From the NCBI RefSeq assembly GCF_964355755.1, contig NC_092676.1:8471888-8535887 (forward strand): a DNA stretch of 64,000 nucleotides, given 5' to 3'. The notes beneath the pieces are model-generated. The model was not told the DNA's origin and did no database searches. It was given only the letters and a program-made list of their open reading frames with translations. Shown here piece by piece: positions 1 through 64,000 of this stretch; the stretch's first letter is position 1, and each line of letters starts with the position of its first letter. The position numbers and the translations under genes are program-made. The stretch is from Antedon mediterranea (lineage: Eukaryota > Animalia > Echinodermata).

Positions 1-46
1 TTAAAATTGTTTGCAATTAACTTGTTAAAACTATAATCAACTCTTA

Positions 47-214
47 AGCTCTGTCTACATTATCAAGCTACAGTAGTTCGACAAAAAAAGTTTGATGTGC
101 CCAAATATGGTAGTGATACAGTACTGTATGCCCAAATGTGATATGACATCATTGTGTCCATATGAGCACATCACATTTTTTTGTCACATAAATTTTGATA
201 GTGTAGACAAAGCT
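47..214. mobile_element. MITE family A (TIR AGCTCTGTCTACACTATCAAA)
   Basis: Terminal inverted repeats plus internal GATGTGCCCA/TGGGCACATC-like inverted motifs; four copies in window; superfamily uncertain (Harbinger-like termini). Confidence 0.85.
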
Positions 215-2833
215 TAAGACTACTCACTATAGAGACATACAAAAAATTTGTACATTTTTCAATTTGCTGCACCCACCAGGAATCAACTTTCCATCACTGG
301 AAATAACACCATTATTATAATTTAAAGTTCCAATTTGTTCATAAATTTATATGAAATCTCTCAATATGTTAACTTATAAATGTGTGTATTACTATTATTC
401 ATAGCTCAAGAAATAAGATTTTTTATTAGGAAATCTAACTAATATTGTCCCACCGGACTACTTGATTATTAATTTTGAATATGTATTGTTAGAATAGCAT
501 CTATAATACAAATATCTATTTTGAATACTGTATATTCGCATTAATCTTTTGTAGCTGTAGCTGTTGATAACAATAAACATACAATAACAACAAGATAAAA
601 ACATTAGACGGAAATAAATAGCATGTAAAAATATAAAATATAAAAATCTGTGAAAAGACATCACTCAAATTCAAGCCTAGATTATGCATAATGTAATTAA
701 TATTATTGCACAAAATGTTGCTTTATAAATGTATTTTTGTAGAAATAAATTCAATTTGAAATTATTTATACTTTTTGAAATGATATTGAATGGTAAAGAT
801 TATTTTGATAAACTAAATATAATATCAAAGTATTTGGTTCGATAGAAAATTCTATAAAAAATGGATTTCAAAAGATCCTAATATGTTAATTTGACACATT
901 AACACATTTTAACATCATAATGAAATGTAATGACTGTAGGAAAGTAGTACACAATATTCCATAAAAGAACTTCTGTTTTATGTTTGTGCATGTTAAATGC
1001 AATAGATATCTTCTCCTCATATCATTTACAAATTCAAGTCATAGAGAAAAAAAAAGCATTAATGTATGCATGTTGTAAGATCAATTATCTGATGAATACA
1101 GGGACTAGTCGTAAGCGTGTCGGTAATACAGCGTGATAAAGTATTTTAATATTTTACTTTAGCAGCATTACAATTCATGACAATACTCCGTATTTGCTTT
1201 TAAAGCATGAAAATTGGTACTGTGTATCCCTAGTGTGCTCGTGACATTATCAAAATCATTTGCGATGCCGTGTACATTATCCGATGTAGAACAGTGTATT
1301 GGCGGCTGATACACAATCACATACACACCTAAATGACATGAAGTGCGACATTTGCACATATCGGCTTAATTATCTGGTGCATTTGGACGTGGAAAAGCAA
1401 TTGGAATGCATCATTGGGAAGGCTATATTCCGCAGGAAGATAGTCCTTCAAAGATTTGAATGTAACACGATAGATATTTAGACTGATAGAGGGAGAAGGC
1501 CGTCAATCGTCTCATCACCTCGGAGCCGTGGCTACTCCGTCTGGAATTAAATCGTTGCACAATCAGCTGAGTTTTCTACCTGTGTAATATTTAGTGTGTT
1601 TTGCAAAATGTATGCATGATGAATAGCATTTTATAGTGTAGATTGCAAATGCAGTCGTGTTCACTTTACGCAGATTGCTTAGATTATAAACTCAGGCTAA
1701 AGTATGTTAAATTCTGATGTTAGTTATTGACTTGCTCTCTCATGTTTTGTCCTATATTATTATTTCTTATTGTTGTCAACATTTACTCACGATTTAATTG
1801 TTTTCATATTTCATGCAAGTGTTATTGTATTGCTCCTTGATTATTGTATTGCTCCTTGATTATTGTAATAATTGTTATTGTTGTTTATATATTACTGTAC
1901 TATACTATACAGTGCATTTATCATACTATTACTACTGCACCAGTAGCGGCACTGTAGCTTGGTGATTTTATCATTACTTATCAATACCACCAGTGTTCTA
2001 GGGTCAAGTCTTAGCTACAGTCTAATCAATATATTCTTTCATAGTGTAACAGAATACTAACTACATAACAAGAAAATGTGGATTTTAATTTTGTATTATT
2101 TGCTAATGTGATCGCAATAAAGTAAAGGGAAATTACTATTATTGTACTATAGTACTGTATGCAACAGCATGCTCTACACATACTGCCTGCATGCTTTCTA
2201 CCACTGATATACTTTATATACTAATAATAATTTTGAAATTTTGCAATATTCCTGACAATGTTAGTAATATTAACATATATCTAGCATGCTAATAAGTACA
2301 TTAGAATTCATATTTGCTGAATGCTATTTTAACCTATGTTTCTTGGAACTAGGTTCTGTAAAATAATCAATGACTAATGTTAAACATTAGAATAGAATTT
2401 AGAAACATACTGGAATGCTCAGTTGACTTTAGATTTCAAAATACACTAACATTCATTTTCTTATTTGCATAATAATAGCAACAAAGCAACATAGCAATTA
2501 TGTGTACTGTTTTCGAATGGGATGAAAACAATCTAATTTTTAGTTCTGTCACCAGATAGGCTTACAGAATTTTTTTTTTTTTTATATTACAAATAACAAG
2601 GCCATGCATATCTGCAGTCGCGTGCTCAAGTTTGAGATACTGTGTATGTTTTTGTATTGACATTCTGCTATTGTGTGCAGTATAAGTCCGTCATACTTTT
2701 GTGCCTGCCAATTTAATTTGGTTAAATGTCTATTACACCTTTCACATTGCTTAGCAAATCTTTAGAATTTACACACCATGGGTAATTTGAATGGTTTGTA
2801 ACTTGTTGTATGTAACTTGTTGAATAATACGCT

Positions 2834-2950
2834 ATGCGCTGTAAAAGCAGTCCATGTCTCACACCTGATCCATGCGCTGTAAAAGCAGTCCATGTCTCAC
2901 ACCTGATCCATGCGCTGTGAAAGCGGTCCATGTCTCACACCTGATCCATG
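2834..2950. repeat. 38-bp tandem repeat x3
   Basis: ATGCGCTGTAAAAGCAGTCCATGTCTCACACCTGATCC at 2834, 2872, 2910. Confidence 0.95.
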
Positions 2951-3127
2951 TTTAAGAAGTGTGAACTTGTTCTCATTGATTTACCTTGATCTTGGACATC
3001 TAAAGCAATGCTTGTGTGTCCCTCTGGTATATTCTATGTTCTATCATATGGGAAAAACTTTAGTGGGGGTTGTTTCCAAAATGTGTTCTAATTGGTTTTT
3101 ATTTAATTCATTTTTTATTTTCTATAG

Positions 3128-3259
3128 GATCCTTACAAGTCTGTGGCATCAAATCTACACACTGCAAAGAAGATTCTAAGACAACAGCAACAGCAGCAAC
3201 AACAACTGCAGCAGCAAGCATCGGCAAACGAGGTAAAGAAGGCAGACCCTGAATCACAG
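3128..3259 (+). CDS. PHF21A: PHF21A-like internal exon (DPYKSVASNLHTAKKILR-polyQ-...KADPESQ); upstream exons not identified in window
   Basis: Pyrimidine tract + TAG acceptor at 3125-3127, GTAAAG donor at 3260; 132 nt, phase 0/0; open frame joins the next exon. Confidence 0.85.
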
Positions 3260-3472
3260 GTAAAGACTATACACTGTCCATTCTGTCATTTTTATTTTTC
3301 GTTTTTCTTCTGTTTCATCCACTTTTCAATCGATCATGAGGCCAAAACAAATGTAAGACTTAATATCCGATTTCCCCCAATTTGTATAGTAGATGCTCTC
3401 ATTTTCTACAAATTGGACAACTTTATGTTAGCTATTGAATTGTTTGAATATCTTGTCTTTGTTGTTTTTTAG

Positions 3473-3616
3473 AAGGTTGACTTCATGGCTGCCCTCGATT
3501 TGATAACTCCTGGAATGGCAGAAAAACTCCAAAGAAAACGTTCCGAAAGGAAGAGACGCACCACTGCGAACCCACAGTTTAGCAACTATGCCAAATATGA
3601 ACAAGTGGCCAATTTG
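3473..3616 (+). CDS. PHF21A: PHF21A-like exon (KVDFMAALDLITPGMAEKLQRKRSERKRRTTANPQFSNYAKYEQVANL)
   Basis: TTTTTTAG acceptor, TTG|GTATGG donor at 3617; peptide resembles the conserved PHF21A 'FM..LGLVT...RKRRTTANP' block; phase 0/0. Confidence 0.9.
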
Positions 3617-3828
3617 GTATGGCTTCATTTTATATTCTTCTGGTTATCAACTTTACTAATCTTGGTTTGGAAAAAAAATACTGTGAATAGGTTTAATAGA
3701 AAGCCTATTTTGTGCCCTCTATAAAAAGACTATTACATCGCAATGATTGGGAATATTATATCATGGCTAAACCAATTAGATGCTGTGAATTAAAACTGTG
3801 GTCTGGTATATAATTTTTTATTATTTAA

Positions 3829-4133
3829 AGATGTATTGTTCTCCAAAAACATGAAAAATGAAGATTATTTAAATCAGAGTTTGCATAGGTTATTTTGTAG
3901 TTTTAATTAATCAATTCAATCAATCACTTCCAAAAAAAAAACATGTTTTCACTTATAAAAAGACACAAAAAAAAACATTGCCTGGCAGTCAATTTGATTA
4001 TTTTTTGCTTTAAATTATAATTCATGATTTATTTTTCATCTATCTTTTGGTCAAAGTGAATATAATGTGACCTTAAAATGGCATATTCAACAAAAAATGT
4101 TAGCAAATTATTTTTTCAGGGGAACAATATATT
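3829..4133. mobile_element. MITE family B (TTAA target, TIR AGATGTATTGTCCCC; Kolobok-like)
   Basis: Internal similarity to copies at 24050, 49835, 59095 and 62421; degenerate TIRs. Confidence 0.75.
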
Positions 4134-4501
4134 TTCACAGGTTGATGCTAAATATGCAGTTTTTTATATTTAGTTTATGATATTATCCAGAACTTTTCAA
4201 CTTCAAACACACTAAATGTTGCATTGTATATTGATTGAAATCTATCCACATTTGTTGTTTCTCTTTAATAAAGTAGTCAACCTTTATTTTGTTGATTATT
4301 TAAAATACACACCACATTTATTTTTAGATATTTAATTACAGTATTCACATTTTTGTTTTGTATCAATTTTGCATTTTTTAAACTTTTGTAATTCCATATA
4401 TATATTTTGGTAAATCAACAATTTCAGCCTTCGGGCTGCATGTTTTTACTATATAATTATAAACCTAAATAAATAAATAAATTTTGTTTATTCATAAATA
4501 G

Positions 4502-4559
4502 CGCCGCAAATCTGAAGGATCGGTAGAGAATGGCATGCCTGCAGACAAGAGACGACGTG
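4502..4559 (+). CDS. PHF21A: PHF21A-like exon ending in first half of AT-hook (RRKSEGSVENGMPADKRRR-G)
   Basis: ATAG acceptor at 4498-4501, strong G|GTAAGT donor at 4560; 58 nt, phase 0/1. Confidence 0.9.
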
Positions 4560-5288
4560 GTAAGTGTTGTGTTGACAATAACAAGCAAGGCATATCTGTT
4601 TACGTATGCCTTGCTATTTTTATTTACACTAATGAAGATTTAGTTGCTTTTTGTTTTGTTTGTTTCATTAGTGTGAATGCAACATATCTGAGTGTTTATA
4701 AATATACAGAACATAATTCAATTTTTGTTTGAAAGTTTAAAATGAATATAAAAATAGTCAAAGACACTAGTTAAAGCTTGATCAGAGTGGCTTAACGGCT
4801 GTGAGTACTCGCTGGCTAAACCCAGCTTATGGGGGCCCCTGAGTAGTACCAAGAGGAAAAAACAGGCATTAAAATATGTCGAAAAAGCTAAAAACACTCA
4901 AGGCCTCCAGTGTTGGAGAGCCACTTGGGGTTTCTAAACCAGGAGCCTCGGGCATCTGCGTTACGCCACTACTTGATCATTTTAATGCACTACAGGCTGT
5001 TTCATGAGGAGCACCTCAATCTCAGGTGCTTGGCTCTGAATGAATATATAATAAATTTATTAGGCCTGAACAAATTATTGAGGATCGTTCAGTGGTTAAC
5101 TGGGTAACATAGCATCTGGCTATACCTCTAAACCAAAAATTTGAGTGGGGTAGGCTTGGCTTTGAGGCGAAATGAAGATTCTCAGCAATAGGAACCTACC
5201 ATAAAACACTCAGAAATGTTTGTTCTCATTTACTTACTCTTTAATAGTTATCCCAAATATCAATTATGCTTAAGGTGTGTATGTCTAA

Positions 5289-5425
5289 AGCTCTGTCTAC
5301 ACTATAAAACTAGTTTGACAAAAAAAGTGTGATGTGCCCAAATATAGCAATGACAATATCATCATGTCCATATATGGGCACATCACATTTTTTGTCACAT
5401 AAAGTTTTATAGTGTAGATAGAGCT
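5289..5425. mobile_element. MITE family A copy
   Basis: AGCTCTGTCTACACTATAAAAC...GTTTTATAGTGTAGATAGAGCT. Confidence 0.85.
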
Positions 5426-5779
5426 GTATGTAATTTTGCCTACTGTTGCCAAGGACCTGGTTCTGATTCTAGTTTACATGAAATACTAAGATTGTTGTAA
5501 TTGACATTTGTCCTAATATTTTAATAGTAGGCCTACTTTTTTTATTTGCTATTTCAAACCTTATACCATTTATTGACATGTTTTTAAACTATTGTAGATT
5601 TAGTATTTGTAAGGAGTTTTAAACTAACTAACACAAACAATAATGTTTCTATTTTTATCAAACAGTTATTATTATTTTTTTTTCAATTTGTATTTTTAAA
5701 ATGAAATGAAACAACTTTTAATATTTTCCATTTCTAACACTGTTTTTAAGGTGTATTTGTATGTTATTTATATGTATTA

Positions 5780-5929
5780 CAGTCAACTCTCTCAATAACA
5801 GACTTTTCTTGAGGTCCAAAAGGTCCCAAATTCATTTTAACCATTTCAAACGCATTCCAAATTGCAGAGACTTTCCAGAAAACCAGACATGTTAAACCAG
5901 CCCAAAGGAGTTTGGTATTGAGAGAGTTG
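5780..5929. mobile_element. Tc1/mariner-pogo type MITE (TA|CAGTCAACTCTCTCAATA...TATTGAGAGAGTTG|TA)
   Basis: Inverted termini and TA flanks; related degenerate copy near 47270-47440. Confidence 0.7.
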
Positions 5930-5949
5930 TATATTTATTATTTGTATAA

Positions 5950-6197
5950 CTATTTAGCTTGTTTAGTTGTTTGGTTACAAACTGTTTAGTTTGTTTATAA
6001 AAGAGGTTGTTTATTGTTTGTTTAGAGATATTTATTTATTGTTTTAAGAGGTTGTTTTAATTTTTTTACAGAGGTAGTTTTAGTTTGTTTACAGAGGTTG
6101 TTTATTGTTTGTTTACAGAGTTTTTTTTAGTTTGTTTTTACAGAGGTCGTTTAGTTTGTTTACACAGGTTGTTTAGTTTGTTTACACAGGTTGTTTT
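5950..6197. repeat. Degenerate GT-rich minisatellite (TTTAGTTTGTTTACAGAGGTTG-like)
   Basis: Roughly ten imperfect units, ~200 bp upstream of the 6389 acceptor. Confidence 0.8.
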
Positions 6198-6388
6198 TTA
6201 AAATAATAAGCACAACTACTTTCTTGTCAAGATTTAGTGTTTATTTCTGGTAGTTGATTTAGACTCTGCGGTTGTTTGCATCAAGATTTTTCCAGTTGGA
6301 CTTTATTAACCAGTGTTCAAGGGTTCCTTAACAACAATCTTTACTGCTTAATCATGGATTAATATGGCCTTGATTTTATCTTTGGCAG

Positions 6389-7311
6389 GGATGTGTTGGA
6401 AAATGGCTAGGCCTAGATATATTCTTCCTAAACCTTGCTCCATTAGCCTGTTACCCAAGGAAACTTCACTAGTGTCACAAGTCATTGTCAATGAAGAATT
6501 TGTAGGCATAGGCCCAACACAGTCATCTTTACTTGATTATTTTAACGGTGAATTTGATTCTAGTTACAAAATCGCTCAAGGGTTTCTACAGGAAGCAAAG
6601 TCAGAGTGCACAAGAGCGTCAATCGTACCACGAGTAAAACGTAAGAGAAAGGTAGCAATGACTGCACCTATTTCTAAGAACAGGAAACCGGATGTTCCGA
6701 AAGTTCGTAAAAGAAAGCCGATTATGATTGGACCTCCTTTGAAAACTGAGATTCTACCATATTCTCAAGATGGAAAACAAAAGAAATGTTTGGTTGATTC
6801 TTCGTCCAAAATGTATGCTTTGCAGAGTCATACAGAAGGTAGGCAACTGCGTTTGATAGCCCCAAAAGACAAACACCACTGTCCAAATATGGACATCCCT
6901 CCTTGTATATCTGAAGAACCACAGAGTCCTCAGGATGGAAAGAAGATGCGTAGCTCATGGACCATCCAAGAGAAAGTCACAGCAGTGGAGAGCTTTCGAA
7001 ACGATGACGACATAGGAGCCATTCTTAAGAGGTATAACTGCAGCCGGACCAGCTTGATTCGTTGGAATCGAGCGTACGACACGCTTTTACAACATAACAA
7101 CTTAAATGCAGCGGCAAGACGGATGCCGAAGCCTGATGACCACGGTATGCATGTCTACCAACAGCTTACTAACCTATACAATAATGAAGAAGAAATACAC
7201 AATGTCCTCATAAAAACTGTAGCTGTTGAAGAAGCTAGCAAATTAAACCTTAAAAACTTTCGCCCTACTCAAGCCTGGATAAGGCAGTGGAAAAAGAAAT
7301 ATAGATTTTAA
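6389..7311 (+). CDS. Putative alternative terminal exon: basic NLS-like linker + pogo/CENP-B-type double HTH DNA-binding domain, no DDE domain
   Basis: Only long non-repetitive ORF in the window (6364-7311). TTTTATCTTTGGCAG|GG acceptor is phase 1 and in frame with the 4559 donor. C-terminus RSSWTIQEKVTAVE..RYNCSRTSLIRW (Psq/Brinker/CENP-B N-type HTH) and LIKTVAVEEASKLNLKNFRPTQAWIRQWKKKY (CENP-B/Tc5-type HTH, cf. FKASxGWLxRFKKRH). Confidence 0.8.
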
Positions 7312-8168
7312 TTTTACTTATTAAGAAAACCAGATTGATCAAGTGTGGACATGCCTTTATTTTTTTTTTTATAATATAGAAGTCCTTTGTTTTGTACATT
7401 GTTTTATGAAAAAAAAACACATTTTAATTAAACTGCATATCAAATAGTTATAATACTGCAGGTGTGAAGTACTGTAAATGGCCATGTAAATTAGAACGTG
7501 TCTGCACATTTTCAAATTGTTAAGACCACTGTAAAAAAAAGTATTTAAAGCTGCAAATACATTAAAGTGGACAAAATTGCACAATTATGGTATCATCGTG
7601 CACCTTAAGAGGTCTTAATCCAATTGTATACATTCAAAATTGACTTACTATAGCATATGTGATTAAAGTGATTACATCACTTGTTCCTTACACCACTTTG
7701 TATATAATTAAATTATTGATAAATTATATAATATTATGTGATACGTATTTAAATTAATATAAAAATGAAATGTTTATTTACAGTAAACATAGTATGTGTG
7801 TTTTCTCTAGTTGAGTTTAAGATTATTAAAAGGTGTTTATAAACATTTTGTGTTAAAATTTTACTTTTTAAAATGTGAACCCTTTCCACACAAGTGAAGT
7901 AATACAGGTAAAGAAATGATTAAAAATACTTATTAATTATTTGATTATTTACTCTCTCAATTAATCATGATCGCTTAATGATTTATTTTGTTATTTGGAG
8001 TATAATAAGAAATATAATGCTACACTAGTAAAAAAAAAAGTATAAGATAATTTATCAATATATATATATAAGTAAAAAAAATAGATATACTGTAGTACAA
8101 GTCATTCCAGCTATATTGGTATTTATGTAATATATTTATTATACCTACTATTTTTTTTTCTTTTGTAG

Positions 8169-8230
8169 GGCGACCACCAAAGAACCCCGACAGCAGACCT
8201 TCTACTCCTGACAATAGTACTAGACGAGAT
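8169..8230 (+). CDS. PHF21A: PHF21A-like exon completing the AT-hook (G-RPPKNPDSRPSTPDNSTRRD)
   Basis: Long T tract + GTAG acceptor, GTAAGT donor at 8231; 62 nt, phase 1/0; yields KRRRGRPPK. Confidence 0.9.
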
Positions 8231-9100
8231 GTAAGTAAAAATCATTGAATTCAGTTGCATTTAAAACGTTAGGGGTGAGAGGAAACAAAACAATATGTTA
8301 AATAATAAAATATAATTATTTTCCTTTGTTTAAAATTATTATTTTTTGTGCGTCTCCTAATAGTAGACTAAGAAAACAAATATGACACATCTAAACAAAA
8401 GTTATAGCACCCTCGTTAGTATAAAATAAAAACTTTTCAACAATCAAACTTTAATTTTCCACAATAGAAACGAACACAACAATTGTGCACAGATGGAACA
8501 TATATTTACTCTTTTTTGTTTGTAAAATTTGTTTTCAAGTACTAACTATTTTGTTTAAAGTAGATGTTGCTAATTCCTCTTAATATATATGTATATATTT
8601 TAAATTCCTAGCTTTTTTTAACCTACTTACCCATTTGAGTGCATGAAAGCTGAATGTACAATATGTATAAGATAATAAATAATATTGAATTACAAGTCAA
8701 GTTATAGAATAGAGAAAACCATAATAAAAGGAGACAAGAATTAAAACAGTATTTTATGTATAAATGGTGGGTTGAATATAAGATGAAAGGTGCCTAAACA
8801 AATACAGTATTCGGGTTCTTTACATTTGTAAACCATTGACTGCTTTTACATCATGCACGGATTTGGTCCAGCGTGAACGTTGCGTGTGCTTTCACATCGA
8901 GCACGAAATTCATTACCTGTTCTAGTGAGGTCATTCATGCTCACTGTTCATCGGTCACTAGGATTTCTAGAAACAAATGGCTTCTTGATCCATCACTCCG
9001 AAATCAGAGACAGAATCGGGAACAAATTCAAATCGTATGATTTTGGTGTGAACGATCCTATGCTTTAACACTGAACCCATTTTCCACAATATTTTTTTAG

Positions 9101-9126
9101 GGCACCCGACCGAATCTGGGCGCGAT
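9101..9126 (+). CDS. PHF21A: Putative mutually exclusive 26-nt microexon (G-HPTESGRD) replacing the AT-hook exon
   Basis: TTTTTTTAG acceptor, GAT|GTGAGA donor; same phases (1/0) and same terminal Arg-Asp codons as exon 8169-8230. Confidence 0.7.
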
Positions 9127-9376
9127 GTGAGAGCAGCTTAAAGCTAGAAATTCCAACTCCCCACATGTGCACAATGAATTAACATGACCTAACCTAGGTC
9201 TACAGTTGTTGCAACTGAATAACTCAGAACTACAGTACTGTAGGCTTACTCTATCATGAATTTCTCCCATAATCTGAGCATCCAAGAGTGCTATTTGTCG
9301 GTTAAAGTCAGGGGAGGGGTTTAAACGGTGACGCAATAACGGCTAAATGACCATGTGCATTGTTTTGTCCAAGCAG

Positions 9377-9520
9377 GGCCATGATGACTTGTGTGCAGTA
9401 TGTAAACACACTGGAGAGCTCCTCCTCTGTGATTGCTGTAGCCTCGTCTACCATCTCAGTTGTCTTCAGCCTCCACTTGCTATAATACCATCTGGATTCT
9501 GGATGTGTCCAAAATGCAAG
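9377..9520 (+). CDS. PHF21A: PHD finger exon (GHDDLCAVCKHTGELLLCDCCSLVYHLSCLQPPLAIIPSGFWMCPKCK)
   Basis: Complete C4HC3 PHD pattern of BHC80 type; CAG acceptor, AAG|GTATAT donor; 144 nt, phase 0/0. Confidence 0.95.
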
Positions 9521-10795
9521 GTATATATACACAGGTCTTGGTGTGTGTATGTTGTCTTTAGGGCTTTTGCACTTTAATTTGTTATGCAATGTATTTATTG
9601 TTCATTTGCTTGAGTATTGGCTATGATTCTTTATTTGCTTGAAATTGTTGTTTAATTTTGGTTTTGCAGACTTTCCTTCCTTGCTATTATGTTCTTACCC
9701 AGTAGCTTACATCATTATTTGTTTCCTAAATAAGAGATATAACATTCAAGCTGTGGAAACTAAACAATGTCTTAGGGCTTGTTTCTAATTCAAATGAATA
9801 ACTGGATTTAATACCGTAATTTAAAAAAATCATTTAGAAAACATGTTCCCTTTGTAAATTATCTTTCTTATAGTCACAGCAATTTTCTGCTACAAAACAT
9901 TCTCAAAAAAAAAAATTACAATAACAATTAGGCCAAGTAGAAAGTATAGTTATCAGATTTTAAAATGCCTTTGTAATTTTGTTGATTTGCTTTTTTTGCA
10001 TGTTTCCAAATTTCTGTACAACCTCTGCCCTTTTTGAATTTTCATTTCAGTGAAATAATTATTGTCTGCTGCGAAATATTCCCTGAAAGCAATCTTCTAT
10101 AACAATTAAGATATTTTATCTTCAGTTCAAAGAAGAAAAAATGGAATATTAAATTCTTAAAAAATAAACGTCAAGGCATTGTAATAATAATTTCGCAAGA
10201 TTTTGAATGTCATCAGATGTTTACGACGATACAGCACACAAACTAAAAATAAGTAGTACAAACGCAATTAAAAGAGTTTTTTCAAACTGATCGCGGCAGC
10301 CACAGTATTTCCGTCGGGAATTAGACCATAGTTTTTTCAAACTTTATCTTTACAGAACAATAGCTTTGAAAAAAACAATAACATTCTTCAACAATTTCTC
10401 AGAAGTGATTATTTTAAATAGTGTTTTATTTGTACTCACATTTACACATACTGTACATACAGTGAAGTAGCCACAAGAAATAAAGTGGTCCAGTTTTCAC
10501 AAGAAAAGGGAACAAACTCTGTTCAAGTCACTGGGTTGTCAAAGACCTCAGTTAAAAAGTTGTCATGTGAAACCTTACCTATACTGATGGCCCTGACATA
10601 TATACATATAAATATAAATAAATTCAGATCACCTAGGTAGAGTGCTCGTTAAAAAAAAAAATAAATAAAATAAAATAAAATGATACGTAAACACTACAAG
10701 CTTTTCGTATGGCAAACAAAGCTAGTCACACTCTTCAGGTGAATTTAGTCTTCTGTTGTTTTCTGAATATTGATCAGCTTTTCTCACCATACAAA

Positions 10796-10917
10796 TAGCT
10801 CGTAGTGAATAAATATGAAGTTGTATCTCATATAGAATTAAATAGATCAACATACGAGTAGCTCGTAGTGAATAAATATGAAGTCGTATCTCGTATAGAA
10901 TTAAATAGATCAACATA
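10796..10917. repeat. 63-bp tandem duplication
   Basis: TAGCTCGTAGTGAATAAATATGAAGT... at 10796 and 10859. Confidence 0.9.
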
Positions 10918-11240
10918 AATTACTTTTCTTTATTTCGATTCATCTTTTTACACTAATTTGTTTTCAGCTTTTTATTGATTTAGCATTATTTTTTTTAAAA
11001 ATCAACATTCCTCTAAACATCACACACTTTTCTTCATTAATTTGTCTGGAATGTTAGAGCATGCTGGAATACATCCTTAAGGACACTTCTATTTAGTGGA
11101 CACCTTCAAATTAAATGAATGACGGGCAATATTATACTGTATTTTAACACCTAACACCTATTCAGGGGACACTCCTTTTAATGATGCAAAGAGTGTCTAA
11201 CTTAATATAGTTTCTCTATAATAAAAAATGTCAATTCTAT

Positions 11241-11391
11241 CGACATCTTCAAACAGTTGCTGAAAACCCATCTCTTTTGCATAGCATACGAAATTGATAT
11301 TTTCTACCTATTTCGAGCCTTGTGGTCATAGCGCTTTAGAGAAAATTTATTTTAGTTAAACGCTAAACAAAAGATAATTATTATTATTATT
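11241..11391 (+). mobile_element. L2-type 3' end
   Basis: FKQLLKTHLF peptide, AGCGCTTTAGA..AAACGCTA, (TTA)n tail. Confidence 0.75.
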
Positions 11392-11914
11392 CTACTGTAT
11401 AGTGATTGGCATTACTACTGTACTTATTTTATTCTTACTGCAGATGTCTGTAATTTGTATTCAAGGACCATTTCATATTTAAATGTTTTGATTTGTTCAA
11501 TTATTTATGCCTTGGTTTAGAGCATGCTGGAATACATTGGTTGGCTTTCCTAATTTATATTCATATCCCTTGTTTTCCTTCATGTTTTAACTTCAGATTG
11601 TTATTACTGTTATAAATTGTATATTCATGGGATGTTGCATATCGTATGTTTCCAACAGCATGCTTCCTTCAGCAAACATTGCTTTTTGTATCAATAAAAA
11701 TGTAACAAATGAGCATGGACCTAAATAAGAACAATACTTGTACCTGAGTACACCTGATGCTAGCAGCCTGCTGGCGATATTTCTTTTGGTACATAATTTG
11801 GGGACCCCTCATGAAACGTCACAAAATAAACATGAATATTCATTAATCATATCCATACGGTGTGACGTAAGAATTGAGGTAACTACAATTCACCAATGCA
11901 AACGCTTCTGTTGA

Positions 11915-11989
11915 GGCGTCTGTGTAGTCGAATGGATTAGACTATGGACTTTACATGTCGATGTACGGGGTTCGAATCCCATGAGCAAC
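11915..11989 (+). pseudogene. Degenerate tRNA-like sequence / SINE head in PHF21A intron
   Basis: TAGTCGAATGG A box and GGTTCGAATCCC B box; stems do not pair well. Confidence 0.55.
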
Positions 11990-12330
11990 TTCTTTTTACT
12001 TTATAGTAAGGTTAGGTTTAGTTATATTTAGGAAGTAGTTTGGCTATCTTTCACATAGGGAGTCCCCAACTTATGTACGAAAAATAAAATCGCAGCCTGC
12101 TGAACTTTTAATAATAATTTTTGTTTTATTAATTTTGGATAAACTCTGAATGTTTTAAAATGTTTCAGAAAAAGTCTAGTTTGGCTTCTTTTTGTTTCTT
12201 TGTTTCCTGTTGCTGGCGTAGGTCGTTTATTGTAAAACTGTTTCACTGTAAGTTAAATATCAGGTTGCCTAAATGACGTTTGCCTTTAAAAAAAATTATT
12301 TTTGTTACTCTTTCATTTTCATATATGTAG

Positions 12331-12507
12331 GCAAAACATACAAATAGCCCAGTACAACCTTGGAACGGTCAACTCAAAGTTTCACAGAATCAACAGAAAG
12401 CGTCTAAAGAAGACGAGAAAAAGCGATTAATACGAAGATCGTCCGAACTAAAGAAAGAGAGAATTCTGTTGGAAACTAAAGCTAAGCAACTTAATGATGC
12501 AATCACT
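12331..12507 (+). CDS. PHF21A: Coiled-coil exon (AKHTNSPVQPWNGQLKV...KEDEKKRLIRRSSELKKERILLETKAKQLNDAIT)
   Basis: GTAG acceptor, GTAAGT donor at 12508; 177 nt, phase 0/0; resembles the PHF21A PWPG..[20 protein letters not shown] region. Confidence 0.92.
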
Positions 12508-12772
12508 GTAAGTACAACATACTACTACTCCCTCTATTGTCAAGAGGTGTCTCATTTCAAACAATACGTGCTATACTATACATTAGCATAAAATAAATAA
12601 TTTTTAAATCGTTACCAGACTATTCCCGAACCAGTTTATGTTTAGTATTTACTGTTTAAATTAAATATCTATATTATGAGAGAACACATGCATACATTAG
12701 GTATCAAAATTGAAAGTACAAATGGAAAACAAAATTGTACTGGGAAAGTTTTGAGGCAAAGGTTTAAAACTA

Positions 12773-12894
12773 CCGTAAAACCAGAAGCCCAGTTCAAAAA
12801 AGTTCAAAAAGAAGCCCAAGTCGAACTGGGCTTCTTTTCAAGATATCATTTGCTTCTTTTCAAGATAGCATGGGCTTTTTTCAAGGTTTTACGG
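12773..12894. mobile_element. Tc1/mariner-pogo type MITE (TA|CCGTAAAACC...GGTTTTACGG|TA)
   Basis: Perfect 10-bp TIR, TA TSD, internal AGAAGCCCA/TGGGCTTCT motifs; related copy ~35910-36151. Confidence 0.85.
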
Positions 12895-13141
12895 TACATT
12901 TATACTAGTCCCGAGATGGGGAATGGGGGTTGAGGTGACAAAATACCAGAATTGTAGTGGGAAGATTTTACATTCTGACGTGGGTATCTTTGCTAGTTTA
13001 GAAATAAAAAAAAACGGATTTAATCATTAGAATTTGAACCATCAATAATGAAATAGTAGAATATTTAAGACATTTTATTATGAAACAAAGAATATTTATA
13101 ATATGATGTTAATGTTTCTTTTCTTTTTATTTTCACAACAG

Positions 13142-13330
13142 CATCAACTTGAAGCCAAACGAGAGCTAAATGATTCATTCAAGAAAACGGAATCAACTAT
13201 TGAACAACTCAAAAGTTTTCTTTCACTTGTCAACTCAAGTCCATCTACGACAGACTCTAACCAGCCACCACCTTCACCTGCAACAACTGCTGCTCCACTT
13301 ACGCCCCCTATCGGAGCGCCGTCGTCATGA
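13142..13330 (+). CDS. PHF21A: Last coding exon (HQLEAKRELNDSFKKTESTIEQLKSFLSLV...P/S/T-rich tail, TGA)
   Basis: Pyrimidine tract + CAG acceptor at 13139-13141; in frame to TGA at 13328-13330. Confidence 0.9.
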   Translation, partial: HQLEAKRELNDSFKKTESTIEQLKSFLSLVNSSPSTTDSNQPPPSPATTAAPLTPPIGAPSS

Positions 13331-14532
13331 TGTTAACACCCGCTCTGCCTCCCGTTGACCCACTAATCTATTTACTCCCTATGATGATAATATTATACTG
13401 TTCACAGCTTCGATTTGTAACAACAACATTTAATTTTTAAACTCATGACATATAACATGAGATGGTTTCAACATTTTGTGTTTACATCTCTGTATAGGTC
13501 AAAGGTCATGCTTTATTCTGCTCTAAATGGTAATTCTAATGAAAACAGCAATAAGAAAAATGAAAACTTCACTATCGAAACAAGCAATATATTAACAAAG
13601 CAGGTTTAATCATATTTAAATGAGAAAAAAAAAGTTGTCCGTAATGATGAGTAATGGTGTTAAAAACTACAGCATTTATGAATAATACCATGTCATATAC
13701 TACTGACTATGGAATATAATATATTCAGTTTGTAAACAACTAAACTAGCATTATCCTTATAGTATAGTGTTCAGTTGGATTGTAATTTATTAATTGCCGT
13801 TTTGAACTGACCTGAATTGGCAATAGTTTTCTGATAATCTGAAATCTAGTTTTCTACGTAGAATCAGGTGATCGTCTGTCCTTCAAAAAAGATTGACTTT
13901 TCCAAAAAATTGTTAATATTTACTGGAAAATATCATAAATTTGGAATCTGTAAGTTCTTTCAAGTCTAACAATTGTTTAATTGGAAAAGCAAAAGTAATG
14001 GCAAATGTCTATTCTAGCTTTTGGTTGAATTGTGGGTGGGAGAAATGAATGGCTCATTCAATACCAGTTCTTGTGCTTTTTATTGTTGAAACAATTATTA
14101 ATTCAACAAAATGTAATTTATTTGATACCATTTTTACCAAAGATAGTGTAAAATATTTTGAATGGTTTCAAATATCTACAAAGGTATATAACTATAAATT
14201 TATCCTGAATGAGATACAAAAACAATCTATAGATACAAAATAGAGTTATGTTATTATATAATTTGCTTCTTTTTGATTATTTTGAGTTTATTTATTTGTA
14301 ATTGTTTGCTTAATAGTGAATATCATTATGCTATTTTGTTATGTATTTAAAATATTAATATGATTTTTCTTAAAACTTTTCATTTTTAAATAATTATAAT
14401 TATTTAAAAATGTCTTTTAGTCAGTTGTTATTATTGATGTACTACGTAAAGGGGTATAGCTGCCCCTGGAGTATAATAATACCATGGGAAGCCTGGGTAG
14501 TTTGAATGTAACATGATTAATAGTGATCCTAA

Positions 14533-14692
14533 AGCTCTGTCTACACTATTAAACTTTATTTGACAAAAAGTGGGATGTGCCCATATATGGACATGACAAT
14601 GTCATAGCACTACCGTATTTGGTAATGTCACTACCGTATTTGGTAATATCACTACCATATTTGGGCACATAATTGATAATGTAGACACAGCT
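14533..14692. mobile_element. MITE family A copy in 3' UTR, opposite internal orientation
   Basis: Same TIRs; internal CACTACCRTATTTGG units repeated three times. Confidence 0.85.
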
Positions 14693-16653
14693 TTACAGTA
14701 GTTGTAATGTATTCAAGGTTGATGGGCTTGATTGGGCTTGTATCTGGGTTATTATTACAAACGTTTCTATAGCTAATTCTGTTGGCAAAACCTATACATG
14801 TTACACCATTGCCTTGACTGTTATAAACATACTAATGATGGGGTTGTTGTACTACACCTACCTCTTAATATAACATATACTGTACTTAATTGGACAAAAG
14901 GCCTATATATTTAAACTCGTTTGATAGCTATCATTTGTCCCTATCCAGAGGGACTATGCATGCTGTCTAGCAGCTGATGAAACAGCCTTAAATTCATCTT
15001 TTTAGGCAGATAACATTACAAGAATAGTAAAACAGGTTTTGGGTGGAAGGGGTAGGTGGGAAGGGGTATTATCTGACATAAAGGTGTATCAGTATATTGT
15101 CCTTGTAACAGGTAAAAAGTTTATATCCATCATTTCTATAATTATATCTTGCCACACAAATAGTAGATAGATCTATGAAATATCTGTATCTGTAACGTAC
15201 AAACACCATCTATGGTTATCGCGTACGGGTACACCTAAAGTTCTTTTTGTTTTATTTTTAGGCCTGCCTTTTAAATATAATATTTCAGGGTAATATTACA
15301 TGTGCCTTTTCTGTTTACCTAAGGATTATTAATTTGATTGTCAAATATTATATGTTTTTTTCTTTCTGGTGATTGGTTTATTCCACAGTAGTCTTTATTT
15401 CCTTACTTTATTTTCACACCTATCATGATGTTATTGTTATATAATTTATTGGTTATTAATAATTGTATTTATTAAACAAATGCTGTAGTTATTGATGAAA
15501 CTACTGATGTTAAGTAAGGGGTAAGGTGGGAAGGGGTATTGTCTGACATAAAGGTGTATCAGTATATTGTTGATGGGTTTATTCTCGCTTTCTCAGCTGT
15601 TGAGTCTAACAGTCATTCTGCACACTGTCAAAGACATATAGTGTTACACATAGAATGATTGTTAGACTCAATAGCTGCATAGTAGCATGGTGCATTTTGA
15701 AAACAAAATGTCGCCGTTAACTAGTGCCAGTAAAATCATAGATATTAAACAATGACGTCTCATTTTTATTATTCCATATTTATTATTGAAATAACTTAAG
15801 TCGTGTGTTTTCACAAAGTTTGTGAAAATGAATTAAGTTAATAGAGGTTTGTTTTTTTTAATTTAATTTAAATTATGGAAGGTGGATGGTTCATAGGTTT
15901 TATAGAATAATTATTAATTCAAATTAATACCACAAGACAATCAGATAAAAGATAAAATGAATGGAGTTGTTGTTATTTGTTTTCTATTCAAGTATAGCAT
16001 TTTAAAGCACTGTAAAAGATATGATAAATTTATAGAGAAACGCATTACAAACCGTTTATTAGTCATTTCTGGGTGGGTGGTTTTTAGGTTTATATTTATT
16101 TTAGTTGGTATTCATTTTTGTACCCTAAAAGAGGATATATGATGAAAGATAGGGTGCACATTTTTATTTACCATCCCAAATGCAAACAACACCTAAACAT
16201 CACTTTTTAAATGTATAGGAGGTTTTATTTGTATTGATTTCTCCTACTAACACTTTGTACATTATCTTCTTGAGCACACCAAAAATAATACTGTTATAGT
16301 ACTTTGAAATGTTTGAATGTTAATATATATATATAGCTTTGTTATAACCATCTGTTTCTACACATTTAGTTTCTTTTCACTTTTGCATAATTTGTGATTT
16401 TGGTGCAATTTTTACATTTTTAAAAACAATTAAATGTGAGTTCAATGAAGATAGGTATGATACTGTTTTCAATTGAACACTGTAGACAAATTATCTGTAT
16501 ATATTTGTTGTGTGGATCATAGCTTTTTTATAGAACTTGTTTTTGGTTCTAATACTAGGTATATTAGAATATAAGGATTGTTTCTTTCATAGATTTAGAC
16601 TGTAAATTTACAAATGAACAGATTGAAATTTAATCGGTTATTATGTATTGTAC

Positions 16654-16659
16654 AATAAA
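16654..16659 (+). terminator. Candidate polyadenylation signal of PHF21A-like gene (3' UTR ~3.3 kb)
   Basis: AATAAA preceded by TGTA motifs and followed by a T-rich tract. Confidence 0.45.
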
Positions 16660-17007
16660 GAAAGTACCCTAGCATACATTTAAAAGTATTTTTTTGTTGA
16701 GATTTTATAATATAAACATTTCACATGTGTATTTACAGTAATGAATTATGGACTTGACCATTGTCCTGCTGAGACAAATTGTTGATGACCAACCTGTCTT
16801 TGACCGCATGACAATGGCATTTTATTTATAATTGGTCAAAATCAGTTTGACCAGATAAAATGGCTATAGTATGCTTGTAGATACCATTATATTTTAATTT
16901 TCCTCTTATATTTTAATTACAGCGTCGGAAAAAAGATTTAGTTATCTTTCAGATGAAACATCTAGCTTGTGGTGGAGTTCAGGTGGAATTCTGTACATGT
17001 TTGGGGA

Positions 17008-18070
17008 AACTGATCATCTATGTGCATGATCACCATTAGAAAGATGGTAATTGACAAGCTAACTGATCATCTATGTGCATTATCACCATTAGAAAGATGG
17101 TAATTGACAAGCTAACTGATCATCTATGTGCATGATCACCATTAGAAAGATGGTAATTGACAAGCTAACTGATCATCTATGTGCATTATCACCATTAGAA
17201 AGATGGTAATTGACAAGCTAACTGATCATCTATGTGCATGATCACCATTAGAAAGATGGTAATTGACAAGCTAACTGATCATCTATGTGCATGATCACCA
17301 TTAGAAAGATGGTAATTGACAAGCTAACTGATCATCTATGTGCATGATCACCATTAGAAAGATGGTAATTGACAAGCTAACTGATCATCTATGTGCATTA
17401 TCACCATTAGAAAGATGGTAATTGACAAGCTAACTGATCATCTATGTGCATGATCACCATTAGAAAGATGGTAATTGACAAGCTAACTGATCATCTATGT
17501 GCATGATCACCATTAGAAAGATGGTAATTGACAAGCTAACTGATCATCTATGTGCATGATCACCATTAGAAAGATGGTAATTGACAAGCTAACTGATCAT
17601 CTATGTGCATGATCACCATTAGAAAGATGGTAATTGACAAGCTAACTGATCATCTATGTGCATTATCACCATTAGAAAGATGGTAATTGACAAGCTAACT
17701 GATCATCTATGTGCATGATCACCATTAGAAAGATGGTAATTGACAAGCTAACTGATCATCTATGTGCATGATCACCATTAGAAAGATGGTAATTGACAAG
17801 CTAACTGATCATCTATGTGCATGATCACCATTAGAAAGATGGTAATTGACAAGCTAACTGATCATCTATGTGCATTATCACCATTAGAAAGATGGTAATT
17901 GACAAGCTAACTGATCATCTATGTGCATGATCACCATTAGAAAGATGGTAATTGACAAGCTAACTGATCATCTATGTGCATGATCACCATTAGAAAGATG
18001 GTAATTGACAAGCTAACTGATCATCTATGTGCATGATCACCATTAGAAAGATGGTAATTGACGACAAGCT
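17008..18070. repeat. 53-bp minisatellite x20, nearly homogeneous
   Basis: Unit AACTGATCATCTATGTGCAT[G/T]ATCACCATTAGAAAGATGGTAATTGACAAGCT; no spacers. Confidence 0.98.
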
Positions 18071-18284
18071 TGTACATAGGTTTCATTGGTATGTGTAAAC
18101 CCAACAGCTTTTATTAATTAATGATAAAAAATATTGCTTATATATCAAGATTTGCATTCAGTTAAAACAAATTTATTTTATTCAGTAGTGTTTCTGGCAA
18201 TTATTTCTTTTAGTTAATTTGCATATTATTTGCATATAATTACATGTGTCCATTTCCTTTGTGTTACATTCCTTTGTGTTTGTG

Positions 18285-18320
18285 CATAGATATATTATAG
18301 TTCACTATAATATCTCTATG
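18285..18320. mobile_element. 36-bp palindromic CATAGA...TCTATG micro-element, 7-bp TSD GTTTGTG
   Basis: TSD read directly on both flanks. Confidence 0.85.
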
Positions 18321-18346
18321 GTTTGTGCAAAAGAAGTCAGTTGAGC

Positions 18347-18377
18347 CATAGAGATATTATAGTATAATATCTCTATG
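18347..18377. mobile_element. 31-bp palindromic CATAGA...TCTATG micro-element, 7-bp TSD GTTGAGC
   Basis: TSD read directly on both flanks. Confidence 0.85.
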
Positions 18378-18466
18378 GTTGAGCCTTGGCCATTACACAG
18401 GAAATACTTATTGTGTACCTGTTTTGTGTACTTGTACTCCAGACAAGACCATGTGTTCACAGTGCC

Positions 18467-18821
18467 CAGGGGCGGACGGAGGGGTGTTGCCCCAGTTGCC
18501 CGGGCAACACCCTTAATTTCATACTAAATGTTTTTTTCTACCATTAAATTAAAATTTAGATCCCATTTCATCTTATTATTAACCATTAACGTTATAGAAG
18601 TCCACGGTTGGAAGAGTCTATATGTAAATTGACAGACTGCAGCGTAAAATTAACCGCGCACAATTTAACGGCGGCGGTCAGCGTAATTTTTTTAATGTTT
18701 TATATACATGTTTCTGAACATGCTCAGAATGAATTTCTGACTGTTTGGATGCAAACACTTGGTTTCTATATGGCCCTAGACTCTAGGGCAACCCCTTATA
18801 ATAGTCCTGCGACCGCCCCTG
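18467..18821. mobile_element. MITE with CAGGGGCGG termini (hAT-like), 5-bp TSD GTGCC
   Basis: GTGCC|CAGGGGCGG...CCGCCCCTG|GTGCC; subterminal GGGCAAC motifs. Confidence 0.8.
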
Positions 18822-21107
18822 GTGCCTTAGTTATTAGCAAACAAAACATATTGTTTTTATGTGTTCACAGTGTTTTGGTAATAGAAGACAAGACCTATTA
18901 GTTTATATGTGTTCCAGTTGTTTAGGACTTCTAGAAAAGACCTATATGTTGTCAGTGTTTTGTACTGCCAGACCTATTTTTCATGCTTGTCAAGCTCAAC
19001 CCTAAAGGTAAGATTACCTTTTCCCATTTAAACTACATTCAGTTGAGACTTATAAACAAATAGTAGTTTCAGTAAATTGAAATAACTATAATATATTTAT
19101 ATATTTATAATGCGTTTTATACACATCTCAATAGCTGCCACCAAACGGCACTAATTAGATCGTACTGCCTGCCGGTCAATTCAAACGTTACTGCAGTGTA
19201 GTTGACACCAGGTCAGTGTCTGTCAATGAAATAACCGTTATTTTACGTTGCAGCTGAAAGTTGCACAGCAATAACTGGTTAATTGGCATTCTAACACTGA
19301 AAAAAGAAAAAGAAAAAAATGTTTAAAAAAATAGATTGAAAAGAAAAAAAATTTATTTTAAAAAATCGATTTAACCGGTTATTGAAAATTTGTCCTGTTT
19401 TTGCTCCCAAGAAATTGGTGTTAATGTAATATTCACACCAGTTATTTTTTTGCAGCAGAAACAGGACCCATGTCAATCCACAACTTTTAATGAACAATTT
19501 TCCCTGGAATTTGTCTTCAGACTGCTGGCTTCAGGCCTAAATGTGATGATTACCAGTAGTATAGGACATACCCATCTTAGTCCAGTGTAGACATTCCATG
19601 CAGCTTGTCATGTATCCTTTATTCAATCATTTACATTGATAGACTACTAATTGTGTTTTACAATTGGAAAACATTTTTTTCATATTGTTTATAATGGTAG
19701 ATTAAAAACAACCTTAGTTCTACTTTATTGCAATACCAGACAAACATATTAGTTTCATTTCTATTAATAGATTTTAATGTCTTCTACCAAAAATGTTGGT
19801 GTCGGATATTGAAGAGATTCTTAGAAGGGCAAATATTATGCCATTTATTGTCTCAAATTAATCAAGTTATCGCAGTTAGATTCTTAAATAGGTTAATTTA
19901 TCTTGATCCACATTGGATACATGGACACTATTCAAAGTAGGTTCTTCCCTGAACTTGTGTTTTAATCAGCTATGTTATGCTCAGTAATCATTGACAAACC
20001 AACCAATACATAGCCCCAAGCTGGTATGTGTTGTGCTGATGAGAACATGATGTCATTAAGTTTAATATACAAATTCAGCGCAACATTTCAGGCAGCCTTA
20101 TTAATTTAGAATGCAATGATGTATGTAATAATGTTAATATTATTATGTTGTTTTATTTCGTCACTTTCTAGTAACGATAACAGGGAGCTCATGTCTGGAA
20201 AGTCTGGTGGGAACAATTTTGGTATACAGATTTTACTGATTTTTGTTTAAAGCCTATATGTTTGATATGTGGTTTTGTAAAGTACGGTAGTGACATGATA
20301 GGTTCATGGCAAAAGTAAAATTTCCCATCCTAAAACTTGGCCCAGCGAGTTGTCCTATATGCACGAATCATACCTGCGTCGTATGGTAATTATTGATAAG
20401 CACTTGGCTCTAATCTCTGTGCCAATTCATTAAATCAAATCAAATAATTATATTTCTGATTAACATTTATTAGTACTTTAGCCCGTCACCTGCAGGGAAT
20501 CCAGTTACTTTGTCGCCAATTATGAAAAATAGACCCAGAGCATATCAAGGTCAACTTTGCTTTCTTTAGTGAGTCTATTTCACCCATTATCTTGAACACT
20601 TCATTAAACTGTGTAACAAAATATAATTATCTGGGACAAATCCAATGGGGTACATGGGGTGGGAGAAGGTATGGTGTTGTGAAGATGTATCCAGAAATCT
20701 TCAGAAGACTGGTGATCATCTTTTCCACCGACAACATCACTTGTAGACAAAAACCATTCATAATTCAATTAAAATGTACAAAGGTCCTAATATTTAAACA
20801 GTACATCTTAAAGCAAATTTGTTAAACATACTTTTGATGAATTGTTATTGCTACCTTTTATTTATCTGTGATGTTTGATTGTTTTGATTATTTTGTGTCT
20901 TTTTTAAACAGGCTTATATTCGGGAGTTTTTTTGGCTCTAATATGGTAACATGTATAATAATTAATATGAAAAAAAACAAAACACTATCAAGAAGTGATA
21001 AAATAAAGCAAAAATTGTATCAAAATGCTTGGTAAATTGTAGATCATGTCAATTAATTAATTCAACTAGAAATAGAAATGTGTTGTAATACAATATTGTA
21101 TGCATTT

Positions 21108-21202
21108 TGTGGGGGCGTTTATTCCAAATGATGTTCTATGGGGGCGTTTATTCGAGGGAGGCATTTATTCAAAGCGGGGCATTTATTGGAAGAAATAAAG
21201 TT
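21108..21202. mobile_element. End of a pogo/Tigger-like MITE with repeated GGGGCGTTTATT motifs
   Basis: Four GGCRTTTATT motifs ending in TATTGGAAGAAATA. Confidence 0.5.
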
Positions 21203-22409
21203 TTTAGTCCTTTTTTTTATAGTTTTCAATTTGAAGTAGGTTTTGATATTAAAAAACTAAGTTTTCTAGATCTAGAAAACTCAGAGGCACCTTATAAACC
21301 TTTTTACTGTAGTGGTATTAGACTTTTCTCTATAATATAATAATATTATTATCTGTGTATGATACTAGAGTTTATTATGTATATAATCTAATTCTGTATA
21401 TATAATATTTTCTATAACAGCTTTAATGAGCATGTTATTGGATGTGAAGTGTACAATTATATAGTTTAATTAACTATAGAGTTATTAGATTTTAATTCTT
21501 ACCATGCAACATAACAACAATGATTCAATTTGTTATAGTTCACATTGATACAGCTGTCATCCCAGTATGGGTTTTACATGTTGAGAAATCAACCTCCTAT
21601 CTACGCACTCGGCTCTCATGTCTCCATCCCCACAACGAATACGGTTTTCTTTGGCCTGCGCTTGCAGTAATTCGGGTGTTAGTCTCGCTAATTAACGAAA
21701 TCATCATTAGTGTCAGCTGTTCGTACAAGTCAAGATTCTCTTCAAATTCCCAGGGTCGACATATATATTCCTTTATTTAGTATTGTTTTTTTTTTTTGGG
21801 CGATGTGGGGTACCCATTAAAAATTTTAATCAGATATGGTTACAAATACTCTACTTTTACAAAACAAAGGCTGTTGTGGATTAACAGTATTTATACAAAG
21901 GGATCATGTCAAAATGATTCTACTGCAGTTACTGCAGTAAAAACATTTATTTACTGAAATAACAGGATTTTAGTTTATTTCAATATGTAATCATTCATTT
22001 TAATTATTAATCACAAATGTATCTACTACAATGGGTTAAAGTTGATAGATTTTTAGTAGACCCACATAGGATAGAGCTTAAGACTGTTGTTTTATTTTAT
22101 CTATTTATAGGAATCACCTTTATATCGGTGGCACACATTTATCAGTTAATGGTGCATCCAATTTATAGACAAAATTACAAAAAAACATAAGCCACAAAAG
22201 TCTAAATACTAATACATAAATAACATCAAAACAAAATGTAAACTAATTAATAATTAGATCTGTATGAAAATTATACATAATACGTAAATTGTACAATACT
22301 TAATTGTTATACATACACTTTTGAGTCCTGGTTTCTTACTATACAAGAGGCAGTCATTGCAATAAATACTAAAAAAACCTGGCTAAATAATTGCATAAAC
22401 CGGTTATAG

Positions 22410-22786
22410 AATAAATAAAATGATAATAAAAATAAATCAGGCTTGATAGAGTGCATTATGTTAATAGCACCATGCAATGCGCTTTACATTAAAACAAAAA
22501 TATACAGAGAAAAATTAGCCAAAAGTTAACTTAAAAAGATGGGTTTTTAATAATTGTTTGAATGTAACGACGGTGGGTGCTTGTTGAATTGCAGGTGGTA
22601 AGTCATTACAAAGAGCAATTGAGGCACAAAAGAATGAGCGACTTCTATAAAACTGTGTAGAAGGGCGGACAGAGTGTGAGAGACTCAGAAGAAGACCTCA
22701 GAGTTCTTTTAGGAGCATATAATTTGATGGGTTCATTTATGAATGAGTTGTGCATGGCTTATGTAAGCAACAGAATCTTAAAATGT
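22410..22786 (-). mobile_element. L2/CR1-clade LINE 3' fragment (degenerate ORF2 C-terminus + tail)
   Basis: Minus strand translates piecewise to FKILLLT..YAPKRTLRSS..NDLPPAIQQAPTVVTFKQLLKTHLFKLTFG*, then TGTAAAGCGC tail. Confidence 0.85.
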
Positions 22787-22906
22787 AGTTACTGCAGTAG
22801 AATAATGTGATGACCCTTTACTGCAGTAAACAGCAGCAGAATGAATACATGGTCTCTTAAAAATGTTTAATGATACTATATTTTAATTATTTAATAATTG
22901 AAATAA

Positions 22907-23226
22907 ATAGCGTTTATTTTATCGGTTACAAATTTAGCATAATGCTGATAAATGAACGCTATTAATAATTAAAATCATTGCATTTTTATGGATTCATTTC
23001 CTTCCCCCTTTCCATGATAAAACAAATGGTAGCTGTCTCTTCCATTAATGACGACAATCATTTTGTAACAATACAATTTACATTTTAATCAGTGTTTTTT
23101 AAATGGCTTGATTGTATCCACCAGCTAACATGCAAATTAGAGTACAAATTACATTTTTTATCACTCTTCTATTGAAAATATGCATCAGCATTATGCTAAA
23201 TTCGTAACCGATAAAATGAACGCTAT
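22907..23226. mobile_element. MITE with 43-bp TIR
   Basis: ATAGCGTTTATTTTATCGGTTACAAATTTAGCATAATGCTGAT versus its inverted copy at 23184-23226, 2 mismatches. Confidence 0.8.
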
Positions 23227-23423
23227 AGAGTGTAGTTTAATGGGCATTGTGAGATAGTTCACGGTCTTTATTCTGTGGTAGTAATAAATGTTATATCATT
23301 CATAGAATTTTTGCATCATAAATATATAAATATAACTGTTTGAAATGATTAGATAAATAAATGTGTTGTTATTCTTGGTTTGGGAAGTTTTTTCATTCTT
23401 GATTGTCTCATCTGTTCTCATTA

Positions 23424-23595
23424 AGCTCTGTCTACGCTATCAAACTAGTTTGACAAAAAAAGTGTGATGTGCCCAAATATGGTAGTGATATGGCCAAATA
23501 TGGTAGAGATATGACCAAATATGGTAGTTGTATTACATCATCATGTCTATTATGGGCACATCACATTTTTTTTGTCACACAAACTTTGATAGTGT
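23424..23595. mobile_element. MITE family A copy, right end truncated
   Basis: Left TIR intact; internal 20-bp CCAAATATGGTAGTGATATG repeated three times. Confidence 0.8.
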
Positions 23596-23671
23596 TTAAT
23601 ATTAATTTTAGCATTATTTCCTTTTAATGTATATCTTTAATTATATTCAATAAATTATTAAATATGTACCT

Positions 23672-23753
23672 TAATAATAATAATAATAATAATAATTATT
23701 ATTATTATTAAGATTTATAGAGCGCACATATCCACAAAGTGCTCAAGGCGCTT
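23672..23753 (-). mobile_element. L2-type/SINE tail remnant with (AAT)n/(TTA)n
   Basis: Minus strand AAGCGCCTTGAGCAC..GTGCGCTCTATAAAT followed by triplet repeat. Confidence 0.6.
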
Positions 23754-24049
23754 GTGAAAACCATGAGAAATGCAACCATGAAACTAAAAACGAAAAAAAA
23801 ATTAAAAAAAAAAATGTAAAAAATTTGTATCATTATTTTCATTTTGCTTTTATTGAAACGACATAGGAGGTGCTTCGGTAACAGTGCATCATAAACACAG
23901 GTGATGCCCACAAGCCCTAAAATCACAAAACTTTCTCAATTAATAAGAGATAACACTCTATATCAATAATTGATTGATGTCTAATTTAATTTAGGCCTAA
24001 ATAATAATGCCTAAATTTGTTCTCCCTTTTCAATTGTATCAATGACTGT

Positions 24050-24312
24050 TATTGTCCCCCAAAAACATGAACAATAAGGATTGAATAAATCAGACTTTGA
24101 ATATGTTATTTTGTAGATTTAATAAAGTTAATCACTTCCAAAGAAAAGAAAACCCTCAATCAATGTTTTGCTTACATAACAGTTTTTTTTAGGTAAATAA
24201 TTTTTTTTTTGGATTACATTTTTGGTTAAAGTGAATAACTATTATGTGACATTAAAATGACATATTCAACAACAAAATGTTTAAAAACATTTTTTTTTAG
24301 AACAATATACCT
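24050..24312. mobile_element. MITE family B copy
   Basis: TATTGTCCCCC...ACAATATACCT|TTAA and shared internal sequence. Confidence 0.75.
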
Positions 24313-27300
24313 TTAACTATTCCAGTCTGTTGAAAGCTGAAAATTAAATTTTATTTTTTAAAAACTGTAAGTTTTATAGGAAGTCATTAAGCTGGAATTC
24401 CACACGGAGTTTTGAGTTAATATTAGTAAAAATTCGTTTCATACGTATACTACTTGAGCTTGTATTTTCAGACAAAAATCAAAACATTGAATGGTGGACT
24501 AACATAAAAAAGATAATAAATACAGACTTGGGGCAAGCAATAGTGGGCAAGCATACTTGGGGCAAGCATAGGAAGTCATATGCAAAGTTATGTATACTGT
24601 TGCAGATCCTTTGCAATCTGTAATTCAAGTACCCCCTCTATAGTCTTCTAATTAACATTTTACATACTGCGTAGATATGTCTACACCTGGGTGTACTATG
24701 CATTTGTCATAATAACTAGTGAAATGCTTGTTAATATAATTACGGATGAGCCAACCCAATGTCTGCGTTAAGTCTGTATGCATTATTCCCGTAATTAAAA
24801 TACAGTATTATGTGTTGGGTCAAGTTATCTTGTTATCCAGTCCACTTAAATACTATGGTATTATACCTATAGCCGGGAATTGTAATTAGAACTCCCTGCC
24901 TATAGGTTTAATTTAAAAGGGAAACATTTGTCAAATGAGAACTTAGAAATACATGAATACCTTAATAATAGTATTACAGCATTTCCAAAATTGGTTGTGA
25001 TTTTTACATAAAATTATGTTTGTCATGCTTATTGATTTTTTTTTCCTATTAATTTGACACATATGGGACCCAACAAGGTGTTCCCTTAATAGGGTTTTCC
25101 CTGCATATTGATTGGACATAGTAATGTATATAGTATTGTAAGAGGGCAAAACATACATTTGTCATAATAGGAACTTTTTGGGTGTGGGTTAAATTTCCAT
25201 AATAAGGTTTATCAGAAATAGTGTGCGTGACGCATGGTGCGAAGGACTTAGGAGCAAACGTCATGGCGAGTACATCCGTGATTTGTTGTTTGTACGTACG
25301 CGTAGTGCATTGTGCAATGACGTCCCTCACAAAATCAAGCTATTTGCGATAAACCTTATGGATTTTGACTTGTTCATAAAGTTGTGTATTTTGTGTGTAT
25401 TGGTGTTTAAGTTTATAAACATACAGTGAGAAAACATACAAAATGAACAAGGTCATTCTCTCCCAACATATAAATTTTTATTAGCATTTATGATTGGTAG
25501 TATTAGATGTAATTTTAATATACAGTCTACATTTTATTTTGAATGACAAGTATAGGGATGAGGAGGCAAATATATCAAGAGTACTTGCCCAGAACATCAT
25601 ATCGTTATAATATTATTTACAAGTTAAACAATCCTAGTGTATTTAATATAAGATCAACTTTCCGATCATATGAATCATATAGATTATCACATCAAGCTAC
25701 AAAGGCTCATAAAAACTTGTCAAAAAATTGCAATCACTATCTAGACTCAAGTGTAATAAAATATGTTTGTTGTCAGTATTGCACTCAAATCGTATTCAAT
25801 AAATAGATTAAAACTTAAAATCATTAATGACTATATGTTCTACATTGTACAAACAGAAGTAGAAATAAAATGGAATTGCACTTAAAACACAAATAAACTT
25901 CAAAATCACCCCTGATATGATAGATCTGTTATCAAAAAACTATGTGTGTACTACATTCTATGTATAAAACAAAAATCAAATCGGAACCTATATCTAAAAG
26001 TATGGAGGTAAAAAAATGTTTTAAATTGAGATTTGTACACGCACACACACACTATGGGTCCCAATTTTGAACACATATAGACATATAATTTGTAGAATAA
26101 TCCATTGTTTATTTAGTATCAAGAAAATTCACTGCATAATATATGATTTGGTTAATAACAAATCAATCGGAAAATAATAATAATGATCATAATAACATAA
26201 CTGAAAGAATAAAAACAACAGTGAAAGAACATGATAAATTAAAACCTCAATAATATATAATTAAAAAAAATCAATAAACAGCATTAACACATTGTATGAA
26301 GTCTTACTTTATCGAAATAATATGTTATATTAGTTTTATAATACATTATTATATAACATATCATAATATATCATTATATTATTGGTAAACACTTTATTTT
26401 ATAAAAAAAAACTCAAAGAAGACTACCGATATCGAATGTATAAAAGCAAACCACATTTAACTTTGTATTAAAATTAAGTTATATATATATATATATATAT
26501 ATATAACTTGCACATAAGGATCTACTGTTTAGAGATCAGAGAGACATTATATAAAGGAGAAATTGAAATAAAAAAACCAAATAAGAAAGTTCTTTACATT
26601 ATTCATAGCAAAATGTACACATATTTTCTTTTCTCCCACAAATTATTCTCAGAATATTTAACTTCAAACATTTATTTGAAGAAATAAAACAAGTTGAACA
26701 AATATACATTATAAACTTGTACTTTACAAGATTAACGAATTATCAATGCAGAACTAAGTTTTTATATGTTAAGAGACCTGGCATAAAAAAAATGGTTGAA
26801 CTTATGGCATTAGCACTCATGTAAATACCCATTACATGCATTTAGGTTGTCTAGTAAAGAAAAAGAATAGCAGAAACTGGCAAGCAAGTGAAAACTAACA
26901 AAAAAAATATTCACACAAAATACAAAGTTAAGATTTATAAAATTGGCAAAATGTAGGCAGCTAAACTTAATAACAATCAGTGAAAAAAGAGTTTCAAGAA
27001 AGGGATAAAAATATGTAATAAAATAAACCAATGACAAAATAAAGTTTTAAAAACCTGATAAAAATAATCACAATAAAATATATTTGTTTTTGAAAAATAA
27101 ATTTGAATTTACACCACTGATAATCAACATGTGTTATACGTTTGGATGCTAATTAAGGTGAAATACTGGTCTTCGGATGCAGTACATTAGAAAACCATGT
27201 TTGTTCGGAAAAGTGTGTATGGGATGTGTGAAATTGAACTTCCCTGTACTACTGTATATTACCTCAATCAGCATACAATTATGAAATCTGACCACATGGG

Positions 27301-30300
27301 AACGGAACAAACTTTTTCCACAATCATCACCGTTTTAATAATTTATTCTGCAACATCTTGAATTTCATACTCAAATTTATAATTTCATCAAGTAACATTT
27401 TATATGGATCTATTGAGTCATTGATTTATTTAAAACATATTTTTCATTAATTAATGTTTTTATAAGAAAAAAAGTTGCGGAATGTGTTATCCTGTTAATG
27501 GAAGGAATGAAATCAGCTCGTCCACTCAAGATATATAAATTAATATTTGCATACTTAAGACAAATTAATTAATTAATTAATCATTATTGGAAACTTTTTA
27601 TTTGTAATTATATCAAAATCATTTAATTTATAAACCCCAGAGAACAGTTTTAGAATTGTGATTATTTTTGTCACAAGGTTTAACATATGAATAGTAAAAA
27701 ACAAGATTACCAGTAAGCCTAATATTTAAAATTATTTATTTTCAGATGCACACAAAAGGTGGTAATAATATACAATTGCCACATAAAATAATATTTGTTA
27801 ACATTCATATAATTAAAATGGTAATATATTCCATGCATTGATTCATGGCACATCATTTCAGTAAGATCAGAGGTGGGTTTGGGGTTGTATTACGTAAATG
27901 GTAGTTAATTTAAATAAATAATTTTTTTTATGTAGATTTTTAATATATTATAAAAAGAAGACCATACTACTACATTACCTTAAAGAATCCCTTTTATATC
28001 CATTATAATAAAAACATAAACTAATATTTTTTTAGAATTTTTTTACTGTTGATTGTTTATTTTATTTTATGATAATCAGGTATTGGGTGTTTGTAATACC
28101 TTTTTATGTTATAAAGACATCACTACCACTAATGCATAGAATACAACTGTACACGAAAGGGTTAAACAACTAACGTAAGATTCTAAATACAGTTTGGTTT
28201 ACTGTTCATATATTTACAAATTTCAGTATAAAATTGCATAGGTAAACTGGAGACATTGGAGAAGCATGCGATTACCATTTTTTTTTTTTAAATATATTTC
28301 GCATTACAATTTTTGCAAAATTTGTTGCAATGGTGATGGGAGTATGTATTTTTCCGTCATTTTTCTTGTAACTCTTCGGAAAATGAGAAATTGTTAAAAA
28401 AACAATGATAACCACATACTTCTTTACCAAGGCCTTTAGGACCAACAGACAGACAAGAATGTAAAGAAAACAAAGACATGGTATCACTTCCAAATTTGTA
28501 TATTAAAACTCATTGTTAGATATTTCTTGATCGTACGACTACATTTGCATATGTTAATAGTCTATTGTGATGTTTGATATCCATACAATCACGTTTCGTG
28601 ATTATATTTATTGTGGAAACAATGATGTCAAATCATAAAAAACACACACACATAATGTTTACAGAACAATAGTGGACGCAGAATACAATTGGGCCACAAG
28701 CGCCTTCCCTTGAAACGCTTCCAACAAATATGGAACGGAAAAGAGAATGCGTTTGTCGGCCCGAGAATATAAAATGTACGAGACTGATTGTTAGAAACTT
28801 TGAATTGTTTCTTTGTGTAATATTCGATATATGAAGATTTTCAATACACATAAACGTACATTTTTTCCTGAATCCACTCATGCATATAATATAAAAATTA
28901 CATTTCAGATATAATATTATATTATTATGTCTTACATTAGTATAAGTACATTACTTAATTGAAGAAAAACAGACTTAAATTATTATTAAATGAATAATAA
29001 AGCATAGTATTACTTATTAGCTGATTTGTTTAAAGTAATTATTAAAACAACACATGCATTTCAGAAAATAGTTTGGTAACCTTGACAACCGTGATATCAT
29101 AATTGATTCTATTTTTTGTCCTTAATTTCTTTTTAATTTTAAATAAATTTGGGAGAGATCTTGCTTTATTGTTTTAAAATTATTATATATTTTACTATTT
29201 TATATGAAAAAAAAAAGTTCAACCTATTTACGAAGAATATAGAAAATTAAATTGTATGTTATAAACACGTTAACATGAAATTAATATGATAGATAATACC
29301 CCACTTTGGCAGATCTTGTCTCAAACGATTAACAATTATTTATCATATATTTCCAACTTAATAATGGAAGTTTATTTTACTGATTAGATTGGGTACACTT
29401 GGCAAGAATAATATTAAGATATAAACATGTGCTTTGCTTTTAAATAAATTTATTTTAGTAAGTATACGAAATGTGTATTACTGTGCACTGTATATAGTAC
29501 ACATTATATGTAGTGTACAAAATGAATAGAGTTTGGCACGAAGAGAACGAGTTACTGAATAAAAATGCAATTCATTACATATTGTAGTATTATGTGGTGA
29601 GAGGTGATGCGACCACTTTATGTTATTACAGCATTATTACAAATGCATGATGGGTAGCAACGTGCTGTGTACTATTGAATGCGTATCTATGCTTTTATTA
29701 CCTAATTATATTTATGATAACATTTATGAAATTATGTATAGGAATCTTGCAACATGCATTAATAAAAGAATTTACTGACAGGAGCAAATATATCTAGTCA
29801 ATATAGCACTGGCCATTATTGCTTTCGAATATTCATTAGATGTCATGCATGAGCGCACTCTGATGTCTCCCTACAACTATCAATGCTCAGCAAACACAGC
29901 ACGATATTCGTCGCTTAATAATACGTTTCAATGAACACATAAATTGTTAGTGATTGCCGATCTTTAGTATCATGATGTAATTCTATATTGTGAATACGCT
30001 GACCAGAAATACATTCAAAATTTTCTTTCTACCTTTTATTTAATAAAGAAATTAAAGTCTATGCATAGTGAGAAAAGATAGTAATAAATTAATAATATTA
30101 ATCATATAGATTAATATTTAATAAATAATCAACAAATATCCATAATCAGTACTATGTAGTATTTAAATTTGGTTTAAAAATTTGTTCATAATATTTTGTA
30201 TAACTACAAAAACCATAATCTCAGGATTATTTTTAATATATTTCCTTTCAAAGTTCAGAATATTCAAACTTGATAATTTATTTGACCCTTGACCTGTACA

Positions 30301-33300
30301 ACCACATGCGCATTTCGTGTGTGGAAGTAAATCTGTATTATGTAACACCTCTTAAAGTTTTGATATTGAAAACTGCGATTGACGAGTAAAGATGACCTTT
30401 TGTATCTCATAAACTGGAAATATGTCTTACACGTTTAGGCCTGATATTATGTCATCGGCGTACCTTAGTAAGGCCTCGAATCAGCTAGGCATGTTTTTTA
30501 TGTAGCATGTGGTGATTCTATTCAAATAAGCATTATCGATTGTGCATTCGAAATAAAACTACCTTATTCCTTATTAACATTGCGAATTGTGATATTAAAT
30601 GCTTTAATGTAGGCCTGACTAAAAGAAAAATATGGATATTTATTATAGATTATGTAAAATATGAATGTAACATTAATTAAATTTGTATTAATTGCATTAA
30701 AGGATAGATTATCAATGAAAATGAAATTTGAAACGGCGAATGTCATGTTTATGTATAATAATGAATGTTTACCGTATTAATTAATTACTGTGATGATTAT
30801 TATTATGGTTTTGTGGCATATATAATATTATTTCATTAGAATAAAATTTACTTGCTCACGACATGATTAGGAATTCTAATTAAAATGCATCCAAATTCTT
30901 AACTGGTACTTTACTTTATATTGTTGAGGACATACCATGTATCCTTTAATATTTTATATAATTCTGGACTTTCTCTGCCATTTCTGATTTCTATGTTTCT
31001 GAGTTCTTGATCTCTGGATCTTCCACCAGCTGTTCTGGTCTCTGGTTCTGGTAGTTGATCTGGTGTTAGTAAAACTTGCCACTAGCTGGTTTGGTCATGT
31101 TGCTTTCTTGATCAGTAAATCTTAGCTTTAGATCCAACTCTCGGCCTGACTTTTCAATAGCTGGTCTGGTCTTCTTGCTTCTTTGATCAGAGTAAAAGCT
31201 GCCAGTTTTTCTTATTGAAGTCAAACTTGGGTTCGTCTTACCACTACATTAGCTGGTTGTTAACCCACCACACTTTATCAGTCAAAACTGATACTAGTCA
31301 GCAGTCAGTCCCAATCATCTTTTCTGAACACATCAGACATCATGATCTGTTGATAGCCATTACTTCAATTGCCATTGTTTTCATAATTGTCAAAAACCTT
31401 CAATGTCACCTTTAGCATCTGCCTTGTCATAACCACCTGCAAAGTATTTAACACATTTGAAAAAAAAATCTTGTCAATAAAGGTTTATGATCAATAAGGT
31501 TGTTGCTGTTTTGAAGAAAAATACTTTTGGTAATCATTTTCTCAGGCATCCTTGAGATTGTCTAGTAGTATGGCTAGTTCATTTTCTGAAAATGTTGCTA
31601 TTCCAAATGTGTTTTAATAGTACAAGAATTTGGTATCTAGACTTCAAGTCTTGGGAGAGTTTTCTGGTTTTTGAGAGTTGGCTGTATTTGGGAAGGTGAG
31701 AGAAAAAGAGATCTTCAATGAATAATTTTTACCATATATTACTATTATAGTTTAGTAATTAATGTAAATATTTCTATCCCATTTTAATACACATACAACT
31801 AATAAACATAATTGTATCAGAACTCCAAAGAGCATTAGAATCCAAATAGCAGTACTGCTCACATATGTTTATCTCCTTATGTTATGAAGAATAAATGGGC
31901 ATACATAATTGTTAACGAAACAGACAATATGGAGATATTGCAAAAACATTTGCAAGTTATATCACCGCACCATTTCCTTCTAAACATCCCAGCTGTACCA
32001 ATGACATCCCAGAATTTGTTGTGAAAATGTGACAGGATTGGGAAAACCGAGAGATTATGTAATGTTTGTTTTGCCATCTAAATATAGAAATTAAAAATAT
32101 TAAAGGGAACATAAAATAAAAATTAATCAAACTATTAATTTTTATAATTGGCTTGACTGTCAGCAATGTTGTAAATTTATAATTATTTTATAGTAAGTTG
32201 TAATTAGAACTAATTAATTACAACTCCCTGGTAAGTAAATAATATTATAATGAAGTAATAAAATAAATATGGTATATATATTATATAAATATTAATTTTT
32301 TAAATAATTAAAACACAGTATAAAATACTAATTTTAATAGCAGTCTATATCATTAATAAACATAATAATATTATTGATTATTTTATTTAAATGTTTTCAT
32401 TTGATTTGTATAATATAAATGTATGTCTTGTGTGGATATGTACACATGCAATAATCATATTTTCATAACTGTTTTTCTTAATAAGTATACACTGAAATTT
32501 GTATTTTATATTATCTCTGCGTAGATAGTAATAATTATACATTCAATGCATTTCACTGTACCCAAGTGAATATGCATACATATTTAAATACCATAAAAGC
32601 GGTATATACTAACAATACAATACACACATAACATAGTAAAGTATAATACATTCTACAGTAAAATACACGCCATCGTGGTATACTTCAATATCTCAACATT
32701 AATTTCATCATATAGGTTACATGAAATATATATGATATATACATTCAATTATGTATATATTTTCTCTAATACTTCATAGATGAATGCACAAATTCAGCAG
32801 AGTTAAAATTTATGAGAAATTTGACATTAAATTACCCAGATCTGCTCATAGGTCTTATAAACACGTCTTGTTGTATATTGATTTTGCCAAGCAGGTTTTA
32901 TTATGATGCCTAGATGTCTGTCCACTGTGTCTCCAATGAACAGTTTTTGCTACGTAATTGAAAAGTCTCAGACAATCGCTATAATATTATTAATACTATA
33001 AAAGCCTAATCATAATCTTAGTTTAATTGTGATAATGTTTTCATAAAGCAAGTTCTTAAATCGGTTAATATTAAATATGGGTCGACATCTCCTATATTTA
33101 GCTGTATAATTATATGTTAATAATATTATCAATGGTAATAAAGTAGTAAAAGATCATTACGCATTAAAAATAGGCTGGGAAAATGGGTTGGGGTTAAAAC
33201 AGAACTGCAAGATTTGCAGATTGCTTTAGGAATCATACATAACATATGGACTGGCAGTAGTTTAACATTTGTAGAAATATACAACACAATATAATATAAA

Positions 33301-36300
33301 TATATGGACATGCTTCATTAAACCTGAAATGAATAGTAATATAAGAGATATATAATGCTAAATACAAACTGGATACTTGCATGTATTCGAGGGCTAACAT
33401 TCTCAAATATGCTGGCTAATGTTTACATATAACTAGCTACTCTTCACATTTAAAGTAATTGTGACACGCGAGGCCGTGATTAAGGTTATTTTAATATTTT
33501 TATCTACTGTATACTCGGTAAATTTGGAAAGGAAATGTAATTGTGGCAGCATATTAATCCAACCTGTTCGAGTCAGAGTTTGCTCCATGTGGTCATATGT
33601 AATGTGGGGATGTGGGGGAGGGGATGATGATGGGGTAGGGGAACTTTGATCAGCTGTAAGATGTTGAGTCAATCTGCACATTATTATAATAAATCATTTT
33701 CAATATGCAATATCATTTATACAGTCGTACTATAGAAGGTCTGTAACTGCAGAGCTAAATGCTATTACTTTGTTTTACCCAATGATATTGAACTATTTTT
33801 TCCCCCTTTGCAACATTTAAAAAACAAAACTTCTTAATTGCTAGTTAAAGTTGTATATCGCATATTTTAATGCATAAACAAACTAAATTAAAACAAAGTA
33901 TACTAACATATCATTGCCCCGATTCCAAGCACCTTCCATAATGCTCAGTACACTTCTGAAATAATATAAAAGAAGATAAAAGTTAAAAATGTGATAATTA
34001 AAATGTTTTAATTAATTCAATTACATATTCGCAACAAATACTGACTGCTTTAGTTCACAGGATAGGGAGCTGTCAATATGAGACAAAATAGGATAGCATA
34101 TCATCTTCTTTGTCTGGGCCTAGAATCCGCCAAAACTCAGGGGAATCGAAAAGGAGCACGTCTCAATGTCTCCACATTAAATTAATATAACATAAGTAGT
34201 TTAAAAAACAAATTTAAAGTCTCCTCCTTTAGGCAAAACAACTTTCCCTGTCAAGTGTCATGACTGTAAAAACATTTGTTTTGTATATTCGGAGACATAA
34301 GTTTAGATTTTCGATTTTCAATAATGTTTTTTCAGTTTCTATTACAGGTGAAAAAGGAGTTGCCTGCCCGATGGATATTGCACCACCAAGAATACTGTAG
34401 AAAAATGTTACACTTGATTTTTAAAAAAAAAAGCTTTATTGTGCAAAATGGCCAAAATCTTCTATAGCCTATTACCTGTGCCAATTGAGTATAGTAACCA
34501 TTGCGTTTAAATATGATTATTGAGGCCAAATTTGCTACGATTGCATACGTTTATTGCAACTGCCCTAATTCTTGTGATAAAACAAATTGTATGACCCATA
34601 CATCCTTTATTTATGGGCGCCCTGAGTATAATATTTCACAATGAAATAAGGGCACTAGTAATCTTATATATTGTAGCATCTACACACAATTTCTGCAAGA
34701 CTGACTAGACTTAAGGGCTACTAATCAATGAATTGTTAATTTAGCTTCCCAACGTTTTGTGCATATTGCAGTTTTTCCCATTCACATGTTAAGAGACTAT
34801 TATTTGCACTGAAATGGCTACAAACACTCAAATAAATCAATTTACTATTAACAGTATGGCAAGTATTGTATTATAACAAATTTTCTACATAAAAATCTGG
34901 CTTACATTCTACGGCATCAGCTAAATGTAAAAAGAAACTGCATTGTTGTGATCGAGTGTATTGATATAAACTCATGTTTAGATCATTTGGGAACGCAATT
35001 AACAAATTAGTAAAATAATTATTCAATTTATATTAATTAAATAACAGTGGTTGGAAAAATATCTAATTAATCATAATTAATTGTTTAATAAGCTTTAAAT
35101 AATTCATTGATTAAATAAAATAACCTGAATAATATGTTTTGTTGTATTTCAGATCGATTAATACTTTTATTCCCATTGAATAAGGATCTAAACTATAAAG
35201 CTGCTGCTCTTTAAAAAAAAATTTCCATGTACCAAAAAAAAGATTTCATTTTATTTTGGACATAATGGGGAGGGGGGGGGGTTACATACTGACACCTGAT
35301 TTAAATTTAAATACAATTTGAAATATCATTTACAACAAATTATGAATGTTAAATTGTAATATATATGTTTTGTAAAGAACAGAATTTATAAAAATGGGAT
35401 GTTCATTTTGAAAAAATGAAAAATAGAAATGGGTGCATTCCTAACCTAATTTAAATATAAATACAATTTTTCATACATTTTATTGAAAAATCCTTTTAAA
35501 ACACATGTGCCCTTATGTACATTGAAATTGAATTGTGAATGTTCAACTGTAGTTATTTTCTGTCAACTACGCAATATTGATTGCGTACCTCTACTAGCGG
35601 GGTCACTAGCCTGTTGTCTTGATCAATTACGTACTCAGTTGAAACAGAATCAACAAAACGCACATATTGATGTGCAAACAAGGAAAGGTTCTTTACAGGA
35701 ATCGTTCAGAGTTCCGTAACAAAAAACTAATGATTGTTAAAATATTGCAACGATGAAACAAAACCTTTGCATTACAAATTATTTTTCCCCATCAATTTCA
35801 TGTTTCACTCGTTGGGCTTTTTGTAACAATCGTATTAATTATAATAAAACAGCAATAATTTTCATCACAGGATGAATGTGTGTGTACTATGTATATTACC
35901 AGAACATTTCAAAAAGTAGCCCATCTCAAAATCAATCCCACTGGGCTTCTTTTCAGATAGACTATTTGAATATCAAAGGAACAAGGTGATTTTTTTTTAA
36001 AATCCTGTTATTATAGTAGCAATTCACAAAATTTATCTTATTTATTTCGAAAAGAAACCCCCCTCATTTAGCAAAAGTAATCTTGAAAAGAAGCCTACCC
36101 AAGAGTATGAAAAAAAAGAAGCCGCCCATGGGCTTCTTTTCGAGGTTTTACTAACCTATACCCTAACCCTTTACATCACCTAGAGGTTACACACACTGGC
36201 GCTTCTACACCAGCGTTTTGTATTGCATGGTGTGTAAAAACTGGGTTCAAATCCCATCAGATTTATTTTTCCTGAAAAAAACAGCTCTACTCCCAAAGAC

Positions 36301-39240
36301 TTGTTTTTTACTTTGTTTATGTAGATCATCTTTGATGATAGTGAATTTATTCACTCATGTTATGGTCATCCTCGGCAATTTTATATAAAGGAAGATGACA
36401 GAGTGATATTTATGATGATAAAAAGAGAATGATCTGAGAATGATGATGGGGATATGGCCTATTGATGATAGTGATCAGGTCCAAATTAGTGAGACAGTGA
36501 AGATGATGGTGATGATATTATCATTGATGGCAGTATGTAACGAACATGTTACCCTATGATAATTATCTAGGTTAAAATCAATTATCTCGTATTCTGTGTA
36601 GTTTGCGAGTTGATTGAATTTATGCAGTCATCCAATAGCAGGGAGAGTTTCTGTGTAAAGCTATATAATTTACTAAAATCAAAAGATTTACAAACATAAG
36701 CTTTGGAATATAATACCAACAAAATAAACACGCTCAAATATTAAATCAGTGTTTTTATCTCGGGAAGTACAATTTGTTTGTAGAAACCATTCAAATAGGT
36801 TTATTATTTGTCTTACACGATACATCAAATTAACTATTACGATTTCCTTGATTGATTAGATTGGATAAATTGTCCAGCGTTTGAAAACGTTCCCGCACCT
36901 GTTAGGAAATTGTAACTGTGTAGGGTTAAAGTTCACTCATAAATTACATGGATATCTAGATCATAAACTGTGATATAGTTCTACTTTATCTGAGAATATT
37001 GCATCATTGAAATTACGCCCTAACATTATAATGATACCGTGCAATTACATAGTGGAAGCTAGCAACATTACTGTGCATGGTCCATTACATTAATGAGATA
37101 TGCATGACTAAGTAACTGTATGTCAGACATTACTACATTTACTAAGACAAATAAGAAATATTGCAAATTTCTAATAAATAAAACAATTTCAACAAGGCCA
37201 TCGAATATAATTTTTAATATTTTATAATTTTACAATTGATAATTGTAATACCTACAGGATAAAACTAACTCTTTTATCTTTGGCTATTAGTATTAATATT
37301 TATGTTAACCTTTAATTAATGTAATTACAAGGAACAACAAACTCGTTTATCTTTTTCTTTAGCTATTAATTAATTCATTCATTAAATCTTATTTCACAAC
37401 CTCATGTCCATAGAAAGTAAAATTACATATAAATTAATTAAAAATAATGTTTATTTTAAGTACCGGTATAAGTAATTTTAGAATATAATATTGTCTTCTT
37501 TATCAACTTATATTACATAATTTCATATTAGACTCCAAATAAATATTACAGACACTGAAAAAAATGAATATGTTGTCATGTATAAAGATGTGGAAATATG
37601 TGAGAGAGAATAAGAAAAAGCCACTTCAACTTAGATTTGAACCAGGAATCTTATTCTCAATATCCTAGCATTAGACCACCATTATATTTTTATATATGCA
37701 TGCAATAATTATTCACTTATTTTAAAACCTATAGTCATAAGCTCGTGTTAAAAGCTTCCAAAATGAATATAGGATAAATAGCACTTTTATCCAAAATTGG
37801 ATTGAGTAACTGATAAACGATTTTAAAAACATGTATAAGAAATATGAATAATGCATGGGAAGAACTAGTCAGTTTTACATCAAATTCCTAGCAGGCGCAT
37901 AATTCTTGAGGCATCCTAATATAACGCTTTCTTCTGTTACATTTTAACTTACATTCTCTCTCCATTCTCTTTCCGATATTAAAGTATTTCTGGTTAATAA
38001 TCTGTATCATCGTGTCTCTCTCGCATTCTTTATCTTAATTAAGTCTCTTGACCCTTGGTGCCATAAATTTCATGCCTCAGTGATTCAGACTAACGAGCAG
38101 CAGTAGTAAACGTGAGGGATTAGTTTTTGAATTGCTGATGAATTAAAATTTCTCGATCTTTCTTATTTGTCGCAATATCGTGTTAATAAATTCAAAATAA
38201 TTATTTCCCAAAACATAATTTCAATCTTGTACTCGAACATATATATTCGTTTAGTTTAACGGAGTGAAAATGTTATTAAGTATTAATATTTATATAGAAA
38301 TAGGATATTTTTTAGTTTTAAGGGACACCCTAAACCTCTCAAGCGTGCCAATGTGAGGGAGGGCTAATCATAATGACTCAGTGTGCCAAATGTTGTCTTC
38401 GTGTCCAAAGATAGCATCAATAATGATACTAAGGGACCTAGCAGACCTCCCCACACCCATCTCCCCTGATGTATCATAACAACTACTACCATTACTCAAG
38501 AAAATTTATTATTAATCCTAGACTATTCTATTTTTCTTCTAAAATTAATGAAGACAGCTTTGCAATTTTCTTGCTGCAGTCTGTGAATGCTAAGCTTTAA
38601 TTCGATCAACAATTTGTCTGAATTTGGATCGCGTTTCATATAATGATAATTTACGTCAGGTAATGCTAATTATAGCTGCCGTAAATTAAATATTAAGATG
38701 TAAGTGATGTAAGGGGGCGACAGATATACGGGTTAAATTTCATTGAAGATGTTTTTATTGCCAATATATTATTCAAGAAAATTAACGTAATCTCTAATTA
38801 GCATATGAGGTAATCAAATAAGAAGAAACAAACCAACACTGAAATTCAGTGATGAATTATAGCATAAATCAGAAGCGTTTGTTTATAAATCTATTCGTTG
38901 TGAAGGACAACTAAGCTAAGCAACTCATCTCGTGGAAAACATGCCTTGTTAAATGGTCCTACTAAATACAGTAGAATCCTTTATCGAGAGTTATATTTTG
39001 AAAACGTGGGATGTACATATGACTTCAGAATAATTGTGAGATCTACGTTTTCGCCGCATGCTCGTTAGACAGCCGTCTCCGTAAATGGCTGTGACGTCGA
39101 GCGTGCTCAGCAAAATCTACCTCATGAATTTTCACTGTTGTTAACATACAAGAGATGGGTACCTGTCATTTCAATTGCTAATTTGACCTGCATTAGGCTT
39201 AAATTTGCCCGGCATTATGTTTTCGCCTCTATTAGATCAT

Positions 39241-39383
39241 GTTCGTCTACTCTCGCCTTTAAATCTGCCTTGAAAACTCATCTTTTTCTTTCAGATTGAG
39301 CTCTCTCATACACCGCGCCTTTGATCACTTACTGCTGGAATTGACGCGTTACAAATTCGTACTATTATTATTATTATTATTAT
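39241..39383 (+). mobile_element. L2-type 3' end
   Basis: FKSALKTHLF peptide, GCGCCTTTGA..GACGCGTTACAAAT, (TAT)n tail. Confidence 0.75.
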
Positions 39384-39812
39384 TCTGACACTTCAATATC
39401 CAGATAGGTAAAAGAAAAAATATTTAATATTTATATTTTTTTTCGATTTATTTAAAAAGTGTGTGAACAAAGTGTAATAAATCAAGTTGAAAATACTGTT
39501 GTGAATTTTAACTATCTTCAAGTGAGAAAATTTGGATTAGGCCCTCTATAGACCCACAACAGCCACAGTGCAGCGCCTACCATATTGTTGGTTGTGAATT
39601 GTATATAATTATATTGTCAATGTACCTTAAGATTCTTCTGTTGTTGTCTAAATACTTCTATTTCCTTCCAGTTGTCCGTCCAAATCCTATATGTAAAATA
39701 AATTATAACAGAATCAACATTCTTTTAATACAATAAACTCCCTCCAATTAAGACCCCCAAAATTAAGACTTGTGATGGTCTGAATAAACAAAGCGTTTCT
39801 AAAATTAGACAA

Positions 39813-40050
39813 CTTCTCGAATAAGGACTATAAACCATAGGTCCAGTTTACACATCTGGCTCATGTGCACTTTAAAGAACCCAGTACATCTTTCGAGACA
39901 AGTAGGGATTAATACCCTGGTGTACTAGTACATCACAGCCACTTTCACACACAGACAGTTATCAAACTCATGATGAGGGCCCCTTGATTGGCAGAATACG
40001 CTGTTTAGGGTCACCCTCTATAAATTAGGTTGAATAACAAAATAAATAAA
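39813..40050 (+). mobile_element. 5'-truncated tRNA-SINE with Deu-like central domain
   Basis: CTTCTCGAATAAGGACTATAAACCATAGGTCC..CACTTTAAAGAACCCAGTACATCTTTCGAGAC shared with the 55.4 and 58.4 kb copies. Confidence 0.85.
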
Positions 40051-42562
40051 CAGTTAGACTCTAACAGTTAGAGAAAAGTACTTATCAACAAAACAAAAAT
40101 GGACCATGTAAGAAAAATGTTTTAAGTTTGGTAACTAAATAATTGTAATTGGGATTGTAATAATGCATTCACAGCAAATTAGTAATAGTAAAGGGGTATA
40201 TAGTGGCTTCATTTGTCAAAAAAATAAAATAGCATGATAGAACAAGTGTACTTAATATAAAATACAAATATATAATTACTAAAATCACCTTATAAAAATA
40301 CATAATGTGCATTTAATGAGAAAAATATGTAAATCTTCGTAATGTAAAGAAAAATGTATTATTAGCCTGTTGGTCCTCAGTTATAAATATATAGGTAAGC
40401 CCTCTATGCAACACATATCAATCCATCTTTATAACTGTTTAAGGAAAGATTTGGAGTGGGGAAGGGGGTTTGCAGGGGTAAGGTTATCGTAGAGTATTTA
40501 TATAAAATCTCAAGTTCACTTTAACCTTGGTTTGATATGATAGAGGTTCATCTCAAGATAGCTAGCTGATGGTAATGAACCTGTTTCTATTTGATAAACC
40601 AGATAAACTAATCTAGCAAAGGCCATCATCTTTGATTCCCATTAGATCAGATAAGAACATTGTTAGCCAATCAGAAATAAAGACATGAATATGTTTTTGG
40701 ATAACCTTTAACTAAGAAATAGGGGTTGTACAACTAGAATTTAGGAAACTGATTGGAAGTATACTGGCCATGAATTAATGCATAATATGAAAACATTAAT
40801 TCAGGCACTCTTTTCTTCCCTTGAATATTGTAAATTAAACATATAATAAGTAAGTAAATATAATAATATATATTTGGACAAGGATCTCAGGAAAGGATTT
40901 TCATGCATTTTAATTACCATATTCTGAATTTTGGTATTGTTTTCATGCAATGGTTATGTTACCTTTTTTATTTAACAATTTACATTATTTGCAGCTTTTA
41001 AAAAACATTAGTAGGTATAATCTCTTTTAAAAAAAAGTAAGTTTAATATCACAGTTAAGTACTGATTTTAACATTGGATCATCACACATCATACAGCAAA
41101 AACAAACGGTACAATTTGCTTAATTTCATATTCTTCGCCACATGTTTCAAAAGTGGAGGAGGCGATATTGGATTGTGTGTGGGATTGTTAGCTTACAAAT
41201 CAATGTATTGTATTAACAGTAATTACATTAATTTTTCAAACATGGTCATTGTAAATATGACCTTTTGTAACAAAATGTCAATTTTGTTGTTTTGATAATT
41301 AAAGGATTGGTTAAATAGACTAAATAATAGATATCATCTTTATTGATAATAGAATAAAAAATGTGTCAATAAAAAAATCTAATAAAACCTTTATTAAGGG
41401 GACAACTTTAGGACAAATTTCCCCCCTTAATAAAGGTCTTCTGAATAGCTTGAATGAATCATTTGACTATCCATAATAATTATAGCCAAACGACTACATT
41501 TTGGTGTTTTACAGTTCACAACAAAAAAATAAAAAATATCAAGGAAATTAAATATTAATATTTATTTTTGTTTGGATGAACTTTATTTTTTTTATTTATT
41601 CTTTGACCCAGCGATATTGTTTGTATAACTTTTTATCTTTAATGTTTTTTAAAATAATCATTTTATCCAATCACAATTAATTAGTTGCAATAAAATGATT
41701 TGAATTTTGAAATGTTTATTTTTATAGACATTAGTGTAAATTTAGAATACGTTTCAGTTCTTGAAAATGATCAGAATATATTTGAATTTCTAAGGAGATC
41801 GTTCATCTTTTATTTTGAATAACCCATTTCTTACTTCATATCTCCTAGTATGTAGAGGAAAAATATTATAAAAACAAAATAATTTTCCTTTTATAACAGT
41901 ATATAATTTGTATAACAATCCATACAGAACCCAAGATCGGTGCCACCCTATATTCGTGAAAACCGACATACATCTATCTAGCAATGTGCTATTCAAATAG
42001 CTATAATTCACTAACTGTCCATTGGACAACAGCAGTATTGATTATCTCTATTAGTCGCCTACTGAATTCCTTACAACCGTTAAGGATAATACAAGACATA
42101 TTGATTAGTGATATAATGATGGCGTATACTAAACAGTCCAAATACTAAATGCAAGCAACCACAACATTTTCCTGGTACTCGATGCTTGTTTGCATCTCAT
42201 TTTGAAAATCATACTTGTATAGGTCTAGTTATATTGATATAGCTGCTTATTAATATTATATTTTTATTTCAATGTAACAATTATTGTTGATAATTTCGAC
42301 TTATTTGATAAAAGGTCTGTTTATATATAATATCTTTAGTTCAATATAACAAATATTCTAGATAATTTGAACTGATTAGTAAAATAATATTAATGTCTAT
42401 AAGACAAAATATTGTAAAATACTAATCGATTTTATTTGTAAGAAAAATATTTTCAAATTAGTTTTATTTTTTTCTACTTGTTTGGATTTTTAGAATTTGG
42501 TTGGATGAAGTGATATTTACTGTAACATTGATATACCCTTTATGCTGACAATGAAACAGAAG

Positions 42563-42645
42563 AATATTATAGTACTGTATATTAATATTATAGTACTGTA
42601 TATTAATATATAGTACTGTATATTAATATATAGTACTGTATATTA
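42563..42645. repeat. 20-21 bp tandem repeat x4
   Basis: AATATTATAGTACTGTATATT. Confidence 0.9.
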
Positions 42646-43340
42646 TATGTATAAACAGTATTATCTTTATATACATAATTAATATTAATTTTGATATTGA
42701 CGTCATCAGTTATGTTAATTACATTTATATATTTAATTTTTACATATTATAAAGATACAACTAGTATATTGTATTGTATAATTACGTTACATTATGATGA
42801 ATGCCCTGCTCAGATAATGAATATGTGTGCAAATGAGGGCTTATTGATTATCTGTAATTATGATAGTACAAATATAGCTTCATTTACATAATTAATTGAA
42901 TTTCTAATTTGTGTGGTAAATGTTCACCCATATAGATTATTAAAGAACTACTACCAGCAAAATACATATAAAATAAATTGTAGTAATGATGTATCGGAAA
43001 CTAAAATGATGGAAACTTGAATACTTGAATTGCTTACTTTAAAAATTTCAACACTACTGATATCGCGATCTTTAAAAAAACCCACAATATTTTAATAGAT
43101 ATTTCATGGGCAGGTGAAGTATCCGTAAGATAAAACTACATATTATTTTCCAAAAAAAGGGTGGGGCTAAAAAAATTACTTTTGAATGATAATCCCACCC
43201 TGTTTCTATGAAATTAAACAATCACAAAAAATTAAGGGATTTTGGAAAAATAGATTTCTACTTGAATCATTTCATTTCAAATATGGAATATAAATAACAT
43301 TTTTATTAGGGCTGTAGCATACATGATTTGTTTTATTTAA

Positions 43341-43800
43341 AGATGTATTGTCCCTTTGACTAATTCCAAAAAAATAAAAAATAAAACATTTCGAAAAAAG
43401 TGGGTTATTTTGAAGTATCATAATAGTTATTAACTTTCACCAAAAATTAGTCGAAAAAAAGATGTTTTTTTGTTCAAAAAATAACTTTCGATCAAAACAT
43501 ATCTCATAATGCAACGCGCTTGTTTGGCTACTCTGTATGCATATTCATAAAACTTCCTCGCGATCTGTGTGAAAACACCTTCTCAACCGTGCAAGTTGTA
43601 AACAATCCTAATTAGCATCATGCATAATGCATACTCATGGTTTGAAATCTTTGTTTACTTTCGCTCGCGACGATTTTCTAGACGAAATGTAATCAAATTA
43701 ATTTACCTTTTAATTACGTAAACTTGTTGGGTTTGGCTTCGAATTTTCGACTTAAAGTGAATAACTTTAATATTACTTTGATATGGCCGATTTCAATTTA
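43341..43800. mobile_element. Family B-related longer element (right end approximate)
   Basis: TTAA|AGATGTATTGTCCC terminus; AAAGTGAATAACT motif shared with family B. Confidence 0.5.
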
Positions 43801-44172
43801 GAATATTTTGACCTTCATTTTTTTGTGTTAATTAATCATTTAATTATTAATTTTGTAATTTCCAAACACAATTACACTAATATTGCAGTTGCAGTTTTTT
43901 CCTCTGTTTGTTTCACATAGAACTGTCAAATTAATGGGTGTCCCCTGAACAGGGACATCCCTATGGATGGTATTGTGTGCGTTAATGTTTGTGTTGTGTG
44001 TGTATGTATTGTGCCATTCATCATTGTCACTTCAAGGTCATTATATTGTTGTTATCTAGTCAATCAATATAATTAATACACTAAGTATGTTGTAAATACA
44101 AACAACAATTAATAGCTTAGACATGCAAAGCATCAAGTGTCAGTCTGAAATATCAAAGTAAATACTTGAAAC

Positions 44173-44217
44173 CATAGAGATATTATAGTAGATATTATTC
44201 ACTATAATATCTGTACG
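44173..44217. mobile_element. 45-bp copy of the same micro-element, 7-bp TSD TTGAAAC
   Basis: CATAGAGATATTATAGT...ACTATAATATCTGTACG flanked by TTGAAAC. Confidence 0.8.
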
Positions 44218-44398
44218 TTGAAACATTGTAATGCAAATAAGAATAATTAAAACCATTTATAGTTACTCGGTTACTTTAATACACTTCATCAAGACTGGTG
44301 GTAGTAGTCATGGTGATGTTGTTTCTCTTGCACACCATTCCTTCCTTACTCACCACTCTTAGATCTCCCAAAACTTGCGACATCTGTCAGCTGCCTCC

Positions 44399-44518
44399 CA
44401 GATCTCAATACCGCCTCCCAGATCTCAATACCGCTTCCAGGATCTCAATACCGCCTCCCAGATCTCAATACCGCCTTTCAGAACTTAATACCGCCTAACA
44501 GATCTCAATACCGCTTCC
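44399..44518. repeat. 20-bp tandem repeat x6
   Basis: CAGATCTCAATACCGCCTCC. Confidence 0.9.
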
Positions 44519-45784
44519 CATACTCCTGTGAATAAAAATGTCGGGGAAGCAAACAAGTATACCGCAAATTAAATACGCATTTTAAAGAATTCTATTGAAA
44601 ACTCCACGCGACTTTAAGCTTTAAAAAATGAACTACCATTTTCTGCAAATCATGCTTTAAAAAAATATTGTTCTAATTTGTATCTGGGAACATTTCCATT
44701 AAGAAATTTTGATTAACTGGTGATCCTGCTAAATGTGGAAAACATAGCTTTTTACTGTAATTTGCTACACTAACAAAAGGGGCGTGTGCTTTCTTTTGAC
44801 AGCTAAAATGAAATTATGAACTATATGAAATTGTTAATAATATTAAATATTATCAGTCTCCTATTTAAAAAAACCTACCCGTGAACAAGGTAGTTTTGTG
44901 TACCATTCGGTACTGATGCTACACTGGCAAAAATGTAACAATTAACATTAGGATATTATATGGTTAGATAAATAATAAAAATTGAACATTTTATTTATTA
45001 TATTATAAACTGTTAGAAAGAAGATATAAAACAAAATGTAATAAAAATTAAGCTGCTAGATGTATTGCTTAATTACTCCATGATTACTCACTGTCTGTTT
45101 ATCTTAGTCAATTTGATTGGTCAATTTACAAACTAAAAGTTAATTGATTCAATTAAATAATAATTTATGTTTGGCACTAAATAATTACTACAATAACAAT
45201 GGGCCTGAATCTGGACATGTCATCTAAGTTTAATTATCTTGGTGTAAATGATTTATTAATCAAACAAAACACTTTAGTAAGAATAAAACAATGAATTGAA
45301 GGTTAGTGTACTCTGTTAATAATAACAAATATATTAGTTAACATTACTATTGAATTCAAACTATTGATAGATACCTTTTGCTGATAAATTCTTGGAATCA
45401 TAGATTATTTTTCCTAGATGGCATCTCTTTCAAAATTCGTCTTCTTAAATGGAATCTCTTTCAGTGACATATATTCCAAGATTTTCCTGATGTGGTCATT
45501 GGCATAAGTGTGATGATTATTTCAAGATATGTCTATATTTGAATATACATATCTGTTCAGTTCTTCTACAATGGCGGTGTCCTCATTAGAATGGTAGCTT
45601 TTCAATATATTTTTGTAATGACTTTTCAATGTATTCTACATTCTCTTTTTCAAAGGTAATAATTTTCTCGCAAAATTTAGATTTAGCTGAGATACCAGTA
45701 TGCAATCTTCTAACTGTACTACCTTTTGATTTTATGATTTCTACTCATGACATCTCTTGACAAGATGGGTTTCAAACTTTATAA

Positions 45785-46095
45785 TGCCGCTTCTGGTGAT
45801 GCTCTCAAGACAACTGAACTCTTCCATGGTGATCTGGTTTTCAATTTTTGTTTAAACTGCTTCTGGTGATGTTTTTAAGACAACTGAATTCTGGTGATCT
45901 GGTTTTCAATTTTATAATGTCGCTTCTGATGACATTCTCAAGACAACTGAACTTTTCTATGGTGATCTGGTTTTCAATTTTTGTTTAAACTGCTTCTGGT
46001 GATGTTTTTAAGACAACTGAAATCTTCCATGGTGATCTGGTTTTACATTTCATAATGATGCTTCTGGTTCTCAAGACAACTGAATTCTGGTGCCA
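45785..46095. repeat. Degenerate ~60-70 bp tandem repeat x5
   Basis: GCTTCTGGTGATG..AAGACAACTGAA..GGTGATCTGGTTTTCAATTT. Confidence 0.8.
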
Positions 46096-46288
46096 GTGAT
46101 TTCTGGTTTATGATGCCTGATTTCTGCTTTGATGACATTTTGTTGACATGGATTTAGTGATGATCTGCTTTCCAATATGGTTCTGGTGACATTCTCTTTA
46201 CAGAACCATTTTTTCCTGAAAACAAAAAATAAGTTACATTAAAAACAAAGATTACAAAAATCAAGATATTCTTATTGAAAGGACAATA

Positions 46289-46570
46289 CAGTAGAGGATC
46301 CTTTTTGGGACTTCTCTTGAGGGGACATCCTGATGGACAGGACACCACTATTGAGGCGACACCCTTGTTAAAGGGACACCTCTATTAAGGGGTTCCTTTC
46401 CCACGAAATGGAACACATTATATGTTTTAATTAAGACCAACCCCTATTCAAAGAACACCTCAAAGGACACTTTTCTATGGAACAAAAGCCAATATATGTT
46501 TTAACACTATGACCAATTTTTATTCAAGGGGCACTCCTCTTGAAAGGTCCCTTTAATAATGGATTGTAGG
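46289..46570. mobile_element. TA|CAGTAG..GGGGACACC-type MITE (family C); other degenerate copies near 11075-11220, 41385-41445, 54686-54915, 55258-55740
   Basis: Recurrent TATTAAGGGGACACC / GTGTCCCC motifs and CAGTA termini. Confidence 0.55.
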
Positions 46571-49500
46571 CCTATTGTTAGCATAATAAAAAAATTAAAA
46601 GGCACACAATCGTACAAATAGAAACCCATCATATTTCTGTCACTTAAAAGTATGTGGAGAGACACCATTAAATAAAATTCAGGAAACCCAAATTATGTTC
46701 ACACCCTTCAGCCCATACAAATCCCCCACCCACCTCTGTCAGTTTTATTACACGTCAGTGCTGAAAAAATATACTAGTGATATCTATGATATCAGTTTCT
46801 ACATATCAACACAACTTAATAATTCAAGTTGATAGTATATAATATAATAACATGGCCAACATAGTCTTGATGCAATGTACTGTGCATTCATGTTAATGAA
46901 TACCACACTCTCATACCAAATTGTCGATATAAATCATTAAAATGACATTTAATTCACCAATGCAGCTAACGAATTGAAGAGTTTTCACAGAAGCATGAAG
47001 CGTATGCGAACTAAAGGGTGTGATTTCCAGACAGGTATACGAGACATAGGCTAGAAATAATAATACCTGATCATACAGGAACACATCCGGCGTGTTACTT
47101 AACCCAAATACATTATTACAACATTTCTTCATTTGGATATGTGTTAACCTTTAGTAAATATTTTATAATTTTATTTATAGAACATCTCATAAAAATAATG
47201 TTTAGCATATTTAATATGGACGACTCAAGTCCAAACTACAGTATATAAAAATTGAAAGAGCTTATTATACAGTTGACTCTTCCCTTAAACAGACTCTTTA
47301 AAAACTGGAAACTCTCTAACAAACAGACTTTTCTTGAAGTCTCAGATTGTTTTTAACATTAAAAACACATTTGTAATACTAGGATTTTTTGAAAGACAGA
47401 TTAGGCCAGGCCAAGGGTGTCCGAATTTGAGGAGTACCTTTATAATGTTCATTATATAGGTGTGCTTTGCATTTAGTGTATAGTTTGAAATAGCATTGAA
47501 AGTAATTCCCCTACGCTAACATTCATGTGTAATTTTTTGTATTATCTACAGATTGAAGTGAAATAAATAAGTATTATTTCTATTCATAATTAAATACTGT
47601 TCATACATAAACTTATTAACTAAAATTACATGATGTACAGAAAGATAATGTAAACTGTCTAGCCACAAAGGAAATGTTAATTGTGTTCTCAACTATCATG
47701 TCAGCTTGGAAAATTTTTGCTTGATTTCCAAATATCATATATCACATAAAAGATACAAAAACCTCATAACAATCTGAATATACTATATAAGAAATATGAA
47801 CAATTAAGTTCGGCAAGAGTTGCCCTTTAATTTGATACTTCAGTTGACAGAAGATGATATGACGATTGCAATTTGAATGCGTCTTGGTGCGATTACTTGG
47901 ACAACTGCTAACAAGATTCTCGACACGTAAATATTGACTACAAAACTAGTAATACTATCATACACTCCAACTGAGAGTTATTGATGTTAAATAACGTAAG
48001 CAATCAATGACGTCATAGAGCGTCCACCCAATGTGCCAACAAATGTATCGTCGAGGGATGATTGAAGCGCAAAAAATCAATGACATAAAACGTCGGCGGC
48101 AGCCTCTTGGCTCTTAGCTGTTACTCTCAACTCGGGAGGCCAGCTGTGAGCTATACCACGATAAACTTATGTTACACTGTCCTCATGCCTAGTAGGTTAA
48201 GAACAGGTGAAGCAATCAGATAGATCAGTTCAAATTTCACGTCCCATGGTGAATCTTACTGATAGACTTACCCTGGGGATAAGCAATGTTTAACAGCCAG
48301 TCACTTGTCTTTTTTTTTTATTCTTTAGGCCCGTACTGTTAATCAATAAATAGAATGAAAGCAACAACAAGCATGTTTCGAGGGTTGTATTATTAGTATT
48401 CAGAGTTAGATAAAATGACAACATGCGGTCGGCTATCTAAACAAGCGCCGTAGCACACAGTTATCATTAAGACGTACCGCTACCATAGTAGGACTTGTAC
48501 TTAATTTCTAATAACTACACAGATAGCGCAGGTTTTGTTGTTGTATCAAGTGTTCAACAACTCTACGTTACTCCAGAGAGTTGAAATCAAACCTATATCT
48601 ATGCATATTTATAGGTAATTATATATAAACTATAAATATATATGATTATTTATCTATAATTATCAAATTAATTATGCATTAATTAATGTGTAACTTTTTT
48701 TATTGTTTGATTTTGGTATTCTTTCATAAAGTACAAAATAATTATAGAAAGAAAAATGATATCGAGTGGACATGCAAGAGGCCAACTTATTGCCAAAAGG
48801 GTGCAAAATTATTTAAAATTTTAAATGAATGTTCTTGATTCTCAGTGCTGTGCATCTCCACTAACGAGAATGTGTATCACATTGCCGGTATCATGACAGA
48901 TAATAGTTGATACATGTGATAACGTATTATGCAATTTTATTTGATACTGGGAAAATCTAGATAGAGTAGTGCGTGTACAAAATGCTGTTCCATTATTCTT
49001 GGTTCATGTTCATGCAATATTTCAAACTCTGACCTCATGGACATAGAGAGATGGTACGGTATACACAATGGTTCAATCTATATGTAGTTGGACTTGAGAG
49101 ATTGGGATGGATAAATAAGTGTGATGATTTAAGAATGTTCGTACCCCAAAGGCATCCAACCAATGTGTAAACAACAAGAGCCATACTGTGTTAACAAGGG
49201 GCTGCAAGGTTAAGGCTTGAAGGCAGTGGGGTTTTTGAATCATGTGTAATTGATACTACTGTAGCATGGACAAAATATATTCTGTATGTAACCATGGAGG
49301 TAAAACCCATGATCTAACCAAGTATAATCCCATGACTTAAGTATAACCCCACCCCTAATTTAGGCTAAATTGGACTCAAAACTCCAAATGTTAATGCAAT
49401 CTATGTAAAAATTTCGTACCAGGCCCTGTAATATATGAAAATATAGGCCTACTCTTGTTATGCACACCGAATTAAAATTCCCATTAATTTGAGAAGCTCG

Positions 49501-49834
49501 TCATTCATTTTGTTTAATACCTCAACATAAATAGCCACTTTGGCTCGCACAATCATCGCATGCCGCTAAGATTTTATTAATAAACATTTATAACATGCTT
49601 GTTTTTAGTATTATTTTATTATTCTCGTACGTGCAACTTGACTATAATTTTTATCTTGCCTTAATCAAATTATTTAATCAAATTTAGAGTAGGAAACAGT
49701 TAAAATAATACTGGATGTACTTGTTTCATTCAAGTTTTCATTCTTTAAGTGCTAAATGTAGAAAATGAATTTTGTCTGTAACTTTCAAAAAATCATTAAG
49801 ATTATAATAAATAATGAATTAAATCACATATTAA

Positions 49835-50119
49835 AGGTATATTGTCCCCCTGAACATTTTGTTGTTGAATATATGCCATTTTAATGTCACAAAATAGTGT
49901 TCACTTTGACCAAAAATTGGATCGAAAAAATTTAAAGCAAAAAATAGTCCAATTGGCTGGGTGTTTGGTTGAATAATGTTTTCACTCTTTTATAGGTGAA
50001 AAGATTATTTTTTTCATGATTTTGCTATGGAAGTGATTAACTATGTTAAAAGTACAAAATAGCATATTCAAATCTGATTTTATTAATCATTTTTTACGTT
50101 TTTGGTGGACAATACATAT
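49835..50119. mobile_element. MITE family B copy with TTAA on both sides
   Basis: TTAA|AGGTATATTGTCC...GGACAATACATAT|TTAA. Confidence 0.85.
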
Positions 50120-51807
50120 TTAACATAATATATTACTAGTCCTGATTACGGCATAGTGTTTTACAAAATATTTGGTATTTCTTTCTGGCTGTAGTCACTA
50201 GTTATTTAATTTTTATCCCCATTCAGATCTAGCCACTGGTACCACAGCATTGTCATATTTTCAGTAATTTGCCCTTGGTTATATATTTACATAATATAGA
50301 TATTATCTACAAACATATTTATATAAAATATTCATTTTTACATCTGTATTTTTACTTCATATTTATTGTATGGGAAGCTCATTTAGTGACATGCTAGTAA
50401 AACACTTCTTGCTGTGGATCATTAACATGTATATATAGAAAGATCATTGTGGCATTTATATGAGTGTAATGAACCATATAGATGACAAGCAAGAGATATC
50501 GTATAATTCCGAAAATGGCGGACGAATATTATTATATATTAATGTTATTTGTCATGTGTATATTCAGTATACTGTTTTGATATATAAATTGATGTAATAA
50601 CAGTTATTATTTTAGACCATCTAGATAGAGTATTATTTCTGATGTATATTAAGTTTATTTTTGTACATATACATTATATTTATAATCATGGGTAGCAAGA
50701 AACTATAAATAGCCTCATATAAATAATATAATTATATATAATATATTGTTAATTTGTAAATAAATAAAATTGTTATTGTTACAGATACAAAATACAGCAT
50801 AGTATTATCATATTATAGAGTAGGCCTACTGGTACTATTATTTGACTATTAATTATATATTATAAAAAAAAATCTGCTTTATGCAACAAATGGCAAAAAT
50901 TTGAAGGTGGTCTATCCAAAATATGACTTACATATTTAATTTATTAATTGATTTAATCTCTAACATTTCGTCAATCATGATTTAATAATGAACAATATGA
51001 ATAGTAATTTATTTTTTAAACTGATATTTAAATCACTTCACAATTTTATACTCTGTCCGTCCCTCAGTTTTCAATGACATTATATCACTTATATTCCAAG
51101 GTGCAGATTTAGGCTGCGAATAAACTGCACTTCACACTCTCCTCACCTCACACCCTAAAATTTAACAGCCATGTCATTTTTTTCTGCAACTCGGCAGATT
51201 TTTATCAGTTAGTGAAGAATATTACAAACACGTGATAAACCACATGAATAATACGAATGTTGGGTGATTAACATGGAGTAGCAGTCTCAACGTTTGGATA
51301 CAACGTATCGTATCAAATGTATTTTACTTTATTTGAGTATTAAAATTATTTCATTTCGAAATATATATTTAGCCTCCGCTAATCAAACGTAATACTGATT
51401 CTGCTTCTGATTCAACAGTCATACAAAATACTATGCAACAAGTTTTACCATGGTCCTATTAGGGTCTGTTTCTGCTTCGGAAAATTTACCTAATACAAGT
51501 AAAAGGATCCAGTGTTTTCAAAACGGTGGAGCGCTAACATATAATAGTAATCGTCTGTCAAAAGTATGTACAGTATAGTTCATAATTTCAGCATATTATC
51601 AAGCACAATATTGCCATGAGCAAGCAATAGGCATAAGCCTGAACAGACTTAACTGCTCTTGCTCCCAAAAAATGAGATGCCGCAAAGTATAGGAAGCAAT
51701 GCATTAACATTATGTATTGAACACCATCGTCAAGAGGACTGCTAACCTGATCTCCTCGCACACAAAATTTCACAAACCCAAGAATATTCAGAACCATAGT
51801 AGGTTCT

Positions 51808-51856
51808 CCGGATTTGAACCAGGAACCTTTAGATCTTCAGTCTATCGCTCTCCCAA
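51808..51856 (-). pseudogene. tRNA-Phe(GAA)-derived fragment lacking acceptor stem
   Basis: TTGGGAGAGCGATAGACTGAAGATCTAAAGGTTCCTGGTTCAAATCCGG matches the D-loop to T-arm of eukaryotic tRNA-Phe. Confidence 0.75.
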
Positions 51857-53289
51857 AAGGGAAGAGTACGCACATTACTTGTTGACATAGGTTTTGAAGT
51901 ATATTTCCCCAATAATACTTGATTTGATACATTGATCATAGAGGAAGCAAAGACGGCTTAGGTAAAGTAGTCGATTATAATGTTATGTAATATTGTGTAG
52001 AGAATATAATAGGCTACTTAACATTTGCAGTCATGTTAAGAGCCCCTTCAAATATAAGCTTCTGGCTCTGAAATGTGAAGAAGGTTACTTCTTAATATTA
52101 TAGTTATGCAAATAACTTCTCAGACACTTTTAGGGATATTTCTTCAAATATATCTGTGTTGATACACACTAGAGTTAAGCATGCACAGAACGTTGATTTT
52201 AATGTGACAGCCGACGTAAAAATTTGTGTTTAATATTATAAAGATAACTAGTGTACCTCAGGTGATGTAACTAATTTGATTAGTGATCGACAAGTGATAG
52301 AAATAACTTCTCATAACTTAAATTTGTTTGCTTAAAGTCAATATTGTTTAATAAGAAGTACTTAGGTGAAAAAAGGAGGCTTTATCAGAACAGTAATTTG
52401 TATTTATTCATTCATTTTACTCATTTTACTTTCGGAAACGGACATCCATAGTTACAAAATCAATTGCATAAATAAGTTTAAACAAAAAAGGCAGACAAAA
52501 AAACACCAGTATCAGATCATCTCAGGATCTCCATATTGTATGGCATGAATTCATTTAAGATTTTACGAAAAACATATAAATATAATAGCTTAAAAATTTG
52601 AAAAGACTAAAGCAAAATAAATTATAAAATATGTTATTATTTTTCTCTAACCATTGGTATTCTCCTAGCAGTTCTGAGTAAAACAAATTTTATTTCAATT
52701 AATGTGTAAATATGTATTTCTAAAATTAGAATTATTCTCAAAATTAGACAACAATATAATTTGAAATCTATTAATAATACCAAAAATAAATGTTTTAATT
52801 TGCAGCTTGTTTCATCAGGATTTTGAAATTAGTAGTTTGGCATTACAAAAGAAAACTGTATTTGTATTCTACTTGTCTTAAGATCAACTAATTAAAATAG
52901 AATTCAAGCAACTTATTGATTTAACCATGCTTCATTAGCTTTCTATGTCAAGATAACATAAAGAGCGAAGAGAGAGATGACGAACATTAATATCTTAACG
53001 AAAATACACCATACACAGGGGCTGGGAAACAAAGTGAAAAGTAAGTAAAAATTATGCATTATAAATTATTGACAGAAGTGACCTTCATTGTCTCTTTTTA
53101 AGACAATTACGCCATTTATTTTGTTTGTTTATAATAATAAATAAATAAAACAGCAGGGAAACTCAATCATTTTCCCACTTTGAATTCCTTCATGAAACAA
53201 TTTTTTGTTAAAGTGATGTACTTGATACCGTATTGTGAATATTTGTAATTTACACTTTATTATTTGCAAACAAACACATTTTTCACCAC

Positions 53290-54080
53290 CTCTTTCATGT
53301 TCTCATCTCTTTTTTATTTCTACCTTTTTCTCTTTATCAATTGTTCCTCTCTTTCACATTCTCATCTCTTTCTTATTACCATCTCTTTCACATTCCCATC
53401 TCTGTCACATTCCCATCTCTTTCTTATTACCATCTGTTTCACATTCCCATCTCTTTCACCTTCCCATCTTTTTCACATTCCCATCTCTTTCATATTCTCA
53501 TCTCTTTCACATTCCCATCTCTTTCACGTACCATCTCTTTCACATTCCCATCTCTTCCACATTCCCATCTCTTTCATATTCTCATCTCTTTCACATTCCC
53601 ATCTCTTCCACGTTTCCATCTCTTTTTGTTCCTACCTATTTCTCTCTTTCATATTCCCATCTCTTTCATGTTCCCATCTCTTTTACATTCCCATCTCTTT
53701 CACATCCAATCTCTTTCATATTCCCATCTCTTTCATGTTTCCATCTCTTTTTGTTCCTACCCCTTTCTTTTTTTTTTCTCATTGCCATATCTTTCATGTT
53801 CCCATCTCTTTCACATTCCCATCTCTTTCAAATACCATCTCTTTCATATTCCCATCTCTTCTACGATCCCATCTCTTTTTGTTCCTACGTCTTTCTCTTT
53901 ATCTTTTTCTCATTGCCATATCTTTCATGTTCCTATCTCTTTCATGTTCCTATCTCTTTCACGTTCCTATCTCTTTCATATTCCCATCTCTTTCACATTC
54001 CAATCCCATTTTTGTTCCTACCTCTTACTCTTTTTCTCTTTCCTCTCTTTCTCACTGCCAAATCTTTTTCACGTTCCTAT
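53290..54080. repeat. Pyrimidine-rich ~17-bp minisatellite (ATTCCCATCTCTTTCAC)
   Basis: Dozens of imperfect units; explains stop-free ORFs in all three + frames. Confidence 0.95.
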
Positions 54081-55379
54081 CTATTTAACGTTGTACCTTT
54101 TTAAAGTTTCTGTCTCTCATTATGCATTCACTAATTGTTCATCTCTACATAATTCTACAAATTTACTATTTTTTCAGAATCTTTTCATCATAGAATTATA
54201 TGTACCAAAAGTATTGATCCAAATTTTGTTATAATTTCTTGATTCCTAATATTAAATTGAATTTAATTGAAACGTGATGACGTAAATTTAATTTCTTAAT
54301 GTATGTATTATATGCATTATTATTTAATCAGAGTAGGGCTTTTCAATGATTGTCTACACACACCTAAGGCTTGAATGCTAGAATACTCGATGTAACCTAT
54401 GCACAGGGTAAATTAAGCGAAAAATATAACGCGTTGCCATTGATCAGTTAAGTAGAGTTTGATTGCAAAGATGTGAAGCACCGGCCCACAGGAAGCCTGT
54501 GGTTGCCTGCCCCAAGGAGGCCTCAAGATACACTTTAAGTATTTTACGTCTAAATTAAATCATGAAGAGTTGAATAAATAATGACGAATGGCTTGTACTA
54601 AGAAATGGTATTGATGATAATGGTATAGACATTTAAATGAAATCTCAAAAAGTGCAAAGAAATATATTATTATCTAAAGTACACTTGTAGAACCCCTTTA
54701 AAGGGGACACAGGGGAGTAGAGATTTTACTATATTTTAAATCTGTCTTATAATAAAAAATATATTGATACAATTTTAATTTCTCCTGAAAGATGACGATT
54801 TATCATCCCTAATTAGACACTCCCGTGAAACGGAAAAAAGGGATGATATACATATTCAGTGAACTAGGGGACTTTTGTTTGGTCCTAATGTGTCTCCTTC
54901 TGAGGTTCTACTGTTCATATATTTATTAATGTCAATTAATAATTACTAACAGTACGTCTTGAAATTAGACATTATTTAATTTGATATATAATTTCATCTT
55001 TACAATCTTCGTCAACTCGGCAATTACGGTACGGGATGCAAATAAATGGTTTGATGGTCAATAAACGAAATCTTATTATGGAGCTTAAGGCCACCTTCTG
55101 ATTGGATTAAATGATTATCAGAGAGCATGAACGTTATCTGGTAGCTGTTTCGCACTTGGATGAGATAGCGTGACAGGTTTACTAAAATGCATGATTTTTG
55201 TCTTAACCATTATTCAGTGTAAACTTTAATAACAAAGATATAATGAATGGATAAATGCAGTATAACCTCTATTAAAGGGACAACTTCAGGAACCAACAAA
55301 ATGTTCTCTTAATAGAGGACATTATCCCTCAATATGGGTTGGCCGTAGTGCTAAAACATGTATTTCTCTTTCTTATGAG

Positions 55380-55698
55380 TTTGTTTGTTTGTTTGTTTTA
55401 TCTTTATACTGGGTGACCTCTTCAGTCAAAGACTGATCTCCCAGATTGCCCAGTTGGTGATCAGTGGCTGTGATGTACTAATACACCGGGGTAACCCCCT
55501 ACTCGTCTCGAAAGATATACTAGGTTCTTTAAAGTGCACACGAGCAAGTTGTGTACACTGGACCTACAGTTTATAGTCCTTATCCGAGAAGACTCGTTCT
55601 ACCACCAGAACCATGGAGTGAGTGAGCCTCGAACCCCTGCCGATGTTATGGCTACGTGATTACGGTTCCACTGTCTTAACCGCTCGGCCACTCACTCA
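55380..55698 (-). mobile_element. Full-length tRNA-derived SINE with Deu-like domain, nested in a family C MITE
   Basis: A box TGGCCGAGCGG, B box GGTTCGAGGC, central domain resembling the AmnSINE/DeuSINE core, (CAAA)n tail. Confidence 0.88.
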
Positions 55699-56950
55699 CA
55701 GTTATGTGTCCTTTGAATAGGGGTGTCCTAAAAGACTACTATAAAAGGTTTAGAATTGTTTTATATAGTATATTTGTATTGATATTAGATAGGTACCACC
55801 ATTATTTATATATATTTCCTCCATGTTTCCTATGTTTAAAAAGTTATGAGTTATAAACAAAACAATTAAAAAAAAAATGATTTCTCTTTTATAAAAAGGC
55901 AATACATTGAAGAGTTTAATCAGACATAGTCAACTTTTTTTATATCTTTAAATATGGTAAATTTTGTTTTGTTTTTATCCAATTTTTTTTCGAAGTCAAT
56001 AAACATGTAATATTTTAATAATTATTAATTATTTTTTAAAGAGAGAGATTCATAGTCATCATAATAATATATGTTTAACTATATTGTACCTATCTTTAAA
56101 TAGCCACTTATGGTAAGTCAATATTGGTACTGATTATACTACTTATCTGTTAAATGTACTTAAGGATTACGTTTGTTAATAATAATAAACATTTTGTAGA
56201 CGTTATATCATTAGACAATTATCCCATCACAAATATGCGAGTTATTGATAAATTATTCGTGTCCTCATAAATAATTCATAACTATATCTACAAATAAGCA
56301 TAAATTATGTAAATTCTATAGTATTATTTATGGTAAATAAGGATCTTTTGAACTGAAAATGATATATTTCTGATAGATTCTTGTGTATGATTATATAAAC
56401 ATAACACCAAACCAATAATGATTGTTATTATCTCATAAATTGTCCACCTCTAGGTTAATTTAATTTATATAAAATTAATATTTGAATCTAAATGAAATAT
56501 TGAAATGTTAAACACAATATACATTCATAAAATCAAATTCAAATTTATATGTTATCTTTCAAACATCAAATCATCAAAATATTTTACAAGCTCGTTGATG
56601 AGGTCAAAGGTTAAACAGCCTTGATAGAATGTACAATCAATAATGAAACAAAGGGTGGCGCTTGTGTATGTGAACAAATTAAATGAGTTTATAAACCTGG
56701 AGAAGCTTAGTCATTCAAAATAAGATTGATTTTTTTTCTTTTACAATGGGGAATTATTTTCTTAGTGCAATTAACCGTGGTGAAATGTACTAGTCTTATT
56801 TTCACTTTTATCCATTCTACCATGAATCATACCTAGTAAAGATACTGAATCACCCCACTTATTAGGGTATGTATACAGCAGACACCCTATTAAGAGGACA
56901 CCTTTTGGACCCGACAAAGTGTCTCATAAATAGAGACAACTCTTTAATAG

Positions 56951-57680
56951 AGTTGGCTGTAGTGTTATAACATATTTTCCCCTTCCCCTTGTCTGTTTCA
57001 CGGGAAAGTGTTCCTTTATTGAGTGTGTCTCCTGCATAGGGGTTGGCTGTAGTGTTATAACATATTTTCCCCTTCCCCTTGTCTGTTTCACAGGAAAGTG
57101 TTCCTTTATTGAGTGTGTCTTCTGCATAGGGGTTGGCTGTAGTGTTATAACATATTTTCCCCTTCCCCTTGTCTGTTTCACGGGAAAGTGTTCCTTTATT
57201 GAGAGTGTCTCCTGCATAGGGGTTGGCTGTAGTGTTATAACATATTTTCCCCTTCTCCTTGTCTGTTTCACGGGAAAGTGTTCCTTTATTGAGGGTGTCT
57301 CCTGCATAGGGGTTGGCTGTAGTGTTATAACATATTTTCCCCTTCCCCTTGTCTGTTTCACGGGAAAGTGTTCCTTTATGGAGAGTGTCTCCTGCATAGG
57401 GGTTGGCTGTAGTGTTATAACATATTTTCCCCCTTCCCTTGTTTGTTTTTTGGGAAATTGTTCTATTAATGGGAGTGTCTCTTGCATAGGGGTTGGGTGT
57501 TATGTTATACACATATTTTCTCCCTTTCTCCTTTTTCGTTTAATGGGAAAGTGTTCTTTTAATGGTGGTGTTTCCTGAACAGTGGTGTGGCTATAGTTTT
57601 GACATATATTTCCTTTAATGGGGTGTCTCCTTAATAGGTGTTGGCTGTAGTGTTATAACATATATTTTTTCCCCTTCTCC
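56951..57680. repeat. 90-bp tandem array (~8 units, last ones degenerate) inside a family C MITE starting at 56876
   Basis: GTTGGCTGTAGTGTTATAACATATTTTCCCC recurring near 56951, 57041, 57131, 57221, 57311, 57401 and beyond. Confidence 0.95.
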
Positions 57681-58377
57681 TTGTTCATTTCTTTGGGAGT
57701 TATAGACTATACCCAGGGAAAAAATGCATTTCTTGTAAAAACTCATCTGAACTGGCTAGAGAGAGGCCTACATCCACACCAAAAGTCAATACTGAAAATA
57801 ATACACAGGGATATATATCTGAAATCAGACATAAAGTAGGGAGGTGGGATTAGACCCGAAGTGGAATTATACCCGAGGATATACGGTAACCATGTATTAC
57901 TCGATCGTCTTAGGTCGCATCTAACACAACTCAACTACAGTAATAAAAGACATTAAATTAAATTTATGTTTCTACAAAATTAATTTTATGAGAAAATATG
58001 ACATGTTTAATATTTGATATGAGCATGTTGTCTATTAACTCATGTTACACTGCCTTTCATCTATGGTACATAAATATTATTTACTAGCACTTAGTGCACT
58101 TCTCAGCTCTAGCTCCAGTATAAATGATTAATGTGTCTAATATTTTTAGCGAGAAGTAATTTCATTACATATTTATGTTTAAAAAAATATAAAAGCTAGA
58201 AAACAAATGCAATATTATAAAATATAATGAGTAATAATAAATATAGAATAGAGATTTGACAGTAGACATGTTTAAAGGTAAAAAGAATATGTATTAATAC
58301 AATTAGATATTATTAACAATATACATTATAATATCATTCATATAATAAGAACATTTATCATTCAGAATTGAATACAT

Positions 58378-58732
58378 TTTTTTAATTTATTTATTCGACT
58401 TGTCACTAACTCAGTTAGTGAAGGATGGACCAACAGGTGGTAAACACCTCTAAAACGGCCCAGTCCCAATTTGCACAGTGGCTGTGTGTGACAGTGGCTG
58501 TGTTTGTGTGGACTAGTACACCGGGGGTAACCCCCTACTCGTCTCGAAAGATGTACTAGGTTCTTTAAAGTGCGCATGAGCTATGTGTACACTGGACCTA
58601 CGGTTTATAGTCCTTATCCGAGAAGACTCGTTCTACCACCAGAACCATGGAGCGAGTGAGCCTCGAACCCTTGCCGATGTTATGGCTACTTAATTACGGT
58701 TCCACTGTCTTAACCGCTCGGCCACTCACTCA
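58378..58732 (-). mobile_element. Full-length tRNA-derived SINE with Deu-like domain
   Basis: Head and core nearly identical to the 55.4 kb copy; different 3' tail ending AATAAATAAATTAAAAAA. Confidence 0.88.
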
Positions 58733-59094
58733 TCCGTACATTGTGTATAAAGTTGTATATTTTTCTTATGTTACATAATTATCTCCAAATATAATTTATA
58801 TTAGTGTTTATACTATATACTTAAAAACAACAAGAATAAATGAAAGATGTTGTTACTGTTTAATAGTACTATTAATACCTTACCTTTACATGACACGTAA
58901 GACAATTTATCCATGTCTTTATGGCAATATTGATACGAGAATAAACCTAAAATAAACAAAGTAATTAAGATTATTATAGAAATACAAACAACATTATTTA
59001 TAGTTGTAGACGTGTTTAAGTCAGTCAGCTACTGGTCAGTAAATGTGTTGTCGTCGTCAGGAATGACTTAATATTTATTCACATTTTCTATTAA

Positions 59095-59280
59095 AGATAT
59101 ATTGTTCCCCTAAAAAAAAATTTTAAAAAATTGTTTTTCTTGAATATGCCATTTTAATGTCAAATAATTAATTTTGGCCAAAAACTGGATAAAAAAAAAA
59201 ACACCCAATTATATTCCTGGAAAAAAATGCAATTTAAAGCAAAAAATACCTAAATTGTCTGTCAGACAAACTTTTTGGTT
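59095..59280. mobile_element. MITE family B partial copy
   Basis: TTAA|AGATATATTGTTCCCC then TGAATATGCCATTTTAATGTCA as in 49835 copy. Confidence 0.7.
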
Positions 59281-60508
59281 ACAAAAAGTAATTACAAGAT
59301 CTTTACCAAAATGAATAGACAGATAGATATGTAATCAAGGACCATTCCATTAAATTTTGGGACCATTTGGGACCACAGTCCAAATTCTGGACCACTTTTT
59401 AGTGTACTTTTTTAGACCTGCTAGTGTTAAAAGATAGGACAGAATTTTTCAAAAGCCGGCGAGCAGTCTTAAAGTAACAAGTAAACTGAAATTGCATTTT
59501 CTCGAGAACTACTTGACCAAAAAACTTCATTTTTTAACAAGAGGCAAGAGTTATAATTTGTGATTTGTAATTTTAAAACATAATTTGATTTAATGTGCAC
59601 GTTTTTTGATGCGAGTAGTTTAAAAAAACTATTTCTTTTCAAATTCACTCGTTTGATTTTCGCGTTGCTGTTCTATTGTTAGTCAACTGAAGCTATTGTT
59701 AATTGAAAGGCTTGTTACATAACCATTACACCAAACTCGCATACACATGCTTGTAATGAAATTAGCCTAAATCACAAACAGCATTAAGACACACAAATAT
59801 ATATATTTTTTTTTACCGGAGAAATCTTATGTAGGAGAATTTTACAGTAGGCACTCTCGGAGTGTCTTTCTAGTTTTTGATGTTTTTGATTTTTGATGTT
59901 TTTAATAATTAGGTATTTCACTAAAAAACTAAGAATTTCATAAATAATAGTAATTATTATTATTATATATTTCCAATTTGGTATTCACTTTGAATTTTGA
60001 GAAATTTTTATTTTTAGGGTGTTTCTCTCTTGGACACTGAGAGATCAAAGTTGTTACACATGTATGTTTCAGAGTCTATCACTCAACAGAGTTGACAACT
60101 GGTTGTCTAAAAGGAGGTAAATGTTCAGCTACTATATAGCAATATTATATAGTTAGAATATCTTTTTGCATTTTGCATCGGTTTTCAGCATATTATGGTT
60201 ATATATAATGGCGAAGAAGAGACAATGTATTGGTGGTAATGAGAATGGAAGTGTTTGTGAATGAGATGAGGTTTGACTGAATATATGGTATAGGGATATT
60301 TGACATAGGCGGATCAAAGTAAGGGGAACCTTTTTTGGGCCTTGGGGCTTCCCTATTTCAAAATCCTTGATCTAGCATTATAGCCCCAAGTTGTCAAAAA
60401 AATAGTTGTTTAGTTGTTAGTTTATTATGCCTAACCAAAGAGTGTAGATAAAGGAAGGAGTACAATGTTATACTGTTAAAAAAGTGACTCTTCATGGAAA
60501 TGGAAAAA

Positions 60509-60520
60509 CAAGATGGCGGC
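60509..60520 (+). promoter_or_regulatory. YY1 consensus site CAAGATGGCGGC
   Basis: Match to the long YY1 motif in a locally GC-richer patch; function untested. Confidence 0.4.
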
Positions 60521-60971
60521 TGCAATCGACATTCAATAGGCCAGTCACGCCTCCTACGCACTATCATTAATCATGAAGTACTCTTTTACATTCTTGCGTG
60601 CTATATGCAACATAGTGTGTTGAGCGTATTAAGACAAGAACATATTTTATAGATCCTTGTATGCAAAATTGCTAGACATCTACCAAGAAATTATTCACGT
60701 CATTATGATTAACAGTTCATTTAATTCAAAACTTGACTGTGCTCTAATAAGAATACCTGTATTGATTTATGTGTTCTTAATTGAATTATTTAAATAATCT
60801 TATTTACATTTTTGTATATATTTATATTGGCTTATATTTTATAGTTTAGTTATTTTATTTTCAACCTGTTATTGGTGTTTTACTAGATATATTAGATTAT
60901 ATTATTTTATACTAAATAATGTTTTTGAACAAATTTACTAGGGCCATATTTCTCTCATCCTGTTAGAAATA

Positions 60972-61103
60972 ACATTCTGTCAGGAGTCTGCCTTCTAGCC
61001 AATCACATTCTGTCAGGAGTCTGCCTTCTAGCCAATCACATTCTGTCAGGAGTCTGCCTTCTAGCCAATCACATTCTGTCAGGAGTCTGCCTTCTAGCCA
61101 ATC
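60972..61103. repeat. Perfect 33-bp tandem repeat x4, each unit with a CCAAT box
   Basis: ACATTCTGTCAGGAGTCTGCCTTCTAGCCAATC. Confidence 0.95.
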
Positions 61104-62420
61104 TTTTAAACTAATACTCTATATGTACCTTGACTATGGAGTCTGGAGTCCGAAGTTAACATTAGATTTTGCTTGTCAGGCTCATTGAGTGTTTTATCAG
61201 ACTGAATTTGATTGATTCTTTGGACACCTGTTATCAACTTATTTTATATCAACATCTTAAATATATTTAATAGATTTTAAATTATCATTTAATGTACAAT
61301 AGATGAATGATAATGATAATTATATAAGAAAAATAATAACAATATTGATGTTACTAAGAAAGATACTTGCCCCGATTTGAAAGATCATTGCTAATAATTA
61401 TTAATAGTTATATCATGTGTAAAGTTATTAAATTTTATCTTTGTATTAATCATTACGATATAAAACCTACAATTATAAGAAGCCTTTATTTACATATTAG
61501 TTTTAGATCTTGGATGGTCACCAACCTGTAATTATTTTTTTTTGCTGGTCTTTGCAATCGACTGTTTCATTAACAGTCTTATCACTTTACCTAATAAAAA
61601 AGACGCTAACTAATCCAATTGATTATCACAAAAATTAAAAACAAATGTGGGAAACTTTAGGTCCCCAAACATTTACTCAAACATTAGGACTACTTGGTGC
61701 AATATTTTTTGTATTTCGATGTTTTTTAAGGGGCAATTACTGACTCTTTGAGTTATAGTAATTGTTTTACTTTAGTTGCCCCTGACCATTGTGCTTTGTT
61801 TCTGTTCTGTATCTGTTTATTGGTTGAATAAATAAAATAAAGAAAAAGAAAAAAAAAGAATTACTAATTTGCTTAATTTTATGACAGTTTGTATACAAGT
61901 CTCCTGGAGAGGTCAGATAAAAAAGCAGCCTTCCCCTTAAATAATCACACCAAACCAAACATATACACAAACTCTTATTATAAGTCTTTGTGAATGGATT
62001 TGTTCTGTCATCATGGGAAAAAAAACTTAACAGCAGATAGGATTTGAACCCATGATCCTTAGATAGGTAGCCGAGCTAAATGCATCAATTTTGTTTAAAT
62101 GAAATCTGTTTTGATATTTTTTGTATAAAAAGAGCCATATTATGTTTTGTAACTTTAAAAGTTACTTTATTATTATTTTGTATAAATTCTTAATGTAACC
62201 AAGTAATTTATATGGTTTTATGAAATGAAATACAGGAAATAAATAATTAAAAAACAAACCAAAAAACAAAAAAATAATAATGCATCAATTTTCCTTCAAT
62301 ACAAAAATGGCTATATTATAATAGTATTTGTACATATGTATATTACTTTACATATTTCTCTTCTGTCTACTTTCACAGTCATTTAATTATTAATTATTAA
62401 TTTGTCAAAATTTTATTTAA

Positions 62421-62764
62421 AGATGTATTGTCCCCCTGAAAAAATAATTCTTAAAACATTTTTTTTTAAATATTTCATTTAAATGTAACATAATAGTTAT
62501 CCACTTTGACCAAAAATTGGATCTAAAAAAATGTATTTACCTGAAAAAAAATGTAATTTAAAGAAAAAAATGGTCAAATTGGCTGCCAGCCAATGGATTT
62601 TTGGTTGAATTTAACCATTTATTTTGTCATTTTATAAGTGAAAACATTATTTTTTTTCATTTTTTTTCTATGGAAGTGATTAACTAAATTAAAACTACAA
62701 AATAAAATATTCAGTCTGATTTAATTAATCTTTATTTGGGGGGGGGGGGGGGGACAATACATTT
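62421..62764. mobile_element. MITE family B full copy with TTAA TSD
   Basis: TTAA|AGATGTATTGTCCCCC...GGGGACAATACATTT|TTAA. Confidence 0.85.
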
Positions 62765-62902
62765 TTAATATATTATATTTATTGAAGGAAGAAATAAATG
62801 TTTTGTTGAGATAGAAAATTGTAATTATTAAACTTTTAACAGAAGGCAAATGAAAACCCAAAGTTAGGAGATCTTGGCTGACATTTATGAATCTTTTTAC
62901 TT

Positions 62903-63217
62903 AATAATAATAATAATACCACATTTATATAGCGCCCTTTTCATGAGTAATCATGTTCAAAGGCGCTTTACAAGCATTATTACCCCAGTATTTTTTTGGG
63001 ATCAAACACGTATGGAAACATACTCCCATAATGCAGCCGGTAAGCAGCGCAAAGTTGTGTCTAGATCTAACTGAGTACCCATTTATACACCTGGGTGGAG
63101 AGAGGCAACGTAAGTAAAGTATCTTGCCTACGGATACAAGCAATGCGGCGAGAGTTGGATTCGAACCTAGGTCTGATGATCGGTAGTCCAACGTCCAACA
63201 CATTGCGCCACACGCCC
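62903..63217 (-). mobile_element. tRNA-derived SINE with CORE-like domain and L2-type tail
   Basis: TGGCGCAATG A box, GGTTCGAATCC B box, GGCAAGATACTTTAC..CCACCCAGGTGTATAAATGGG, tail TGTAAAGCGCC..GGCGCTATATAAAT(TAT)n. Confidence 0.85.
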
Positions 63218-64000
63218 TTAAGTCACTTAACAGTACTTAAGTGAATAAGTAAAAGTTTAAAGAAAAAACAATATGCAAAAATATGGCCAGATGATATTTG
63301 CCTTAATCTGATGTAATTTTGTATTTTATATTAATACTTATGTTTTTTTGAAAATTGTCTGAAGTCTAACTTTGTTATGTAAAAATCTCATGCTATAGTA
63401 AAGATTAGTTTCATGTATGTATATATACTGTCAACAACATATAAGGACCCTATTAAAAACATATATTAAACTTGGGTAAATACTAACAACATATGTTTGG
63501 AAGAGAAAGTTAAAATAGTGTAAAATGAAGCATTTTGTTTCGCTCTAGTGCTAAAACACATTGAGTCTAGCTGACACTCAAAATAGAAAATGCATTTTTG
63601 ATATGAGAATAATATTTACAGATATTATATACTTTGCATTATGATACTAATATAATAGAGTTTCTATTTGGAATATAGGATATACAAATAATTGTTTATA
63701 TTATTATCATTATTATTATTATTTGAATGTTAAAATACAAATTTACCTAAAAAATGTTAGTGTTTATCTTTTTATTATTGTTAGATAGGCAATGCATAAT
63801 CGTTTGTAGAAATAACTATCTTGGGCCTATCTATTGAAATCTATTTGTGATGTAGATTTTTTGATAGAATATATTGTAGTTGAAAAATACAATATATTTC
63901 TTAGCACGACAAATTAATTACATGTGGAAATTGTACACATTATTAGGCCTAGGTTAAATAGTTAAATCGTTTTTTTAGAGGAATACAGAGGAGTTGTACA

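Follow-up and report, generated by a model that had tools for sequence, protein, structure and literature searches.

The closest described counterparts of the locus studied here are fusions between host genes and transposases, together with mammalian PHF21A itself. CSB-PGBD3 comprises a transposon-derived frame in intron 5 of ERCC6 that acts as an alternative 3' terminal exon (PMC2268245). A tetrapod survey of host-transposase fusions requires RNA support for every intron as well as purifying selection (Cosby et al., bioRxiv 10.1101/2020.05.07.082677). Mammalian PHF21 is a subunit of the LSD1-CoREST-HDAC complex, and its PHD finger reads unmethylated H3K4 (PMC11864812); complex membership and an H3K4-reading role of PHF21 are also indicated in Nematostella (PMC9400249). 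Human and mouse PHF21A choose between hook and no-hook forms at the same phase-1 position as the gene described below (PMC11864812, PMC12234916), and the human neuronal exon sits directly after exon 13 (PMC12234916). Because this choice has been published, a hook/no-hook switch at that point is not new in itself.

We analysed a window of 64,000 nucleotides from the crinoid Antedon mediterranea. The AT-hook intron of its PHF21 gene was found to hold an intact, in-frame exon carrying a predicted pogo/CENP-B-type helix-turn-helix (HTH) domain. The reading we favour, at roughly even confidence, is that this exon is a likely minor alternative last exon of PHF21 and that a micro-exon proposed downstream is probably unused. 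Spliced sequence was available from one run (X1), which comprised contigs only; contigs lose rare forms. Junctions in this run were read from contig loose ends, six of seven of which were shown. Runs X2-X4 were DNA-like and came from one sample. The features considered were as follows.

3128..3259, + strand: PHF21 coding exon common to all isoforms; the codons for the first 173 residues lie before the window begins
3473..3616, + strand: PHF21 coding exon with the conserved basic helical block of the family
4502..4559, + strand: exon whose last codons give K-R-R-R, followed by the first base of the AT-hook glycine codon, with a phase-1 donor GT at 4560; a 784-nt contig of run X1 joins it to 8169
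6389..7311, + strand: 306-codon frame that continues the one of the 4559 donor, likely an alternative last exon (RefSeq XP_071955617.1); junction not seen in the run X1 contigs
6931..7308, + strand: predicted double helix-turn-helix of the CENP-B/pogo-transposase DNA-binding type, with no DDE domain after it
7312..7930, + strand: putative 3' UTR of the HTH exon; ATTAAA at 7427, 7561, 7662, 7707, 7825 and 7919, no AATAAA
8169..8230, + strand: AT-hook exon, completing R-G-R-P (RefSeq isoforms X2 and X3; run X1 contigs)
8839..9137, no strand assigned: MITE-like element with imperfect inverted arms 8839-8867 and 9109-9137 (21/29) and an internal copy at 8887-8902
9101..9126, + strand: proposed micro-exon that is probably a chance match, with its donor and 3' part inside the right arm of the repeat
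9377..9520, + strand: PHD-finger exon, 144 nt, phase 0-0, left out of some transcripts (Pfam; RefSeq isoform X2 versus X3; run X1)
12331..12507, + strand: exon encoding the first part of the C-terminal helix, missing from the HTH isoform
13142..13330, + strand: last coding exon of the canonical isoforms; one run X1 contig starts at 13142

Three RefSeq proteins agreed exactly, over their C-terminal parts, with the exons in the window. RefSeq labels the gene 'PHD finger protein 21B-like', and its product aligned with named PHF21 proteins. RefSeq isoform X2, which corresponds to the window exons, displayed the domain order of the family: an N-terminal zipper or helical hairpin, a basic block, an AT-hook, a PHD finger and a C-terminal zipper. 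In a structure model of the protein, helices were predicted at residues 4-75 and 371-443. The PHD finger was detected by Pfam (PHD, E 1.7e-9) and matched the PHF21A PHD chains 2yql and 2puy at E 4.8e-19 and 1.3e-17, respectively. These RefSeq proteins and this domain order bear out the earlier assignment of the gene to the PHF21 family.

The first-pass annotation had placed a phase-1 intron within the AT-hook and had proposed that a single donor chooses among three in-frame acceptors. The coordinates and frames of this arrangement were all correct. Exon 4502-4559 ends with R-R-R and one G before the GT at 4560, and the acceptors at 6389, 8169 and 9101 each read YAG immediately followed by GG. 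The 62-nt exon 8169-8230 and the 26-nt stretch 9101-9126 each have a length of 2 mod 3, and either one connects in frame to the PHD exon; inclusion of both, or of neither, shifts the frame of that exon. The form with AT-hook and PHD finger is real, as seen in isoform X2 and in the spliced contigs of run X1, in which the 4559 donor was joined to 8169. This join completes the AT-hook, after which the PHD exon is either kept or skipped. Of the proposed three-way switch, the AT-hook/PHD form stands, the RefSeq-annotated HTH terminal exon is likely, and the micro-exon is not supported.

Skipping of the PHD exon, from 8230 to 12331, was found in RefSeq isoform X3 and in a 29-letter loose end of run X1. 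This is the second switch actually seen in Antedon PHF21. Brittle stars probably also skip the PHD exon, and such skipping in a crinoid and probably in a brittle star suggests an echinoderm damping of PHF21 that would be the mirror image of the mammalian one, with the hook retained and the reader lost. The first-pass annotation had overlooked this event.

The length of the HTH reading frame exceeds chance. The frame from 6389 to 7311 is open to its stop, and the enclosing frame 6352-7311 spans 319 codons from stop to stop, whereas 2000 base shuffles gave no frame longer than 174. Outside tandem repeats, the second-longest frame of the window has 114 codons. The 6389 acceptor has 13 pyrimidines in 20 positions, and the annotated acceptors of the gene range from 11 to 17. 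The join of 4559 to 6389 is annotated by RefSeq, whose fusion protein XP_071955617.1 equals the upstream window exons plus 6389-7311 letter for letter. Thus, the proposal of an HTH terminal exon reached from the 4559 donor is supported by the frame and by the RefSeq isoform, but not by run X1, in which no joint or loose end at 6389 was present among the contigs and the six of seven loose ends shown. One contig of this run (6169-6775) extended unspliced across the acceptor. Run X1 also contained pieces of other introns, and therefore its coverage of the HTH exon is no proof that the exon is used.

The exon carries a predicted transposase-derived double HTH preceded by a linker of 180 residues. 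Seven other proteins were matched among 1.84 billion, six of which carried HTH_Tnp_Tc5 above the Pfam cut-off; one of the seven, a bacterial LysM protein (P0033), was discarded as a chance match. The Antedon domain itself scored below the Pfam cut-offs (CENP-B_N, 16.4 versus 21.2 bits; HTH_Tnp_Tc5, 14.2 versus 22.2 bits). Its best Atlas cluster scored 0.95, with 195 of 256 features and with CENP-B_N at 71% and HTH_Tnp_Tc5 at 58%. A model of the domain, folded on the alignment of its HTH hits, had a pLDDT of 82.6 and a pTM of 0.44. The best PDB match of this model was the CENP-B(1-129)-DNA structure 1hlv (Foldseek E 1.4e-3; VIA Z 9.7, rmsd 9.1, 119 aligned), followed by the Brinker domain (Z 7.3, rmsd 2.9, 55 aligned). 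The CENP-B (1hlv) and Brinker (2glo) domains consist of two HTH units and a basic linker, as predicted in Antedon, at 16-27% identity.

The first alternative is a single-exon gene nested in the intron, either with transcription starting there or with translation of RNA that retains the intron; the RefSeq fusion would then be rare or modelled. The frame has its own ATG at 6391, right after the acceptor, and a second at 6403 in a strong context (AAAATGG). The unspliced run X1 contig agrees with such a gene, as do several relatives (P0027, P0030, P0032 and P0034) in which a double HTH makes up a small independent protein of 130-156 residues, and PGBD3 is made both ways (PMC2268245). However, the phase-1 donor and the acceptor keep the frame exactly, and their join is modelled by RefSeq. 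We consider a nested gene unlikely, while giving it appreciable weight.

The second alternative is that the frame is an undecayed relic of a transposon or gene, spliced solely as noise and with no selected function. Searches for relatives of the exon yielded one match, itself, among 966 candidate proteins of 537-2000 residues, none among 351 candidates of 168-536 residues, none among 264 stretches of metagenome contigs and none among PDB sequences. No orthologue was found in these protein and metagenome searches or among the 1.84 billion proteins. A search with the PHF21 N-terminus likewise brought up nothing named as PHF21 from sea urchins, sea stars, other crinoids or vertebrates, and these blanks therefore weigh little. 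Conservation of the added exons in relatives, which had been put forward as a check on the three-way switch, was not found: the HTH exon was absent from all three orthologous introns, and the micro-exon had no counterpart. The lack of an orthologue in the searches and the absence of the HTH exon from the three introns agree with a relic, as does the junction not seen in run X1.

The exon appears to be old and single-copy. DNA contigs passed through it unbranched in all three DNA runs from the one sample, and no second copy was found in the window using a profile that was built from the exon's own hits and served solely for this count. Comparison of 5430-6388 with 7312-8168 revealed no terminal inverted repeats, only short AT-rich matches (12-13 of 14). 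No DDE domain follows the second HTH, where the frame ends, and the stretch 7312-8168 (23.6% GC) contained no + strand frame reaching 50 codons. An autonomous or active pogo transposon, which would have a DDE domain and element ends, was rejected. That 306 codons remain intact although neither a close copy nor a terminal repeat nor any remnant of a DDE domain is left argues against a relic, as does retention of the core HTH residues, with nine invariant columns in the alignment. Between run X1 and the window, 2 of 805 bases of the HTH exon differed, with no gap, as compared with at most 37 of 2393 non-coding bases, an upper bound over linked sites; this lower divergence is a weak hint of constraint. 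Both differences are non-synonymous, at codons 89 and 142 in the linker, as a relic would allow. Taken together, a relic seems distinctly unlikely.

The micro-exon was not upheld as a real third option. It has 15 pyrimidines in 20 positions, a GTGAG donor and the same R-D ending as the AT-hook exon, and by frame arithmetic only it is frame-compatible and mutually exclusive with that exon. In 128 kb of sequence, counting both strands, an identical filter let through eleven other frame-compatible look-alikes, and the chance of at least one in this 4.75-kb span was about 0.34. The micro-exon was used by none of the three RefSeq isoforms; the run X1 contigs showed no piece over 9101-9126 and are uninformative here. 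It overlaps an inverted-repeat arm whose 21 of 29 matches compare with a maximum of 19 in 2000 shuffles, and DNA contigs break across 9000-9164, where depth rises about twelvefold. Neural micro-exons as a rule have a UGC close to the acceptor; the nearest TGC upstream of 9101 lies at -40. No counterpart was present at two orthologous loci of other animals (L005 and L015), and a third (L013) held only an unrelated 17-nt candidate. The human neuronal exon directly follows exon 13, whereas 9101-9126 would follow the AT-hook exon. Orthology of 9101-9126 to the mammalian neuronal exon was rejected. The stretch is probably a chance match within a repeat. The full three-way model, in which one donor serves AT-hook, HTH and a MITE-born micro-exon that is probably the neural counterpart of the mammalian exon, can draw on the mutually exclusive neuronal exon at the same phase-1 donor of human and mouse, on RefSeq isoforms of the nemertean Lineus with 5 and 52 extra residues at the same AT-hook intron position, and on the ability of a nerve-specific exon to escape annotation and a single run, but against the findings above it is improbable.

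We return to the favoured reading, a minor alternative last exon. The end of such a transcript would be set by an ATTAAA signal downstream of 7311. Its protein, of 591 residues, would retain the helical hairpin of the N-terminus together with the basic block, trade the AT-hook for a double HTH that may read a specific DNA sequence, and lack the PHD finger and the C-terminal helix. The exon may have originated as a piece of an old pogo-family transposase, or as a duplicate of an HTH module that had been domesticated before, and have acted as an exon trap; capture would have followed the split of crinoids from brittle stars, with loss of the catalytic domain and element ends. The earlier suggestion that the HTH form re-targets LSD1-CoREST-HDAC is doubtful because the fusion loses both the PHD finger and the C-terminal helix. 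In 2004, Iwase and colleagues reportedly mapped the complex-binding region of BHC80 to its C-terminal part. The product would more likely act as a sequence-directed DNA-binding protein carrying only the partners of the PHF21 N-terminus, and not as a re-aimed LSD1-CoREST.

A broader joint reading, which we hold only tentatively, treats the AT-hook intron as an ancient socket where separate animal lineages have each altered the way in which this histone reader contacts DNA: by the neuronal micro-exon in mammals, the inserted cassettes in a nemertean, loss of the hook in brittle stars and the transposase capture in crinoids. On this reading, a sequence-blind reader would have become, in the HTH form, a selected sequence-specific factor with old pogo ends as its target and a hairpin that draws partners, and the MITE-born micro-exon may give a hookless state. 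If the junction is real and selected, the locus would be a non-vertebrate case of host-transposase fusion that affects the gene of a core chromatin reader. The non-specific DNA-binding motif of that gene would be replaced at the intron of the mammalian neuronal AT-hook switch, and one splice point would be re-used for different DNA-binding solutions.

The locus likely represents a host-transposase fusion similar in kind to CSB-PGBD3, and it occupies the intron in which mammals have their neuronal micro-exon. This type of event is already known, and the surprise is moderate. Both loci have an intronic frame in a chromatin gene, with an acceptor a few bases before the first ATG and in frame with the upstream exon; the alternative 3' terminal exon strips the C-terminal domains of the host in CSB-PGBD3 and would do so in Antedon (PMC2268245). 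CSB-PGBD3 is a piggyBac fusion with a whole transposase, terminal repeats and target duplication, whose mRNA and protein have been shown and which has been conserved for 43 million years, whereas Antedon has only a pogo-type DNA-binding domain behind its linker, no element ends and a junction that is just annotated. The preprint by Cosby et al. describes fusions that, like the likely one in Antedon, have the DNA-binding domain on its own exon, alternative splicing and a retained parental transcript; the Antedon domain is of predicted transposase origin, and the exon that holds it is distinct from the host exons and shares their frame. POGK and POGZ share the pogo-family double HTH (CENP-B_N or BrkDBD plus HTH_Tnp_Tc5) but keep the DDE domain that the Antedon exon lacks (PMC7386202). 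PHF21A-c and PHF21A-n use the same phase-1 intron in the AT-hook glycine codon, where alternative exons decide whether the hook is completed (PMC11864812, PMC12234916). In PHF21A-n, the alternative is a neuronal micro-exon that has been validated and leaves the PHD finger in place, whereas the supported alternatives in Antedon are a terminal HTH exon and PHD skipping. Antedon differs from the known fusions in its host, a histone reader that would give up its own DNA-binding motif in the exchange.

The AT-hook of the Antedon mediterranea PHF21 gene is split by an intron, and the first-pass annotation had proposed that one donor chooses there between an AT-hook plus PHD form, a micro-exon form with no hook and a helix-turn-helix (HTH) form. 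The exons concerned are as follows:

4502-4559, forward strand, exon encoding K-R-R-R and ending in a single G, followed by GT
6389-7311, forward strand, candidate HTH terminal exon
8169-8230, forward strand, AT-hook exon
9101-9126, forward strand, candidate micro-exon
9377-9520, forward strand, PHD exon, a 144-nt phase 0-0 cassette

All of the proposed coordinates were correct, and acceptors 6389, 8169 and 9101 all read YAG/GG. The frames also held: 4559 is continued in frame to 9377-9520 through either 8169-8230 or 9101-9126, whereas omission or inclusion of both disrupts the frame, and the 4559-6389 join adds 306 further codons before a stop at 7309-7311. The three forms differ widely in support, and a PHD-skipped form had been overlooked.

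A search with the HTH frame returned one protein at 100% identity, the 591-residue XP_071955617.1 of this crinoid, named 'uncharacterized protein isoform X1' in RefSeq; the PHF21-HTH form already exists as an unnamed RefSeq isoform. A protein search with its N-terminal 290 residues identified two further isoforms of the same locus, both named 'PHD finger protein 21B-like': X2 (XP_071955618.1, 474 residues), with AT-hook and PHD, and X3 (XP_071955619.1, 426 residues), with the AT-hook but without the PHD exon. Exons in the window reproduced the C-terminal part of each isoform exactly (418 residues of isoform X1, 301 of X2 and 253 of X3), and 173 residues of PHF21 are encoded upstream. The predicted structure of isoform X2 contained confident helices at 4-75 and 371-443, which as modelled correspond to the pair of zippers reported in human PHF21A (PMC6805429).

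Five sequencing runs cover the region, none recorded as RNA. Runs X2-X4 behaved as DNA from one sample, and run X1 (a label distinct from isoform X1) was spliced. In run X1, a 784-nt contig joined the end of the 4502-4559 exon to 8169, a GT..AG joint linked 8230 to 9377, and loose ends beyond 8230 and 9520 both matched the beginning of the 12331 exon; the joint and these two loose ends rest on 29 letters, just below the 31-letter bar. Through this contig, joint and loose ends, both the AT-hook plus PHD form, which NCBI models as isoform X2, and PHD-exon skipping were seen: the 4559-8169 junction completes the hook, and the PHD exon is optional. Run X1 contigs also covered the HTH exon (6169-6775, 6758-7193 and 7401-7662), the first passing acceptor 6389 unspliced, and fragments of other introns were present. 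Neither the one joint nor any of the six (of seven) loose ends listed fell at 6389, 9101 or 9126; since contigs drop rare forms, run X1 is silent either way on the micro-exon and HTH forms. The HTH form is modelled by NCBI, and its 4559-6389 junction is annotated only. A T-rich tandem repeat (5985-6200, 23/47-nt period) stops some 190 nt short of the HTH acceptor, and the run X1 contig over that acceptor begins within it.

Stop to stop, the HTH frame spans 319 codons, far beyond chance (no shuffle in 2000 exceeded 174). Its composition (GC 41%, GC3 38%) resembles that of the host exons (45%, 37%) and differs from the 24-34% GC of the flanking introns. Where the window contains longer frames (up to 331 codons; 53226-54234 and 56862-57613), these are only tandem repeats of 17 and 90 nt. 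The last 126 residues of the exon form a predicted double HTH, for which the Pfam matches CENP-B_N (E 0.007) and HTH_Tnp_Tc5 (E 0.044) were both below cut-off; in its best Atlas cluster (score 0.95), 71% of members carried CENP-B_N and 58% HTH_Tnp_Tc5. Among 1.84 billion representatives, just seven other proteins were recovered at E 0.001 (26-37% identity). Six carried HTH_Tnp_Tc5 above cut-off, with a DDE domain listed for none of the six; the seventh was rejected as a chance LysM match. A model folded on the alignment of the HTH hits (pLDDT 82.6, pTM 0.44) best matched DNA-bound CENP-B(1-129) (Foldseek E 1.4e-3; VIA Z 9.7, rmsd 9.1, 119 aligned). Brinker's domain ranked next (Z 7.3, rmsd 2.9, 55 aligned); these Z values are moderate for a helical model. 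Pogo transposases are described as binding DNA through domain pairs of the CENP-B_N/HTH_Tnp_Tc5 type (PMC7386202). The closest relatives, P0028, P0031 (Amphiura XP_072030184.1) and P0029 (Haliotis), are host-like and DDE-less, and two of the three combine C2H2 zinc fingers with repeated HTH units downstream; their sequences suggest an HTH module that had already been domesticated in invertebrates. The 180-residue linker of the exon (6391-6930), where basic residues cluster at several points and I-x-P-K occurs twice, had no homologue in any search.

The HTH exon is not a recent insertion, since neither a DDE domain nor a terminal repeat was found and DNA contigs over it showed no branching. No orthologue of the exon emerged from searches that also missed most echinoderm PHF21 proteins. 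We consider the chances about even that the HTH fusion is a minor isoform and the micro-exon unused. The frame opens with its own ATGs at 6391 and 6403, as a nested stand-alone gene would, a reading that we regard as unlikely. That the frame is a relic is quite unlikely. Run X1 differed from the window at 2 of 805 bases of the exon; both differences change a linker residue, and the exon has neither gaps nor new stops. The corresponding figure for non-coding bases is at most 37 of 2393, a weak hint of constraint.

The micro-exon fits in length and phase, has 15/20 pyrimidines and a GTGAG donor, and shares its R-D ending with the AT-hook exon. It was absent from every RefSeq isoform and from all proteins compared. 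The filter also passed 11 other look-alikes in 128 kb, which puts the probability of a chance match in this span at about 0.34. At 9109-9137 lies the right arm of an imperfect inverted repeat, paired with 8839-8867 at 21/29 positions (shuffles gave no more than 19 in 2000 nearby trials, or 20 in 200 trials across the window). A further, internal copy occupies 8887-8902 (14/16), and thus the micro-exon donor belongs to the repeat motif. In three of three DNA runs, unique contigs ended at 9000 and restarted at 9164, and depth in the bin 9028-9411, taken as a whole, was about twelve times that of its neighbours. The micro-exon form was not borne out, and a full switch between AT-hook, micro-exon and HTH is the least probable of these readings. 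Elsewhere, a short element with inverted ends occurs twice, at 5289-5425 and 47-215, and represents a very abundant MITE-like family; in DNA runs the copy at 5289-5425 reached a depth thousands of times that of single-copy sequence.

Scanning with an alignment of PHF21 reduced 111 pattern matches to 15 loci, three of which (L005, L013 and L015) span the AT-hook intron to the PHD exon. All three have a phase-1 intron after R-R-R (381, 411 and 442 nt) containing no stop-free stretch of more than 75 codons and no HTH hit; L005 and L015 had no micro-exon candidate there, and L013 had one, of 17 nt and unrelated to 9101-9126. These orthologous introns held no counterpart of the HTH exon or of 9101-9126. 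The L013 AT-hook exon (1462-1710) contains two G-R-P-R motifs, one downstream of the other. In the brittle-star-like L005, which is identical to Amphiura at 44/45 residues of one exon, the exon after the split glycine (1628-1695) lacks R-P and the AT-hook is lost, as in Amphiura proteins; its 144-nt PHD exon (2492-2635) is intact. Both RefSeq isoforms of Amphiura lack the PHD exon, as do three similar proteins, and the Antedon cassette is skipped in isoform X3 and run X1. Judged from these sequences, PHD skipping is likely common to crinoids and brittle stars, a possible alternative being that Amphiura has lost the exon; a PHD-less PHF21 is possibly conserved in echinoderms. RefSeq isoforms of the nemertean Lineus longissimus (P0005, P0006, P0007 and P0023) add 5 or 52 residues, or both, at the AT-hook glycine, and the 5-residue insert resembles a 15-nt micro-exon breaking the hook. 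Another protein, P0015, has a single extra alanine at this glycine. The human glycine codon straddles the junction of exon 13 with either the canonical or the neuronal exon 14 (PMC12234916), and the neuronal exon is reported to abolish AT-hook DNA binding (PMC11864812).

The HTH isoform would consist of an N-terminal hairpin, a basic block, the linker with its basic clusters and the double HTH, which is predicted to bind a specific DNA sequence. Neither the PHD nor the C-terminal helix is retained in this isoform. Binding of BHC80 to other complex members reportedly maps to its C-terminal region, in work attributed to Iwase in 2004. Since that region is missing, the fusion more likely acts apart from or against LSD1-CoREST, and the proposed re-targeting of the complex is the less likely outcome.

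In the literature searched (main texts, with few subscription journals), no report of a PHF21-transposase fusion and no paper joining PHF21, CENP-B, transposase and isoform was found; among the papers listed, one named PHF21A, a single time. A metazoan survey of transposon-derived factors (PMC10027918) did not deal with echinoderms, PHD or fusion in any passage. Host-transposase fusions made through alternative splicing form a well-established class, which arose at least 94 times in tetrapods and favours DNA-binding domains (bioRxiv 10.1101/2020.05.07.082677). As in CSB-PGBD3 (PMC2268245), an exon trap with intronic polyadenylation would yield the HTH isoform in Antedon, and the crinoid PHF21 HTH isoform likely adds to this known class.
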